From an uncultured delta proteobacterium (GTDB lineage Bacteria > Desulfobacterota > Binatia > UBA9968), in assembly GCA_963771465.1 (NCBI GenBank), contig CAVYTU010000019.1:32001-96000 (forward strand): a stretch of DNA of 64,000 nucleotides, in the 5' to 3' direction. The first letter of the stretch is position 1; each line of letters opens with the position of its first letter. Below are positions 1 to 64,000 of this stretch, one piece after another. The notes beneath the pieces are model-generated. The model searched no databases. It was given only the letters and a program-made list of their open reading frames with translations, and had not been told where the DNA came from. The translations under genes and the position numbers were made by a program.

Positions 1-344
1 ATTATATGAACGTTAAAGAGTACCGAGGCGCCGAAGGCGAGATCGTTTCTGAGCATTACGCCTTCCTGGTAACCGAGGCCGAATTCGACGAGATCTTCGC
101 GCGCATTCGGGAACGGCATCTGCCCTATTGGGCCGATCCGGGTCGCAGCCAGCGGGACCAGATCAACCAATGGGATGGCGGCCGCGGGGTCTACTTCGAA
201 GATCCCAACGGTCATATTCTCGAAGCGATCACGCGACCCTACGGCAGCGGCGGCACGACGGCGGCGCGACCGCACCCGTTGCTCGCGGCAAACGGGAACC
301 GCGCACCTGAAAACCGCCACAATGATTCAGACCGGCAGAAATGA
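1..344 (+). CDS. VOC/glyoxalase family protein (5' partial)
   Basis: HYAFLV...GGRGVYFEDPNGHILE motifs; frame is open to the window edge. Confidence 0.8.
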   Translation, partial: YMNVKEYRGAEGEIVSEHYAFLVTEAEFDEIFARIRERHLPYWADPGRSQRDQINQWDGGRGVYFEDPNGHILEAITRPYGSGGTTAARPHPLLAANGNRAPENRHNDSDRQK

Positions 345-417
345 AGGCGCTGATATGGAGACGCCGAACGGCCCCGATCAGTGACCCGCATGAGAGACTT
401 CATGAGCGAAAGATACC

Positions 418-555
418 TCAAGGGATAGCGGGTTTCTTGACGAGGCTTTCGGTAACGAATGGGAAATTGTCCGCGAGCCAGGCGTCGAGCCCGCCTTCGA
501 GCGGGCGGACTCTGGTGATTCCTGCTGTCTCCAGGTGTTCGACAAACCGTCTCAT
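418..555 (-). pseudogene. 45-aa ORF carrying a duplicated rhodanese C-terminal fragment
   Basis: MRRFVEHLETAGITRVRPLEGGLDAWLADNFPFVTESLVKKPAIP*; ATG overlaps the cupin stop (TGATG); nearly identical to the 3' end of the 2165-3514 gene. Confidence 0.6.
429..523. repeat. 95-bp direct repeat, copy 1 (copy 2 at 2176-2270)
   Basis: cgggtttcttgacgaggctttcggtaacgaatgggaaattgtccgcgagcca...ggtgattcct at both sites with few mismatches. Confidence 0.95.
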
Positions 556-995
556 CACTGTTTTGGCACAGTTACAGTCTGTCCAACGATACCCGCGTAA
601 AACACGACAATTTCCGCGGGAACGGTTCCTTCATTAATTCCATAGTGGAGTGTGTTCACCACCTCAACTATAGGATCTCCCGCCTTCAAACGCAGCACTT
701 TCCCGTCCGTGGTCTTGACCGTGAGTTGCCCGCTCATCAGCACGCCGGCATTGATCACCGGATGACTGTGAGTCTCGAGCCGCGCGCCGGCAGGTATACT
801 GATTTTCAGAATCGTGATCTCGGGCTGACCTTGCGGATACGGAACCAATAACTTCCCGTCCCAGCTCTTGCTACTCCTGACCAGTTCCTTGACGGAGATG
901 GAAGCGTGGTTAGCCTCCTCCTTGGTCGCACAGCTAAACTGAATGAGAACAAGGACGGAGAGGATTGCGAAATTTCGAACGGTTTCTCTTGTCAT
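555..995 (-). CDS. Cupin domain protein, probable lipoprotein
   Basis: Signal ending FSC; KSWDG...HSHPVINAGVLMSGQL...H cupin motifs. Confidence 0.8.
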   Translation of the reverse strand: MTRETVRNFAILSVLVLIQFSCATKEEANHASISVKELVRSSKSWDGKLLVPYPQGQPEITILKISIPAGARLETHSHPVINAGVLMSGQLTVKTTDGKVLRLKAGDPIVEVVNTLHYGINEGTVPAEIVVFYAGIVGQTVTVPKQ

Positions 996-1097
996 CGAGG
1001 TGCCTCTGAATCGTGTGTAGATGTTTCGCTTTGACCAGCGCCACCTCGAACATCGACTCGTCGGTCTGACGCCGGAGTAGCTGGCCGGGCGCGCTGT

Positions 1098-1886
1098 TCA
1101 GTCGACCACCGATCGATCGGGAACGAGCGACCGCTGGACCCACTGGAACATCCGCCATCCGACGGGGTCAGGGGCGAGTGTCGACGCTGCAACCGAAGCG
1201 GCCTCGTCAGAGATCGGTCGCCCGTTGGGCGCTTTCACGTGGACCTCAGCCACCCGTTCGGCCATCACAAACCATCCGACCGATTCCTCCACCGACCGGC
1301 CGACCGTGAGCAGGCCGTGATTGCGCAGGATGCAGAACTTCCTGTCGCCGAGTGCCGCGGCGATGCGCTTGCCGCCATCGATCGAAAGCACCTCCACCTC
1401 CTCATCGTCGAAGAGGGCCTGGTCGAACACGAAGGCACACGCCTCCTGACTGAGCGCCCGAAACGGCTCGACGTTGGCCGACCATGGCGTGCCGAAGGCG
1501 GTGTGGGTGTGAGATGCGCTCACGATATCGGGACGGGCAGCGAGCAGCGGATGGTGGATGTAGTAGCCGGCCGTGTTGACGGCGCCGGTGGCGTTGCCGT
1601 CGGCATCCTTCACTTCGCCGCCGGGCCCGACCAGCACCAACTGGTGGACCGTCGCCTCGGCGAATGGGATACCCCAGTCGAGCAGCCAGAAGTGGTCGGT
1701 CCACTCGGGGTCACGGGCCGATACGTGGCCGTCGCCGAGCATCCCCCACCGCATCGCGCCGAAGATGCGGTATCCAAGCGCACACATCCGTTTGCGATGC
1801 GCCCGTTCGTCGGCAACCGAACGGACGGTGCCGTAGGGCTCGACCCCGTTGAACGGTGGATAGGGACTCGTTGTCATGTCATCCAT
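1098..1886 (-). CDS. Class II aldolase/adducin family protein
   Basis: GHVSARDPE, IHHPL, SHTH, ILRNHGLLTVG motifs. Confidence 0.9.
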   Translation of the reverse strand: MDDMTTSPYPPFNGVEPYGTVRSVADERAHRKRMCALGYRIFGAMRWGMLGDGHVSARDPEWTDHFWLLDWGIPFAEATVHQLVLVGPGGEVKDADGNATGAVNTAGYYIHHPLLAARPDIVSASHTHTAFGTPWSANVEPFRALSQEACAFVFDQALFDDEEVEVLSIDGGKRIAAALGDRKFCILRNHGLLTVGRSVEESVGWFVMAERVAEVHVKAPNGRPISDEAASVAASTLAPDPVGWRMFQWVQRSLVPDRSVVD

Positions 1887-2033
1887 GGTACCTCGCGCAA
1901 TTCAGTTGGGTGTTTCTGCATGGGATATTTCAAACACACCGCGAATTCCAGTCAACTCTCCGACGATTGACACGCTCGCCAGTTCAGCGATATTGCTGCG
2001 AGCAGAAAAAAGGTTGTTTCAATTTCCTGTACC

Positions 2034-2071
2034 GGAGAGGCGCTGTGTTAAGCAAAGAAGACAACGAATTC
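2034..2071 (+). pseudogene. 5' stub of a Rieske oxygenase gene
   Basis: GGAGAGG RBS then GTG-LSKEDNEF, like MLSREENEL (57594) and MLPREENDM (29406); similarity stops after about 9 codons. Confidence 0.35.
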
Positions 2072-2164
2072 GAGTGCACGGAGCATGGGTCAGGAGCAAG
2101 GGTCAGGTGTATTTTGACATTGCGGATTGTTGGCGGCACCAGCGGCTCCGAAAAATACCTTCTC

Positions 2165-3514
2165 TCAAAGGACAACGGGTTTCTTGACGAGGCTTTCGGT
2201 AACGAATGGGAAATTGTCCGCGAGCCAAGCGTCGATCCCGCCTTCGAGCGGGCGGACCCTGGTGATTCCTTTAGCTCGTAGCAGCAGCGCCACACGGGCG
2301 CTGGTCGCTTCGTTGGGTCACGAACAGTAGAGAACGACGTCGCGATCCCGGGGAATCTCTCCGTGGCGCTCTTCGATCTCTTCCATAGCTATACGAAGGG
2401 CACCCGGGATCATCTGAGGAAACGCCTCGATATCCATGGGCTGGCGCAAGTCCACGATTGAAAGGTTTTCTCCTGCGGTGAGTTTGTCCATGAGTTCTTT
2501 CGGCGTGATGCGCGCAATCCGCAGCCGGCGAAGAAAGCGTCGCCGCTGGATGAACTTCCACAAAACATAAGCTGCCAAACTTCCGGCCAGGACTGCGACG
2601 AGCCAACCGCCCCAGCGCAGTGCGATCCGCTCGAGTTGATCGCCGAGCATCAAGCCCAAGCTCGTGACGGTGACGACCCAGAGGAATCCGCCCAGGGAAT
2701 CGAAGATCAGGAAACGTCGCACGGGCATGCGAAAGACTCCCGCTAGAGACGGTGCTGCGGTATTCAGACCGGGTATAAATTTGGCAACGAGCAAAGAACG
2801 GACGCCATGCCGGACGAAAAGGTTCTCAGTCCGCCGCACGCAGGAGTCCGGTTCGAGAGAAATGCGGCACAGCAGCTTCAGTATGCGCCCGCCACGGTAA
2901 CGGCCTAGAGAGTACCAGAACAGGTCAGCCAAAATAACCGCGATGAACGCCAAGGTTACCGCGAACGTCAAATTCATTTTACCGGCGCGGGCCAGCGCGC
3001 CGGCCGCGATCAACAGAGGAGCAGCCGGGATAGGCAGACCAAGCTGTTCGAGCAGCACCCACCCGAACAGCACGGTGTAGCCGTGTCTGATCAGGAAGTC
3101 GGCAGCTTGTTCCAGGCTCAAATCCCGGAAAGCCTGCGGCACTAGGCTCGCGAAAAAGAAACTAAGGACAGTCAATATCAGCGCCGCAACCGCCGATTCG
3201 ACATAGATCCAACGAGCCTGGGAGCGGAGTCGTTTGTCGACGCTTTCATCGCCGACGGACTCTTCGGTGCCGTTCATCTTGCGCGCGCCGCGCGCGGCCA
3301 AAGCGACTCAGGTCTTTTTGCGAGCCTGGGAAACAGCGAGAGTTCCTATCCAGAACGGCAGAAATAGCGTCGCATACCACCCGCGGCTTACATCTGCACG
3401 CGCGAAGACGACCGCCAGGACGACGCCCAGCGCGAGCATGGCGACACCCATGAGCTGGCGCTTACGGATCTCCTTCGGCCCGATATTGGCGAGCTCTGCT
3501 TTTCCGACGTTCAT
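2165..3514 (-). CDS. Predicted double-selenocysteine membrane protein: N-terminal membrane domain (T-U-V), DedA/VTT domain, rhodanese domain (C-S-U-P); 449 aa
   Basis: ORFs 3308-3514 and 2318-3301 are in one frame; readthrough gives QARKKT-U-VALAARG and VVLYCS-U-PNEATSARVALLLRAKGITRVRPLEGGIDAW, completing the rhodanese fold; DedA motifs EQLGLPIP and AKFIPG; hairpin after each TGA. Confidence 0.85.
2176..2270. repeat. 95-bp direct repeat, copy 2
   Basis: Matches 429-523. Confidence 0.95.
2280..2317 (-). promoter_or_regulatory. Bacterial SECIS-like hairpin for the TGA at 2318-2320
   Basis: Minus strand: TGA, 14 nt, then CAGCGCC-cgtgt-GGCGCTG (7-bp stem, GU in loop). Confidence 0.7.
3278..3307 (-). 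promoter_or_regulatory. Bacterial SECIS-like hairpin for the TGA at 3308-3310
   Basis: Minus strand: TGA, 12 nt, then GCGCGC-ggc-GCGCGC with a CTT/AAG lower stem. Confidence 0.55.
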
Positions 3515-3613
3515 CGAAAGCCACCGGTACTTTTGTTCATTATTTCGATCTCCGCTCAGGTTTCACCTTTAATAGCCGACACTCGTACATCCGACCGGAG
3601 AGCGCAAAGCCAG

Positions 3614-3870
3614 CTTAATTCTCTGCAGCGCACGGTTTACTTTGATGGATGACAATTAAGAAAGTTGGCAAGCTGGGAAGCGAGATAACCCCTGCTGCAA
3701 AACGGCTTCGCGGGATGAGTTGATCGCGGGCCTTTACTACTTTCCCCAGCCGGCCCTTGCGGAGCAATATCTCGGCTGAAAGTCCCGACTGGCTGGCTAC
3801 GCTCTTAAGCAAACCCTTTAACGATACGCGCCGCGAGACGGTGGCGCAATTGTTTCTTTGGCAATTTTCT
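3614..3870 (-). pseudogene. Decayed C-terminal HTH of a Y1/REP-associated tyrosine transposase-like gene, copy 1
   Basis: Frameshifted LKSVASQSGLSAEILLRKGR...KARDQLI/REAVLQQGY/LASQLANFLNCHPS; direct repeat of 4824-5082. Confidence 0.6.
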
Positions 3871-3952
3871 CGCGAACCCACTGCAACACGCCAACGCCGC
3901 GTTCATGCCGCGCAATCCCGCCTGGCGTTCGCGGCTTCTCGAGACTGCCTTG

Positions 3953-4639
3953 CTAAAATTTGGTGATGTCCCTGAATCCGTCGGTCACAGATTGCAGGTC
4001 TGCGAACGCTTCCGGTAGATTTAGTAAGAGATTCGTGCCTCCAGACGATACAGTGCCTGCTATGTTGGCCTCACGAAAGGTTCCCTTGTTCTGTTCGTGT
4101 GTAATGCTTCCCGGTGTTCTGATATAAAAGCGATTCCTGGTTACTGCGGGCTGGCTAGTTGCCGTCCAGGTGAGGTCTACGGAAACATCGAAGGAGTTTC
4201 CGGACACAGAATCTATGAGTTCCACGGTTTTAGTCAGTATGGCGGACTCGAGCTTCTTGTCGATTTGAAATTCAGAGGCCGAGACGGCTATGGTGCTCTC
4301 AGCGCTTAACACTAGCTCATCCTGGCAGATATCGACTCCCTCGATAAATACGTCGACCGCGGACCCGTTGGCCGGCTTGCCGGGACCGTCACGTTCGGTG
4401 CCCTCAGAGGCCCGCACACCTACGCTGGTGAGGATACATCCGTCGACACCGTCAAAAAATGCGATCGCGACCAACCCCTTGAATCTAAATTGGGTCTTCT
4501 CTGCCGCCCAGGAGGATACCGGCGCGGTGAAAGCCGTGAGAATAAAAACCAGCGCAAGAGCCGCAAACTTCGTTAGTCGCATTTTTGTCTTTTGCCGTGA
4601 CAGGAACTTCACATCGAAATGTAAATTCATTCGATTCAT
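3953..4639 (-). CDS. Hypothetical secreted protein (true start probably the MRLTKF Met at 4582)
   Basis: Signal peptide ending SSWA; beta-rich mature region with two Cys. Confidence 0.7.
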   Translation of the reverse strand: MNRMNLHFDVKFLSRQKTKMRLTKFAALALVFILTAFTAPVSSWAAEKTQFRFKGLVAIAFFDGVDGCILTSVGVRASEGTERDGPGKPANGSAVDVFIEGVDICQDELVLSAESTIAVSASEFQIDKKLESAILTKTVELIDSVSGNSFDVSVDLTWTATSQPAVTRNRFYIRTPGSITHEQNKGTFREANIAGTVSSGGTNLLLNLPEAFADLQSVTDGFRDITKF

Positions 4640-4768
4640 ACTCCTCGTGCATTAAAGATTTTCGAGTAGCTATCACGTTCGCGTTTGCTTGACCAGGCAA
4701 GTTGGCGGTAATTTTATGCCGAGGAATTGCTCTAGCGCGTGACGGCCGAAATGTTTTTTTCAACTCCG

Positions 4769-4792
4769 TTGACATTTAGATATGCGTGTCAA
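4769..4792. promoter_or_regulatory. TTGACA-N12-TGTCAA palindrome (operator or divergent -35 boxes)
   Basis: ttgacatttagatatgcgtgtcaa upstream of the 3953-4639 gene. Confidence 0.35.
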
Positions 4793-4823
4793 TCTGTGCG
4801 TCAGACTTGCCTAAGTCTACTAA

Positions 4824-5082
4824 CTTAATTTCTCTGCAGCGCGTGGCTTACGTTTGATGGATGACATTAAAGAAATTTGGCAAGCGGGGAAACGAGATAA
4901 CCCTGCTGCAATGCGGCTTCGCGGATGAATGGATCGCGGGCATTTACTACGTGCCCCAGCGCCGGCCCTTACGCAGCAATATCTCGGCCGAAAGTCCCGA
5001 CTGGCTGGCTACGCTCTTGAGCAAACCCTTTAGCGAAACGCGCCGCGAGACGGTGGCGCAATTGTTTCTTTGGCAATTTTCT
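4824..5082 (-). pseudogene. Decayed transposase C-terminal HTH, copy 2
   Basis: Homologous to 3614-3870; frameshift and in-frame TAA; followed by the AGACTT-gcct-AAGTCT hairpin at 4803-4818. Confidence 0.6.
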
Positions 5083-5224
5083 TAATGAATCGCTCCGGTC
5101 CGGAAATAGTCTGTTCATGAGAATCAGGCGGCAAAAAAAGACTCCGCGCTCGAATGGATGTTTGCCGACTTCGGCACGAGTCCGTTCGCCCAGAACCGTT
5201 CGGAAGTCGTGCTCATCGCTGCCA

Positions 5225-6187
5225 TTATTTGCGCACGCGCATGCCGAGCTTGGCGTCCCATTGAAGAACCTTGTCGCTCTTGGGCAGGGGCGCTTCGGCA
5301 ACTTCGCCGACTGACACGCCGTATTTCCAGTCCGCCGGGCAGATGGCGATGTAGCGCGCGTAGCCGCCCAGGCCGCCGGCGAATTTCGGATAGCCGATAG
5401 CGATCAAACAGCCTTTCTCGGGGACTTTGTCCAAGTTCGTGACCCCTTCCGCCTGGGCGTAGCCGTTGTGCATCAGCCAAGCTTCTCCTTCGAGGTTGGG
5501 AGTGGTGTCGGTGTCGAGAGGCTCGTGACCGTGAAATAGGATGTGACGTTCCTCGTGGAGAAATTGCAGCGCTTCCAACGACACGCCGGGAAAAATGGTC
5601 TGGCTTGCCAGCGACGGATCGGGCCAGCGCTTCGACCAATCCGAACGCACCATCACCACCGAACCGGCTGGAATCTTGCCATTCCGTTTCTCCCAGCTCT
5701 CGATATCCGAGCGCCAGAGATGATAGCCGGGATCTTTGGCCACCTGATCGACGATCGAAATTACCGCCAGCGGGCGCACGGCATAGGTCGCCGGCAGTTC
5801 GTCAATGGCGGGATACTCCGGCGCCCAGTGCGCCGGCGGATCGAGCTGGGTGCCGAATTGGTCGGTGGGCAAATCGTAGTGCGTCGCCTCGAAGCCGTCC
5901 TTTGTGTAAGTGTAAGGCTGCCTGGTTTCAGGATTGATCGTCGGAGCGAATATCGCCGGCGCAAAGCCCTTCCACACCGGGATCGATGGCGTAAGAGTGT
6001 GTGTCAGATCGATGTACTTGGCTCCTTTAAGGGAACGATCGTAGACACGCCAAAGGTCGGACCGCGCTGAACCCCGCGATTCAGTTTTTTGGGCCGACGA
6101 CGCTTTACGCCCACAACCTGTCGTGAAGACCATCAGACCCAAGACGAGAAACAAGAGAAATGACCTAAATGCCATGATTGCACCCAT
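5225..6187 (-). CDS. Cyclase family (kynurenine formamidase-like) lipoprotein
   Basis: IDLTHTL, QFGTQLDPPAHW, GHEPLDTD, EGVTNLDKVP; lipobox TTGC. Confidence 0.88.
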   Translation of the reverse strand: MGAIMAFRSFLLFLVLGLMVFTTGCGRKASSAQKTESRGSARSDLWRVYDRSLKGAKYIDLTHTLTPSIPVWKGFAPAIFAPTINPETRQPYTYTKDGFEATHYDLPTDQFGTQLDPPAHWAPEYPAIDELPATYAVRPLAVISIVDQVAKDPGYHLWRSDIESWEKRNGKIPAGSVVMVRSDWSKRWPDPSLASQTIFPGVSLEALQFLHEERHILFHGHEPLDTDTTPNLEGEAWLMHNGYAQAEGVTNLDKVPEKGCLIAIGYPKFAGGLGGYARYIAICPADWKYGVSVGEVAEAPLPKSDKVLQWDAKLGMRVRK

Positions 6188-6347
6188 AAAAAAACTCTCC
6201 GCTGCATATTGTTGTTTTGTCTTGGCAGAAACAGTTCGAGATTGCGCATTGATGGCTCGTCCTAGGAGTCTCGACTATCGCCGTTTTTGGCAGGATGGTA
6301 GAGCCATCAATTACAAATAATCTCTCGATTCGCAATGGACGCAATTG

Positions 6348-6384
6348 AAAAAAACGAAAGGGCGGGTTAACGACCCGCCCTTTC
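6348..6384 (-). terminator. Rho-independent terminator
   Basis: GAAAGGGCGGGT-taacg-ACCCGCCCTTTC hairpin with an A-tract on its left. Confidence 0.65.
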
Positions 6385-6723
6385 ATCTTGCCACAAAAGC
6401 TCGCGCTTCGAATTTATGCTTTTCCCGCCGCCTTCAATCCTTTCAATACTGAGCGGCAGTTTGTTGGCCGGTTTTTGCATTGGGTTTTCCAAGCCAGGAA
6501 GCGAGAAGGCGTCGCAAGATTTTTTTGGTACATACTTCAGATTCCCTCTCTATCTGGCATACTTTAATAACAGTCGAAAAAATTTTCAGCACGACTGTCC
6601 TAAAAGCGCTCGCTCATTCGTCGCGCTATTGAGTATTAAGTGAGCCAATCGGTGCCTGGCGGGCGAATGCAGCAGCAATGTCTCCAAAACTATTTTGGCG
6701 AAAAGCTTAAGGAGGTTTGAACC

Positions 6724-7458
6724 ATGGCACAGGAGAAAATCAATGCGACGCGTCGACAAACCAATTTGCCGAACGAATCTGACCCATATCAGTTCAAGCG
6801 AGAAGAACTTCGACTGGCGGAAATTGAGCTCATGCGCCAGCGAGAGCGAGTAGCAGAACTTCGCCGCGAGCTGCCGCAAGGCGCGGCGCTTCAGGATTAT
6901 GCATTCGAAGAGGGTCCGGCGAATCTCGATGCCGGCGACACGCCGATTCGCACCGTCCGCCTGAGCGAACTGTTCAGCGCGCCTAATCGTTCGTTGGTCG
7001 TCTATCAGTTTATGTTCGGAAAGAAGAACACCACGCCGTGCCCAATGTGCACGCTCTGGATCGATGGTTGGAATGGTGTCGCCCACCATCTGGCTCAGAA
7101 CGTCGACGTTGCGATCGTGGCCGCGGCCGATCCGATGGCGTTGCGCGCACATGCACGCGCGCGCGGGTGGCACAGGCTTAGGCTGCTGAGTTGCGGCGCC
7201 AACACGTTCAAATACGATCTCGGCAGCGAAGACCGCGAGGGAAATCAGGATTCGACCATTTCCGTTTTCACTCGAGATACTGACGGAACCCTGCGCCACT
7301 TCTACTCAATTCATCCGTCTTTCTCGAGCGACATCAAAGAGCGCGGTATCGATCTGTACTGTCCCGTTTGGCATATCTTGGATCTCACTCCACAGGGGCG
7401 CGGTGATTGGATCGCGGACCTTGGTTACGGCACGAACGTGAGTGCGGCGCGTCGTTGA
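6724..7458 (+). CDS. DUF899 family thioredoxin-like protein
   Basis: AELRRELP, LSELF, CPMC, LDLTPQGR; GGAGG RBS. Confidence 0.9.
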   Translation: MAQEKINATRRQTNLPNESDPYQFKREELRLAEIELMRQRERVAELRRELPQGAALQDYAFEEGPANLDAGDTPIRTVRLSELFSAPNRSLVVYQFMFGKKNTTPCPMCTLWIDGWNGVAHHLAQNVDVAIVAAADPMALRAHARARGWHRLRLLSCGANTFKYDLGSEDREGNQDSTISVFTRDTDGTLRHFYSIHPSFSSDIKERGIDLYCPVWHILDLTPQGRGDWIADLGYGTNVSAARR

Positions 7459-7906
7459 ATGTCGTCGTAGCGACCCACGCAGACTGAGCATTGGAGCTTG
7501 AGCACGAAGTCGCCAACATCAAATTTACGGTATCCATATCTTTAGGCCGAACTTTTCCTGCCGGAATGCGGGTATGTGTCAGATCTTCTCCTTTGAGAAG
7601 GATATTGACCAATGGATGGCCGAAATCATTTCGGGGTGGACTGAAGTGGAATTTATTCCCAAGCCGATTGATGCACCGGCGTTTCTAGCGGCAGTTGATA
7701 AGCTCGCACGTAAATCAAAGTAATTATTCCCAAACGATTTTCCGCCAGATGATCGCCGCTGATCAAATAACGATGGACAATCTTGACCTGATTATTTATG
7801 CCGACCGATCGTATAAGGCAGAATTGTCATCGCGTGGTTCGAGCACATCTTCCATAATGCGAACGTAATTCCTTAACACTTCCCGGAAGCATCCATCAAA
7901 GAATGG

Positions 7907-7922
7907 CGGCACGATGCATGCT
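7907..7922 (+). promoter_or_regulatory. Putative sigma54 promoter
   Basis: cGGcacgatgcatGCt, GG-N10-GC, upstream of 8086/8256. Confidence 0.5.
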
Positions 7923-8085
7923 CTGCTCTCGTTGGTCGGGGCAGAGAAGACACATCTTCGTGTCACTTCTTGACTAAAGACTTCTTGCCCCGGCACTACT
8001 TGCACCTACGTTTGGAACCCATTCATGAAATCCGACTGCATTGTGCTGCGGACTGCGCTCGTTTGAAGGAACTGACAGGCCGTTC

Positions 8086-8253
8086 ATGAAAAAAATGACC
8101 GCCAACCTCGAACGCCTAGTCTGTCCGAAATGCGATAGTAGCGACGTGCGGCTATCTCATTTGATGAATGAAATGGAGAAAGACGTAAGCCCTATATTTA
8201 TTAGCCCGTACCGCTGTCAGGATTGTGGGTATCGCTTCTGGGAAATGAATTAA
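8086..8253 (+). CDS. Small zinc-ribbon protein
   Basis: CPKC...PYRCQDCGYRFW. Confidence 0.6.
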   Translation: MKKMTANLERLVCPKCDSSDVRLSHLMNEMEKDVSPIFISPYRCQDCGYRFWEMN

Positions 8254-8255
8254 CC

Positions 8256-9122
8256 ATGAACATACCCGAGACCACCCAAGTGCAGCGAAAAGCTAATCTA
8301 CCCCACGACCAATTTTTAGCCGAGCATCTGGCGCAGTCGCGTCCAGTGATTTTGACGGACGCCATCTCCCACTGGAAGGCATTAACGCAATGGACGCCAA
8401 AGTTTTTTTTAGAGCGATATGGTTCTGCCACGGTGATTATCGACGGCAAGTCCTACGCAATGGCAGATTTCATCCAATCAGTTTTGCATTCAGAACAAGA
8501 TCACCCCGCTCCATACCTGCGTAATTATCTTATCGAAAGATATTTCCCTGAGTTGTTGCCGGATATCATGCCGCTGCCTCAATACATGCGGCCTAATTGG
8601 TTCGAAAGCCGCCTTTTCCCGTCAAAACAATCATGTACCTTCCTTGAGTTATATATCGGCGGACGTGGCGCGACCTTTCCGTCTTTACACTTTGATGGAT
8701 GGCATACCCATGCGTTTTTGATGCAACTCCACGGCGTGAAGCAGTACCTATTTTTACCGCCTGAACAAACACCTTTAGTATACCCAGGCAGAGCCGGGGC
8801 CCATAACGTTTCCGTGCTCGAAGATGTCGAACACCCGGACTTAATGCGGTTTCCGCTTTTCGCTCAAGCAACCCCCATTCGCTGTGAGCTTCATCCTGGA
8901 GAAACCCTCTTTGTCCCCGCCGGATGGTGGCACACCGCTCGCATTTTGAGTCCGTCCATTACCGTTTCCGCCAACACTGCCAATAGTACGAATTGGCAAC
9001 AATTGGTACCGGACTACTGTGCATACATGGGAAGCCAAAAATCACGGCTGTATAACCACGCGCTGCGATTGCAGTTGGAGATGCTCGGGCTGCTTGCTCC
9101 CCTTTTGGATTGGATCTATTAG
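8256..9122 (+). CDS. JmjC/cupin-like (Cupin_8) 2OG-Fe(II) oxygenase
   Basis: RPVILTDAISHW, LHFD (HxD), GETLFVPAGWWH. Confidence 0.9.
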   Translation: MNIPETTQVQRKANLPHDQFLAEHLAQSRPVILTDAISHWKALTQWTPKFFLERYGSATVIIDGKSYAMADFIQSVLHSEQDHPAPYLRNYLIERYFPELLPDIMPLPQYMRPNWFESRLFPSKQSCTFLELYIGGRGATFPSLHFDGWHTHAFLMQLHGVKQYLFLPPEQTPLVYPGRAGAHNVSVLEDVEHPDLMRFPLFAQATPIRCELHPGETLFVPAGWWHTARILSPSITVSANTANSTNWQQLVPDYCAYMGSQKSRLYNHALRLQLEMLGLLAPLLDWIY

Positions 9123-9540
9123 CCTGCCCTGGTGATCCGTTATTACCGAGGGGAGCGGTGTCAGTTTAATAAGTCTAATAACTCTGGTATCTCCTGCCTC
9201 CGCTACGCCATTCCCGAGTCCACGCTAGCTGTGGAAAATTCTTAAGCTAATTTTTTCATCAGTGCACCGCAGGATGTCCCCGGCCCAGCCCATGTTCATC
9301 GGCGTGAGATAGTACGCAGGTGGCGGCAAAAAATGGTTTGCGGCGACCTCGGCGAGGAATAGTCCTTATTGAATGCGACGCCTGATCCGAGCGGGAAATC
9401 CCTTGCTGTCAATCTAAGCTTGTCCCGCTAGCGAGACGCGCCAAAATGTAAATGGTCTCAAACGCGCAACACTGCTGCGGGTATGTTCCCCAAATGACGT
9501 TTAACAACCATCCTAAGTCGGGCCGCAATGAATAAACATA

Positions 9541-9556
9541 CGGCATATCGTTTGCG
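9541..9556 (+). promoter_or_regulatory. Putative sigma54 promoter
   Basis: cGGcatatcgtttGCg, near consensus, about 15 nt before the ATG at 9571. Confidence 0.6.
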
Positions 9557-9570
9557 ATGTTTCATACGCG

Positions 9571-9750
9571 ATGAACTCTGTATGCAGACACTGCGAGAAC
9601 TGGATCGACGGAATCGCATATAGAGTATTGAGCCAGGACAATGGCAGCATCCTGCTCAACATGATTGTGTGTGATCGGTGTGCGATGGTTGCGCGCCGCT
9701 TAGGATTGGCGGTTGTAAAAATAGCCGCGCCTGTCGAATGCGAAGATTAG
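9571..9750 (+). CDS. 59-aa CxxC...CxxC small protein (not in ORF track)
   Basis: MNSVCRHCENWIDGIAYRVLSQDNGSILLNMIVCDRCAMVARRLGL... Confidence 0.6.
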   Translation: MNSVCRHCENWIDGIAYRVLSQDNGSILLNMIVCDRCAMVARRLGLAVVKIAAPVECED

Positions 9751-9867
9751 AACGCGATGCGTCGTGGTGATAAGCATTCGCGATCCGACCTGTTCCACTT
9801 CCAGCAAATGATAGTTGTCTAATTTGGACAATCCCTTTGAATTGAACTAACGAACGGAAACTCGAAG

Positions 9868-10029
9868 ATGTCTGATAAACGCGAGGAGATCGAAAAATTA
9901 ATTAAGGCCAGCATAAAACTCATAAAGCAAGGGCAAACGCTTGCCACGAGACATCGAGAGCTCGTGGACGAACTTAAAAAGAACATCGCCAAATACGAAC
10001 GAATAATAGAAAAACGGAAATCAGACTGA
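9868..10029 (+). CDS. 53-aa helical small protein (not in ORF track)
   Basis: MSDKREEIEKLIKASIKLIKQGQTLATRHRELVDELKKNIAKYERIIEKRKSD, amphipathic pattern. Confidence 0.45.
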   Translation: MSDKREEIEKLIKASIKLIKQGQTLATRHRELVDELKKNIAKYERIIEKRKSD

Positions 10030-10161
10030 ACCCATACCCGGAAATGGATCGACCTGTACGCCTTTAAGGAAAACGTCGCCGTACTTAAAAAATCTCCAAA
10101 GTGTGTTGCGCCACCCAGCCTGGACCGTCCAAGCGTTAATATATTGGGATAGCCGATAAAA

Positions 10162-10398
10162 ATGGATCGTATTGAAGATCGGGACATCAACCGCCTGTGG
10201 GGCGAGCACTATCCCAAATCAAAGACGAACATCTTGTCCAAATCTCTCTGCGTGACGATCGCATTGATAATTGAGAATAAGGCGCGGCTAATCATGGGTG
10301 ACAACGACCTAGTGGATAACCTCCATTTCCTCTTAAAGCACTACGGCATCCCCAAAGAGCAGTTCTACGAGATCGAAAAGGAGATCGGCAACGTTTGA
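10162..10398 (+). CDS. Hypothetical protein
   Basis: 78-aa ORF with protein-like composition. Confidence 0.5.
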   Translation: MDRIEDRDINRLWGEHYPKSKTNILSKSLCVTIALIIENKARLIMGDNDLVDNLHFLLKHYGIPKEQFYEIEKEIGNV

Positions 10399-10530
10399 AG
10401 ACAAGGCCAATCAACGGCTGTCGTGAACAACACGGATCATCCTCTGGTTAGCCGTTAGGAAACGAATATCGCCGCCAAGACCACAATCGCCACCAAAACA
10501 CCACGAAGACACCCCGTAAACGATTATGTT

Positions 10531-10625
10531 TTAAATCTTCGAAACGATGACCGGCGCATTTTGACCCGGGGTAATGTTAAAACGCTGCTTCAGGTCGGCA
10601 AGATTTGGTTGTTCAAAATCATCAT
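10531..10625 (-). pseudogene. Possible SOS-response-associated peptidase (SRAP) N-terminal remnant
   Basis: LKQRFNITPGQNAPVI resembles the SRAP PRYNIAPTQ..PVI segment; truncated. Confidence 0.35.
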
Positions 10626-10798
10626 CAACACGACGAGCGCCACCAAACAACGCTCGTAAGAGAGCACTCTCCCGATATTGATGCCTACCTTGTGCGCGCG
10701 TTCTTATTGGCAATGACCTTGTTGCCAGTTGGCGCAGGTGGTAGTCGTCACCTACGACCGCGAAAAATTTTGCGGTTATTGCACTTGAGGAGGTGACC

Positions 10799-12874
10799 AT
10801 GAGCTCGACGGGACAGCAGACGCAGCGGAAGACGAACGCCGCGGCGCCAGGGCGCGTTCAGCCGTCCGGCAGTCCGGGCGCCGCCAAGGCTAACGTGCAG
10901 TCGAAGATGCCGCCGCGCAAGACGTGGCTGTGGTTCGTTCTCGTCTTGCTCGCTAACTTCTTGATCGTGCGGCTTCTCATACCGGGCCCCAAAGCACCGG
11001 TCACCGTGCCCTACACTCTCTTCAAGGAAGAAGTTAGGAAGCGCAACGTCGAGGCGATCTACACCCGGGGCGAGATCCTCACGGGCCGCTTCAAGACGAC
11101 GGTCACCTATCCGCGAGCGGGTGAAAAAAAAGCGCCCGACGGCGGGCCCCAGATCCCGAATCTTCGCGCGGATCGCCAGCCCGAACAGGTGAGTACCTTC
11201 GCGACCACGCTGCCCTCCTTCGTAGACCCGGGTTTGGAAACATTCTTAATCGATCATGGTGTCGAGATCAGCGCCGAGCCGATCCAAGAAAGCGAAAGCC
11301 CCTGGTCGACATTTCTTTTCGGCTTTGGCCCGGCCTTGCTGCTCATCGCTTTTTACGTCTGGCTATTCCGTCGGGCCGCGCAGCAGGGCGGCGCGATGGG
11401 CGGTGGCCTAATGGGCATCGGCCGCAGCAGGGCGCGGCGCTACGACGAGGAGAAGGACACGAAAGTCACCTTCAATGACGTTGCCGGCATCGACGAAGCC
11501 GAAAACGAGCTGGTCGAGATCGTGGATTTTCTCCGCGACCCCAAGAAATACACGCGCCTGGGCGGGGCCGCTCCGAAAGGCGTGCTCTTGATCGGCGCGC
11601 CCGGCACCGGGAAAACCTTGTTGGCGCGAGCGGTCGCGGGAGAAGCGGGGGTGCCGTTCTTCTCGATGAGCGCTGCGGAGTTCGTCGAGATGATCGTCGG
11701 GGTCGGTGCGGCGAGAGTGCGCGATCTTTTCAAGCAGGCGCGCGAGCAAGCGCCCGCGATCGTCTTCATCGATGAGCTGGATGCCATCGGCCGCGCGCGC
11801 GGGCAGATGGCGCTCGGCGGGTCGAGCGAACAGGAGCAAACTTTGAATCAAATCCTAACCGAAATGGACGGGTTCTCGAGCCGGGAGGGCATCATCGTAT
11901 TGGCGGCGACGAATCAACCCGACGTGCTCGACAAAGCGCTGTTGCGGCCGGGACGCTTCGATCGGCGCGTGGTGGTGAACCTGCCGGATAAGACCGGGCG
12001 CGAAGCGATCTTGAAAGTTCACACTCGCAGCGTGCCGCTGGCGAACGACGCAAACTTAGGCGAAGTCGCCGCCACGACGCCGGGGTTCTCGGGGGCCGAT
12101 CTAAAAAACCTGGTGAACGAGGCGGCGCTGCTGGCGGCGCGGCGCGAGCAGAACGAAGTGCGTTACAAAGATTTCCTCGACGCGCTCGAGAAGATCGTGC
12201 TCGGCCCCGAGCGGCCACTTCTCTTGACCCGCGCCGATAAGGAACGCATCGCCTACCACGAGGGAGGGCACGCCATCCTCGGTCTAGTGGTGCCCGGCGC
12301 CGACCCGGTGAATCGGGTGACGATCGTGCCGCGCGGGCAAGCTCTCGGTGTGACTTATCAGCGCCCCGACAGCGACCGCTATAACTATCCGGAAGCCTAT
12401 TTGCGCGCGCGCATCGTCGGCATGTTGGGAGGCCGCGCGGCCGAGGAGATCGTTTACGGCACCAAGACGACCGGCGCGGAAAGCGACATCGAGCAAGCCA
12501 CCGGCTTGGCGCGCCGGATGGTCACGCGCTGGGGCATGAGCGAGCGCGTCGGACTGGTAGAGCTCGCGCCGCGTGAGAACCCTTACCTGAGCGGCGCCAA
12601 CGGTTACGGCGGCGCCAAGCCATTCAGCGAGAGAACCGCTGAAGCCATTGACGCCGAGGTGCTCAAGATCATCGGCGAAAGCCACGACGAGGCCAAGCGA
12701 CTCTTGAACGCGCATCGCAAGCAACTCGACGCGCTCGTTGAAGCCCTGCTGTTGCGCGAGACCCTCAACGAGCAGGAAATCCTCGATGCCACGGGGCTCC
12801 CGCGTGCGCCAGCGCTCGAGACGGGGATCCTGCCTCTTACCGATGCGGACAGCGGGAGCGCTCACGACCTCTAA
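10799..12874 (+). CDS. ftsH: ATP-dependent zinc metalloprotease FtsH
   Basis: Two TM helices, GAPGTGKT Walker A, IVFIDE Walker [16 protein letters not shown]; GAGGAGG RBS. Confidence 0.97.
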
Positions 12875-13199
12875 TCCTCATTGATGCAGCGGGCGCAGCT
12901 TCTGGTCGTACTCGGTAACTAGGAAGTCCCGTCGCGTCGCGGGTTAATCGGTCTTTACCCTGGCATGGAAAAAGCGCCACTGATGGGTCACATCGATAGT
13001 TTCGGAACATCTAAAAGAAATACTACTTGTCGCAGCTCTGTTAACGCTTTACCGTATCTTCCGTCGAATTGCTGAAACGGGGAAGATTTGACACACCCCA
13101 CACGCGACTTAGAAGTTTCCTAATTTGATTACGTAAGATTTTTTGTAGTCGTTTCAGAAATCCGTTGATTGGCCAGTGCTTCATGTGTAACGATCGGCC

Positions 13200-13418
13200 A
13201 TGGCGGTGATCGTAAAGATGCCGATAGACACCTATCGAGATTTTCTCGGTAGGTTCCCTTTATCGAGCCGTGGTTATGCCGTCCTGACAAATTCCATACT
13301 CCAGGGAGCGACCACGAGTGATTCCTCAATCATAGAAATGCTCTGCCAAATTCACGACGTGAACCTTATCCTTGAACGCGCAAAACGATTCTATCCCGGC
13401 GCTGCTCCCTACCTTTGA
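13200..13418 (+). CDS. Small hypothetical protein, possibly frameshift-split from the next ORF
   Basis: 72-aa ORF overlapping 13415. Confidence 0.45.
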   Translation: MAVIVKMPIDTYRDFLGRFPLSSRGYAVLTNSILQGATTSDSSIIEMLCQIHDVNLILERAKRFYPGAAPYL

Positions 13419-13603
13419 AAGCGTTAACCTCGGTACGCGGCGGCGAATATCGAAAAACCAGGATTGGCGATGCTTGGCACTTCAATTCGAATTGTTCTCT
13501 GTGGCCGATGGCTGAATACGTCTCAAGCCAAGACGCGCCGGATAATTCGACGATCTGTAATGAATGCATCGTCAAGAAACAGCATGGGGATTCCTCAGCG
13601 TAA
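13415..13603 (+). CDS. Small His/Cys metal-binding protein
   Basis: YRK...WHFNSNCSLWP...ICNEC. Confidence 0.5.
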   Translation: MKALTSVRGGEYRKTRIGDAWHFNSNCSLWPMAEYVSSQDAPDNSTICNECIVKKQHGDSSA

Positions 13604-13662
13604 TTTCATATCCCTATTGCCTGATCTTAGGACACCATCATCGTGTCAAAGTTATTGACCCG

Positions 13663-14832
13663 CTAAAATCTCTTCAGGCTGAAACTACTGATATCGATCT
13701 TGCTTCTGCCGTCGATGACATGCTCCGCCAGCGCCTCGCCAATCCCCGCCGAATGTTTGAATCCATGTCCTGAGCAAGGCGACGCAATAATTATGCGATC
13801 GTTATCCGGGTGAACGTCGATGACGAAATTCGAATCCGGCGTCACGGTATACAGGCAACTCGCTGCGGTGTCGCAGCGATCGGAAATTCTCGGCAGACGG
13901 CCTTGGACATAATCTTTGTACATGGATTGCGCTTCTTCCATGCCGACCGCCCGCTGCGCGTGATCTGGATCGGTGAGCGTTGTGAATTGCTCGGTCGCGA
14001 TCTTGATAGTTTTGCCGTCGAGCGTCGGGAAGCCATAGAAACCAAACTCGCCGCCCTTGGCAAAGATCCAAATGAAAATCGGAAAGCGCGCTGGCGCAAA
14101 CGTCGAGCCGCAATCATCCCTGATGTCGAACCAGTACATGACTTGCCGGGATACCTTGAATAAATGCGCGTATGCCGGCGGTAGAAAGCTGGCAATCCAA
14201 GGTCCGGCGGTGATGATGACTTTCTCGGCGCAGTAGGCGCCGCGGCTGGTCGTAACCGTCACGCCGGCATCGCCGCGGCTTTCGACCGAAACTACGGTCT
14301 CGTCAGTTTGAACAATCGCGCCGTGCTTGCGCGCAAGATGCAGTTGCATCTCGATACAAAGTTCCGGCCTGAGAAATCCCGTTTCATATTCGAAGTAAGC
14401 GCGCTCATCGGTTACGGCAAACTGCGGAAAGCGTTTTCTTATGTCCGCGGTTTCGAAGATTTCATGGCGGATGTCGAACTTCTCGGCACAGCGGATCGCT
14501 TGATCCAAAAAATCACGCCGGCCGTGCAAAGCGGCCTCGCTCTTTTGACTTTCCAGGGTCAGGCCGCCCGTGATCGTCAAGAGCTTCTTGCCGGTTTCGT
14601 TTTCGATCTCGCGCCACAATTCATAAGAGCGCAGGACCAAGGGGACGTATTCCTCGCCTTCGCCAATCGCCTGTCGGATAATCCGACTCTCGCCGTGGGA
14701 CGAGCCGTTGGCATGCGGCGGGGAAAACCGGTCGAGGCCAAGCACTTTGTTGCCGCGTTTCGCGAGTTGGTAAACCGCAGCGCTCCCCATGGCGCCGAGA
14801 CCGACTACGATCGTGTCGAACTGAGTGATCAT
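13663..14832 (-). CDS. solA: N-methyl-L-tryptophan oxidase / monomeric sarcosine oxidase family
   Basis: GLGAMGS FAD motif, GSSHGESRIIR, CLYT, CSGHGFK. Confidence 0.9.
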   Translation of the reverse strand: MITQFDTIVVGLGAMGSAAVYQLAKRGNKVLGLDRFSPPHANGSSHGESRIIRQAIGEGEEYVPLVLRSYELWREIENETGKKLLTITGGLTLESQKSEAALHGRRDFLDQAIRCAEKFDIRHEIFETADIRKRFPQFAVTDERAYFEYETGFLRPELCIEMQLHLARKHGAIVQTDETVVSVESRGDAGVTVTTSRGAYCAEKVIITAGPWIASFLPPAYAHLFKVSRQVMYWFDIRDDCGSTFAPARFPIFIWIFAKGGEFGFYGFPTLDGKTIKIATEQFTTLTDPDHAQRAVGMEEAQSMYKDYVQGRLPRISDRCDTAASCLYTVTPDSNFVIDVHPDNDRIIIASPCSGHGFKHSAGIGEALAEHVIDGRSKIDISSFSLKRF

Positions 14833-15065
14833 TGCTCCGGCGTCGGTTTATTACGGCTCTGCCCGGCACGCAAGACCTCCCGCAGGTCCAAGAGCCTTCC
14901 TGATAAAGCAGAACCACCGTGCTAGCGGCGATGCTTCTAAACGGCGAAGTCGGAAAGTTGTAGTCGATAAGACAAGCTAGGGTGAGAGGCGCTTATGATT
15001 CTCGATTACTTGCTAGGGAAGAGATCGCTCTCTCCCCTAGCCAAACTCGTCCTTTCCGGTTGTCA

Positions 15066-15368
15066 TTATTCACCGTCCTCATAGATCTCGCGCTGCATCA
15101 CGCGCCGCTGTGCTCTGATCTCATCGATTCCCACGACGTCATGATCACACGACCCGTAGAAGTCAACGATGTTGCCGGCGTCCTCGTTGAGAACCGGTCG
15201 ATCCCACGACAGAGTATCTTCGCGCATGGGCGGGAACTTCATGTGGCAGTACTCACCGGCCTCGGCCGGAACCCGCACGATGGGCAGATCGGTCGCCGCC
15301 ACGGGTAGCCCCCAGAACAGCGTGGAAGACAGCAGCAGGTTGGATAGAAGCGATATACCTTTAGTCAT
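15066..15368 (-). CDS. Small secreted protein with a Cys pair
   Basis: AAGGAGGTG RBS before MTKGISLL; signal peptide; YCHMKFPPMRE...DFYGSCDHD. Confidence 0.75.
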   Translation of the reverse strand: MTKGISLLSNLLLSSTLFWGLPVAATDLPIVRVPAEAGEYCHMKFPPMREDTLSWDRPVLNEDAGNIVDFYGSCDHDVVGIDEIRAQRRVMQREIYEDGE

Positions 15369-15419
15369 TTTGTTCACCTCCTTTCCGTTTGAACTTTTAC
15401 TCCCTGCCTGAGCGACTAC

Positions 15420-15434
15420 GCATCGATCGTGCCA
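15420..15434 (-). promoter_or_regulatory. Putative sigma54 promoter
   Basis: Minus strand TGGCACGatcgatGC upstream of 15368. Confidence 0.65.
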
Positions 15435-15686
15435 ATAATCGATACCGCCAACTCGCATGTTCCCTATGACGAATGGAATGCCAATCGCGCGATTGCAGGG
15501 AGAATATCGAGGTAAAATTGCCGTTGAGAAATCGGTTAGCGATTTCATTGTGCAAACCTAGTTGACGATGTGGCACCCAAGTTACCAGTGCGCACAGCGA
15601 CCATTGACCGGCAAGAAGCGAGACTGATACAGTGCGGCGTAAATCGGCTACGCTGGTGATTTTAATCGGTTAATCAGGAGGTCAAT

Positions 15687-16802
15687 ATGGCGATCGGACT
15701 TTCACACGGCGGCTCTAACGTATACGCCGCGACGGAGCGTTCGCGGCAACTGTGGGTTGGCACCCAGGACGGGCTCGTGCTCTTCGAACGCGGCGCCGAC
15801 GGCTGGCGCGAAGCACAGCGCGCGCTGCGCGGCCAACACATCAGCTCGATCATCTTCGAAAAATCCAGCGGCACGATGTTCGCCGGCGCGTTCTTCGGTT
15901 CGATTCACGCCAGCGCCGACGGCGGCAAAACCTGGGAGCGGCGCGATAACGGCATGACGATTCACGATGTCTACAGTCTCGCCTCCCACGTCGTCGACGG
16001 CAAAGTGCGCGTCTATGCCGGCACCCAACCCGCGCATCTGTTCGTCAGCGAAGACTTGGGAACGCACTGGAGTGAGATTGCATCGCTGCGCGAAGTTCCC
16101 ACCACCTCGCAATGGTCGTTTCCCGCGCCGCCCCACGTCGCGCATACGAAATTCATCACCTTCGATCCGCGCGACGCTCACACCATCTATGCCTGCGTCG
16201 AACAGGGCGCGTTTTTAAAAAGCAGCGACCTGGGCAAAAGTTGGCGCGAGCTCAACACCGTCGGTTTATACCAGGATAAGAACCGCCCGGTGGAGCATTT
16301 TTATGACGTGCACCGCTGCTTGATCGATCCGCGCGATCCACAAAGCATTTACGTCACCGGCGGCGCGGGGCTTTACGTGACTCATACGGGCGGCGGCAGC
16401 TGGGAACGCTGGACCGCAGCCGACTGGGCGGCGGATGTTTATCCCGACGGCTTTGTCTGGAATCCGAAAAACCCCGACACGATGTTTGTCGCGGCAGCCG
16501 AGCATAATCCGGTAACCTGGCGCAAGGCCGGGGCGGCGGCGCGCGCCGAAGGCAAACTTTATCGCAGTAAAGACGGCGGAAAAAACTGGCAACGGCTCGC
16601 CGGCGGGCTGCCGTCGAGTTTGAAGCACGAGTTCGGCGCGCTTTGCCTCGAAGAAGCCAACGGCGCCTGCGCGATCTTCGGCGGCACCACCGGCGGCGAA
16701 GTCTATTGCAGTGAAGACAACGGCGAGAACTGGACGTTGATCACAACTGAATTGGCGCCGATCTCGAAGAAAGGGCATGAAAGATTGTTAGCGGCGAGCT
16801 GA
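15687..16802 (+). CDS. BNR/Asp-box beta-propeller protein, no signal peptide
   Basis: Repeated SxDGGxxW Asp-boxes; AGGAGG RBS. Confidence 0.85.
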   Translation: MAIGLSHGGSNVYAATERSRQLWVGTQDGLVLFERGADGWREAQRALRGQHISSIIFEKSSGTMFAGAFFGSIHASADGGKTWERRDNGMTIHDVYSLASHVVDGKVRVYAGTQPAHLFVSEDLGTHWSEIASLREVPTTSQWSFPAPPHVAHTKFITFDPRDAHTIYACVEQGAFLKSSDLGKSWRELNTVGLYQDKNRPVEHFYDVHRCLIDPRDPQSIYVTGGAGLYVTHTGGGSWERWTAADWAADVYPDGFVWNPKNPDTMFVAAAEHNPVTWRKAGAAARAEGKLYRSKDGGKNWQRLAGGLPSSLKHEFGALCLEEANGACAIFGGTTGGEVYCSEDNGENWTLITTELAPISKKGHERLLAAS

Positions 16803-16821
16803 AAAACTACCCGCAGAACGA

Positions 16822-16951
16822 AATCCGATTCCGAATCCGAATCCGATTCCTTCACCCTCGACGGGGGAAGGTTAGGATAGAGATGCTCAATGCGCGATGA
16901 ACCGATTGCCAACGTCACCCCCATCTTAATATTCCCCCGTCAAGGGGGAAG
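16822..16951. repeat. Hexamer tandem (aatccg/attccg x5) plus an inverted pair of REP-like palindromes
   Basis: ccttcaccctcgacgggggaagg... versus ...ttcccccgtcaagggggaag. Confidence 0.75.
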
Positions 16952-17011
16952 AGACCGGATTAGAAGCGACGAGGCACGATTGAGTAAAATTTCTCTTTCA
17001 CAAAAACAGCG

Positions 17012-17761
17012 ATGACTGTCTCATCCGACAAACCCGGCGCCGCACTGGCCGAGCAGCTCATCAAGCAAAGCCAGGCCGAGGCTGCGGCCACGCCGATGGA
17101 CGCGGTGCTTGACGCGGCGCGCGCGGGGCGCTTTACCGACGATCGCTGTTTTCGCCTGCTCGCGCGGCTGTGGACGCTTAAGCGCACGATGTATTACGTC
17201 TACGGCGGCTGGGCCCAGGGAATCAACCTAAACGACTATCCGCCCGCGGTCGCTTATCTGTTCGGCAAACAAACCCATGACGAGTCGACTCAAGAGATGC
17301 AGCTTTGCGATGAGATGCTGCGCCGCGGCTGGGCGCCGACACAGAAAAAACTGTTCGAGCATCCCTATGCGCAATTTGGCACCGCAACGCGCACTGGCTC
17401 GTACATCTTTTGCTTGCGCGCCTTGGCCAACTATCCGCAAAACATTCGCATCGCCGCGCACAATCTCGGGCCCAAAGTGATCGAACTCGCCTGGACCGAG
17501 AAGTTCGCCAAGTTATTTCCCGATGAATCCATGCACGCGCTGTTTCACAGCCAACTTGCCGAGACCCGCAGCCACGTGCTCATGGGCCGTTTTCAGGTGG
17601 AAAGATTCGTAACCAAGCAAGTCGACGCCGAATTAGCCACGCGGCTATGCGCCGAAACCCGGCGCGACTATTTGTTCTTTCTCGAAGAGAGCGCGCGCTT
17701 CGTCTTGGGTTTAGCGGAAGAAAAATCCGGCGAAGTCACAGTGCAAGCGGACATCGACTGA
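17012..17761 (+). CDS. Ferritin-like four-helix protein with degenerate diiron ligands
   Basis: KQTHDESTQ and HSQLAETRSH align by eye with RQIWDEVKH and HSQSAEELMH of 18239. Confidence 0.6.
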   Translation: MTVSSDKPGAALAEQLIKQSQAEAAATPMDAVLDAARAGRFTDDRCFRLLARLWTLKRTMYYVYGGWAQGINLNDYPPAVAYLFGKQTHDESTQEMQLCDEMLRRGWAPTQKKLFEHPYAQFGTATRTGSYIFCLRALANYPQNIRIAAHNLGPKVIELAWTEKFAKLFPDESMHALFHSQLAETRSHVLMGRFQVERFVTKQVDAELATRLCAETRRDYLFFLEESARFVLGLAEEKSGEVTVQADID

Positions 17762-17771
17762 GCGCTTACAC

Positions 17772-17813
17772 AATTTGGAATATGGAATCTGGAATTTGTA
17801 ATCTGTAATCCAG
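17772..17813. repeat. Heptamer tandem repeat (aatYtgK-like, 6 units)
   Basis: aatttgg aatatgg aatctgg aatttgt aatctgt aatccag. Confidence 0.75.
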
Positions 17814-17829
17814 CGCCGCACGGGGACTC

Positions 17830-18102
17830 ATGGCATCGCTCAAGATAGATCACGCAAAATGCACCGAGTGCCGCATGTGCTACGTCGTCTGCCGCGAGAT
17901 CGAAATCAACGCGGTGGTCGTCTCGCCGACTTCGCAGCATCTCTTGGAAATCGACGAGCGCTGCACCTATCCAGGTTGCACGGTATGCTTGATGTATTGT
18001 CCAGCCGAAGGCTCGATTGTTGAAAGCGACACCGGCCGTTCAATGGTGCCGCCACCCCCAGAAGTCTGGACCGAAAATAGAAGATGGTTGCGGCTCCCTT
18101 GA
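17830..18102 (+). CDS. Atypical 2x[4Fe-4S] ferredoxin
   Basis: CTECRMCYVVC and CTYPGCTVCLMYCP. Confidence 0.85.
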   Translation: MASLKIDHAKCTECRMCYVVCREIEINAVVVSPTSQHLLEIDERCTYPGCTVCLMYCPAEGSIVESDTGRSMVPPPPEVWTENRRWLRLP

Positions 18103-18128
18103 ACAGTCAGGTAAATTTGAACTCAGAG

Positions 18129-18198
18129 AAAGATTTCTCGCAGGGCTCGAAATGACAAGCAAGCTGCGTTGTCATCTCGAACGGAGTGAGAGATCTTT
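18129..18198. repeat. REP-like inverted repeat (GTCAT...GAGAnATCT family)
   Basis: aaagatttctcg...ctcgaaatgacaa / ttgtcatctcga...gagagatcttt. Confidence 0.75.
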
Positions 18199-18238
18199 CC
18201 CAACATAAATGAATGAAAGCACTTGATCGGAGCCAAAC

Positions 18239-18979
18239 ATGCACCCAATTTTGACCGACTTCTTAGACAAGTGGGTTTACCCCACCGGCTTCACCGGCCC
18301 CGGCGTCGACTTTCGTCTACGCCAAACCGAACGCTGCCTGCCGCTGTGGGACAAGCTGGTGTTGCAAGCGATCAAGGCTGCCGGGAACGATTTACAATCC
18401 GGCAGCGACGAATACAAAGCGGCGCGCGCCCGCGGCGGTTACGCCGCCGAGGGACCGTTCATGTCGCTCAAACAAATGTCGACGCAGATTCTTTCCGTCG
18501 AGATCAGCGAGCAGCCGAAATATATCGACCTCCAGCGCATGCGCGCGCGGCAAATCTGGGACGAGGTCAAACATGGCCAGCTCCATGCCGACGTGCTATT
18601 GCGCGGCGGCTTCATCAAGCGTGAAGAAGAATTGATGGACGATGCGCGCGCCAACACCCAGCCGAAGCTTTCTTACTTCGGCATGACCGCCATGTTTCCG
18701 CACATCCACCCGCTCGCCCGCGCCGGCCAGCATTATTACAACGAGTCGATGGCGTGCCTCGGCATCGCCGCAACGCTGAGCGTCATCGACGACGAGCTCA
18801 TTCGCCACCAGTTGCACAGCCAGTCGGCGGAAGAATTGATGCACTTCATGGAAGGCAAATATCAGATCGACGCCTACGCGCTCACGCCGGCAGAGCAGAA
18901 GCCCATCGAAGAAGTTTTCGATTTTCTGCTCAGACCGTGGGCGCCCGAGCCAAGTCGCGCGTTGGGCGGCAACGCGTGA
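18239..18979 (+). CDS. Ferritin-like diiron-carboxylate protein
   Basis: E (AAEG), ExxH (DEVKH), E (YNES), ExxH (EELMH) ligand pattern. Confidence 0.75.
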   Translation: MHPILTDFLDKWVYPTGFTGPGVDFRLRQTERCLPLWDKLVLQAIKAAGNDLQSGSDEYKAARARGGYAAEGPFMSLKQMSTQILSVEISEQPKYIDLQRMRARQIWDEVKHGQLHADVLLRGGFIKREEELMDDARANTQPKLSYFGMTAMFPHIHPLARAGQHYYNESMACLGIAATLSVIDDELIRHQLHSQSAEELMHFMEGKYQIDAYALTPAEQKPIEEVFDFLLRPWAPEPSRALGGNA

Positions 18980-18992
18980 AGCGAGCGGCAGC

Positions 18993-19193
18993 ATGAAAGT
19001 CCGAATCGTCGAAACCCTCTGCATCGCCTGCGGCCTGTGCCGCGAAGTCTGTCCTGAGCGCGCCGTCCATCCCAAGATGCAGGACATCCACCACATGTAC
19101 GAAGTGGTCGAAAGCGAATGCACCGGCTGCGCCGAGTGCCTGCCCTATTGTCCCGAACCGGGGGCGCTGCAGCAGTATGAATTGGCCTCGTGA
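18993..19193 (+). CDS. 2x[4Fe-4S] ferredoxin
   Basis: CIACGLCREVCP and CTGCAECLPYCP. Confidence 0.92.
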   Translation: MKVRIVETLCIACGLCREVCPERAVHPKMQDIHHMYEVVESECTGCAECLPYCPEPGALQQYELAS

Positions 19194-19237
19194 GTCGCGG
19201 TTCAGCTTACAGTTCCGCTAAATCAAGCATCAAACCC

Positions 19238-19633
19238 GTGCCCACTGTATCCGTCACACGTCTTCATCTGCGTTCGCCACGATTTCTTCTGCCGTTCTTC
19301 TTGCGCACCCATAGATCGCGCCGCCAGGCGACCCGCGCGCCCGGCAACCTGGGCGTTCGCGTGCGTAAGACTGATGGCCTAGCGTTTTGGACGCTCACAC
19401 TCTGGCGCGACATGGCGGCGATGAGATCGTTCGTGATGGCTTCGCCGCACAGAGAAGCGATGCAAAAACTTGCCAACTGGTGCGATGAAGCCGCCTTCGC
19501 CCACTGGGACCTAGATATCATCGACTTACCGACATGGGACATCGCCGTCGACAAACTCCGTGTCAGCGGTCATCTCGCCACGGTGCTGCATCCGTCCGAG
19601 AAGCATAAAGCCGGCGAAATCGTCGTGTCATGA
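19238..19633 (+). CDS. DUF3291-like dimeric alpha+beta barrel protein
   Basis: VSVTRLHLRS, FWTLTLW, MRSFV...PHREAM, WCDEA; GTG start. Confidence 0.7.
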   Translation: MPTVSVTRLHLRSPRFLLPFFLRTHRSRRQATRAPGNLGVRVRKTDGLAFWTLTLWRDMAAMRSFVMASPHREAMQKLANWCDEAAFAHWDLDIIDLPTWDIAVDKLRVSGHLATVLHPSEKHKAGEIVVS

Positions 19634-19767
19634 AAGTTCAAGACTTCGCGTCGTGACGATGGCGTGACCAAAGCCCGATCTCCAACCTTTCACGCGCCAG
19701 CGCATTCAGTTCACCTTGACATCCCAGGTTCGATCACACTAAAAGTTGGCACTTCGGAGGATTTGTT

Positions 19768-20952
19768 ATGTCCAGCGACTCACGCACTCGCGGCCTCGCC
19801 GAAACCTGCAACCAACGCGGCCCGAATCGGCCGCTGTTCACCAAAGGCGGTCCACCCAACTATGTGGAAAAATCACTGGCGGCCGCCGCCGAGCCATTCA
19901 AGGGAATCACCCGCGACGGCAGCGTGATTGCCGACTTGTTCAGCATGCAGAAGACCGGCGTCCCGACGCAGTCGATTCGCGCGGCTGCCGAAGCGTTTCT
20001 CGAATCGCTGACACCGGATCAACGCGCCAAGACGCTCTTTCCCGTCGCTACCGACCAATGGCGCAAGTGGAGCAACATCCATCCGACCTTGTTGCGCCAC
20101 GGCATGGCGCTGTTCGAGATGAACGATGACCAGCGCGATCGCGCCTTTGTGTTGCTCCGCGAAAGCTTGAGCCAACGAGGCTTCGAGGAAGCGCTCGACA
20201 TTATGCATTTGAATGAAACCGTCGTGGAATTGACCGGCCGGCTCGACGAATACGGCGAAGATCTTTATTGGCTGAGCATCATGGGCGCGCCGTCGGCGAC
20301 CGAACCGTGGGGCTGGCAGTGGGACGGCCATCATCTGATCATCAATTATTTCGTCCTTGGCGATCAGATCGTGGTGACGCCGACTTTCCTCGGCGCCGAG
20401 CCGGTGCATGCCGTCGGTGGCAAATACGCCGGCGTGCGCGCGTTCAAAGGCGACGAGGACCGCGGCTTGGCGCTGTTCCGCGTGCTTTCGGAGACGCAAC
20501 GCGCCAAAACCGTGATCGCGCCGGAAACTTTGGGCGAAGACTTTACCACCGCGTTTCGCGACAATCTCGTGCTCGATTACCAAGGCATCCGCTCCGATGA
20601 GTTGTCGACGGCGCAGCATGAGCTTTTGCTCGGCTTGGTCGAATATCACGTCGGCCGCATGCGCCATGGCCATGCGCAGGTGAAGATGGCTGAAGTGAAG
20701 CGCCACCTAAACGATACTTATTTTTGCTGGATGGGCGGCGGCTCCGACGACGGCGTTTTTTATTATCGGGTGCAGAGTCCGGTGATCATCGTCGAGTTCG
20801 ACCACCAGCGCGGTATCGCCTTTCGCGAACGCACCAAGCCCTATAAAGACCACATTCACGTCATCGTGCGCACGCCCAACGGCAACGACTACGGCAAAGA
20901 TTTGCTGCGACTGCATTATCAGCAGGGCCATCACGCCAGCGCGCGCCAATGA
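19768..20952 (+). CDS. DUF3500 domain protein
   Basis: WRKWSN, PWGWQWDGHHL, TPTFLGAEP, YYRVQSP, HIHVIVRTPNGNDYG; GGAGG RBS. Confidence 0.88.
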   Translation: MSSDSRTRGLAETCNQRGPNRPLFTKGGPPNYVEKSLAAAAEPFKGITRDGSVIADLFSMQKTGVPTQSIRAAAEAFLESLTPDQRAKTLFPVATDQWRKWSNIHPTLLRHGMALFEMNDDQRDRAFVLLRESLSQRGFEEALDIMHLNETVVELTGRLDEYGEDLYWLSIMGAPSATEPWGWQWDGHHLIINYFVLGDQIVVTPTFLGAEPVHAVGGKYAGVRAFKGDEDRGLALFRVLSETQRAKTVIAPETLGEDFTTAFRDNLVLDYQGIRSDELSTAQHELLLGLVEYHVGRMRHGHAQVKMAEVKRHLNDTYFCWMGGGSDDGVFYYRVQSPVIIVEFDHQRGIAFRERTKPYKDHIHVIVRTPNGNDYGKDLLRLHYQQGHHASARQ

Positions 20953-21022
20953 TTCAAGATCGCTCAATGAACAACTACGCTGCAAATCCCGCGGTATCAG
21001 GCAATGAAAATTGTCTTCAAGG

Positions 21023-21100
21023 CGTCACCCCCGAATGTTTTTAACGGGGGTCCAGTCCCGGAACCGCCTGGATTCCCGCTTAAAGCATGCGGGAATGACG
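21023..21100. repeat. REP-like palindromic element (GTCA...GCGGGAATGAC family)
   Basis: cgtcacccccg...ggggtccag...ctggattcccgc...gcgggaatgacg. Confidence 0.75.
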
Positions 21101-21202
21101 AACTTCGGAAGGCAATTGACTTAACGCAGCGAGCTGCGCGAAAACGAACCTTAGAGATTGATTTGGCAAAGCATCAGCGGCATTTATGACCGGGGAGGTT
21201 TC

Positions 21203-22192
21203 ATGATCATCGCAAGACACTGCATTCTTTGCATCGCTGTCTGGATGATTCTCCTCGCCTCCACCGCCCACACGGAAAAAATTCGCACCAGCATCCCTGG
21301 GTCGAATCTGAATTATCTCAGCGTCTTCAGCGCCGAAGAGCGCAAGTTCTTCCGCGACGAAGGCTTGGAAAATGAAACCATCTCCATCGGCGGTCCCGCC
21401 GGCATCGCCGCGCTGGTCAGCGGCGATGTGGATTTTAGCGGCGCCGGCGGCAGCGGTCTGCGCGCTGCCGTCCGAGGCGCGCCTTTAAAAGCGATATTCT
21501 ACCAGACGGAAAAACCGACCTGGTATTTGATCGTTCACCCGAGTATCGCCCAGGGCGCCGATCTCAAAGGCAAAAAGATCGGCGTGGCGCTGATCGGCGA
21601 TAGCGAAGACCGTTTCATTACCTTGTTCGCCGAGCGCGCCGGAGTATCAGCCAAAGACGTGACGAAGATATCGTTGGGCACCAGCATCGGCGACAAAATC
21701 CTCGGCGTCAAAAGCGGCAACGTTTCCGCCGTGGTTCTCGATCCGGCCGGCACCGTCGCGGCCGAACGCGAAGGGTTGCGCAAGCTGGCGTATCTCGGTG
21801 ATATGTTTCCGCTCCCGTTTCAGGGCTACGTGGCGACCAATCAGAAGCTCGCGGAAAACCCGGCACAAGTAAAAAGATGGATCCGAGCGATGACCCGGTC
21901 GCTGCTTTTCATTCGCGATCGACCTGAAGACGCCGCCGACATCGCACTGCGCCGCTTGCGCATCAAAAATATCACCAAGCCCATGTTGACCGAGGCGATT
22001 CGCAGTTACGTGCGCGCCTTTCCCCCAGGCATCCCCGGCGTGCCGTCGGCGGAAGGCGTAAAAAGCATTCTCGAGCACGAACTGAGAATCCCGCTCAAGC
22101 TCGACAAGCCGCTCGCCGCGGAGAATTTTTTCGAACTGCGTTGGGCGGAAGAAGTGCGGAGAGAGATGGAAGCCAAAGGCGCGAACCCGTAG
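21203..22192 (+). CDS. ABC substrate-binding protein, NitT/TauT (NMT1) family
   Basis: Signal peptide; FFRDEGLE, ALVSGDVD, DLKGKKIGV. Confidence 0.88.
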   Translation: MIIARHCILCIAVWMILLASTAHTEKIRTSIPGSNLNYLSVFSAEERKFFRDEGLENETISIGGPAGIAALVSGDVDFSGAGGSGLRAAVRGAPLKAIFYQTEKPTWYLIVHPSIAQGADLKGKKIGVALIGDSEDRFITLFAERAGVSAKDVTKISLGTSIGDKILGVKSGNVSAVVLDPAGTVAAEREGLRKLAYLGDMFPLPFQGYVATNQKLAENPAQVKRWIRAMTRSLLFIRDRPEDAADIALRRLRIKNITKPMLTEAIRSYVRAFPPGIPGVPSAEGVKSILEHELRIPLKLDKPLAAENFFELRWAEEVRREMEAKGANP

Positions 22193-22234
22193 AAAAATCG
22201 CGCAATGGCGCAACTAAATAGTCAAGAAAGTTTT

Positions 22235-22312
22235 CACCACGAAGGACACGAAGAGCACGAAGTCAAGAATTTTTATTTCCGAACCTTCGTGTCCTTCGTG
22301 ATCTTCGTGGTG
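22235..22312. repeat. Inverted (CACGAAG)3 palindromic repeat
   Basis: caccacgaaggacacgaagagcacgaag ... cttcgtgtccttcgtgatcttcgtggtg. Confidence 0.85.
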
Positions 22313-22365
22313 CGATCGGATTTTCGCATCGAACTGTTTCGGATTTCAGCGAAGGAGACACCGAT

Positions 22366-23361
22366 ATGTCTCAACTCGGTCTGCGAATTTTTTGCTGTCT
22401 TGGGATTGTCGCGGCAATCGCTTCTTCATGCCCAAACGCGCCAGCGCAAACGCCGCTCAAAAAACTCCGCCTCGGCATCGCCGCCACCAGCGTCGGCTTT
22501 CTGCCGATCTACGCGGCCCATCAGAGAGGTTTTTATCGAGACGAAGGCATCGATCTGGAAATTATCCTGATGTCGCTCGCCGTGGCGAACAACGCGTTCT
22601 TCAAAGGCGAGATCGAGTATAGCGCCGGACTCACCGGCCTAGCGCTTGCCGCGGCGCGAAATTATCCGGCAAAAATTTTGATCTTCACCATCATCAAGCC
22701 GCTGCAATCCTTCGTCAGTCGCAAGGAAATCAAGGAGCCGCGCGATCTGAAAGGCAAGAAAGTCGCCGGCAGCTCGCCCGGCGGCTCGGCGACGATACTC
22801 GCCTACCAAGCTTTGAAACATTTCGGCCTCGAGGCGGGGAAAGACGTGCAGGTCTTGCCGATGGGCGGCTCGGGAGCAGGGCGGCTCGCGGTGCTGGAAC
22901 AGGGCGTCGTCGACGCCGCTTTACTCTCGGTGCCGGAAAATATTATCGCCGTCAATAAAGGCTACAACGAACTGATCTTTCTCGGCGACGTGGTCAATTT
23001 TCCGCAGAATGGTTTCGGCACCTCGGTTACACGCATCCAACAGCAGCCGGATGAAGTTTATCGCATGGTGCGCGCAACCCTGCGCGGGTTGCAGTTCGTC
23101 ACCGACGAAGCCAACCGCGAGCCAGCGCGCGATGTCATGATGAAACAATGGCGCGTCAGCGATCAGAAGCTCGCCGCCGAAATGCTCGGCTACCTCAAGC
23201 GCGGCCTGGCCAAGGACGCGGTGGTCAGTCCGCAAGCGGTGCAATACTTCATCGATTTGACCCGCGAGACTTCCAATGTGTCACAACCCATCGCCGGCTC
23301 CCAGGTCGTCGACTTCAGTTTTCTCGAAAAAGCGCGTAAAGATTTGGCACTGACTCGCTAA
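22366..23361 (+). CDS. ABC substrate-binding protein, NitT/TauT family
   Basis: Signal peptide; GFYRDEGIDLE, DLKGKKVA. Confidence 0.88.
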   Translation: MSQLGLRIFCCLGIVAAIASSCPNAPAQTPLKKLRLGIAATSVGFLPIYAAHQRGFYRDEGIDLEIILMSLAVANNAFFKGEIEYSAGLTGLALAAARNYPAKILIFTIIKPLQSFVSRKEIKEPRDLKGKKVAGSSPGGSATILAYQALKHFGLEAGKDVQVLPMGGSGAGRLAVLEQGVVDAALLSVPENIIAVNKGYNELIFLGDVVNFPQNGFGTSVTRIQQQPDEVYRMVRATLRGLQFVTDEANREPARDVMMKQWRVSDQKLAAEMLGYLKRGLAKDAVVSPQAVQYFIDLTRETSNVSQPIAGSQVVDFSFLEKARKDLALTR

Positions 23362-23382
23362 CGACAAAAGGAGGCTACGCCA

Positions 23383-24015
23383 ATGCTCGAATTCGAAGGC
23401 AGACAAATTCCCAACCGGTTGAATGAAGTCGTCGATGCCAAACGCACGGTGCTGCTGGTCTGGGACATGCAGAACGACCAAGCCGGCGGTTCGTTCAACA
23501 AAGAAGCGTTAATCCGCAACGCCCCGCCGCTGATCGCCGCGGCGGCGAAGGCGGCGGTAAAAACCGTCTACACGCGCCAGACGCCGTTCCTGTGGAAAGA
23601 CGAAGCGGTGACCTGGATACGGCGGGCGATGAAGGATCAAAAGGTCGATCATCCAAGCCAGCTCAAACCACGCCGGCTGCACGGCAGCGTCGGCTGGAAT
23701 ATCATGGAGCCGTTTAAGCCCACTGCCAATGACGTCGTCATCGACAAACGGCGACCGAGCATGTTCGTCGGCAACGAGTTCGAAACCATCATGCACAACC
23801 GCGGCGCGACCACGGTCGTCATGATCGGCTGCACCACCGACGGCGGCGTCGAGATGACCGTGCGCGACGGCCACAACCGCGGTTATTCAATGGTCATCGT
23901 CCGCGACTGCGTCGGAACCTATACCGAGGAAGGCCATAACGCCGCGCTGAAGCGCATCGAACGCTTCGCCGACGTGGTCGAGTCCAAAGAGCTGATCGAC
24001 ATTTGGGCGAAATAG
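23383..24015 (+). CDS. Isochorismatase/cysteine hydrolase family protein
   Basis: LLVWDMQND, DKRRPSMF, GCTTDGGVEMTVRD. Confidence 0.88.
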   Translation: MLEFEGRQIPNRLNEVVDAKRTVLLVWDMQNDQAGGSFNKEALIRNAPPLIAAAAKAAVKTVYTRQTPFLWKDEAVTWIRRAMKDQKVDHPSQLKPRRLHGSVGWNIMEPFKPTANDVVIDKRRPSMFVGNEFETIMHNRGATTVVMIGCTTDGGVEMTVRDGHNRGYSMVIVRDCVGTYTEEGHNAALKRIERFADVVESKELIDIWAK

Positions 24016-24021
24016 TTCGCC

Positions 24022-24426
24022 ATGTCTTCGGCCATCAGCGCTATTCTGGAAAAGTTTCGCCGCGGCGACGAGGAAGATGCGTTTTACGATCTCTTGGAAT
24101 TGCCGGGAGAACTGCTGCCGGATTTGATTCGCGAATTTGACACCGAACCGGAACCGCACATTCGCGCCTTGCTGATCAAAGTCGCCTGGGAGCGAAAAGA
24201 AAACGGCATTGTGCCGTTTCTCCACCGCGCCTTGGAAATTCCCGATGAGTTAGTCTGGCAGCAAGCGTTGGACGGCTTGGTCGCATTCGCTTCGCCGGAG
24301 GTGCATGAAATTCTTCTAAACGCGCGCGCTAGAGAGTTTGCCGACGCCACACTCACCAACCGTTTCCGCCTCTGGCTCGAAGAGGCGATTCAGCAGGTCG
24401 AATTCGAACTGCGGGCCAAGCGATAA
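24022..24426 (+). CDS. HEAT-repeat-like hypothetical protein
   Basis: Helical repeats, VPFLHRALEIPDELVWQQALDGL. Confidence 0.6.
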   Translation: MSSAISAILEKFRRGDEEDAFYDLLELPGELLPDLIREFDTEPEPHIRALLIKVAWERKENGIVPFLHRALEIPDELVWQQALDGLVAFASPEVHEILLNARAREFADATLTNRFRLWLEEAIQQVEFELRAKR

Positions 24427-24512
24427 TTCGCTATTGCCCCGATTGCGAATCCCCTCCCGAACGAGTTAAAAGAGGCATAAATTCTCTCGGCATTGCGTCA
24501 AAGGAGATCATC

Positions 24513-25481
24513 ATGAGCGCAACGAGCGGTCAGAAAGCCCTCCATGTGGCGACCTTTTCCGGCTGGTATCGCTTCGAACAAGACGGCAAACAATTTACCC
24601 AAACCAAGCGTGACCTAAGCTATTGGACGCTCACCTGCATGTCGGTGGACCAAGAAGATCCGAAAACGATCTACGCCGGCACGGAGCACTCAGGGCTTTT
24701 TTATACCAAGGATGCCGGCGCCCATTGGCAGCGCGCCGATCCGCAAGTGCCGAAAATGTTTCTCTACTCCGCGCTAGCGATAAACGGCGGTGTCATGGTC
24801 GGCACGATTCCGTCGGCGGTCTACCGCAGCAAGAACGGCGGCTGGGAGGAATTGGCAGGCGTGCGCTTGCATAGCGCCGGCGCCAATTTTCCGCCGAGCC
24901 CTGAACTTCAGTCGCGCACGCGCTATCTGGCCGTCGACCCGGAAAATAAAAATCGCCTGTACGCCGGCATCGAAGTCGGCGGCATGGTGCTGAGCGACGA
25001 CGGCGGCCGCGCGTGGGAGCCGTGCAACGAAGGCCTCACCGACATGGACATCCACGAGATCCTGGCATCGCAGCAGCACAGCGGCATGGTCTTTCTGGCC
25101 TGCGGCGAAGCCTGTTTTCGCAGCGCCGACCGCGCCCGTCATTGGCAGAGCATCTCGCCGAAAAATCACGACTACGGCATCTCCGTCGCCGAAGACAAGA
25201 ACGGCGTCGTCTATGTCGGCGCAGCGAGAGGACGACCGAATCTCTGGCTACGCGAAGGAGGCGCCATGTCGGCGATCTTGCGCAGCAGCGACAAAGGCGA
25301 AACCTGGGAAACCGTCGTCGACAACTTGAATGGCGGCGTCATGCATCTCTGCCCGACGCCCGACGGCAACGGCATGATCGCCGGCACATCGGACGGAACT
25401 CTGCTGGTTGTCGACGACGACGGCGTGCGCCAAGTCGCGAGCGGCCTGCCATTCGTCACAAGCGTCGAACTAGCAGCGTAA
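24513..25481 (+). CDS. BNR/Asp-box beta-propeller protein
   Basis: TKDAGAHW, SDDGGRAW, SSDKGETW; similar to 15687. Confidence 0.85.
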   Translation: MSATSGQKALHVATFSGWYRFEQDGKQFTQTKRDLSYWTLTCMSVDQEDPKTIYAGTEHSGLFYTKDAGAHWQRADPQVPKMFLYSALAINGGVMVGTIPSAVYRSKNGGWEELAGVRLHSAGANFPPSPELQSRTRYLAVDPENKNRLYAGIEVGGMVLSDDGGRAWEPCNEGLTDMDIHEILASQQHSGMVFLACGEACFRSADRARHWQSISPKNHDYGISVAEDKNGVVYVGAARGRPNLWLREGGAMSAILRSSDKGETWETVVDNLNGGVMHLCPTPDGNGMIAGTSDGTLLVVDDDGVRQVASGLPFVTSVELAA

Positions 25482-25509
25482 GGAGAAATCACGGGATTGC
25501 TAGAAAGAC

Positions 25510-25533
25510 GGGCGCAGCTTGCTGCGCCCCTAC
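25510..25533. repeat. Short REP-like palindrome
   Basis: gggcgcagc-tt-gctgcgcccctac. Confidence 0.65.
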
Positions 25534-25547
25534 AATCGGAAACACTA

Positions 25548-26543
25548 ATGCGAATAATGATCGGGCTTCTCTATCTCTGTCTCTATCTTCCTTCTTTCGT
25601 CGCGGCCCAAGACGCCAAGCTCATTTCCGAAGCAAAGAAAGAAGGCAAGGTCGTCATTTACGGTTCCATGGAAACCGATATCTTCGAGGGCGTACAGCAA
25701 GCATTTGAGAAGAAGACCGGCATCAAAGTCGATTATTGGCGCGCCGCCGGCGCCACGGTGCTCGAACGCGCTTCGAGCGAACGGCGCGCCAATAAAGTCG
25801 GCTATGATTTAGTTTTGAATAATGCCGGGCCGATGGAGATCTTGCTCGCCGAGGGCGCCTTAACGAAATACGACTCGCCGCTGGCGAAAAACTTCGCCGC
25901 CGAGTTTCAACATCCGCAGCTTGGACCGAGCTATCGCACGAGCATCGTCGGCATTGTCTACAACAAGAGCATCTTGAGCCCGGATAAAGCGCCTAAATCG
26001 CTCGAAGATTTGCTGAAGCCGGAATTCAAAGGCAAGCTCGCCTTCGCTGATCCCCAGCGCGGCGCGGTCGCGGTCATGTGGCCGATGAGTTTGTACAAGC
26101 TCATGGGCAAGGAGCGCGCCGATAAATATCTGCGCGATCTCGCGGCGACCAAGCCTGTCATCGTCGAAGGTGTTTTGCCCGCCGCCGAGCGTGTCACCAC
26201 CGGTGAGACGCCGGTGGCGATTACTTATTTGAAATACGTCATCGGCTTCGGCCAAAAAGGCGCGCCGCTCGATTACGTCCGGCAGGACAAGATGCTCGGC
26301 CATGGTCACGCGATTGCGATGAGCAGCCGCGCCGCGCACCCCAACGCGGCGAAAGCATTCCTCGACTATTTCTACAGCGACGATAGTTTGAAAGTCATGG
26401 CCAAGTTCGGCGAATTCGTCACCCGCAAAGGCATAAACCCGCCGCTCGCCGATGCGGACAAGATTCAAGTGGTGGAAATGGACGAGCCTGACGCCAATAC
26501 CATGGCTGAGAAGCGCAAGGAGTACCGAAAGATTTTTCAGTAG
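25548..26543 (+). CDS. ABC extracellular solute-binding protein (Fe3+/polyamine-like class)
   Basis: AKKEGKVVIYGS, PKSLEDLL, HPNAAKAFLDY. Confidence 0.88.
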   Translation: MRIMIGLLYLCLYLPSFVAAQDAKLISEAKKEGKVVIYGSMETDIFEGVQQAFEKKTGIKVDYWRAAGATVLERASSERRANKVGYDLVLNNAGPMEILLAEGALTKYDSPLAKNFAAEFQHPQLGPSYRTSIVGIVYNKSILSPDKAPKSLEDLLKPEFKGKLAFADPQRGAVAVMWPMSLYKLMGKERADKYLRDLAATKPVIVEGVLPAAERVTTGETPVAITYLKYVIGFGQKGAPLDYVRQDKMLGHGHAIAMSSRAAHPNAAKAFLDYFYSDDSLKVMAKFGEFVTRKGINPPLADADKIQVVEMDEPDANTMAEKRKEYRKIFQ

Positions 26544-26553
26544 AGGTCTTACC

Positions 26554-27198
26554 ATGAAGCTTTATACTTTCTTCCGCAGCTCTGCTTCCTACCGTGTGCG
26601 CATCGCGTTGAATCTGAAGGGCATCGGTTGCGAGCAGGCGCCGATCCATCTGCGCCGCGGCGGCGGCGAACAGTTGAGCGCCGCATATCGCGCGATCAAT
26701 CCGCAAGCGCTCGTACCGGCGTTGGAAGACGACGGCAGGATTCTCACCCAATCGCTGGCGATCATCGAGTATCTCGACGAAAAGCATCCCAACCCGCCGC
26801 TGCTGCCGCAAGACCCGACGGACAAAGCGATCGTCCGCAGCATGGCGTTGGTGATCGCCTGCGAAGTCCATCCGATTCAGAATTTGCGCGTATTGAATTA
26901 TGTCAAAGCGACTTACCACCAGACCGACGAGCAAGTGAACCAATGGGCGCAGCATTGGATCGATCTGGGTCTAGACGCGCTCCAAGAAATGATCGTCGCC
27001 CAACCCAAGCGCGGCAAGTTCTGTTTCGGCGACACGCCGACGTTGGCCGATATTTGTTTGATCCCGCAGCTCGGCAACGCGCGCCGCTACGGCTGCGACT
27101 TGGCGAAATATCCGACGATTTTAGCAATTGAAAAAAACTGCAACGCGCTCCCCGCCTTCGCCGACGCCGCGCCGGAAAAACAGCCGGATGCCGAATGA
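26554..27198 (+). CDS. maiA: Maleylacetoacetate/maleylpyruvate isomerase (GST zeta)
   Basis: MKLYTFFRSSASYRVRIALNLKG, LTQSLAIIEYL, HPIQNL. Confidence 0.93.
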   Translation: MKLYTFFRSSASYRVRIALNLKGIGCEQAPIHLRRGGGEQLSAAYRAINPQALVPALEDDGRILTQSLAIIEYLDEKHPNPPLLPQDPTDKAIVRSMALVIACEVHPIQNLRVLNYVKATYHQTDEQVNQWAQHWIDLGLDALQEMIVAQPKRGKFCFGDTPTLADICLIPQLGNARRYGCDLAKYPTILAIEKNCNALPAFADAAPEKQPDAE

Positions 27199-27298
27199 AG
27201 CACGGTTGCGAGTTTGGCGCTCGTGAAATCGTCTTTCGGGTTGCGGCGTAATCGGCGACCGGAAACCGGAAACTTATATCTGAAACACCTTCCGACCC

Positions 27299-28072
27299 AT
27301 GTTCCTGCTCAAACAGTTTATCAAAGTCTTGCTGCTGCCACCGATGCCGTGGCTGCTGCTTTTGCTCTTGGTGCTGATCTTTTGGCAGCGACGCTGGGCG
27401 CGGACGCTCTTGGCGTTCACTTTCCTCCTCATCCTCGTACTGCACAGCGGCCCGGTGAACTACGCACTGCGTTATCCGCTGGAATCGCGCTATCCCCCGC
27501 TTGTCGATCCGGCGAAAGCCGGCAACTACGATGCGATTGTTGTCCTCACCAGCGGCAGCGTGCCAGCTACCGGTTTGATCCCGCTACCATCCGTCGACGA
27601 GCATATGTTTCGCCGACTCGACGAGGCCTGGCGGCTTTACCGGATCCGTCCCAAACCGATCATCATCTCCGGCGGCCATGTGAACCCGTTCACTCCGGCC
27701 CTGGACGAGAACAAGATCGCCCGCGACTTTCTCATCCGCTGGGGCGTGCCCAAGAAGGACATCATCGGCGAGGAAAACTCCCGCGATACTTTCGAGAACG
27801 CCCTGGCAACCCAAACCGTTCTCAAGAAGCATGGCTGGAAGCGTTACCTGCTCGTCACCTCGGCAATGCACATGCCGCGCAGCATGATGGTGTTTGCCGA
27901 GCTTGTGCCGGAACCGATCCCCGCCCCCGGCGATTTCTCGGTTGGCAAATTCGAGTTGACGCCCTTCGACTTTTTCCCCAACGAGGAAGTGGCAGCCAAA
28001 ATGTTTGCGACGATCCACGAATATCTCGGGATGGCCAATTACTACCTGCGCCTACGCTTTGCAAAAGAGTAA
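27299..28072 (+). CDS. YdcF/ElyC (DUF218) family protein
   Basis: IIISGG, SRDTFENA, LLVTSAMHMPRS, IHEYLG. Confidence 0.9.
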   Translation: MFLLKQFIKVLLLPPMPWLLLLLLVLIFWQRRWARTLLAFTFLLILVLHSGPVNYALRYPLESRYPPLVDPAKAGNYDAIVVLTSGSVPATGLIPLPSVDEHMFRRLDEAWRLYRIRPKPIIISGGHVNPFTPALDENKIARDFLIRWGVPKKDIIGEENSRDTFENALATQTVLKKHGWKRYLLVTSAMHMPRSMMVFAELVPEPIPAPGDFSVGKFELTPFDFFPNEEVAAKMFATIHEYLGMANYYLRLRFAKE

Positions 28073-28193
28073 CTGCGAATTGCAGTTCGGCGCCAGTGCC
28101 GGTTGAAAATCCCCGGCGTAATGATAAACCCAACCGTGAATTTGGTCCCGAGCGCGGCGTCGCTATGATTGTCGAACGCTAGAGTCGCCTATC

Positions 28194-29258
28194 ATGATCT
28201 CGATCAAAAACCTGGTGAAAATTTTCAAATCGTCCGGCGATTCGGTTCGCGCCGTCGACGGCGTCACCCTCGACATCGGCGAGCGCGAATTCTTTGTGCT
28301 TCTTGGCTTGAGCGGTTCGGGTAAAACCACATTGCTGCGCTGTGTCGCTGGATTGGAAAAACCGGATAGCGGCGAGATCGCCATCAGCAACACGCTAGTC
28401 AGCTCCTCGGAGCGAAATTTTTTCGTCGGTCCCGAAGACCGCGGTCTCGGCATGGTGTTTCAGTCCTACGCCGTCTGGCCGCATATGACGGTATTTCAGA
28501 ACGTGGCGTTTCCGCTGATCAACGGCCCGCACCGGCTATCGAGCAGCGACGTGAAAAAGAAAGTCACGACCGCCCTCGACATGGTCCAGCTCGCTGGCCT
28601 CGCCGATCGTCCGGCGCCATTTCTAAGCGGCGGCCAACAGCAGCGCGTCGCCCTGGCGCGCGCCCTCGCCGTCGAACCCAAAGTGCTCTTGATGGACGAG
28701 CCGCTCAGCAACTTGGATGCCCGCTTGCGTGAAGAAGTGCGCGATGAGATCAAAGGTCTATCGCAGAAGTTCGGCATCGCCGTGCTCTACGTCACTCACG
28801 ACCAGGTCGAGGCGATGGCGCTGGCCGACCGCGTCGCAGTCATGAGCAAAGGTAAAGTCCTTCAATGCGCGCCGCCGCGCGAGCTCTATGACGCGCCGTC
28901 GAGCCGCGAGGTTTGCGAGTTTCTCGGTTCGACGAACTTGATTGACGGCGTCGTCGCCAACGGCGCTCAAGTCGACACCGATTTAGGAAAACTCGCCTGT
29001 GTAATCAGCGATGGCAATTTGAAGAATGTCAGCGTCGCCATCCGGCCGGAAGAATTGCAGATGGCCATTGTTCCCACCGGACTGGAAAATGAGTTTACCG
29101 CTGAAGTATTATCGTCCACGTTTCTCGGCGAGCTGACGGTGTGCGACGTAAAAGTGAACGGCAAGACTTTGCGCTTCAAGACGACTCAAAGCGCCGCACC
29201 GACACGGCAAGTTTACATTCGGCTGCCGGCGGACAAACTGAAACTGTTCGCAAGATAG
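28194..29258 (+). CDS. ABC transporter ATP-binding protein (PotA/FbpC-like, TOBE domain)
   Basis: GLSGSGKTT, LSGGQQQR, LLMDEPLSNLD. Confidence 0.93.
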   Translation: MISIKNLVKIFKSSGDSVRAVDGVTLDIGEREFFVLLGLSGSGKTTLLRCVAGLEKPDSGEIAISNTLVSSSERNFFVGPEDRGLGMVFQSYAVWPHMTVFQNVAFPLINGPHRLSSSDVKKKVTTALDMVQLAGLADRPAPFLSGGQQQRVALARALAVEPKVLLMDEPLSNLDARLREEVRDEIKGLSQKFGIAVLYVTHDQVEAMALADRVAVMSKGKVLQCAPPRELYDAPSSREVCEFLGSTNLIDGVVANGAQVDTDLGKLACVISDGNLKNVSVAIRPEELQMAIVPTGLENEFTAEVLSSTFLGELTVCDVKVNGKTLRFKTTQSAAPTRQVYIRLPADKLKLFAR

Positions 29259-29292
29259 ACTCAAATGAAGCTGAGATCAGCCGCAACCTCGT

Positions 29293-29369
29293 GTCGTGGG
29301 CGAAGCGAAGCCTCTGGCATTTTCAATCTTTGACAGAGGCGAGAGGCTTCGCCTGCGGCTCAGAACGAC
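29293..29369. repeat. Degenerate REP-like inverted repeat
   Basis: gcgaagcctct ... agaggcttcgc. Confidence 0.55.
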
Positions 29370-29405
29370 GTCACGATAAATTCGGCTGCTGAAGAGGAAC
29401 AAGCC

Positions 29406-30683
29406 ATGCTGCCACGCGAAGAAAACGACATGCTCACGCTCGTCAGCCCCGACAAACCGATGGGCAAACTTATGCGCTGTTACTGGATTCCCGCGCTGCT
29501 GGCGAGTGAGATTCCCGAGCCCGACTGTGCGCCGGTGCGGGTGCGCTTGCTCGGCGAAGATCTGGTCGCCTTTCGCGACACACAGGGCCGAGTCGGTCTC
29601 CTTGACGAGCATTGCGCTCATCGAGGCACTTCGCTGTTTTTCGGGCGGAATGAAGAGTGCGGCCTGCGCTGTATTTATCATGGTTGGAAATATGATCTCG
29701 ACGGCAAGGTGCTCGACACACCGGCGGAGCCCGCCGACAGCACACTCAAAAACAAAGTGCGCCAGAACGCCTATCCCTGCAAGGAAGCCGCCGGCATCGT
29801 CTGGACCTACATGGGACCGAAGGACAAGCTGCCGCTGCTGCCCAATTACGAGTGGATGAGCATGGCACCGGCAAATCTCTACGTCACCAAATCGATCCAA
29901 GACTGTAGTTGGCTGCAAGGCCTCGAAGGCGAATGCGACTCGTCGCACCTGTCCTTCTTGCACAAAAGTTTTACTGGCGACCGGCCGCGCGGCGGCGGCG
30001 ACGGCGAGCTTTACGCTGCCGACTCGGCGCCGCAGTTGGAAGGCATCGAAATGGACTACGGCATCCGCATGTTGTCCTGCCGACGAATCGGCCCGGACGC
30101 GGTCTACTTGCGCGTGTCGAACATCGTGATGCCTTGCCACGGCTTCATCCCCACCGGCGGCATCAACGGCAACCCGGAAGGCTACACAATTCATTCCCAT
30201 GTGCCGATCGATGACACTCACAGCATGCGCTACAACATCCACTTCCGGCGCAACCGGCCGATCGAACTCAACGAAAGGCAGCATGATGACGAGATCGGCG
30301 CCGACTTCAGAAAAATTCGCAATCTACAGAACAACTACTTGCAGGATCGTGAAAAGCAGAAGCGGGAAAACTTCACCGGTATGGGGCCGATCTTTTTGGC
30401 GCACGACGCCTGCGCCACCGAAAGTATGGGGCCAATCTTCGACCGCTCTCAGGAACATCTCGGCGTCAGCGACATGACGGTCATCGCGGTTAGAAAATTT
30501 CTCTTGAACGCGGCGCGCGCCGTCGAGAGTGGCAAAGAGCCACCCCATATCATTCGCACCACCGAACAAACCGACGTGCGCCACGTCGCCTGCATCGCAA
30601 CGAAAATCGCCGCGAGCCGAGATCCCAAAACGTACGTCGTCGAGCAATTGAAGAAAGAGAAATATTGGGAAGCGGAGAATTGA
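29406..30683 (+). CDS. Rieske non-heme iron oxygenase (phthalate 4,5-dioxygenase/LigXa-like)
   Basis: CAHR...CIYHGW Rieske motif; EGECDSSHLSFLH; HDACATESMG. Confidence 0.92.
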   Translation: MLPREENDMLTLVSPDKPMGKLMRCYWIPALLASEIPEPDCAPVRVRLLGEDLVAFRDTQGRVGLLDEHCAHRGTSLFFGRNEECGLRCIYHGWKYDLDGKVLDTPAEPADSTLKNKVRQNAYPCKEAAGIVWTYMGPKDKLPLLPNYEWMSMAPANLYVTKSIQDCSWLQGLEGECDSSHLSFLHKSFTGDRPRGGGDGELYAADSAPQLEGIEMDYGIRMLSCRRIGPDAVYLRVSNIVMPCHGFIPTGGINGNPEGYTIHSHVPIDDTHSMRYNIHFRRNRPIELNERQHDDEIGADFRKIRNLQNNYLQDREKQKRENFTGMGPIFLAHDACATESMGPIFDRSQEHLGVSDMTVIAVRKFLLNAARAVESGKEPPHIIRTTEQTDVRHVACIATKIAASRDPKTYVVEQLKKEKYWEAEN

Positions 30684-30752
30684 TCGTCCTTCGATTCTGA
30701 TTCGACGAATACCAATGATTTCGGTTTGAAGCCGAGTTCACAGCGCCTCGTA

Positions 30753-30823
30753 CGTCATTCCCGCGCACGCGGGAATCTAGCTTCTCGCAGACCGCCTGGA
30801 TGCTCGCCTCCGCGGGCATGACG
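30753..30823. repeat. REP-like palindromic element
   Basis: cgtcattcccgcgcacgcgggaatc...cgcgggcatgacg; same family as 21023. Confidence 0.8.
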
Positions 30824-30992
30824 ATGCTGTTTCAAGATGTTTTGGCAAAGAGTGATACAGTTCACTTCGCCCACATTGTGAACCATCTCTCGTCCGGTCA
30901 ATATCTATTCACCACCGTCGCGCGGCAATATTCCGATTGTATTGCCCTCCCCTTCTTGGTAAGAGCGGGCTAGCTTTTATCCTGGAGGCGCC

Positions 30993-32636
30993 ATGAAAGT
31001 CGTCGACGTTATCGCTGAAATTCTCAAACGCGAGGGTGTCGAGTTTCTCTCCTGCTATCCCACCAACACCATGATCGAAGCCGCGGCCACAGCGGGTATC
31101 CGGCCAATCGTCTGCCGCCAAGAGCGCGTCGGTGTCGGCATCGCCGACGGTTTCACACGCGTTACCAACGGCAAACGCATCGGTGTATTTTCGATGCAGG
31201 CCGGTCCCGGCGCGGAGAATGCGTATTCCGGCATCACCACGGCCTACTCGGACTCGACACCGATTTTACTCTTACCCGTCGGCCACGCGCGCAACACTTC
31301 ACAAGTGCACCGTTTCTTCCGTTCGGTAGAAGCGTACAAATCGGTGACCAAGTGGAGCGAAGAAATCACGCTCGCTAGTCAAGTGCCGGAGATTATGCGG
31401 CGCGCCTTTAGTTATATGAAAATGGGCCGGCCGGGTCCGGTGTTGGTGGAAATTCCCAACGACGCGGCGATCGAAGAGTTTCCATCGGCGACAATCAATT
31501 ACACGCCGGTCAAACGAACCGTTGCCGGCGCCAATGCCAAAGACGTGGAAGCAGCTGCGAAAGTCTTGGTCCAAGCCAAGTGTCCGGTGATCATCGCCGG
31601 CCAAGGTGTGCTCTGGGCCGAAGCGTCGGCAGAATTGATCGAGCTCGCTGAAATGCTGCAAGCGCCGGTAACCACGCCGCTCGAAGGCAAGAGCGCTTTT
31701 CCGGAACATCATCCGTTATCGCTCGGCACCGGCGCCGGCGTTATGCCGCGCCCGGTGCATACCTTCTTGCAGAAAGCGGACGTCATTCTCGCCGTTGGCG
31801 CCAGCCTGACCAAACACAACATCGTCGCCGCGCCAATACCCGCGGGCAAGACGATCATCCATGCGACCAACGATGAGCGTGACATCAATAAACATTACGC
31901 TACGGATTATCCGATTCTCGGCGACGCCAAGCCGGTCTTGCAGCAATTCATCGAAGCGTTGAAGAGTTTACTCGGTAACAAGAATCGCGAAGCCAACGGC
32001 GTCGTCGCCGAAATCAAAAAAGGCAGAGAAGAGTGGATGGCGGAATGGATGCCGAAATTGAATTCCAACGAGAAGCCGATGACACCCTACCGCGTCATGT
32101 GGGAGTTCATGAATTTGTTCGACCGTAAAGATGTCATCGTCACCCACGACGCCGGCAGCCCGCGCAACCAGCTCGTTCCCTTCTACCAAGCGCCGACGCC
32201 GCGCAGTTATCTCGGCTGGGGCAAGTCCCACGCACTCGGCACCGGGCTCGGCTTGATCATCGGCGCCAAGCTCGCCGCACCGGAAAAGTTCTGTGTGAAT
32301 TTCATGGGCGACGCCGCCTTCGGTATGACCGGCTTGGACTTCGAAACCGCCGTACGCAACAACATACCGACGCTGACGATTGTGCTGAATAATAATTTCA
32401 TGGCGGCCGAAACCCACAGCATGCAAGCCTCCCACGAACGTTTTGGCACGATGAATATCCTCGGCAACTACGCCGACCTGGCAAAATCGCTGGGAGGTTG
32501 GTCCGAGCGCGTGGAAGAAGCAGGACAAATCGTTCCTGCGCTTCAGCGCGCTCACAAAACAACTCAAGACGGCAAAGCCGCGCTGCTGGAATTTATCACC
32601 AGCCGGGAAATCAATTATTCGCGCATGCGCGATTGA
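30993..32636 (+). CDS. Thiamine pyrophosphate-dependent enzyme (acetolactate synthase-like)
   Basis: RQERVGVGIADG, GRPGPVLVEIP, GDAAFGM...LNN. Confidence 0.92.
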   Translation: MKVVDVIAEILKREGVEFLSCYPTNTMIEAAATAGIRPIVCRQERVGVGIADGFTRVTNGKRIGVFSMQAGPGAENAYSGITTAYSDSTPILLLPVGHARNTSQVHRFFRSVEAYKSVTKWSEEITLASQVPEIMRRAFSYMKMGRPGPVLVEIPNDAAIEEFPSATINYTPVKRTVAGANAKDVEAAAKVLVQAKCPVIIAGQGVLWAEASAELIELAEMLQAPVTTPLEGKSAFPEHHPLSLGTGAGVMPRPVHTFLQKADVILAVGASLTKHNIVAAPIPAGKTIIHATNDERDINKHYATDYPILGDAKPVLQQFIEALKSLLGNKNREANGVVAEIKKGREEWMAEWMPKLNSNEKPMTPYRVMWEFMNLFDRKDVIVTHDAGSPRNQLVPFYQAPTPRSYLGWGKSHALGTGLGLIIGAKLAAPEKFCVNFMGDAAFGMTGLDFETAVRNNIPTLTIVLNNNFMAAETHSMQASHERFGTMNILGNYADLAKSLGGWSERVEEAGQIVPALQRAHKTTQDGKAALLEFITSREINYSRMRD

Positions 32637-32654
32637 ACGTATTGACTTGGTGCG

Positions 32655-33002
32655 TTGAAATGTTTACGGATAGTGACCGTGGCACGGATTCTAATCAACT
32701 TTCTTCTGGCTTTCAGTCTCATTCTCGGAGTTTCACCGATTAGTGCAGTGGCTTTGCACGAACAAAGCGAGCGATCGGCCGAATCCGAGCCCCCTCTCGA
32801 ACGAGAGGAAGCAACGGCGCGGTCCGGCGCTTCCCGTGCGGCCTCGAAACGGGGTGGCAAACCCACCTTGGCCGATTTACCTCGCATATTTATTCTTATA
32901 GCAGCGGCACCAAAATCCGTTCGTTCGCGATCGATGACGTTTACCATCGCTCCACGTTCCCAGCAAAATCTTCATCAGCTCCTCGGCGTGTTCCGTATCT
33001 AG
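32655..33002 (+). CDS. Small signal-peptide-bearing leader ORF upstream of terC (start uncertain, GTG 32673/32679 possible)
   Basis: Hydrophobic N-terminus; C-terminus PRSQQNLHQLLGVFRI. Confidence 0.55.
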   Translation: MKCLRIVTVARILINFLLAFSLILGVSPISAVALHEQSERSAESEPPLEREEATARSGASRAASKRGGKPTLADLPRIFILIAAAPKSVRSRSMTFTIAPRSQQNLHQLLGVFRI

Positions 33003-33087
33003 ACTCGTCTCCGGTAGTTTTAATTTCCGTTTTTCTCCGGCGCACTCGTGTGCCTAACTCAATCTTTTTTTTTGAAACGGAGACCGT

Positions 33088-34383
33088 ATGGATTCGGACC
33101 GTCTAGTCCTGTGGATTGTTTTCAATATTTTCGTCCTTGGCATGCTCGCCCTCGATCTGGGAGTTTTTCACCGTAAGGCTCATGCGGTTTCAATGAAAGA
33201 AGCCGGCATCTGGAGCTGTGTTTGGATCAGCCTCGCGCTCGTCTTTAACTTGGGCGTTTATTACGTCTGGGGACAGGATAAGGCGATGGAGTTTTTGACC
33301 GGTTACGTCATCGAGAAGTCGCTGAGCGTCGACAATCTCTTCGTTTTTCTGATGATCTTTCAGTACTTCCACACCCCGGCCGAGTATCAGCACCGTATTC
33401 TGTTCTGGGGCATCGTCGGCGCACTGATTCTGCGCGCGATCTTCATCGCCACCGGCGCCGCGTTGCTGTCGAATTTTCATTGGATGATTTATGTCTTCGG
33501 CGGCTTTCTCGTCGTAACCGGGATCAAAATGCTGCTGCAGAGCGAAGAAAAGCTCGATCCGGAGAAAAACCCGGTGGTTCGGCTGTTTCAGCGCATGATA
33601 CCCGTGACCCATCGTTATCATGGTCAGAATTTTTTCATCTTTGAGGACGGTAAGAGACGGGCGACGCTGATGATGGTCGTCTTGATCGTCGTCGAGACTA
33701 CCGACGTCATCTTCGCGGTCGATTCGATACCAGCGATCTTCGCCATTACCCAGGACCCATTTATCGTCTACACCTCCAATGTCTTCGCCATTCTCGGCCT
33801 GCGCGCGCTTTATTTCATGCTCGCGGGAATCATGCAGATGTTTGTCTACTTGAAAGTCGGCCTGTCCTTCGTTCTATGCTTCGTCGGCACCAAGATGTTG
33901 CTGGTGGATGTTTACAAAATCCCCATCGGCGCATCGCTCGCTGTCATTGGCGGAGTTCTTCTGCTCTCGGTGCTCGCATCACTGATCGTGGCGCGTAAAG
34001 AGGTCGCGGCAGTGGCGCCGCCCACCAACCGGATAAAGCCAGACCGAGCGGTTCCACAGCGACCGGCGCGCCCATTCGCGCCGACCTATACAACCATTGG
34101 GCTCTCAGTTTTTTTTCTCGCCACGGTACTAACGCTGGTGAAGTGGGACGCCATCTCGCGCGGCCCCACCGGCCACGAAGCAATCACCGTGTTGCGGGTA
34201 GTCGAACGTGAAGTCGCGCAAGCCAAGTGGCAACACGCTAAAACCCACGGGGCGATACTACGCCGCGCCGACTCCACTCTTGAGCATGCCTGGATGAGGC
34301 TGGAGGAAAAGCGTTATCAAGACGCCATAACAACCGCGCAAAGCGCGGAAAAGCTAATCGAGAAACTAATCAGGAGGAATTAG
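33088..34383 (+). CDS. TerC/Alx family membrane protein with C-terminal extension
   Basis: GYVIEKSLSVDNLFVF, ETTDVIFAVDSIPA, SNVFAILGLRALYF. Confidence 0.92.
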   Translation: MDSDRLVLWIVFNIFVLGMLALDLGVFHRKAHAVSMKEAGIWSCVWISLALVFNLGVYYVWGQDKAMEFLTGYVIEKSLSVDNLFVFLMIFQYFHTPAEYQHRILFWGIVGALILRAIFIATGAALLSNFHWMIYVFGGFLVVTGIKMLLQSEEKLDPEKNPVVRLFQRMIPVTHRYHGQNFFIFEDGKRRATLMMVVLIVVETTDVIFAVDSIPAIFAITQDPFIVYTSNVFAILGLRALYFMLAGIMQMFVYLKVGLSFVLCFVGTKMLLVDVYKIPIGASLAVIGGVLLLSVLASLIVARKEVAAVAPPTNRIKPDRAVPQRPARPFAPTYTTIGLSVFFLATVLTLVKWDAISRGPTGHEAITVLRVVEREVAQAKWQHAKTHGAILRRADSTLEHAWMRLEEKRYQDAITTAQSAEKLIEKLIRRN

Positions 34384-34528
34384 CGAAGACGAGCGGGCAT
34401 TGGCAGAGCGCTCAATCACAACAATCGCGCTTACTACAAATTGAAAGTTCTGGGATTATCCCCTACCAAAGAATGGTGGATGCATTTTTTCGCCTGGCTT
34501 TCGCCGGTCTCGAAATGTTTTCCTGCGG

Positions 34529-35620
34529 CTAGACAACGACTCCATTGGCTTTTAGCGCGGCGTTGTACCGTTTCGGAATCTCCGAATCTTCCTGCTCATA
34601 GGGGATCAACCAGCCGCCTTCATCGACGCTACGGAAAACATCGTCGTCGGTTTTCTGATGCGAAACTTTGAATCCCAATGGATGGATGCGGCTGCCGTAG
34701 CGCACGGCGAGATGGCGCGCCGGTTCATTGCCGGTGTTGAAATGTTGATGAAACCAATCACCGGGCGGGCAATAGATGCTCGCTTCGCCCCATTGGATAT
34801 CGATCACTTCGTCTTCGTACCCGTCGGTGTACGGATGCATGCCCCACTGTTTGTGCCACAAGAGCACGTAACCCACCGATTGCGTGCCGACGATGATCGC
34901 CCCGGGCCCGTGATGATGCGCTTTGTGATATTTGCCCACAGGCCATTCGCCCAAGTGACCGACCAGCGCGTTGCCGGCCATTTCGAACTGCGCCAAGCGC
35001 AAACCGGCGCCTTTGACTTCGAGGCTCTCCAACATCGCCGACTTGATGTCGGGAATGAAATTGGTCTCCCAAATGTTGATCAGACCGCTGACGTAGCGCT
35101 TCTTGCCGACTTCGAAATAATCTTCTTCGCCATAGTAACGGTCCTTGAAACTGTACGGGCAATTGAAAACGAAATTCTCGTCGCGATAAATATCGAAAGC
35201 CAGCGGCGCATTGGTGACCGCGAGAAAGCGCACCGGCTCGCGGGAACCGTTGACCAAGCGATGCGTGGTGTTGAGCGGCGGCGCGAACAGACTCCATTTG
35301 TTCCACTCGAACATCTTCTTGTTGCCGTGGTCGTCCCACAGCTCGGTGGCGCCTTGACCGTTGAGAATGCAGATTACTTCCTCGTACAGATGACGCTCCG
35401 GATTGAGCGCGCCGCCGGGCGCAATCTCACCGATATAGCCGCCGGTGATTCCCTGCATGCCGTGCAGTTGAATGAACGCCGCCTTGCCGCCCATGCGCGC
35501 GTAGGGCGCGACATCCAGCGCGCGTAGATCCGCCATGCCATGGCCGGTATGAATCGGTAAGCCTTGATTTTTCATCCAGCGGACGTAACCGGTTTTTTGA
35601 TTGAGCGGCGCGATATCCAT
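34529..35620 (-). CDS. Double-cupin domain protein
   Basis: ERHLYEE, YHKAHHHGPG, WFHQHFN; paralog of 53808. Confidence 0.8.
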   Translation of the reverse strand: MDIAPLNQKTGYVRWMKNQGLPIHTGHGMADLRALDVAPYARMGGKAAFIQLHGMQGITGGYIGEIAPGGALNPERHLYEEVICILNGQGATELWDDHGNKKMFEWNKWSLFAPPLNTTHRLVNGSREPVRFLAVTNAPLAFDIYRDENFVFNCPYSFKDRYYGEEDYFEVGKKRYVSGLINIWETNFIPDIKSAMLESLEVKGAGLRLAQFEMAGNALVGHLGEWPVGKYHKAHHHGPGAIIVGTQSVGYVLLWHKQWGMHPYTDGYEDEVIDIQWGEASIYCPPGDWFHQHFNTGNEPARHLAVRYGSRIHPLGFKVSHQKTDDDVFRSVDEGGWLIPYEQEDSEIPKRYNAALKANGVVV

Positions 35621-35643
35621 CGTGATCTCCGATGTCCAACTTT

Positions 35644-36681
35644 CTATCCTTCGCCCTTATACCAAAACTCAGGATTGCTTTTGAAAATCTGTTTGGGAAT
35701 CTTGGCGTAGACGAGATTGACGATATCGACCGCTTCACCGATTCCCAAATCCACCGCCAGGCTCGACAGCGCGTAAGCGTCCGCCGCGCTCATGCCTTTT
35801 TCTTGTTGGAGAAAATCGACCGCTTCTTGAAGCGCGATGCGCGTCGCGACGTTGAGATCGACATCGAGGCCGGTGGTGAGATAATCGGTCGCCGTTTCTA
35901 CCCGCGGCTGCTTGATCGTCTTGCCCTTGTGGACGATGAATTGCAAAGTCGGTTTGAGCGAAATCTCGATGGCGCCGCCGTCGACTTCGCCGTCGCCCTG
36001 CACGGCGTGGCCGTCGCCGGTGAAAAATTGACCGCCCTTGTTGAACACCGGCAGAAACAACGACGCGCCGATGCCGGTGAATTTGAGATCGATATTACCA
36101 CCCCACGCGCCCGGCGGCGTCGAGGAAACCATGCCCAGACTGGTCGGCGGCGACACCGCCATGATGCCCATAAAAGGATTGAGCGGAATCTCGATCTCAT
36201 TTGAAAACAGCGCCACGCGCCGCTCGAGATCGATGCGAATCAACTTCGCCGCCGGCGCTTTGAGCAGCTTCGGCAATACGCCTTTGCCCGGCCCGGTGTT
36301 ATTTACGCCGTAAGGCACGCGAAACTTGATATCGTGCACACGCACTTCAAGCGTATCGCCCGGCTCCGCGCCGTCGATGTAAATCGGCCCGGTGAGAATA
36401 TGTACGCTCGCCCCCTTGGGCCGCTTTACTTCCGCATAAACGACCTTAGCGTCGGGCAAGACTTCGTGGTTGGCAATGCCGTAGGCGCTGAAAAACTTCT
36501 CCGGGTTGTTGTTAGTCGTCAACCCTTGATGCGACAGCGCCTCGATCTCGACGATCTGCCCGGGCATTATCGTTAGAGCCGGCGGCAAATTCGCCGCGAT
36601 GTAGCCCCACAAAACAGTATCCGGAGTCGACTTCAAAGTTGCATCGGACGTGATGGGTTTGCTCATGGCGGATTCGCTCAT
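35644..36681 (-). CDS. Acetamidase/formamidase family protein
   Basis: HILTGPIYIDGAEPGD, GGNID, GDGHAVQGDGEV. Confidence 0.9.
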   Translation of the reverse strand: MSESAMSKPITSDATLKSTPDTVLWGYIAANLPPALTIMPGQIVEIEALSHQGLTTNNNPEKFFSAYGIANHEVLPDAKVVYAEVKRPKGASVHILTGPIYIDGAEPGDTLEVRVHDIKFRVPYGVNNTGPGKGVLPKLLKAPAAKLIRIDLERRVALFSNEIEIPLNPFMGIMAVSPPTSLGMVSSTPPGAWGGNIDLKFTGIGASLFLPVFNKGGQFFTGDGHAVQGDGEVDGGAIEISLKPTLQFIVHKGKTIKQPRVETATDYLTTGLDVDLNVATRIALQEAVDFLQQEKGMSAADAYALSSLAVDLGIGEAVDIVNLVYAKIPKQIFKSNPEFWYKGEG

Positions 36682-36810
36682 GGGTTGCCTCTTCTGCGCA
36701 TGACCGTATCCGATCAAATCGAAGACTGTCAATGCGGCACTAATCGGATTAAATGAAAAAGGCGGCGAAGCATGAATGCTCCACCGCCCTTTTACGTATT
36801 GAAATGCCAA

Positions 36811-37557
36811 TCAATCGCGGATCGCCAGCGCGCCGCCATCCACCGGCAGATCGATCGCGTAGATAAACTCCGACTCATCGGAGACCAGAAACACCACGGC
36901 CTTGGCGATATCCATCGGCAGGCCGCGCCGTCCAGCGAGATTTTTGACGAAACGGTTTTCCGGAATATCCTGCTGACCGACGGGAGAGCCGATGCGATTG
37001 GGCGAAACCGAATTGACGCGAATGCCTTCGGGCGCCAGCTGCACCGCGATGGAGCGCGTCAGATTCAACACGCCGGCTTTCGCGGTCGTATACGCCGTCG
37101 CCTCTTTCCTGCCCCAGTGGCCCGACGTCGACGCCACGTTGACGATCCGGCCTTTGCGCTTTTGATCGATCATCACTTTGGCCGCCGCGCGAGTGCAATA
37201 CCACACGCTGCGCATACACACGTTCATCGTCCGGTCCCACTCCTCTTCAGTGATATCGAAGAGCGTTTTGTGATCGGTCCATGCCGCGTTGTTGACCAAA
37301 ATATCGACACCGCCGAATTGTTTCACTACGGTTTGCACCATGGCGTCGACCGACGCCGCGTTGGCCACATCACACACCACCGAGATCGCTTTGCCGGGAT
37401 TGTTCGCGTTTATTTCGCCCGCCACTTTGCTCCCTCGCCCTGGATCTAAATCGACCACAGCGACCTTTGCGCCTTCATCGACAAATAGTTTGCTCACATC
37501 TTCGCCAATATTGCGGCCCGCGCCGGTGACGATGGCGACTTGATCTTTGAGTCTCAT
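36811..37557 (-). CDS. Short-chain dehydrogenase/reductase
   Basis: TGAGRNIG, NNAA, YTTAK; GGAGG RBS. Confidence 0.93.
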   Translation of the reverse strand: MRLKDQVAIVTGAGRNIGEDVSKLFVDEGAKVAVVDLDPGRGSKVAGEINANNPGKAISVVCDVANAASVDAMVQTVVKQFGGVDILVNNAAWTDHKTLFDITEEEWDRTMNVCMRSVWYCTRAAAKVMIDQKRKGRIVNVASTSGHWGRKEATAYTTAKAGVLNLTRSIAVQLAPEGIRVNSVSPNRIGSPVGQQDIPENRFVKNLAGRRGLPMDIAKAVVFLVSDESEFIYAIDLPVDGGALAIRD

Positions 37558-37936
37558 GGGTTCCTCCAAAACAAATTCTTGCTTGCTGCATAGCAGAAGC
37601 CTGACCAAAGTTCCACCCAGCGAAACTCGTCGTTGCGAGCAACTAAAACCCAGGAGGGTGAACGCAGATAATGGAAGACCGCGCGATGGCGAAGCGAATT
37701 CGTCGGCTAAGGATGATTTACTCTACGAGGAAAACTCATGACGCTGTGTTGATCGAGGGGCGACAATGGAGGAACGAAGGCACTGGCGCGAATGTTTCAT
37801 TTTGTGTTCGGCACTCGGCACGATGTTTGAACCTTTTGACTGCTGATCTCACAAGCAACTTACCCGCTTGCAGCATCAAGGCAGAACAGCTTTGCCTTCG
37901 TTCCAGAAGGGTTGCACCTCGATCGCAGTTTTACCG

Positions 37937-38962
37937 CTAGAGGCTAACTTTCTCGATGTAGAGGTCTTTGAGAAATTTGCTGTTCTTAAGCTCTTCGAAG
38001 AAACGCGGCTCGATGATATCGGCCGGTTTGAGCTTGTTGGCGCGCTGATCGGCGGTCGCGCTCACGTCGATCAGAGCTTGGAGCGCTTCACTATTCAACT
38101 CGGGCAAAGGCCTTAGCTGCGCCGAAAAGGCGTCATACATTGAGTCCACGCTCACGCCTTGGTTGCCTGGAAAATATTTTTTCAAGATCGCCAGACTTTC
38201 ACTCCGCTTGGAAACGAAATATTGAATCGCCGCGGCGTAGCCTTTCATGAAGCGGCGCACAGTTTCCTCGTCGCGCTTGATCAAAGAACGAGTCGTGAGT
38301 AAAAGGTCGGTCGCCATGGGCACCGATTTCACATCGAGCACTTTGATACCGATCTTCTGCGCTTCGGAAATCAGCCCCTCGCCGAAGGGCGCGCCTTGCA
38401 CCAAGTTCTTCGTCAAGGCAGCCGCCCGAGCCGGCGCCAGGCCCGCCGCAACCATTTCGACATCCTTCGATGGGTCCAAACCCGCGCGCCGCAAAATCAC
38501 CCGCGCGATGAGATCGGAACGCGCACCCAGCGCTGACACGCCGATCTTTTTGCCTTTCAAATCTTTCACGGCGTCGATGGCCGAGCCGACACCCATGCCG
38601 TACTGATCGAAGCTCACATGGGAGCCGATCAGAATCAGGTCTGCGCCTGTGATAATGGGTTGGAGAACCGCCAAAGGGCTGCCGAATCCGATGAGCACAT
38701 CGACCCCCATCAATGACTGCACCCCGGCGGAAAAAGTATCGCGAATCGGCAGTTCTTCCACCTCGACACCGTGTTGCTTGAACAGACCGCCATCGACGCC
38801 GATGTAAGCGACCGCCGTACCGATCTCCCAGCCGGCATATGCCAAACGTAATTTCTTCGGGCCTTCCGCACCCTCAACCAAAGCCGCGCCGATAAAATGC
38901 GCAGCAATCACCAAACCCAAGCTGAACAGTAATCGGCGACGCCGGAGTCGTGAATAAAGCAT
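37937..38962 (-). CDS. ABC substrate-binding protein, NitT/TauT family
   Basis: Signal peptide; GLFKQHGVEVE, DLKGKKIGV. Confidence 0.85.
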   Translation of the reverse strand: MLYSRLRRRRLLFSLGLVIAAHFIGAALVEGAEGPKKLRLAYAGWEIGTAVAYIGVDGGLFKQHGVEVEELPIRDTFSAGVQSLMGVDVLIGFGSPLAVLQPIITGADLILIGSHVSFDQYGMGVGSAIDAVKDLKGKKIGVSALGARSDLIARVILRRAGLDPSKDVEMVAAGLAPARAAALTKNLVQGAPFGEGLISEAQKIGIKVLDVKSVPMATDLLLTTRSLIKRDEETVRRFMKGYAAAIQYFVSKRSESLAILKKYFPGNQGVSVDSMYDAFSAQLRPLPELNSEALQALIDVSATADQRANKLKPADIIEPRFFEELKNSKFLKDLYIEKVSL

Positions 38963-39238
38963 GCGTAAGCATAACCCACATTTATCGTGGTCCGCAAACA
39001 CCCGCCGCGCAAAAATCCAATGCCGCGAATTTTTCATTGACATGCTCGCGACCTATAGCCTACATTGCCGCTAGATAAATGGCCTTAACCGCCCATTGGC
39101 GCTTTCAACATATCTCCTACGGCGGCACCAAACGAAACATCGGCATCAACTCTGGCATCGCGCTCTTCGTTCTTTCCTACTTTCTCAATTGATTTCCCGC
39201 GGCGCTCGTCCGCCGGTCTCAACGCGGAGTGATGGCGG

Positions 39239-40195
39239 TTATTTAAAATCCCGGTCATCCACCCGATCGCTAGCTAAGCAACGAGGTAGTTCTGGAAATG
39301 CTTCGAGCAGCGAATGCGGCGCACGGATTTGATCACTCGAAAGCAGTGCCCCTTGCAGCATCAATGCGTTGGCGACCGCTTGGCCACGCGCATGGTTGTT
39401 GAAAAATGCGTAGAATCTCGACTGCGGCGACTTGCCGGCGAGTTGTCGCAGCTTGGCCGTAAGCCGGTGGATATTTTCTTCTGGGTATAAGTAATCGTAT
39501 CTTTCCCACGCATTCTGATGGTGCCACCATTTTTCAGAATTGCGGCCATGCAGGCGCAGATACGTCAACTCGCCCGTCGCCGCGAGTTCTTGCTTGACTG
39601 AAGTTGGAAACTTTGGCTCATCGATGAAAACCCAGGTCGTGCGCAAACGCGCGAGCAATGCTTCCGTCGCATCATGATGATCGCTCCAACTGCGGTGACG
39701 CAGCTCGACGACCTTGGGACAAATCTCGAAAGACGACAGCAGCGTTTCCGGCCGGTCAATGTTCTCCGCCGTGTAGACGAATCCCGCCGGAAATTGAAAC
39801 AACAACGCGCCAAGCCGGCCGCCTTCAACCAGCGGCGCGACGCCGTCGTGAAATCGATCGACGTCGGCGCGCTCGACGGGCGCCCAACGCTCGCCGTCCC
39901 TCGTGCCGCTACCGAGTTTCGCGGCGTGAGTAAATTTCTGCCAAGCTTTGACGGTGAAGACGAAATCGGCCGGCGTCCGGCTCACCCAACCGCGCGCCAT
40001 CGCCGCGCTGACCGGGTGGTAAAAGGTCGAATTGATTTCGACGGCATTGAAATAGGTCGCATAAAATTCCAATGCATCGACGCGCTTGGCGCCGCCTTTA
40101 GGGTAGAACACGCCGTTCCAACCGTTCGGCGGCGCGCCGGGGTAAGCATAGCCGCAAGTGCCGATGTGAAATCGATTGTGGGTTTCGCTAGCCAT
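39239..40195 (-). CDS. DUF72 domain protein
   Basis: IGTCGYAY, VEINSTFY, LFQFP, YLRLHGRN, FFNNH. Confidence 0.92.
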   Translation of the reverse strand: MASETHNRFHIGTCGYAYPGAPPNGWNGVFYPKGGAKRVDALEFYATYFNAVEINSTFYHPVSAAMARGWVSRTPADFVFTVKAWQKFTHAAKLGSGTRDGERWAPVERADVDRFHDGVAPLVEGGRLGALLFQFPAGFVYTAENIDRPETLLSSFEICPKVVELRHRSWSDHHDATEALLARLRTTWVFIDEPKFPTSVKQELAATGELTYLRLHGRNSEKWWHHQNAWERYDYLYPEENIHRLTAKLRQLAGKSPQSRFYAFFNNHARGQAVANALMLQGALLSSDQIRAPHSLLEAFPELPRCLASDRVDDRDFK

Positions 40196-40354
40196 GATAG
40201 CGCTGAGATCAGCGCTAGTTTAACCCAGATTTTGACGGATTCTAACCGCCCAACCTCGGCTCCAGAATTTGCAACCCTCTAAGAATTCATCTAGGATAAT
40301 TAGGTCTTCACACCCGTTATAATTCCGTTCGAGACCTTTAGGAGGATTGGTTTC

Positions 40355-41167
40355 ATGGCAACGATGATCGCCAATGATTGTATCAACTGCGGCGCGTGCG
40401 AGCCCGAGTGTCCCAACAATGCGATCTCGCAAGGCGACCCGATTTTTGTCATCGACCCCGTGCTATGCACCGAATGCGTCGGCTTTCACGACTACGAAGC
40501 CTGCGCCGCGGTTTGTCCCGTGGACGTTTGCATCACCGACCCCAACAATATCGAATCCGAAGAGGTGCTGATAGCCCGCGCGCGTTCGCTTCATCCGGAA
40601 ACCAATTTCGGCGACAGCTTTGAATCCCGCTTTCGCAAAGGCGAAGGCAAAGCCGCGCCGGCGAGCGCGGCAGCGCAAACACCGGGATCACCGGCACCCG
40701 GCAGCGCCGCGGCTGCGCCAGTGTCTACCGGCGCGGTTTCCGAATTCGTCGAAGCCGATGTCAATTACGTCGAGCTGCCGCCGATCGATTCATGGAACAT
40801 CCCCATGCGCTGCTACAAGTGCAACCAGGTGCATGAGGAAAACGTCAAGAATTTCATGATCGGCAACGTCATCTTCTGCCCGCACTGCCACAAGTCGACG
40901 TTCATTCGCGACAATTTGAATTATCACATTCGTACCTTGCTCAAGGACGCATACGAGAGGTGGGATAAACAACAGTCCGAATTCGCCCAACGGCGTGAGC
41001 GCGAGCGAATAGAATTCATGGAGAGGCGCGCCAAGGACGCCGAGGCGTTCGAAAATCGACAAAAACGCGATCTGCAGACCATTCGCCAAGAGCTCGACAC
41101 CATCGGCGACCAATACGACGCCGCCGGCAAGCCCTATAAGAAGGGTTCAAGTTTCAGCTGGGGTTGA
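40355..41167 (+). CDS. YfhL-type 4Fe-4S ferredoxin fused to a zinc-ribbon/coiled-coil domain
   Basis: CINCGACEPECP, CTECVGF...CAAVCPVD; Ala/Pro linker; CYKC...CPHC; AGGAGG RBS. Confidence 0.88.
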   Translation: MATMIANDCINCGACEPECPNNAISQGDPIFVIDPVLCTECVGFHDYEACAAVCPVDVCITDPNNIESEEVLIARARSLHPETNFGDSFESRFRKGEGKAAPASAAAQTPGSPAPGSAAAAPVSTGAVSEFVEADVNYVELPPIDSWNIPMRCYKCNQVHEENVKNFMIGNVIFCPHCHKSTFIRDNLNYHIRTLLKDAYERWDKQQSEFAQRRERERIEFMERRAKDAEAFENRQKRDLQTIRQELDTIGDQYDAAGKPYKKGSSFSWG

Positions 41168-41178
41168 TCCGTCACCCC

Positions 41179-41652
41179 ATGCTCTACTCATGGCTTCACC
41201 TCATCGCCCTAATCGTTTATCTCGGCGCAGTCATCGGTTTTTGGCTGATGCTGTTACCCTCCGTCACTGTTCTCGAAACCCACGACGAGAAACTGCGCTT
41301 TCTTGCCCGCGGGCTAAAATTTTATAATCCGCTGCAAGTCGGTGCCCTCGGCATCATTCTTTTCACCGGCGCGTTTCAGTTGACCGAACTCAAAGCCGCT
41401 TATCGTGAGACTTTTGTTCAACATCTGGCCTTCAAGCTCAGCATCAAGCTGCTGTTCGCGTTTCTCCTGGTCATTTTTAGCGTTTATCAAGCTCTCGGCG
41501 TCGGCCACCGCTTCGTCAAGCGAGTCGAAGGCGGCGATGAGGTGAAGCCAGAAGAGCTCGCGTCGATTATCCGCCGCTTGACCAGCGCTAACTGGCTGAT
41601 TCTAATTTTCGCGGCGATTACTTTGTGGCTCGGCTTACGGCTGCGCTCATAG
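41179..41652 (+). CDS. Four-TM membrane protein (CopD/DUF4149-like)
   Basis: WLHLIA...G; four hydrophobic segments; KL motif in TM3. Confidence 0.7.
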   Translation: MLYSWLHLIALIVYLGAVIGFWLMLLPSVTVLETHDEKLRFLARGLKFYNPLQVGALGIILFTGAFQLTELKAAYRETFVQHLAFKLSIKLLFAFLLVIFSVYQALGVGHRFVKRVEGGDEVKPEELASIIRRLTSANWLILIFAAITLWLGLRLRS

Positions 41653-41728
41653 TCTAATCACTGGAAAGTCGATTTGTTTTGGTGCTATGAAGCCTTAGCG
41701 CCGCATTAACTCACGAGAGGAATATTCA

Positions 41729-42664
41729 ATGGCAAACCGCAAACTGAGGGTCATCTATCGCTCCAATTCCCACGCACCGCTCTGGCTGGTGGCCGACAAA
41801 TCCGGCTGTTGGAATAAGAACGGACTTGACGTCGACACCTCGCCGCAGCTGGTTCGCGAGAGAGCCGTTGAGTCGCTCAAGAACGGCAACGTCGATCTGA
41901 TCTCCGGCAATCATCATAATCTCTATGTCCGTAACGCCAGGAATGGCGAAGACTTCGTCCACCTGGCCCAGCCGACCAACAACTGGACGGAAAACAAATT
42001 GGTGGTCAAACCGGGTATTCGTTCGGTCCAAGACCTGAAAGGAAAAAAGATCGCGGCCGACAAGCTGACCTCCCATGCCGGCCTAAATATCTGGCTCTTC
42101 CTCAAGCAAGCCGGCCTCGACGCAGATCGCGGCGATGTCGAGCTGGTGGAGTTTCCCGGCTCATCCGAAGAGCGTTGGAAACGGGTCATGAGCGGCGAGT
42201 TTGACGGCACCTTTGTCACTATCCCGCATGACGCCCGTGCCGCCAAAGCCGGCGCTCACGTCATCGAAGTGGCGGCAATACCGATGATCCGCGGCGTCAC
42301 GCTGACAACTACGACGAGTTTCGTAAAAAGCCATACGGACGAAATGCGCCAAATGACCAAGGGGCTGATCGACGCCATTCATTATTTTCTAACCCGCAAG
42401 CAGGAGACCTTGGAGATTCTCAAAGAGCACGCCACACCGATTCTGAAGCTTCAGTCGGATCAAGAAGTGGAAAGACTTTACGATGAGTGGGCGCAGTCGT
42501 TGGAGCGCAAACCCTATCCTAATCTGGCGGCGATATCGAATGTTTTTCAGTTAGCGGTTCGGCGCGATCCCGACATCGCCGGTTTCAATCCGCTGGCGCT
42601 TTGGAACACGCATTTCGTCCGGGAACTCGACGACAGCGGTTATATCGACCAACTCTACAGGTAG
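41729..42664 (+). CDS. NitT/TauT-family binding protein lacking a signal peptide
   Basis: KNGLDVD, DLKGKKIA; N-terminus MANRKLRVIY has no hydrophobic core. Confidence 0.8.
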   Translation: MANRKLRVIYRSNSHAPLWLVADKSGCWNKNGLDVDTSPQLVRERAVESLKNGNVDLISGNHHNLYVRNARNGEDFVHLAQPTNNWTENKLVVKPGIRSVQDLKGKKIAADKLTSHAGLNIWLFLKQAGLDADRGDVELVEFPGSSEERWKRVMSGEFDGTFVTIPHDARAAKAGAHVIEVAAIPMIRGVTLTTTTSFVKSHTDEMRQMTKGLIDAIHYFLTRKQETLEILKEHATPILKLQSDQEVERLYDEWAQSLERKPYPNLAAISNVFQLAVRRDPDIAGFNPLALWNTHFVRELDDSGYIDQLYR

Positions 42665-42845
42665 AAAATTACCGCAGATTCCGCGATCAAAGTTCGGCGT
42701 GGGCCGCGTCAGGCTCGACCAGGAGTGAAGAAGACCCGCAACGCCGCGGTTGCCTGCTTAGCGCCAGCGGTTCATTGTCCTACCTACGCAAGGATCGCGT
42801 CTCACGCGCTGAGTCAATTTCAACTGCGCAATCCGGGATAAACAT

Positions 42846-42879
42846 AAAAAAAGGCGGAGCCCCCACGCTCCGCCTTTTT
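42846..42879. terminator. Bidirectional Rho-independent terminator
   Basis: AAAAAAAGGCGGAGC-cccac-GCTCCGCCTTTTT-type hairpin between convergent genes. Confidence 0.85.
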
Positions 42880-42912
42880 GCCGATATCCCTTCGGCGCTT
42901 GGAAAAATTATC

Positions 42913-43677
42913 CTAACGCTGAGAGATTCTGCTATCGCTGGTCCCGTTCTGCTGCGATGCACTCGGCGCAGGCGGCTGGGCTGCCGGCGTCGCGGCGGTC
43001 GAGGTCACGCCATCGCGGTAGACCAGGATTTCCACCCGGCGATTCTTCGCTCGTCCCTGAGGGGTCTTGTTTTCTTCCATCGGCGCGCTCTGGCCGTAGG
43101 ATACCGGGACGACGCGGATCGGGTCCAAATTTTTCTTGGTGATCAGGTAACGGCTCACCGCATCGGCGCGCCGCTTGCCGAGATCGTAATTATAATTTTC
43201 GTTGCCGACGTTATCGGTGTGGCCGGCTACCATGAAGAGTACGCCATCAGCGCCCAGCGTGTCTCCTTTCATGTCGCTCAAGAAGCTATCGATCTCGCGC
43301 TGCGCTTGGGGTGGCAATGCGGTCGAATTAAACGCGAAGTTGGCACCGTCCTTCATATCGATTACGAGCTTGCGCTCCAAACGCAGATTGCCAATCGCAG
43401 TAAGCGCGCGATCGGCCTTGGCATCGACCTCGCCCAGGCGGCCTTCGAACTGGCCGAGCTTCCCTTCAACACCGCTGACGCGGTTACCGAGGCTGCCAAT
43501 CTGTCCCTCAGCCTTTTCCATACGCCCTTCGCCTTGTGTGATTCGCCCGGTGAGCGGGTCTTGGACATTTTCCCGCACCCAATCGCGCGTCGCGATGCAG
43601 CCTTGGGCCAACAGCAAAGTACCGGTTAAACCGGCGCCGATTAAATATTTCGCCCCACCGACAGTAAAACTTTTCAT
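42913..43677 (-). CDS. OmpA-family peptidoglycan-binding lipoprotein with coiled coil
   Basis: Lipobox AQGC; GHTDNVG, LGKRRA, NRRVEI. Confidence 0.92.
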   Translation of the reverse strand: MKSFTVGGAKYLIGAGLTGTLLLAQGCIATRDWVRENVQDPLTGRITQGEGRMEKAEGQIGSLGNRVSGVEGKLGQFEGRLGEVDAKADRALTAIGNLRLERKLVIDMKDGANFAFNSTALPPQAQREIDSFLSDMKGDTLGADGVLFMVAGHTDNVGNENYNYDLGKRRADAVSRYLITKKNLDPIRVVPVSYGQSAPMEENKTPQGRAKNRRVEILVYRDGVTSTAATPAAQPPAPSASQQNGTSDSRISQR

Positions 43678-43758
43678 ACGATATCCTCCTGTTAAATTTA
43701 AACCACTCTAATTATTTTATTCATTGACGCTTGTCTTAATCTGCCAACTGGAATCACT

Positions 43759-45003
43759 TCACGAACCTCGCTCAAGGGGTACGCAGACGATAAATTCCGA
43801 AGCTCGCCCGGGGCGGCCTCTCATGCAGACATCACCTCCGATTTGATCTAAGTACCGGCGCACTGAAACCAACGCTTGAAGACTTTCATCGTTCGCGCCG
43901 CCGACCCCAATGGCGTTATCGAACATGGCGGTCAATCTCTGCGCCACTTCGTTATTCTGGTTTCCTTTAATCTCGAATCTTAAATGAGTCTGGTCGCTGC
44001 GAAATGAGAACTCAACGGTTTCATTGCGCGTCGCCGCCACGGCACTATGGATTAGAACCTTGAGAGCGAGTTTGAACAACACCGGATCGGTCCGCACCTG
44101 CGACGGCCTCATCGCCGTGCCGTCTACCGTCACCTCGACGCTTCGCTCCTGGCTCAACTGGCGGCAAGCCGTCACGGCTTCCTCAACAGCGGACGCGATG
44201 TTGACCACGGACGTATCCGACTCGTCAACTTCCGTTACAGCACAGGGTAGCGGCTTTGGCAGCGAACTCACGCATTTCAGAATGTCCTCGACACTCGATT
44301 CGATATTGCCGACGAATTTTTCTTGATCGACCGCCCGCGCACCGCTCTTATTCTGCCGGAGCATCTCAGTATTGCCGACAATTACCTGGAGCGAGTTCTT
44401 GATATCATGGGACATCATTGCCAGCCGCTCGCGCAGGCGATTATCATCGTTGAGCGCCCGCACCGCCCAGCTAAGTTCACCCGCTAACGTCTGGAGCAGA
44501 AACAACTCGGACACCGTATAGCCTCGACGAATCGAGTGGCCTAGTAACAAGAACCCGAGCGCCGGCCCTGCCGGCGGTGTGACGGGAACCACTACGGCGC
44601 TACGAAAGCCAAACTCACCGCTCACGTCATTCCACGCGATCGGCGCACGGGAGTTGACCACGATATCAAGACAACGCTGAGAAAGATTGGCCGGCACATT
44701 GGCCATGCCAGCTTCCGGCACGCCAAACTCGACTAACTTCGAATCTTTGCTACCCAGCGCGGCGAAACAGAAATCGACGCTAAAAAGGCGCCGCAACCTA
44801 ACCAGGAATTGATTTAACAGCGCCTTCTCATCGCCACATTGCTGCGTCCAACAGTAAGCGCGAAGCAAATTGGCGTGCTCCCAAAGGCTGACAAATACCT
44901 CCCAACTGCCAGTGGGCTCACGGCCGTTGACGAGGGGAAGTCGCTTGGCAATAGTATCATCGCTTGGCGCGCGACTTGCGGAAGGGTACTGCTGGGCGAA
45001 CAT
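43759..45003 (-). CDS. GAF domain plus histidine-kinase-like protein with degenerate ATPase domain
   Basis: GAF (LQTLAGEL), H-box SHDIKNSL; N and G boxes not recognisable. Confidence 0.75.
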   Translation of the reverse strand: MFAQQYPSASRAPSDDTIAKRLPLVNGREPTGSWEVFVSLWEHANLLRAYCWTQQCGDEKALLNQFLVRLRRLFSVDFCFAALGSKDSKLVEFGVPEAGMANVPANLSQRCLDIVVNSRAPIAWNDVSGEFGFRSAVVVPVTPPAGPALGFLLLGHSIRRGYTVSELFLLQTLAGELSWAVRALNDDNRLRERLAMMSHDIKNSLQVIVGNTEMLRQNKSGARAVDQEKFVGNIESSVEDILKCVSSLPKPLPCAVTEVDESDTSVVNIASAVEEAVTACRQLSQERSVEVTVDGTAMRPSQVRTDPVLFKLALKVLIHSAVAATRNETVEFSFRSDQTHLRFEIKGNQNNEVAQRLTAMFDNAIGVGGANDESLQALVSVRRYLDQIGGDVCMRGRPGRASEFIVCVPLERGS

Positions 45004-45018
45004 AAGCTCACGTTGATA

Positions 45019-45033
45019 GCGAATTTCGTTCCA
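45019..45033 (-). promoter_or_regulatory. Putative sigma54 promoter
   Basis: Minus strand TGGAACGaaattcGC, GG-N10-GC. Confidence 0.55.
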
Positions 45034-45140
45034 TGTCTAAAAACCGTCAATTTCACCTACTTCTGCTGCTTTTATCCAGTTTGGCCGCAGAGTTTGTGTG
45101 GGTAACCGCAGGGATTATCCTACAGCTCTGAAGGAATGAA

Positions 45141-45662
45141 CTAATATACAATCGGCTTTGAACCACGAGGGAAGCTGCGTCGACTAGAGACCTCACCCTT
45201 GCCCCCGGCGACGTTACCGCCAGCAACCGAAACACACACCGATAGCGGAAGATCGGCGACGGTTGCTGCCAATGCAGTATCGCAGTCGGTCCGCGTCAAG
45301 TCTTCAACCAAATTGTCAAAAGAGAATGGTTTGCCCATGACGATGACACCGAACTCACGAATTTCGTGCTCCAGAACCGCTCGATATTCATCGGTCGCAC
45401 CGCTCATATAAATGGTCTTGACCTGGGGGTTGAACGCTCGGATGCGACGTATCATTTCAATACCGTCGAGCTCGGGCATTTGAATGTCGGTCACGACCCA
45501 GTCGCTCGGACTACGAAAGTAATTCGCGCAACCATGAAAGCCGTTACGCGCTGTGTGCACCTCAAATCCGCGGCTCCGCAGCTTGATGGCGATCAACTCA
45601 GCAAAGCTCTCGTCATCATCAACGACCAAAACAGTTCCAGATGGCATCATGCTGGCCCCCAT
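45141..45662 (-). CDS. Single-domain response regulator (start may be 45650)
   Basis: VLVVDDD, TDIQMPELDG, MSG, KPF. Confidence 0.85.
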   Translation of the reverse strand: MGASMMPSGTVLVVDDDESFAELIAIKLRSRGFEVHTARNGFHGCANYFRSPSDWVVTDIQMPELDGIEMIRRIRAFNPQVKTIYMSGATDEYRAVLEHEIREFGVIVMGKPFSFDNLVEDLTRTDCDTALAATVADLPLSVCVSVAGGNVAGGKGEVSSRRSFPRGSKPIVY

Positions 45663-45681
45663 AGTCGCAGCTGAGTAAAAC

Positions 45682-45696
45682 GCAATCCCCGTTCCA
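45682..45696 (-). promoter_or_regulatory. Putative sigma54 promoter
   Basis: Minus strand TGGAACGgggaTTGC. Confidence 0.6.
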
Positions 45697-45988
45697 GGTC
45701 GTTCGCAGACGGTGGAAAGTAATATCACCGCTATTTCGGCGTGATTAAGACGTAAATTAAGTTTTCGTGAAGGGATATCCCTGCAACCCAAAACCAGACT
45801 GTAGCTTGGATCAGATTACGTAGCTTCGCTAACGGCACGAACTTGGAATCGTGAGGGCAGCCAACCCTGCGGTCGCAAAGTCAGTCGGCAATCCGGCTTG
45901 AAGCCGGCAGCCGAGGGCGGCGGATTTGCAAAATTCTGCGGTGAGTGGAGAAGAAATGAATGACCGCTTCGATAACGGCGGCCATCGG

Positions 45989-47413
45989 TTAGCTAGACAT
46001 ACCTGGTTTGGGCTTTTTGAACTCGTCGGCTTTAAGGTCATGCTTCTTCAGTAGGTCGTAGAAATCAGCGCGATACTTACCGGCTAGTTTAGCCGCATGA
46101 CTGACGTTGCCTTCGGTCAGCGCTAATACTTGAACTAGATAATCGCGCTCGAAGGCATCGCGCGCGTCTTTGAGCGATCTCAAGTTGTCGCCAAGCGATT
46201 CGCGTTTCTCATAGCCGCCGTTCTTGCCCGGCTCGGACGCCGCGACTTTTCCTTGCAGGATGTAGTCCGCGGTCACCGTATCACTGCGCGTCATCGCCAC
46301 CGCGTACTCGATGGTATTTTCCAACTCGCGCACGTTGCCGGGCCAGTCGTGCAGCATGAGTTTTCGCAGCGACTCCGGCGTCAAGCCCTTGACCATCTTT
46401 TTCATCTGCTGGGTACATTTCTTAAGAAAATGATCGACCAGCGGCACGATGTCCTCCTTGCGTTCGCGCAACGGCGGCAAGAGAATCGGGATTACATGAA
46501 TGCGATAGTATAAATCGTCGCGAAACATTCCTTTGCGCACCAGTTCGGCCAAATCCTTGTTGGTGGCAACGATGACGCGCACATCCACCGCAACCGGCGC
46601 GTCGCCGCCGACGGGATAGAACTGCCGCTCCTGCAATACACGCAAAAGTTTGGACTGCGTCGCCAATGGCATATCGCCGATCTCATCTAAGAATAATGTT
46701 CCGCCGTGGGCCTGGGTGAATAATCCGCGGGTGCTCTTAACCGCGCCGGTAAACGCGCCTTTTTCATGGCCGAAAAGTTCGCTTTCGAGCAACGTTTCCG
46801 GCAACGCGGCGCAATTGAGCGCGACGAACGGCTTGTCCTTGCGATCGCTCGCCAGGTGGATCGCTTTAGCGATCAGTTCTTTACCCGTGCCGCTTTCGCC
46901 GTGGATATAAACCGTCGAGTCGAGGATCGCGATGCGGCTCACCACGTCCAGCACCGCGCGCATCTTGGCGCTGTGGGCGATGATGTTGGCGAAATCAAAG
47001 CGTTCATTGAGCAGCTCTTTCAACCGTTTGATTTCTGAGCTGAGCTTACGGTTTTCCAGGGCGCGCTCGATCTGGAGCAGGAGGTCGCCGGCTTCAAACG
47101 GTTTGGTCAGATAACTGTAGGCGCCGCGGCGCATCGCCTCCACCGCGCTCTCGATGCTGCCATGAGCGGTGAGGATAATCGTCGGTAGGTCGGGACGGAT
47201 GGTGCGGATGTTTTCCATCAAACTGAGGCCGTCGCCATTGGCGAGCATCAAATCGATGATGCATAGATCGAAAACTTGCTCGGTCTGGGATTTCAGCGCG
47301 TGTTCTTCGTCGGCTGTGGCGCTAACTTTATAGTCCGCCGACTCAAGCCGCATCTTGATCAGCTCGAGCAGGTTGGGATTGTCGTCGACGACGAGTATGT
47401 GGCCTTTAGACAT
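45989..47413 (-). CDS. glrR: Sigma54-dependent response regulator, GlrR/QseF-like
   Basis: Receiver, GESGTGKE, GAFTGA, WPGNVRELEN, GlrR-like HTH (GNVSHAAKLAGKYRADFYDLL); synteny. Family confident, orthology less so. Confidence 0.75.
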   Translation of the reverse strand: MSKGHILVVDDNPNLLELIKMRLESADYKVSATADEEHALKSQTEQVFDLCIIDLMLANGDGLSLMENIRTIRPDLPTIILTAHGSIESAVEAMRRGAYSYLTKPFEAGDLLLQIERALENRKLSSEIKRLKELLNERFDFANIIAHSAKMRAVLDVVSRIAILDSTVYIHGESGTGKELIAKAIHLASDRKDKPFVALNCAALPETLLESELFGHEKGAFTGAVKSTRGLFTQAHGGTLFLDEIGDMPLATQSKLLRVLQERQFYPVGGDAPVAVDVRVIVATNKDLAELVRKGMFRDDLYYRIHVIPILLPPLRERKEDIVPLVDHFLKKCTQQMKKMVKGLTPESLRKLMLHDWPGNVRELENTIEYAVAMTRSDTVTADYILQGKVAASEPGKNGGYEKRESLGDNLRSLKDARDAFERDYLVQVLALTEGNVSHAAKLAGKYRADFYDLLKKHDLKADEFKKPKPGMSS

Positions 47414-47418
47414 GTCGG

Positions 47419-48027
47419 CTATCTGGCGCGATCGCGCCGTTTCTTTTCGATGTCGATGTCGATCTGTTTGGACTTTTCGATCATCTGTTTCATCTTGTCA
47501 ATCTCCTGGCGTGACTTATCGAGTTCCAAGCGCGACTTGTCGACTTCCAGCTTGGACTTTTCCGCCGCTTGGCGGCTTCGTTCACTTTCCTCCTGGGACT
47601 TCGCCGCCAACTGTTTGGTTGTGGCGAGTTCCCGTTTGGCCTCCTCGGCTTCGTTGAGCACGCCGATCCAAACCCGCGCTTGTTCGGCCCAAACGCTATT
47701 CGGATAGGTCGCGATCACTCGATTAAAAGCGTTGATCGCTTTAGGCCGGTCATTTTTCGGATTCAGCGGATGGGCAAGGATTAATCCCATAGTGTACGTC
47801 GCCATATCCGCCGGCGGTTGATTCTGGGCGATTGCAACCGCTCTTTCAAACGATTTCAACGAATCTTCATAATCGCCGCGCAGCAACTGCTGTTGGCCGC
47901 TGGCAAGCGTTTCACGCAGCTGTTGGCGCTGACTCGATTCGTCGAAGAGCGCGCAGCCGCCAATAAACACTAACAGGGCAAGACAAAAATGAAAGCGCTG
48001 CCCTGACCTAACTGGCTTTCGGCCCAT
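47419..48027 (-). CDS. TPR/coiled-coil lipoprotein, QseG/YfhG positional analogue
   Basis: Lipobox IGGC; lies between kinase and regulator; C-terminal KSKQIDIDIEKK. Confidence 0.7.
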   Translation of the reverse strand: MGRKPVRSGQRFHFCLALLVFIGGCALFDESSQRQQLRETLASGQQQLLRGDYEDSLKSFERAVAIAQNQPPADMATYTMGLILAHPLNPKNDRPKAINAFNRVIATYPNSVWAEQARVWIGVLNEAEEAKRELATTKQLAAKSQEESERSRQAAEKSKLEVDKSRLELDKSRQEIDKMKQMIEKSKQIDIDIEKKRRDRAR

Positions 48028-49412
48028 ATATGTCCACCATGAGATGACACAATACTCTTCACGATCGCTAAACCCAGTCCGGTACCGGACCGGGCGTTGG
48101 AGTTCGACCGACCTACCTGGTTAAACTTTTCAAATATCGATATCAAGCTCTCCGCCGGGATTCCTGGTCCGGAATCCCTCACGGCGATCTCAAGTTTACC
48201 TTCCAAGGGTTTCGCCGTCACCGTCACGTGTCCGCCTGCGGGCGTAAACTTGACGGCGTTGCCGAGTAAATTGCGCAACACTTGGAGGATGCGTTCGGGA
48301 TCGATGCGCGTCGCCGGCAGCGGCAGTACCAAGGTACTTTCAAGCTTGATCTGTTTCGCTTCGACCAACGGCGCGATCTCGGCGACCGCCCGTTTGATCA
48401 ACGGATCGAGGTTGCTGACCTCGAACTCGTAGGTCATCATGCCGGCCTCCATCTTGGACAGGTCGAGCAGCGAGTTGACCAAGCTGATCAGCCGGTTGCT
48501 CTCCTCGGCCAGAATGGCCAACAACTTGCGTTGTTTCTCCGTGGTCGCGCCGCCGACCCCTTCAAGCAACAGCCCCGTGCCTTCCTTGATCGAGGTCAGC
48601 GGCGTGCGCAATTCGTGCGACATCGACGCGAAGAAATCCGCCTTCATGCGGTCGAGCTCGCGCAATTTTTCCGACATCGTGCTCAGAGCCTCCGCCAGCG
48701 CGCCGATCTCCGGTGGCGACTTGACCACTACGCCGCTGTCGAAATTGCCCTTGGCGATCTCCTCGGTCTTGCGCTTCAAGAGCGCAATGGGGGCGGTAAT
48801 ACTGCGGGTCACTAAGAGCGACATGAGCACAATCGCGAGCAGGCAGCTGACCGCGATTACGATCGACATCTCCCGCGCTTGATCGGCCATCGCGGCAAGC
48901 TCGGCGAGCTTAGCGCTGGTGGTGTGCTGCTGATTCACGCGCAGCCGTTCGAATCCGCTCAACATCGCGTCGATGAGTTTCTCTTTGCCCTCTTTGTACT
49001 TAGCCTGCGGGTACGTCTTGTTGGTGCGCACATAGCGCGACTCGTCTTCGACCAGAGAGGTGTAGCTCAAATAGTCTTGGTGAATTCTTTTCAAGATCGG
49101 CGCCGCCGCGCCGTCGCTCAACGCCGACGCACTTTCCAGGCGCCCCTCGAAGTCGATCTTGAGTCGAATGAACTGCAAATACCAGGCTTCGTCCCGCGTC
49201 ACGACGAATTGCTGTTCGGCCCGGCTTTGGCCGAGCAGGAAATCGGCGAGCGCCTTTTCATGATCGAGAACCCGGTTATCGACCTTAAAGATCGCCGCCG
49301 TGCGCTCGCCGAATTGGCGTAACACGACAATGGCGTACAGGCTCGCCGCCGCCACGATCACGAAGATCGCTAGATAGCCAAGAATTAGGCGCGCAAACAA
49401 ACTCAAACGCAC
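47970..49412 (-). CDS. glrK: HAMP sensor histidine kinase, GlrK/QseE-like
   Basis: Two TM, HAMP, SHELRTPLTSIKEG, NAVKF, DSGPG, GTGLGL; synteny. Confidence 0.75.
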   Translation of the reverse strand: MRLSLFARLILGYLAIFVIVAAASLYAIVVLRQFGERTAAIFKVDNRVLDHEKALADFLLGQSRAEQQFVVTRDEAWYLQFIRLKIDFEGRLESASALSDGAAAPILKRIHQDYLSYTSLVEDESRYVRTNKTYPQAKYKEGKEKLIDAMLSGFERLRVNQQHTTSAKLAELAAMADQAREMSIVIAVSCLLAIVLMSLLVTRSITAPIALLKRKTEEIAKGNFDSGVVVKSPPEIGALAEALSTMSEKLRELDRMKADFFASMSHELRTPLTSIKEGTGLLLEGVGGATTEKQRKLLAILAEESNRLISLVNSLLDLSKMEAGMMTYEFEVSNLDPLIKRAVAEIAPLVEAKQIKLESTLVLPLPATRIDPERILQVLRNLLGNAVKFTPAGGHVTVTAKPLEGKLEIAVRDSGPGIPAESLISIFEKFNQVGRSNSNARSGTGLGLAIVKSIVSSHGGHIWAESQLGQGSAFIFVLPC

Positions 49413-49438
49413 GGATACGGTTCCTCGATAAAGGGTAA

Positions 49439-50563
49439 CTATTCCGGCTTTCCGTCGGCAACGCTCGATACGGCGTCATCTGGATCGGCAGCCGCCGCCA
49501 CGAGCCGTTGGCCAAATGGATCGAGCCGCCGTTCCGCACTCTGATAACTTGCTTGGGCATGGCCCAGATGTTTGCCCAACAGCGTATATTCATCGCGGAA
49601 TTTTGTGAAGTCGCTCTGGAGACGGCTTAAGTATTCAACGATCTCCTTGGCGCGCTCTTCGACTTTCATGCCCCTTAAACCGAGCACGATGGTCTGCAAA
49701 TAAGCGTACAAACTATTGGGCGACACCGGTATGACGTGTTTGCCGAGCGCGTAGTGGGACAGACTCTTATCGTCCGCAGCATCCTCCTTGATGATGGTTT
49801 CATAGTAGACATTTTCCGCCGGGATATACATCAGCGCGAAATCATAGGTGCCCTCGTCGGGCAAAATATATTTTCCCGCGATCGCGTCGATATGTTTTTT
49901 CACGTCGCCGGCGAATTGGCGCTTGGCGCGAGCGCTTTCCTCCTCGCTGGTCGCGGCGAGAATCCGTTTGAAATTTTCCAGAGGAAACTTTGCATCCACC
50001 GGCACGAGTGAGCGGCCAAGCCTGACGACGGCGTCGACCTTCTCGCCGCTGCGAAAGCTATATTGCGTCGCAAAGTGTTCCGCCGGCAAAATCTGGCCGA
50101 GCAAGTCTTCGAGAAAAAACTCGCCCAATCCGCCTCTCAACTTGGGCGCGCGCAGAATCTCTTGCAGCGAAGCGATGTCCTTGCCGACTTCGTAAATCTT
50201 GCGGTTGGCCTCTTCGAGACCGCCGAGGCTGCGCTGTACATTGCCGACGACACGCGCCGCGTTGTCGAGCCGCTCGCCTAAATTTTGCTGCGTTTGGCTG
50301 AGCACGTCGGCGTTCTCTTTCAAGCGCTGATTGACGTGGCCGAGCAGTTGCCCGAGCTGCTGCTGGATGGATTGGCTGTTGGTTTCCAAACTCTGGCTCA
50401 GCTGTGCGCGCAACTGCGCGATCTGCTGCTGCATCATCAGCAGCGACTGATCTTGCGGTTTTTCCGCTAACAATGATTTAAGCCGGCCAATGAAAAACCA
50501 GCCGAGCAAAACCAAACCGAGAAAGGAAAGAAAAATCAGCAGGAGCGGTTGTGGCAGTTCCAC
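49439..50563 (-). CDS. rmuC: DNA recombination protein RmuC
   Basis: N-terminal TM, coiled coil, PKLRGGLGE, VDAKFP, MYIPAE, VSPN. Confidence 0.92.
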   Translation of the reverse strand: MELPQPLLLIFLSFLGLVLLGWFFIGRLKSLLAEKPQDQSLLMMQQQIAQLRAQLSQSLETNSQSIQQQLGQLLGHVNQRLKENADVLSQTQQNLGERLDNAARVVGNVQRSLGGLEEANRKIYEVGKDIASLQEILRAPKLRGGLGEFFLEDLLGQILPAEHFATQYSFRSGEKVDAVVRLGRSLVPVDAKFPLENFKRILAATSEEESARAKRQFAGDVKKHIDAIAGKYILPDEGTYDFALMYIPAENVYYETIIKEDAADDKSLSHYALGKHVIPVSPNSLYAYLQTIVLGLRGMKVEERAKEIVEYLSRLQSDFTKFRDEYTLLGKHLGHAQASYQSAERRLDPFGQRLVAAAADPDDAVSSVADGKPE

Positions 50564-50580
50564 GTTAAACCGTGGCGCAC

Positions 50581-50793
50581 TCAGAGCAGTCTTAGGGCGT
50601 ATTCGAGGATCTCGCTGAGCTTACGGATCTGCGTGGCGCGCATGGAGCGCTCTTCCCGCGGCGCGGCGAAATAGTCATCGATGCTTTTTTTGAGATTCCA
50701 TTCGAGCAGTTCGACACATTGATCCATGCTGACTTTTTCCGACCGGCGGCGGCGCGCTTGGTGCAGTTCCTGGAGTTGAATGAGCTGACCCAT
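50581..50793 (-). CDS. Hypothetical protein
   Basis: 70-aa helical ORF in operon orientation. Confidence 0.65.
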   Translation of the reverse strand: MGQLIQLQELHQARRRRSEKVSMDQCVELLEWNLKKSIDDYFAAPREERSMRATQIRKLSEILEYALRLL

Positions 50794-50827
50794 ACAGTGC
50801 GCTAGTGTAGGTTACGCCGGAGAATTG

Positions 50828-51934
50828 TCAAGGCCTCGAACTATCCACCGCCGGTTCTTGTTGCGTCACACAATGGATCGCGCCCAAACCCGCGACCACC
50901 TCGTTACAGCGCAGGCCGATGACTTTGCGCTCGGGAAATAACTCTTGGAGAATGCCGATCGCTTCCTTGTCGTTGACATCGTCGAACACCGGCGCGAGAA
51001 CGACTTCGTTGGCGATGTAAAAGTTAGCGTAGCTTGCCGGCAGGCGGGTATTTTCAAAGTAGATTGAACCCGGACATGGCAACCTAACGAGTTCCAATCT
51101 GCGGCCGAATGGATCTTTGGTGCGTTGCAAACGCTCGTAGTTTTCTTGCAATAAGCGATAATTATCGTCCTTTGAATTTGCCTCGACAATACAAACGACG
51201 GTGGTTGGATTGACGAAGCGCGCAATGTCGTCGATATGGCCGTCGGTGTCGTCACCGACGATGCCTTCGCCCAGCCAGATCACCTGGCTCACGCCGAGAG
51301 ACATTTTGAGGTACTGCTCGATCTCGTGCCGACTCAGATGCGGGTTGCGATTGCGGTTGAGCAAGCATTGCTCGGTGGTGAGACAAACGCCCGCGCCGTT
51401 GACTTCAATCGACCCGCCTTCGAGAATGATCTCGTGATCGAACACCGGGACATTCAGCAGCGCGGCGATGGCGCGCGCCACGCCATCGTCCTCTTGATAG
51501 GTTGGATATTTGCCGCCCCAGCCGTTGAAGATCCAATCGTTGAACGCCAGCGGCGCGTCGTGAGCATTCCTCGTCACAAACGTCGGGCCGTAATCGCGCA
51601 TCCAGACATCGATGGTGGGAATGCGTAACAATGTGACGTTAGCCAGCGGCGCGCCGGCTTTCGTCAAACGCGCAGTTACTTCTTGTTCGGTCCGCCCGTC
51701 ATTAACCAGCAAACAAACTTCTTCGTAGGGCGCCAGGACGCGGACCATTTGAATCCATAGCTCGCGAACTTTTTCCAAATCGGTCGGCCAGGTTTCAAGA
51801 TTATGCGGCCAAGAGAGCCAGGTTGCACGATGACGCGCCCATTCCGCCGGCATGGCGTAGCCGAGAGATGCGGCTGTCGGAGAATTTGAATTGGCATGGC
51901 TCATGGGAGCGCTCTCTGAAGGATTCTGCGTCAT
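50828..51934 (-). CDS. aguA: Agmatine deiminase family protein
   Basis: MPAEW, WMRDYGP, LEGGSI, DTDGHID, GAIHCVTQQ; ATG overlaps the aguB stop. Confidence 0.92.
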   Translation of the reverse strand: MTQNPSESAPMSHANSNSPTAASLGYAMPAEWARHRATWLSWPHNLETWPTDLEKVRELWIQMVRVLAPYEEVCLLVNDGRTEQEVTARLTKAGAPLANVTLLRIPTIDVWMRDYGPTFVTRNAHDAPLAFNDWIFNGWGGKYPTYQEDDGVARAIAALLNVPVFDHEIILEGGSIEVNGAGVCLTTEQCLLNRNRNPHLSRHEIEQYLKMSLGVSQVIWLGEGIVGDDTDGHIDDIARFVNPTTVVCIVEANSKDDNYRLLQENYERLQRTKDPFGRRLELVRLPCPGSIYFENTRLPASYANFYIANEVVLAPVFDDVNDKEAIGILQELFPERKVIGLRCNEVVAGLGAIHCVTQQEPAVDSSRP

Positions 51935-52815
51935 CGATCCGACATGCGATGGAGCAGCGATCCGTAGGAATCGACGCGTCGATCGCGCAGAAACGGCCAG
52001 CTTTGGCGCGTTTCTTCGATCTTGGCCAAATCGCATTTGGCGATGAGAATCTCCTCGCGCTGGTCGTTGGCCTGAGCGACGATCTCGCCCAACGGTCCGG
52101 CGACGAACGAATGGCCCCAGAAATTTATCTTGCCCTCGCGACCGACGCGATTGGCGGCGGCGACGTAAACGCCGTTTGCTACGGCATGCGAGCGCTGAAT
52201 CAATTGCCAAGCCTCGCGTTGATTTTGCGCCACGGCGCGGGGCTCGTTGGGAATCCAGCCGATGGCGGTTGGATAAAAAATAATCTGTGCGCCGGACAGC
52301 GCCGCCAAACGCGCGCCTTCGGGAAACCACTGGTCCCAACAGACGAGAGCGGCAATCTTCGCATAACGCGTTTGAAAACTGGGGAAGCCGAGATCGCCCG
52401 GGGTAAAATAAAACTTTTCGTAATAAAGCGGATCGTCGGGGATATGCATCTTGCGATACTTGCCGGCGATCGATCCATCGGCGTCCAGCACCACCGCCGT
52501 ATTGTGATAAATCCCGGCGGCGCGACGCTCGAACAAAGAGGCAACGATGACGATTTTTTTCCGCCGCGCCAACTCTCCCAAAGTCGCCGTGCTCGGTCCG
52601 GGAATCGCTTCGGCCAGCTTGAAGTTGCGCTGGTCTTCGCTCTGACAAAAATAACGGGAGCGAAACAGCTCTTGCAGGCAAATCACCTGCGCGCCTTTTT
52701 TGGCGGCGACTTCGATCCGTTCAATCGCGTGGGCAAGATTGGCGCCGGGATCGGTGCTACAGCTCATCTGCACGAGGCCGACTTTGATTTCTCCCGGCTT
52801 GGTTTTACGCGGCAT
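51931..52815 (-). CDS. aguB: N-carbamoylputrescine amidase (carbon-nitrogen hydrolase)
   Basis: LQELF, YRKMHIP, CWDQWFPE (E-K-C triad), YPTAIG; adjacent to aguA. Confidence 0.88.
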   Translation of the reverse strand: MPRKTKPGEIKVGLVQMSCSTDPGANLAHAIERIEVAAKKGAQVICLQELFRSRYFCQSEDQRNFKLAEAIPGPSTATLGELARRKKIVIVASLFERRAAGIYHNTAVVLDADGSIAGKYRKMHIPDDPLYYEKFYFTPGDLGFPSFQTRYAKIAALVCWDQWFPEGARLAALSGAQIIFYPTAIGWIPNEPRAVAQNQREAWQLIQRSHAVANGVYVAAANRVGREGKINFWGHSFVAGPLGEIVAQANDQREEILIAKCDLAKIEETRQSWPFLRDRRVDSYGSLLHRMSDR

Positions 52816-52852
52816 GATGAAAGCTAATGTAGCGGATTTCTTTTACAGAAAC

Positions 52853-52890
52853 AAAAAAGGGAGAGGAAAAGTTGCGACCTTTCCTCTCCC
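52853..52890 (-). terminator. Rho-independent terminator
   Basis: GGGAGAGGAAA...TTTCCTCTCCC with A-tract, downstream of the dienelactone hydrolase gene. Confidence 0.7.
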
Positions 52891-52912
52891 CCAAACGAAC
52901 CGCCCAATCAGC

Positions 52913-53632
52913 CTATTTCAGATGCTGTGCGAAGAACGACTTGGTTTTTTCCCAAGCATCCTGCGCCGATTTCTCATGATAACTGCCGCGCTCGTCGCAG
53001 AAAAAGCCGTGACCCGCGTCCGGATAGATTTTCATCTGAAAGGGCACCTGCTTGGTCGTGAGTTCGGTGTTGATCTGGCCAACCTGATCCATCGGAATCA
53101 ATTGATCTTTGGCGCCGAAGAAAAGATACATCGGGCACTTGATCTCGCCCGTACGCGACAGCGGGCTCGGATTGCCCATCGGAATACCGCCGCCGTAATA
53201 GGGCACGGCGCATTTGACGTCGTTGGCGTGATGCGCCGCCGCGAGATAGGTAAGCCGGCCGCCCATGCAAAAGCCGATCACACCGAGCGAACCGGCCTTC
53301 ACGTTGCTCTGCGCTTTCAAGTGCGCGATCGCCGCGCCAACATCTTCCATCGCCTTGGGATCCTGCACGCGCTGCAAAGTCGCGATCGCTTTAGCCATAT
53401 CGGAAAATGGAATAATGCGCTCCGCCTCGCGATGGAAAATATCCGGCGCGATCGCCACATAGCCTTCCGCCGCGATCCGGTCGGTCACCTTCTTGATGTG
53501 ATCGTTGACGCCGAACGCTTCCTGAATGACGACCACACTGGGATAGCTGCCGCCGTCTTTGGGCTGCGACAAATAAGCATCCATCTTGCCGTCTGAGGTA
53601 TTGAGCTGAACCGTCGAACTGGAAACGTCCAT
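52913..53632 (-). CDS. Dienelactone hydrolase family protein
   Basis: QEAFGVN, GFCMGG, AGHGF. Confidence 0.92.
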   Translation of the reverse strand: MDVSSSTVQLNTSDGKMDAYLSQPKDGGSYPSVVVIQEAFGVNDHIKKVTDRIAAEGYVAIAPDIFHREAERIIPFSDMAKAIATLQRVQDPKAMEDVGAAIAHLKAQSNVKAGSLGVIGFCMGGRLTYLAAAHHANDVKCAVPYYGGGIPMGNPSPLSRTGEIKCPMYLFFGAKDQLIPMDQVGQINTELTTKQVPFQMKIYPDAGHGFFCDERGSYHEKSAQDAWEKTKSFFAQHLK

Positions 53633-53726
53633 CACAGGCCTCCTTGAATGAATTCAGTCAAGTCGAATTGATTTTGCTGTATCAGATTTCAATCCCTCGT
53701 TCCACCCTTCTTGATTCCAAATCTCG

Positions 53727-53755
53727 AAAAAAAGGGCGGGCTAATCGCCCGCCCT
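53727..53755 (-). terminator. Rho-independent terminator
   Basis: AAAAAAAGGGCGGGC-taatc-GCCCGCCCT. Confidence 0.8.
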
Positions 53756-53807
53756 CACGCGTCATAAATCAAGTGACGACGCAAGTTCGCGCCGCGCTCG
53801 GAAATCG

Positions 53808-54950
53808 CTATTTCTTCGGATGCCAGTCGTAGCTGGCGACTTTGTAAGCTTCGTCAGGAATCAAACTGGTAATCCCGCGCTGACTGAGCTCGCCTTCAAA
53901 TTTCTCGCGAATCCACGGATCTTCGTCGATGTATTCGATCATGTCCTTGGCGCGGTCCTCGATCTTTTCCGCGTGGCCGCGGAACTGCCGCGGCGGATGG
54001 AGCGCGAGATAGCGCGCCGGGATGGCGCCGACGTTGAAATGTTGATGGAACCAGTTGGCGGGCGGCACGAACATGCTTCCCTCATGCCAGGGTGCAACGA
54101 TTTTATCTTTGCCCTGTTCCCAAAGAATCGAATAGCCCTCGCCGGCGGGAATCACGATCACGCGCCCGGGACCGTGGCGATGCGCTTTCTTGTAAGTACG
54201 GTCCGGGAAAACCGACATGTGACAAGACATTTCTGAGTTGGGAAACATGATCGTCACGCTCATGCCGCCGCGCCGATTGGTGCTCAGGTTGTCCCACGCC
54301 GCCATGTCGGGGAAAAAGTTGCCGAACCAGTACACCCGCTTGCCGCCCCAGGCGAGCGCGGGATCGCCGTTCTCGACCAGTTTCGCCTCGGAATAGGTTT
54401 CGCCCTCGTTGGCGGCGTCAACCTTTTGATAAGGATTGTTGAAATAAAAACGCGGATCAGTATTCAGCGAGGTCGCCAACGGCAGATAGCTGTAACGCAG
54501 CACCCGCGCCGGCCGGTCACCGCGCATATTGCCCAGCTGCTGATATTGATTGGCGCCGATCTCAAAAAGGCTGCGGTCTTGCCACTCAAAAGTTTTCTTC
54601 GGCCCGCGATCATCCGTCCAAACCGTGGTAACACCTCGGCCCTGAAGAACGTAAATCACTTCGTCCAGGGCGAATTTCACCGGCGGTAAAGTTTTTCCCG
54701 GCGGAATCTCCATGACCGTCGCGGAGGTGATGCCTTCCTGGCCCATGAGTTGTATGAATGCCGCATTGCACTGGCGGTCATCCCACCAGCCCAATTCGAC
54801 CGTGCGCAGGTCTTCGATGAAATAGCCGCGATGGATCGGAATACCGACCGAGTCCATCCAGCGATCGTAAGTATAATTTTTGGTTTCCAACACCACCGGC
54901 CCCGGTTCGAAATATTGGTTCTTAGTTATTTGCTCAGCAATTGTGGTCAT
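53808..54950 (-). CDS. Double-cupin domain protein
   Basis: YKKAHRHGPG, WFHQHFN; paralog of 34529. Confidence 0.8.
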   Translation of the reverse strand: MTTIAEQITKNQYFEPGPVVLETKNYTYDRWMDSVGIPIHRGYFIEDLRTVELGWWDDRQCNAAFIQLMGQEGITSATVMEIPPGKTLPPVKFALDEVIYVLQGRGVTTVWTDDRGPKKTFEWQDRSLFEIGANQYQQLGNMRGDRPARVLRYSYLPLATSLNTDPRFYFNNPYQKVDAANEGETYSEAKLVENGDPALAWGGKRVYWFGNFFPDMAAWDNLSTNRRGGMSVTIMFPNSEMSCHMSVFPDRTYKKAHRHGPGRVIVIPAGEGYSILWEQGKDKIVAPWHEGSMFVPPANWFHQHFNVGAIPARYLALHPPRQFRGHAEKIEDRAKDMIEYIDEDPWIREKFEGELSQRGITSLIPDEAYKVASYDWHPKK

Positions 54951-55052
54951 GATTAATCTCCTTGCTCATGGTTCTACTCTATTCGTATTCGAATTTTCAA
55001 CCGATAGCGAATGGCAATGTGCCGCACGAGTGAATCCGAAATTCGAAATTGA

Positions 55053-56147
55053 TTACACTTCGGGCCGAATGCTGACGTGAATCACACCGGGTCCTGCTTC
55101 GCCGGCAAACGCCCGGATCGCCTCGTTGACGTGATTCAAATCGAACTGATGCGTGCTGATCTCGCCGAGGGGATATCTGCCCGAAGCCATCACTTGCAGG
55201 CCCAACTCAAAAGCCGTGAAAGAGGAACCCTGGACCCATTTCATGGTGATCAGCTTGCGGCCGAAGCCGCGCGTCGGAACTTCTTGATCGCCCGGCCCGG
55301 CGAGCACGATGGTGCTTATCTTGGATGCGCATTCGAGCGCGTCGCGCACAGTCGATTTGCCGCCGCGCGATACGTTGACCACCACGTCGGCCCCTTGGCC
55401 GTTGGTGATTTCTTTCACCCGCTCGCGCAAGTTTTCTTTTTCGACATCGATCATATGATGGGCGCCGAGCTTGCGCGCGAGCTCGAAGCGCGCCGCATCG
55501 CGTGTTAGACCGCTGATAATAATGCACTGAGCACCGGCCTCGCGCGCCGCGACGACACTCGACAAGCCCATCTGTCCGGGGCCCTGAATGACGACGGTCT
55601 TACCCGGCGCCGCACCACCCTGAAGATAAGCCCATTGCATGCCGTTGGCTAACGGAACGAATAACGCGGCCTGGGTGGCCGGCACATGGGCGGGAATCTT
55701 GTGCACGATCGCGTTGGGCGGCAGATATAAATACTGACTGAAGCCGCCCCACAGTGATGGCGCGACATTGACCGGCGTATTGCCGTAGCGCAGAATTGTC
55801 CGGCCGGGCAGCTTGTCGGTCTGATCGCAAAAGCGATACTCGCCGATCCGGCACCAGCGGCAGGTGCCGCAGGGCAGATACTGCTCGATCACCACGCGGT
55901 CGCCTTCTTTAACGCCCCAGCGCTCGGCCGCGTTGGCGCCGATCTTGGCGAGAAAGCCGACATTCTCATGGCCGCGAATGCGCGGCGCGCCGGCAAACTC
56001 CTCATAGCCGCCGATGTCGCTGCCACAAATCCCGGCGACCTCGACTTTGAGCAATGCATCATCAGCGGAAATCTCCGGCATCGGATAATCCCGCAGCTCA
56101 ATGTTCCGCGCGCCAACCTGGGTCGCCGCCAAAACTCTTTCACTCAT
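55053..56147 (-). CDS. Zinc-dependent alcohol dehydrogenase (MDR)
   Basis: GICGSD, GHE, CGTCRWC...C, GPGQMG. Confidence 0.92.
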   Translation of the reverse strand: MSERVLAATQVGARNIELRDYPMPEISADDALLKVEVAGICGSDIGGYEEFAGAPRIRGHENVGFLAKIGANAAERWGVKEGDRVVIEQYLPCGTCRWCRIGEYRFCDQTDKLPGRTILRYGNTPVNVAPSLWGGFSQYLYLPPNAIVHKIPAHVPATQAALFVPLANGMQWAYLQGGAAPGKTVVIQGPGQMGLSSVVAAREAGAQCIIISGLTRDAARFELARKLGAHHMIDVEKENLRERVKEITNGQGADVVVNVSRGGKSTVRDALECASKISTIVLAGPGDQEVPTRGFGRKLITMKWVQGSSFTAFELGLQVMASGRYPLGEISTHQFDLNHVNEAIRAFAGEAGPGVIHVSIRPEV

Positions 56148-56235
56148 GAAATACTTCCTTCCTAGCGCCATGCCATTGAGGCCGTGCTCGTTGTTCGAAG
56201 CCGCACGGAGAAAAACCCGCACGAGTCAAACACGA

Positions 56236-57594
56236 TCACGTTCCGGTCAATTCGCGAAAGCGATGCTTGGTCCGGTCGATCTCAGTGAGCGCGTCTTTGA
56301 CGCAATCTTCGAACGGCACCTTCTTTTCGCGGATCAGCGACACGCCGCGCACGCCGTCGTAGCAATCTGGATTGAGCGCTTCCGCCGGCTCCTTGCCTTC
56401 GCACAGATCGTTCGCCGCGTTGAGCAAGAGCTTGCGCATTTCAATAATGCCCACGTCGGTAACGCCGAGCATCTCTTCGGTCCGATCGGTAATCGGCCCC
56501 ATGCTCACCTGCGCCGCCATGTCTTGGTTGCCGGTGCCGTAGATGCCGGTGAAGTTGTAGGTGCGCTGGAGCTCGCGGTCGAGTTGAAAGTCATTGGCCT
56601 TGTTGGCCAGCGGCTTATACTCTTTGTCCACCGGCGCGCCAAAACGACCGTCGGTCTGGCCGGTGCGCATGGCGTAGATCTCATCGTTGGTCAGCGGCCG
56701 ATTCATGGTCACGCGGAACGTCCACACCCAGCAATTTTCATCGTCGATGGGCACGAACGCATGACCGCCTGGGTCGCGCGGCGGCATGGTGTAGAACGGC
56801 ATGAGAAACTGATTGATGCGCCAGTAATAATTTTGTTCGCTGATCGTGCCGCGCGCGCCGATGGCAAGACCGTAGTCAGTCCGCTGCGCCATCACCCGCG
56901 GCATCTTGTCCGCCATGCGAAAGAGAATATCCAACTCGCGCGGCGAGAGACTGTCGGGGTTTTCGTTGTAGCGCTTGCGCAAGGACTCCGTGGCTTTCTG
57001 AAAATTGGCCGTATTGTGGTAGGCATCGAGGCGGCCGTGGAGAAAGCGCGTGTGCGCCGAGTCGATGCCGCCTTCGAGGGCTTGAAAATAGTTGGATTCC
57101 TGCAAGCGCTTGATGACGAACTTATGATCCGCCGGGACCTGCGTGATCGGTAAGCGCGGCAGCTCCGGCATCCCGTCCTTCGGCCCCATATACGCCCAGA
57201 TGACGCCGCCCGCTTCGCGCAGGGAATAAGCAGTCAGCTTTACTTTCTCTTTGAAGTTGGACTCTGGAGGTTCCGTCGGCAAATCAACGCAGTTGCCATC
57301 GACATCATATTTCCAGCCGTGATAAATACAGCGCAGTCCGCATTCCTCATTGCGGCCGAAAAACAGATGAGCACGGCGGTGGGCACAATAAGCGCTGACC
57401 AGACCGAGCTTGCCGTTGGTATCGCGGAACGCAACTAAATCTTCCGAGAGCAACCGCACGCGCACCGGCGCGCAGTCCGGCGCGGGCAACTCGTCCGACA
57501 GCAACGCCGGCAACCAAAACCGGCGCAAGAGTTGGCCCATCGGCGTCCCTGGACCCGTCTTCGTTAGTAATTCGTTTTCTTCTCTACTGAGCAT
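56236..57594 (-). CDS. Rieske non-heme iron oxygenase (phthalate 4,5-dioxygenase/LigXa-like)
   Basis: CAHR...CIYHGW; EGGIDSAHTRFLH; QDMAAQVSMG. Confidence 0.92.
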   Translation of the reverse strand: MLSREENELLTKTGPGTPMGQLLRRFWLPALLSDELPAPDCAPVRVRLLSEDLVAFRDTNGKLGLVSAYCAHRRAHLFFGRNEECGLRCIYHGWKYDVDGNCVDLPTEPPESNFKEKVKLTAYSLREAGGVIWAYMGPKDGMPELPRLPITQVPADHKFVIKRLQESNYFQALEGGIDSAHTRFLHGRLDAYHNTANFQKATESLRKRYNENPDSLSPRELDILFRMADKMPRVMAQRTDYGLAIGARGTISEQNYYWRINQFLMPFYTMPPRDPGGHAFVPIDDENCWVWTFRVTMNRPLTNDEIYAMRTGQTDGRFGAPVDKEYKPLANKANDFQLDRELQRTYNFTGIYGTGNQDMAAQVSMGPITDRTEEMLGVTDVGIIEMRKLLLNAANDLCEGKEPAEALNPDCYDGVRGVSLIREKKVPFEDCVKDALTEIDRTKHRFRELTGT

Positions 57595-57938
57595 CCCTCA
57601 CTCCTTGTGAAACGTAAATCAGAACTGATGTTGTGTTGAGCAACGGAGCATCGCAACTTTTCTTTGCCGCGATTTCTTACACCCCTGCGCCACTGGTTGG
57701 ATTGGCGATCGCGCTGATGATCGTTCTCTGCTCACCGACTGGGTAATAACAATCGTATTGCCGCCGTTGAGCTTTGATCGTCTCGCTTCCAACGGTCATA
57801 GAACAAGGCCGAAAAGAGATCAAGCCGCGGTATAAAACCAACAGCAATGTGGTCAGAACAATCGCGGAGAAAATTTAATAACGCCGCCAAACGTACAAGC
57901 AGAAATACTTCCTGCGCGAGTGGAAAAACTGGCAGATC

Positions 57939-57993
57939 AAAAAATTTTGACGCCGGACATGGTAATCAATGATCACCCTGCCCGGCGTCAAAA
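57939..57993 (-). terminator. Long hairpin, probable terminator
   Basis: TTTTGACGCCGG...CCGGCGTCAAAA with A-tract. Confidence 0.65.
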
Positions 57994-58011
57994 GGGTAGG
58001 ACCTACGGAGA

Positions 58012-58290
58012 TTAACGTGTTTCGATCGATTTAACTCGCACGTCTCCTCCACCGCGGTCGTCAAACATGACTTTCACTTTCGTGTCAGCTTTTAGGAGAT
58101 CGGCTTTATCCTTGGCATCGCCGCTGCTCACTTTGGCCTTCTGTTCCCAATCCTTGCCTTTCACAGTGACCATGCGCGATTCCTTGTCGTAAGCCGAGAC
58201 CGTCCCATTCTTCGCTTCCTGCGCGAAACTGACGGCAGGAACTAACATCAGAGCTAGAGAAAGCCCGATCAGTTGTTTTTTCAACGTCAT
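58012..58290 (-). CDS. Small secreted OB-fold-like protein
   Basis: Signal ending SFA; GTVSAYD...VTV...KVKV; AAGGAGGTG RBS. Confidence 0.8.
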   Translation of the reverse strand: MTLKKQLIGLSLALMLVPAVSFAQEAKNGTVSAYDKESRMVTVKGKDWEQKAKVSSGDAKDKADLLKADTKVKVMFDDRGGGDVRVKSIETR

Positions 58291-58596
58291 ATAGTTTTTT
58301 CACCTCCTTTCATTGCTGAGCTATAATCATAGACGATTCCTGCGCCGAATTATTCAAATTGCCAACGCATTGCCGAGTCTCCTACCACACAATTACTCGC
58401 GCGGCAAATCCGCAAAAGGGGCAAAGGATTTATCCTTGCCTACAGAAATTTTTCATAGGAATTCCCCACTGTCAAGGCTTTGGTACAACTTTGCCATTAA
58501 CCGGCTACTAAACTCTGGACTTTCTTGGCGAAATTGACTTGACTTGCTTGTCGCTACTTCGATATGGAGAACCCTGCCGTTAAACAGTGACTGACA

Positions 58597-59982
58597 ATGG
58601 GTGTAACCGCAGATATCGTCCGCTTCGTCGATGAAGCCAGCTTCGACGCGTTACCGGACCAAGTTGTCTTTAGAACCAAGACGCTGATCGCGGATGCCAT
58701 CGGCACCATGCTCGCCGGCTCGGTTGAGGATGGCAGCCGTATTTTGCAAAGTTATTTGCGGCGCACCGAAAGCCGTAAGGACGCAACCGTGGTTGGCGCG
58801 GGTTTTAAAGGCTGCGGCACTGCCGCGGCGCTGGCAAACGCAGCGGCGGGACATGCTCTCGACTTCGATAGCATTCAACTTTCCGTCTGGCCGGGAACCG
58901 CCCACGGCATTCGCATCCATCCAACCACTCCCGCGCTCGCTGCCGCGTTGGCGGTGGGAGAGCCGCGCAACATCACCGGCAGGGAGTTAATACTGGCTTG
59001 CGCCGTCGGCATCGAAGTGGGTTGCCGCGTCACCGAAGCGATCCCGCCGGACGCCTACCATGTCGCTTATCAATCGACGGCCACCATGGGCGGGCTGGAC
59101 GCTGCGGCAGCGGCGGGAAAAATTTTCGCTTTAAATCGTGATCAGCTCATGCGCGCCATGGGTTTAGCCGCGACCATGGCCGGCGGGTTACGAGAAAACT
59201 TCGGCACCATGACCAAACCGTTTCACTCCGGCCGCGCCGCCGAAGCGGGAGTTCTCGCGGCCGAATTGGCGCAAGACGGTTTCACATCGGCGCCCCACAT
59301 ACTCGAAGCGCATCGCGGCTTTTTCCTCGCCATGGGCGGCAAACATGACCCGGCGCAAATTTCGGGAAAATTGGGCACGCCCTATTTCATCATGGATCCG
59401 GGACTGCATATCAAACGATATCCCTGCGCGATTCTCGTCCATCCGGCCATCGCCGCCATGATTGAAATCGCCAATGCGCATGGCCTCACAGCGGAAAACG
59501 TCGCGCGCATCGAAGTCGGCGTCAGCGACGTTGTCACCTCCACGCTCAATCACCCCGAGCCAAAAACCGGCTTAGAGGGGAAATTCAGCGTCGCCTTTCC
59601 GCTCGCTCATGCGCTGATCGAGCGCCGATTGGGCTTGAACGATTTTACCGATGAAAAAGTTAATGATCCAAAAGTTCAGGGTTTGATGAAAAAGTTCGCG
59701 GTGCGCACCGATCCGAAGCTGCTGCAAGGCGACGGCAACGAAGTCACGGCCAAGCTGATGATCGAATTGACTGACGGCCAACGCATCGAGCGCTTGGCTA
59801 GCCTGGAACGAGGCAAGGCGCAGAAATGGATCAGCACCGGCGAACTGGAAGAGAAATTTCGCCAATGCGCCGCCCGCGTATTGCCCGACGAACAAGCCAA
59901 GCGCGCGTTCGATTTCGCCCTCGATCTCGATAGCGCGAAAAGTATTCACGCCCTGATGGAGCTGGTCGGCGCCAGAGCATAG
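58597..59982 (+). CDS. MmgE/PrpD family protein
   Basis: GHALDFDS, IHP, TKPFHSG, KRYPC...H, KFS. Confidence 0.92.
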   Translation: MGVTADIVRFVDEASFDALPDQVVFRTKTLIADAIGTMLAGSVEDGSRILQSYLRRTESRKDATVVGAGFKGCGTAAALANAAAGHALDFDSIQLSVWPGTAHGIRIHPTTPALAAALAVGEPRNITGRELILACAVGIEVGCRVTEAIPPDAYHVAYQSTATMGGLDAAAAAGKIFALNRDQLMRAMGLAATMAGGLRENFGTMTKPFHSGRAAEAGVLAAELAQDGFTSAPHILEAHRGFFLAMGGKHDPAQISGKLGTPYFIMDPGLHIKRYPCAILVHPAIAAMIEIANAHGLTAENVARIEVGVSDVVTSTLNHPEPKTGLEGKFSVAFPLAHALIERRLGLNDFTDEKVNDPKVQGLMKKFAVRTDPKLLQGDGNEVTAKLMIELTDGQRIERLASLERGKAQKWISTGELEEKFRQCAARVLPDEQAKRAFDFALDLDSAKSIHALMELVGARA

Positions 59983-59989
59983 GAAAATC

Positions 59990-60751
59990 ATGGACAGCAA
60001 TATCCAACGGCTGCTGCCGCGCTTTCGCTACGGTTTGATCAACCCGCGCGCGCCGGGAAAAGTCCAGCGCGGCCTGAGCTACCAGTTTTATCGCATCGTG
60101 CCGCCGGACGTGATGGAAGTCGTCACCGGACTGGGACTTGACGACTACGCGCCGGAGGCCGTGGAAAAAGCCATCGGCAACTACTGGGACTGTGTTCACG
60201 CCCTGGTGCAAGAAAAAGTTGACGTCATCGTGCTCGGCGGCGTGCCGATTTCCGTGCGCTTGGGCCGTGCTCGACTGCGTGAGCTGCTCGCTGAGACCAC
60301 AGAAAAAACCGGCATCCGCGCCGACGCACCTCTCGAAGCGCTGATCGCCGCCATGAAACACCTCGGCTTGGAAAAAGTCGTCATCGGCAGCCGCTGGGGC
60401 GACAACGTCAACCAAGCGATCATCCGTTACCTGCACGACGGTGAAGTCGAGGTTGTCGGCATCACCAAACGAAATCAGAACGCCGTGGACGCCGCGGCGA
60501 TGTCTTTTGAAGAGGGTTTACAGACCGCCCTCGACGTGGGCCGAGAAGCGGCAAGCTTGGCGCCTGAAGCAGAAGCGGTTTTCATCCCCGGCGCCGCGGC
60601 TATGAGCCTGCATGCCATCCCCGCCGTCGAAGTGGAGTTTGCCAAGCCGGCGTTTAGCAATCTGAGTCTCGAAGTGTGGAACAATTTGATTCGGCCGGGC
60701 GTAATCGCTCCAGTTCATGGCTGGGGCGAGCTGCTGGCGCAAGAAACTTAA
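59990..60751 (+). CDS. Asp/Glu racemase-maleate isomerase-arylmalonate decarboxylase superfamily protein
   Basis: GLINP, ALIAAMKHLGLEKV, AEAVFIPG, VEVEFAKP, GWGELL. Confidence 0.75.
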   Translation: MDSNIQRLLPRFRYGLINPRAPGKVQRGLSYQFYRIVPPDVMEVVTGLGLDDYAPEAVEKAIGNYWDCVHALVQEKVDVIVLGGVPISVRLGRARLRELLAETTEKTGIRADAPLEALIAAMKHLGLEKVVIGSRWGDNVNQAIIRYLHDGEVEVVGITKRNQNAVDAAAMSFEEGLQTALDVGREAASLAPEAEAVFIPGAAAMSLHAIPAVEVEFAKPAFSNLSLEVWNNLIRPGVIAPVHGWGELLAQET

Positions 60752-60774
60752 TGAAACGTAATGGGGGAAATTCG

Positions 60775-61758
60775 ATGAACTCAAAATCCTTGGGAATGAT
60801 CGCTCGGATGGCGCTCACTGTGTTGCTCGCGGCGCCTTCGCTCTACGCCGCCGAAAGCTATCCGAGCAAGCCACTGCTGTTCGTAACTCACAGTGGGCCG
60901 GGCGGCGGCATGGATACCATGCTCAGGCGTATCACCGACGTCATGGCCAAGGAAAAATTAGTCTCTCAACAAATGCGCGTGGAAAATATTCAAGGCGGCG
61001 GCAGCGCCAAAGCGATGACCTCGATCGTCAAGCGCAAAGGCGACGATCATGTTTTGGCCGGGCTCACTAGCGTTTGGGTGGCGGCGCCGCTGATCTCAAC
61101 GGACATCAAGGTGAGCTACAAAGACATGACAACAATTGCCATGCTCGGGCTCGACCCCAACTTGGTCGTGGTGCGCGCAGATTCGCCGTTCAAGACCATC
61201 AAGGATCTAATCGACTTTGCTAAGGCGAATCCGAATAAGGTCAAGCAAGCCGGCGCTTCCGTAACCAGCAATCCCAACTTCGACCGCATGATCATCGGCG
61301 AAGCCACCGGCGCCCACTGGGACTATGTCGCGTTTCCCAGCGGCGGCGAGGCGATCACAGCGCTATTGGGCGGACACGTCAACTTGGTGATCGGCCAGCC
61401 CGCCGACATGGGTGGCCATCTTAAAGCCGGCGCACTGCGCGCGCTCGCCAGTTTTTCGGAAGCGCGCCTTGCCGGTTATCCGACCGTGCCGACATTACGC
61501 GAGGCCGGCGTCACGGCGCGCGTCTCGCGCGGCACGGTGCGCGGCATCGTCGCGCCGCCCGACATTCCCGCATCCTCAGTGCAGTACTGGGAAGACGTCT
61601 TACGTAAACTTACCAAGACCCAAGGCTACCAACAGTTTGCTGCCGAGATCGAGTTGTTTCCGAAATTTCTCAACAGCAAAGAGTTCAAACAATTTTTGGA
61701 TGAGGAAACCGAACTTATGACCAAGTCCCTGGCGCGTTTGGGCGATGTCAAGAAATAA
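60775..61758 (+). CDS. tctC: Tripartite tricarboxylate transporter substrate-binding protein (Bug/TctC)
   Basis: YPSKP, PGGGMD, ENIQGG, GGEAITALLGGHV, VPTLREAG. Confidence 0.88.
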   Translation: MNSKSLGMIARMALTVLLAAPSLYAAESYPSKPLLFVTHSGPGGGMDTMLRRITDVMAKEKLVSQQMRVENIQGGGSAKAMTSIVKRKGDDHVLAGLTSVWVAAPLISTDIKVSYKDMTTIAMLGLDPNLVVVRADSPFKTIKDLIDFAKANPNKVKQAGASVTSNPNFDRMIIGEATGAHWDYVAFPSGGEAITALLGGHVNLVIGQPADMGGHLKAGALRALASFSEARLAGYPTVPTLREAGVTARVSRGTVRGIVAPPDIPASSVQYWEDVLRKLTKTQGYQQFAAEIELFPKFLNSKEFKQFLDEETELMTKSLARLGDVKK

Positions 61759-61826
61759 GGAATCGCCAAGTGATCTGTGCCCCTCTGTGGTGAGAATCTC
61801 GCAGAACCATTGCTGAAGGAGTTACT

Positions 61827-63131
61827 TTGGAACAAGCACCACTGCTCGCGCAGTTTTTGGCTGACACCGCATTCGCCGCTCTGCCGCAATCAGCGCTCCA
61901 AGCCGGTAAGCGCGGCATATTGGACTGTTTGGGAACCGCCATCGGCGGCGCCCGTAGCCAAGCAGCGGTCATCGCCATGGATCTGATCGGTGAGGCCGGC
62001 GGCCAATCCAATGTCACGCTTTTGGCCCGTGGTAAAAAAGCTGCGTTATTAGATGCCGCTTTGTATAACGCCACAGCCGCCCACGCGCTCGATTTCGACG
62101 ATACCTTGAGTCCGCCCTGCGCCATCGCCGGTTTGGCTCTCGCCGAGCAAAGAAGTCTTTCGGGCCGCGAACTCTTACGAAGCTATGTTCTCGGTTTTGA
62201 AGTGGCGAGCAGAATAACCCATGCCATCGGCGGCTGGGAAAACGCCCGCGGCTGGCACATGATGGGCGTCGCCGGGGTTTTTGGCGCCGCCACAGCCGCT
62301 GCACTGTTGCTTAAGTTAAACCCGCCACAAATCGTCAACGCGCTCGGTCTCGCCGCCACTCAAGCGTCCGGTTTGGTCGCCATGCATGGCTTTCTCGCCA
62401 AGCCGTTTCACTCCGGCAAAGCCGCGGTGAACGGCATTTTCGCGGCGCAACTCGCCTGGCGCGGCTGCACGACTGGCCCAGCGCTAGAAGGAGCGCTGAG
62501 CGTATCGCAGGCGATGGGCGGTACGCCGACACCCGATTTGGCAAAAAATCTTGGTAATCCCTATGGCATTCTCACCAATCGCCTCAAACCATTTCCCTGC
62601 GGCCGCTTGGGACACGCGGCGATCGAAGCTGCCGTCCAAGCGCGCGCGTCGCACAACCTCAAAGATGAAGAAATCGTCGCTGTGGAAGTGCGAGTCGAGC
62701 CTCATGCTCAATACTTGATGGGCAAGAACGATCCACAAAACGGCACGCAGTCTATGTTTAGCATCGCCCACGGTGTGACTGCCGGCCTGCTTTACGGCAA
62801 AGCCGGACCGGACCAATTCAGCGATGACACAACCAATGATCCGACGGTCAAAGATTTGCGCCGCCGTGTTCAAGTGGTGCCAGATCCACAGTGCATTTCA
62901 GGCCAGGCAAAGCTCACCGTCCAAACCAAAAACCGCGGCGCGCTCACCACAGAGGTGCCGATCCAAAAGGGCTTCGCCGCCAATCCACTGACCGACGACG
63001 ACGTAAAAGAAAAATTTCTCAACCTAGCCGAACCGGTTCTCGGAGTGGAAAACGCACGACGAGTCGTCGAGCTCGTCTACAGCCTAGAGACCATCGATGA
63101 CGCCGGCGCCATTGCGCGGCAATGCGCCTAA
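61827..63131 (+). CDS. MmgE/PrpD family protein
   Basis: AHALDFDD, GWH, KPFHSG, KPFPC...H; TTG start with AAGGAG RBS. Confidence 0.9.
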   Translation: MEQAPLLAQFLADTAFAALPQSALQAGKRGILDCLGTAIGGARSQAAVIAMDLIGEAGGQSNVTLLARGKKAALLDAALYNATAAHALDFDDTLSPPCAIAGLALAEQRSLSGRELLRSYVLGFEVASRITHAIGGWENARGWHMMGVAGVFGAATAAALLLKLNPPQIVNALGLAATQASGLVAMHGFLAKPFHSGKAAVNGIFAAQLAWRGCTTGPALEGALSVSQAMGGTPTPDLAKNLGNPYGILTNRLKPFPCGRLGHAAIEAAVQARASHNLKDEEIVAVEVRVEPHAQYLMGKNDPQNGTQSMFSIAHGVTAGLLYGKAGPDQFSDDTTNDPTVKDLRRRVQVVPDPQCISGQAKLTVQTKNRGALTTEVPIQKGFAANPLTDDDVKEKFLNLAEPVLGVENARRVVELVYSLETIDDAGAIARQCA

Positions 63132-63193
63132 GCTGCAAAATCGGCGACAGACATAACGCCGGTTGCCGTTAAATTTTTCTTCACGAGCATGCC

Positions 63194-63640
63194 ATGACCC
63201 GCGCCGACCGTTGGATTGGCCCGCTGTTTTTTCTCTTTGGACTCTTCGTCGTGTGGCAAGCATCCAAGCTGGAGTTTGCCAGCAGCTACGGCGCGGGCAG
63301 CGGTTTTTTTCCTTACTGGCTCGGTATCGCGATGGTTTTGCTTGCCGTGCTGGTAATCGTCGCCGCTTGGCGCATTCCGTCCGGCGCCGACGATACGGTG
63401 GCACCGCATTTGTCGAAGCAAAAAGTCGCGGCGTATGTCGCGCTACTGGCGTTCGTGTTTACCGTCGAGACCATCGGTTTCATCATCGCGATCACTTGTC
63501 TTTCCGCGTTTCTCCTTAAGCTCGAGGGCGAGAGTTGGCGGCGCGCGCTCGCGGTGGCGGGTGCGACAGGCGTCGGATTTTATCTTTTCTTTGTTCGTCT
63601 GCTTTCGGTGACGCTGCCCCGCGGGCCTCTCGGTTTTTGA
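63194..63640 (+). CDS. tctB: Tripartite tricarboxylate transporter small permease
   Basis: Four TM; GSGFFP; LSVTLPRG. Confidence 0.85.
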
Positions 63641-63645
63641 ACGCC

Positions 63646-64000
63646 ATGGACGTCCTGACCAATCTTTTGCACGGCTTCCAAGTGGCCTTGCTGCCGATGA
63701 ACCTGCTGTTCTGTTTGATCGGCGTGACCGTCGGCACCGTGGTCGGCATCCTGCCGGGCATCGGCACCACCGCCGCGGTGTCGATACTCCTGCCGCTCAC
63801 CTTTCGCATGGACCCGACGTCGGCGATGATCATGCTCGCCGGCATTTACTACGGCACCAAATATGGCGGCTCGACGACTTCTATTTTAGTCAACACGCCG
63901 GGCGAGTCTTCGTCCGTCGTCACCTGTATCGACGGTTATCAAATGGCGCTGCAGGGACGCGCCGGACCGGCGCTGGGAATCGCGGCCATCGCTTCGTTCA
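63646..64000 (+). CDS. tctA: Tripartite tricarboxylate transporter large permease (3' partial)
   Basis: [40 protein letters not shown]; runs off the window. Confidence 0.92.

Follow-up and report, generated by a model that had tools for sequence, protein, structure and literature searches.

We asked whether a minus-strand stretch of the window (the whole 64,000-nucleotide stretch of DNA that was analysed) encodes several short pieces or one long selenoprotein. The ORF listing gives 3308-3514 and 2318-3301 as separate ORFs, and database gene calls for the same gene are pieces of 319-333 aa or fragments ending in ...KKT, the splitting and truncation that a sequence-only reading of this DNA had expected of standard annotation. 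Translation of positions 2165-3514 on the minus strand bore out the claim of that reading that one frame is broken by TGA at codons 69 and 399. It yielded 449 residues in a single frame with a third, terminal TGA at codon 450, and the peptides around the internal TGAs, QARKKT-U-VALAARG and VVLYCS-U-PNEATSARVA, are as they had been written. The larger claim, a 449-aa protein with two selenocysteine (Sec) residues that joins a membrane domain, a DedA domain and a Sec-rhodanese, was supported by every test run. From these sequence comparisons we conclude, with a probability of roughly 0.85, that one gene, 2165-3514 (-), encodes an inner-membrane selenoprotein of 449 residues with two predicted Sec residues, each UGA having its own hairpin (Table 1).

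Table 1. Features of the fused gene, with positions counted from the first letter of the window.
Feature	Position	Strand	Remarks
Whole coding sequence	2165..3514	-	449 codons plus terminal TGA 2165-2167; ATG start 3512-3514
N-terminal membrane domain, residues 1-125	3140..3514	-	three predicted helices; motifs NIGPKE..KR, FLPFW.G, Q..KKT-U-VALAARG
TGA codon 69, predicted U69	3308..3310	-	TGA in 20/20 fused loci reaching the codon
Hairpin 1, candidate Sec insertion element	3281..3295	-	GCGCGC-GGC-GCGCGC, 12 nt past TGA1; folded
DedA / VTT domain, residues 162-287	2654..3031	-	PF09335, 59.6 bits vs cut-off 33.9
Cys-pair loop C216...C225 (LLCRISLEPDSC) in DedA domain	2840..2869	-	specific to the DedA-rhodanese family
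Rhodanese domain, residues 337-432	2219..2506	-	active-site stretch VVLYC-S-U-PNEATS; PF00581, 48.9 bits vs cut-off 22.2
TGA codon 399, predicted U399 (CxU motif)	2318..2320	-	TGA in 15/15 fused loci reaching the codon in frame
Hairpin 2, candidate Sec insertion element	2285..2303	-	CAGCGCC-CGUGU-GGCGCUG, 14 nt past TGA2; folded
Third TGA, true stop	2165..2167	-	past the stop, 29/29 codons vary at all three positions

Full-length matches with two in-frame TGAs were found in 6 of the 41 related genomes searched. These were the source genome and, among the 40 others, five further genomes of the genus whose copies are 81-92% identical, and both TGAs were retained in 6/6 full-length copies. Fused loci in genome contigs, which are partly the same genomes as in the 41-genome search, carried TGA at both sites wherever they reached the codon. 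Among fused orthologs, codon-type conservation begins at the ATG, crosses both internal TGAs and ceases at the third. In codons 70-130, 35, 25 and 42 of 64 codons vary at positions 1, 2 and 3, respectively, and in codons 400-449 the corresponding counts are 12, 11 and 33 of 50. This third-position bias disappears before the ATG and beyond the third TGA.

The sequence-only reading had also described a GC-rich hairpin 12-14 nt past each internal TGA, with G at the start of its loop. Both hairpins were found, and the loop rule holds for the first (GGC) but not the second, where C comes first and G is the second base. The spacing range accepted for bacterial Sec elements, from UGA to loop, served as the yardstick for both. 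Hairpin 1 is unchanged at 15/15 bases in 13/13 fused orthologs despite five four-fold degenerate codons inside it, whereas the codons flanking it vary at third positions. Because it is invariant, it gives no covariation signal among fused copies. In stand-alone TGA forms of the N-terminal domain, the hairpin at this distance has 7 bp and the loop GGUCA, and 93.5% of cells pair; covariation there is weak, with one compensatory pair and a score reached by 23 of 500 shuffles. Hairpin 2 has invariant stems and one variable loop base in the 13 orthologs. Across seven different CxU rhodanese genes it shows compensatory changes in 4/7 pairs, and its covariation score of 0.395, compared to 0.120 for shuffles, was reached by none of 500. 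Synonymous sites in both stems are frozen among fused orthologs. An Rfam scan of window positions 1-8000 at E <= 10 returned weak unrelated matches and none at either hairpin, and folding found no hairpin comparable to these two after the third TGA (-9.6 kcal/mol). The recurrence of both TGAs and both hairpins in all related copies is more than chance.

The machinery on which decoding of UGA as Sec depends is present in the source genome. Profile searches detected selA (536.9 bits), selB (358.6 bits) and selD (376.3 bits, with its own in-frame TGA), together with a tRNA-Sec with anticodon TCA. Taken with the retention of TGA, the Cys found at the same sites in relatives, the hairpins and the codon conservation, this makes Sec the best reading of both internal TGAs.

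The DedA domain lies within a wider membrane region (residues ~131-330). AlphaFold gave pLDDT > 90 over most of it, and the full-length model is confident in the DedA and rhodanese parts and low over the N-terminal 130 residues (block means 36-72). DedA-rhodanese fusions have been placed in a COG0586 subfamily of proposed UndP flippases, and their rhodanese link has been called unclear (PMC10127716). On this precedent, the same gene with the same two Sec residues could encode an ordinary UndP or lipid flippase, with Sec/Cys modules that serve only as sensors of redox or sulfur status through which it is regulated. UptA and DedA models, the top NCBIfam matches in the middle of the protein, agree with such a role, but these matches fall far under the cut-offs: the UptA equivalogs NF052604 and NF052605 scored 63.9 bits versus 250 and 46.1 versus 300, and the DedA equivalogs also match below theirs. 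Moreover, a conserved Cys pair distinguishes the DedA-rhodanese family: C-x(4-7)-P-[DENS]-x-C was present in 114 of the 150 representatives but not in an ordinary DedA paralog encoded by the same genome. C216 of the pair is at least 90% conserved in one of the alignments made. The likely phosphate binders of DedA proteins are two Arg of the second re-entrant helix (PMC10127716), and K245 and N251 of the fusion align with two Arg of the paralog, as judged by alignment to this same-genome protein and not by direct alignment to E. coli YghB. Both the Cys pair and the missing Arg argue against an ordinary flippase, which we consider rather unlikely.

We instead propose, tentatively and at somewhat less than even odds, that the protein is a cytoplasm-facing sulfur/selenium relay built on an atypical DedA domain; the whole basis of this proposal is sequence features and the charge rule. 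Counts of K+R versus D+E are +5/-2 for residues 1-20, +10/-5 for 63-102, +9/-3 for 204-240 and +8/-1 for 321-340, so that the positive-inside rule predicts a cytoplasmic location for U69, for the C216/C225 loop and for the rhodanese. The C397-x-U399 site of the rhodanese would take up a sulfane sulfur or selenium atom at U399, and this atom could then be handed along the Cys/Sec sites, toward the DedA membrane domain or away from it. The fusion would thus handle sulfur or selenium species at the membrane instead of undecaprenyl phosphate. A 2005 study by Ledgham reportedly concerns DedA and selenite. A Sec-lined, Arg-poor DedA subfamily would be a concrete, testable alternative to lipid-carrier flipping. 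The functional labels that the sequence-only reading gave, a redox or metal-binding membrane domain and a DedA flippase/transporter, remain putative.

The N-terminal domain places U69 just after its second helix. The domain itself had no Pfam or NCBIfam family match, and elsewhere it is also found by itself, as a ~125-aa stand-alone protein with TGA or Cys at the same site. A search with this stand-alone family returned 1012 database matches at E <= 0.001, without a family name. Cys occupies site 69 in 116 of the best 120 of these, and the other four have W (3) or R (1). A 92-aa database protein from a 760-nt contig has Leu there, with other odd changes nearby. Among 12 stand-alone loci, whose records are labelled as several phyla, 11 carry TGA at the site and one Cys. 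Five genomes were tested for SelA, which was present in 4/4 with the TGA form and was not found in the single Cys-form genome. Sec/Cys alternation of this kind is the usual mark of a redox-active or chalcogen-binding residue. A hairpin-loop footprint six codons past the site, with Gly in Sec forms and Asn in Cys forms, was considered and refuted, as most Cys forms also read AARG.

These relatives bear directly on whether codon 69 is a real stop, which would leave a 68-residue membrane peptide and, from M80 or TTG 3301 onward, a separate DedA-rhodanese gene, with Sec at the second TGA or at neither. Gene callers yield exactly such pieces, and an ATG does lie 11 codons past the first TGA. However, the N-terminal domain aligns with three stand-alone Cys proteins (EKT-C-VALAAR) on both sides of the TGA and for ~55 residues past it, third membrane helix included, and stand-alone TGA forms continue past the site likewise. 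Together with coding-type variation across codons 70-79 and 70-130, and with the frame kept in all copies, this makes a true stop at codon 69 very improbable.

A structure model of the stand-alone family reached a mean pLDDT of 93.7. A Foldseek search of the PDB with this model found nothing at E <= 0.001 (lowest E 1.7). The top VIA-align match among 48,161 chains had a Z of 7.0, with an rmsd of 3.9 over 84 residues of an Mrp subunit; since this Z is in the range of a common helical arrangement, no fold was assigned. In the ESM Atlas, the clusters nearest to one stand-alone member were labelled "hypothetical protein" and had no common Pfam family. There was no DedA or rhodanese gene within ~4 kb of the 12 stand-alone loci. 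The N-terminal domain appears to be an unlisted selenoprotein family. A more doubtful extension of the relay proposal is that the domain represents a widespread family of small membrane selenoproteins (C-I-P-N-I-G-P ... K-T-[U/C]-V-A-L-A-A-R-G), fused in Binatia to a CxU rhodanese and a DedA subfamily in which a Cys pair replaces the phosphate-binding Arg, to form a membrane machine that moves or relays sulfur or selenium. If true, this would give a DedA subfamily a non-lipid role and supply a biochemical reason for DedA-rhodanese fusions.

The Pfam rhodanese match spans the second TGA, so the domain is incomplete without the tail that gene callers omit, as the sequence-only reading had argued. 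Its statement that DedA-rhodanese fusions carry a YCxCPNE loop, with the TGA at the second Cys, proved correct by alignment. The 150 DedA-rhodanese representatives comprise 56 with CxC, 51 ending exactly after 'Cx', three with E, S and S at site 399 (3/59 full-length representatives) and 40 fragments or sequences without the motif. The best NCBIfam match was NF041203, rhodanese_LYCAU, at 79.8 bits over residues 332-437. This is below its cut-off of 115, and although the L-Y-C-x-U motif of that family is present (VVLYCSU), we treated the domain as related to NF041203 and not as a member of the equivalog. Foldseek of the full-length AlphaFold model matched only rhodaneses in the PDB, with E down to 2e-5 and an rmsd of 1.5 over 105 columns. 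Alignments to PDB sequences differed at the catalytic Cys: two put U399 there ungapped, and two put C397 there with a two-residue gap.

Nonsense mutation, assembly error or gene decay could also produce internal TGAs, and broken copies of the fused gene do exist, one with a frameshift in the linker (G019) and three that lose the frame (L026, L033 and L040). Strain-specific errors are hard to reconcile with the same two TGAs in independent assemblies at 81-92% identity, with few amino-acid changes nearby, and with Cys/TGA alternation at exactly both sites in distant relatives. Among the differences listed for contigs from public sequencing runs, none fell at 3308-3310 or 2318-2320. We regard decay or error as extremely improbable. 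Equally remote is a changed genetic code in which TGA encodes an ordinary amino acid and no Sec is made: W is found at the site in three stand-alone database proteins, which a TGA=W pipeline translation could explain, but the gene ends at a TGA past which conservation collapses, the genome has selA, selB, selD and a TCA-anticodon tRNA typed Sec, and relatives carry Cys at the aligned position, as is usual for counterparts of Sec.

Compared with known systems, the double-Sec fusion resembles each in part. With NF041203 it has in common the rhodanese fold, the L-Y-C-x-U stretch and the distance from UGA to hairpin. NF041203 models a soluble protein of ~126 aa with one Sec, whereas the rhodanese here makes up the C-terminal third of a membrane protein of 449 aa that has a further Sec. 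Cys forms of COG0586 DedA-rhodanese proteins have the same two-domain core (query ~136-440) and the same loops, YC-x-C-PNE in the rhodanese and C...PDxC in the DedA part. This common form begins near query residue 136, without the N-terminal domain, and has Cys in place of Sec where full-length. In E. coli YgaP, as in the fusion, a cytoplasmic rhodanese is paired with a small helical membrane domain; in both, this domain has a basic motif at its N-terminus and, past helix 2, a conserved Cys. YgaP differs in its reversed domain order and two-helix membrane domain, the fusion having a third helix and DedA in between. DoxX proteins are linked with rhodanese in mycobacteria. Homology of the N-terminal domain to YgaP-like_TM (PF11127) was unsupported, with no match to the domain of the fusion and an hhalign probability of 0.78%; Cys relatives of the domain scored 14-15 bits (E 0.02-0.05) against a cut-off of 25.3.

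TsoB (NF045694), a rhodanese/DsbD fusion-like double selenoprotein with two Sec and the motif UxxxxU (PMC13188914), is, by its table description, like the fusion a membrane-linked rhodanese fusion with two Sec; NF045694 was not among the NCBIfam matches of the fusion at E <= 1. The same 2026 review lists the CxU rhodanese-like "form 3" (NF041203, "rhodanese-related (seleno)protein") in a table. The N-terminal family is absent from its list of 119 selenoprotein families, though supplements of its sources could hold it, and DedA, YgaP, DUF2892 and "membrane protein" have no occurrences in its available text (PMC13188914). The available text of PMC10127716 makes no mention of Sec forms of DedA-rhodanese fusions. 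A literature search joining selenoprotein, rhodanese and DedA found nothing, one on DedA and selenocysteine gave no DedA selenoprotein by title among the matches listed, and one on Binatota and selenocysteine found nothing related. The view that the three-part fusion is undescribed therefore holds in part. The CxU Sec-rhodanese family is already catalogued and DedA-rhodanese fusions are in print; the stand-alone N-terminal Sec domain family and the three-part, two-Sec architecture appear to be new.

The fused gene had no conserved neighbor apart from DUF899, in 2 of 21 loci, so that genomic context lends no functional support. Separately, 5 of 16 loci had an NMT1-type binding protein close by, its orientation differing between loci. 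Nine of the 24 public runs listed, mostly labelled soil, contained at least half of the words sampled from the 1.5 kb surrounding the gene. Since gene callers leave a 68-residue peptide, a DedA protein cut short and an uncalled tail, both the architecture and the candidate selenoprotein family would go unseen in soil metagenomes. Contigs from four public runs cover the gene patchily, many breaking near 2324. One RNA-library contig spans 3267-3415 across the first TGA, with one letter differing.

Reading through TGA on the reverse strand of the window at 2165-3514 gives a single frame of 449 codons, as the sequence-only reading had proposed, and the separate ORFs at 3308-3514 and 2318-3301 are pieces of this frame from a mechanical ORF listing. 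Two in-frame TGA codons interrupt it and a third closes it (see table). The rhodanese domain assigned by Pfam encloses TGA2, while residues 1-130 matched no family in Pfam or NCBIfam. In databases the fused gene appears as pieces of 319-333 aa, under the names "VTT domain-containing protein" or "DedA"; short N-terminal pieces also exist, 21 of 57 stopping at ..[KR][KR]T, in line with the anticipated splitting and truncation by annotation. One short database protein, P0122, has Leu at the U69 site.

Coordinates of the fused gene, its hairpins, the gene remnant and the Sec machinery
Feature	Location	Strand	Details
TGA1	codon 69, 3308-3310	-	internal, in frame
TGA2	codon 399, 2318-2320	-	internal, in frame
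Third TGA	2165-2167	-	closes frame
Hairpin 1 (folding)	3281-3295	-	GCGCGC-GGC-GCGCGC, starts 12 bases after TGA1
Hairpin 2 (folding)	2285-2303	-	CAGCGCC-CGUGU-GGCGCUG, starts 14 bases after TGA2
VTT/DedA domain	residues 162-287		Pfam
Rhodanese domain	residues 337-432		Pfam
Remnant gene copy	424-540	-	last ~37 codons, ..GITRVRPLEGGLDAWLADNFPFVTESLVKKPAIP*; just downstream of cupin gene
selA	C14:197541-198638		own genome (G000)
selB	C14:198805-200613		own genome
selD	C14:200711-201637		own genome; own in-frame TGA

Our search for copies of the gene covered 41 genomes: that of the window, 24 from its genus and 16 from its order. Both TGAs were present in the own genome and in full-length copies with 81-92% identity from G018, G015, G006, G011 and G017, and partial copies cut by contig ends in G021 and G013 each keep whichever TGA they reach. 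The translated copies retain the motifs QAR[KR]KT-TGA-V[AVF]L[AT]ARG and VVLYCS-TGA-PNEATSARVA. A contig scan with one genome per species yielded 33 loci, 21 fused and 12 stand-alone; several genomes are common to both searches, so their counts are not independent. TGA occupied codon 69 in all 20 fused loci reaching it and codon 399 in all 15 reaching it in frame, six others (L026, L030, L031, L033, L040, L043) being truncated by contig ends or out of frame. In the G019 copy (L009, G019:C10:49337-53341), the frame changes at a G run in the linker that joins the N-terminal domain to the DedA part, which may stem from faulty assembly or from a natural split. Fused loci at 70-86% identity (L025, L027, L033, L037) carry the record names Chloroflexota, Verrucomicrobiia, Udaeobacter, Acidiferrales and delta proteobacterium. 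The L025 protein is identical to that of G006, a genome placed in the window's own genus, and the diversity of phylum names is probably due to binning or labelling, not to the gene having spread.

We aligned the window with 12 fused loci codon by codon and counted the codons varying at positions 1/2/3: 19/20/18 in the 20 codons upstream of the ATG, 29/27/46 in codons 1-68 (68 codons), 35/25/42 in codons 70-130 (64 counted), 83/39/183 in codons 131-398 (268), 12/11/33 in codons 400-449 (50) and 29/29/29 in the 29 codons beyond the third TGA. Coding-type constraint therefore runs from the ATG, across TGA1 and TGA2, up to the third TGA.

Hairpins had been predicted 12-14 nt after each internal TGA, and folding located both, with stems conserved among fused copies; no comparable hairpin folded after the third TGA. 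All 13 fused copies share the 15 bases of hairpin 1 unchanged, despite the five four-fold degenerate codons within it, and flanking third positions vary. In the stand-alone TGA forms, a 7-bp stem carrying the loop GGUCA lies equally far from the TGA (93.5% of cells pair), with a compensatory change at one pair and G-U changes at two; 23 of 500 shuffles reached this score, so the covariation lends weak support. Variation in hairpin 2 among orthologs is limited to a loop base. When seven distinct CxU rhodanese genes, taken from the genus and a neighbouring family, were compared, both sides changed in four of seven pairs, and covariation was 0.395 compared to 0.120 +/- 0.057 in shuffled alignments (0/500 reached it), with no slid register equalling it.

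A HMMER search of the whole library returned 17,086 proteins at E <= 0.001, the best 150 representatives being DedA-rhodanese proteins that start near query residue 136. At site 399, 56 of these 150 read C-x-C-P-x-[ED], 51 stop immediately after "C-x", 3 carry E or S, and the other 40 are fragmentary or without the motif. The N-terminal 130 residues matched stand-alone proteins of 134-135 aa (P0149, P0152, P0153) reading ...EKT-C-VALAARN..., with the alignment spanning both sides of TGA1 through the third hydrophobic helix. With a profile of this family, 1012 proteins were collected (E <= 0.001); in the best 120, the equivalent of site 69 is Cys in 116, W in 3 and R in 1, a second Cys (C-I-P-N-I-G-P) occurs in 113, and the Cys total is exactly two in 85. 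The three Trp proteins (within P0329-P0445) read EKTWVNLA.., possibly from a pipeline translating TGA as Trp. Distant relatives thus have Cys where the fused loci have TGA.

The stand-alone gene itself carries TGA at 11 of its 12 loci (..REKT-TGA-VALASRGQRD..) and TGC at one (L046), under the record labels Myxococcales/Polyangiaceae, Gemmatimonadales, Thermoanaerobaculia, Chloroflexota and Anaerolineaceae. SelA was present in all four tested genomes with the TGA form and was not found in the single, possibly incomplete, genome with the Cys form. One TGA-form copy (L047:1321-1635) is terminated by TAA or TAG behind ..RRQAR, ahead of the third helix. A DoxX-like membrane protein gene lies directly 3' at six of the 12 loci (L045, L047, L048, L049, L050, L051), a lead only because these loci are closely related; a DSBA-like gene follows at L045, and NmrA-like genes are close by.

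A look-up of the Sec machinery in the window's own genome found selA, selB and selD adjoining one another (C14:197541-201637) and a tRNA with anticodon TCA, typed Sec, on contig C13. These results confirm the fused gene as a real gene split by annotation, whose protein most likely has two selenocysteines. Further rhodanese genes with in-frame TGA lie at C15:1030886-1031185, C15:847492-847734, C3:14470-14814 and C14:230146-230463. They include two CxU forms, one a DedA-rhodanese paralog without the N-terminal domain; another reads Y-U-A-C-P (U-x-C), its Sec standing at the first Cys position instead of the second, and a further one is of T-U-G-T-G form.

The sequence-only reading had not recognised the three-part fusion as described, and both the N-terminal Sec family and the three-part, two-Sec architecture do appear new. 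The NCBIfam model closest to the C-terminal part is NF041203 (rhodanese_LYCAU, "rhodanese-related (seleno)protein"), with 79.8 bits, under the cut-off of 115. The 119 prokaryotic selenoprotein families catalogued in a 2026 review (PMC13188914) include it as rhodanese "form 3, CxU", and a 2023 DedA analysis notes COG0586 DedA-rhodanese fusions, the reason for the link being unclear (PMC10127716); the two-domain core and the second Sec therefore both belong to known kinds. Table 1 of the review has no DedA entry and nothing resembling the N-terminal family, and its main text nowhere uses the terms DedA, YgaP, DUF2892 or "membrane protein". Further literature searches brought up no description of the fused gene or the N-terminal family among the papers listed. 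U399 thus belongs to a catalogued family and U69 to one not found described.

The predicted stand-alone fold (mean pLDDT 93.7, pTM 0.82) would comprise two helices (17-43 and 48-70) followed by the Cys/Sec at position 73, a short helix, a beta hairpin (81-90) and a last helix (94-123), and had no informative structural match in the PDB. Kinship of the N-terminal family with the YgaP-like TM domain gained no statistical support. In the fused protein, the first Cys of the stand-alone family is replaced (ELANIGPKE). Its DedA part falls in a subfamily marked by the conserved loop C-[RK]-x-S-L-E-P-D-x-C (114 of the 150 best representatives); K245 and N251 align with two Arg of an ordinary DedA paralog from this genome, which is without the Cys pair. 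Under the positive-inside rule, positively charged residues cluster on the cytoplasmic side of membrane proteins, and the K+R versus D+E counts (+5/-2 in residues 1-20, +10/-5 in 63-102, +9/-3 in 204-240, +8/-1 in 321-340) would place U69, C216/C225 and the rhodanese on that face. PDB sequence alignments with 6mxv and 3iwh put U399 on the catalytic Cys with no gap; those with 5ve3 and 3tp9 put C397 there with a two-residue gap.

The first interpretation, of a two-Sec membrane DedA-rhodanese protein, is supported. As to function, from the Cys/Sec sites, the DedA residues and the predicted topology we infer, with a probability of roughly one in three, a cytoplasm-facing sulfur/selenium relay between the rhodanese and DedA domains. 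The Sec/Cys sites would form a chain facing the cytoplasm, to which the rhodanese would supply sulfur or selenium and which would hand it to, or receive it from, the DedA membrane domain. The main rival, in which the DedA part would act as an ordinary lipid-carrier flippase controlled by redox state, seems to us somewhat less probable than this relay.

Downstream of the fused gene in the window lie a class II aldolase and cupin pair, and upstream lie unnamed ORFs, a cyclase and a DUF899 gene; these neighbours are not conserved at the other fused loci, save DUF899 in 2 of 21. Given the remnant, the true 3' end of the fused gene is separated from its duplicate by the aldolase and cupin genes (555-1886). 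Similar extra 3' fragments of the gene were among the matches in G015 and G019.
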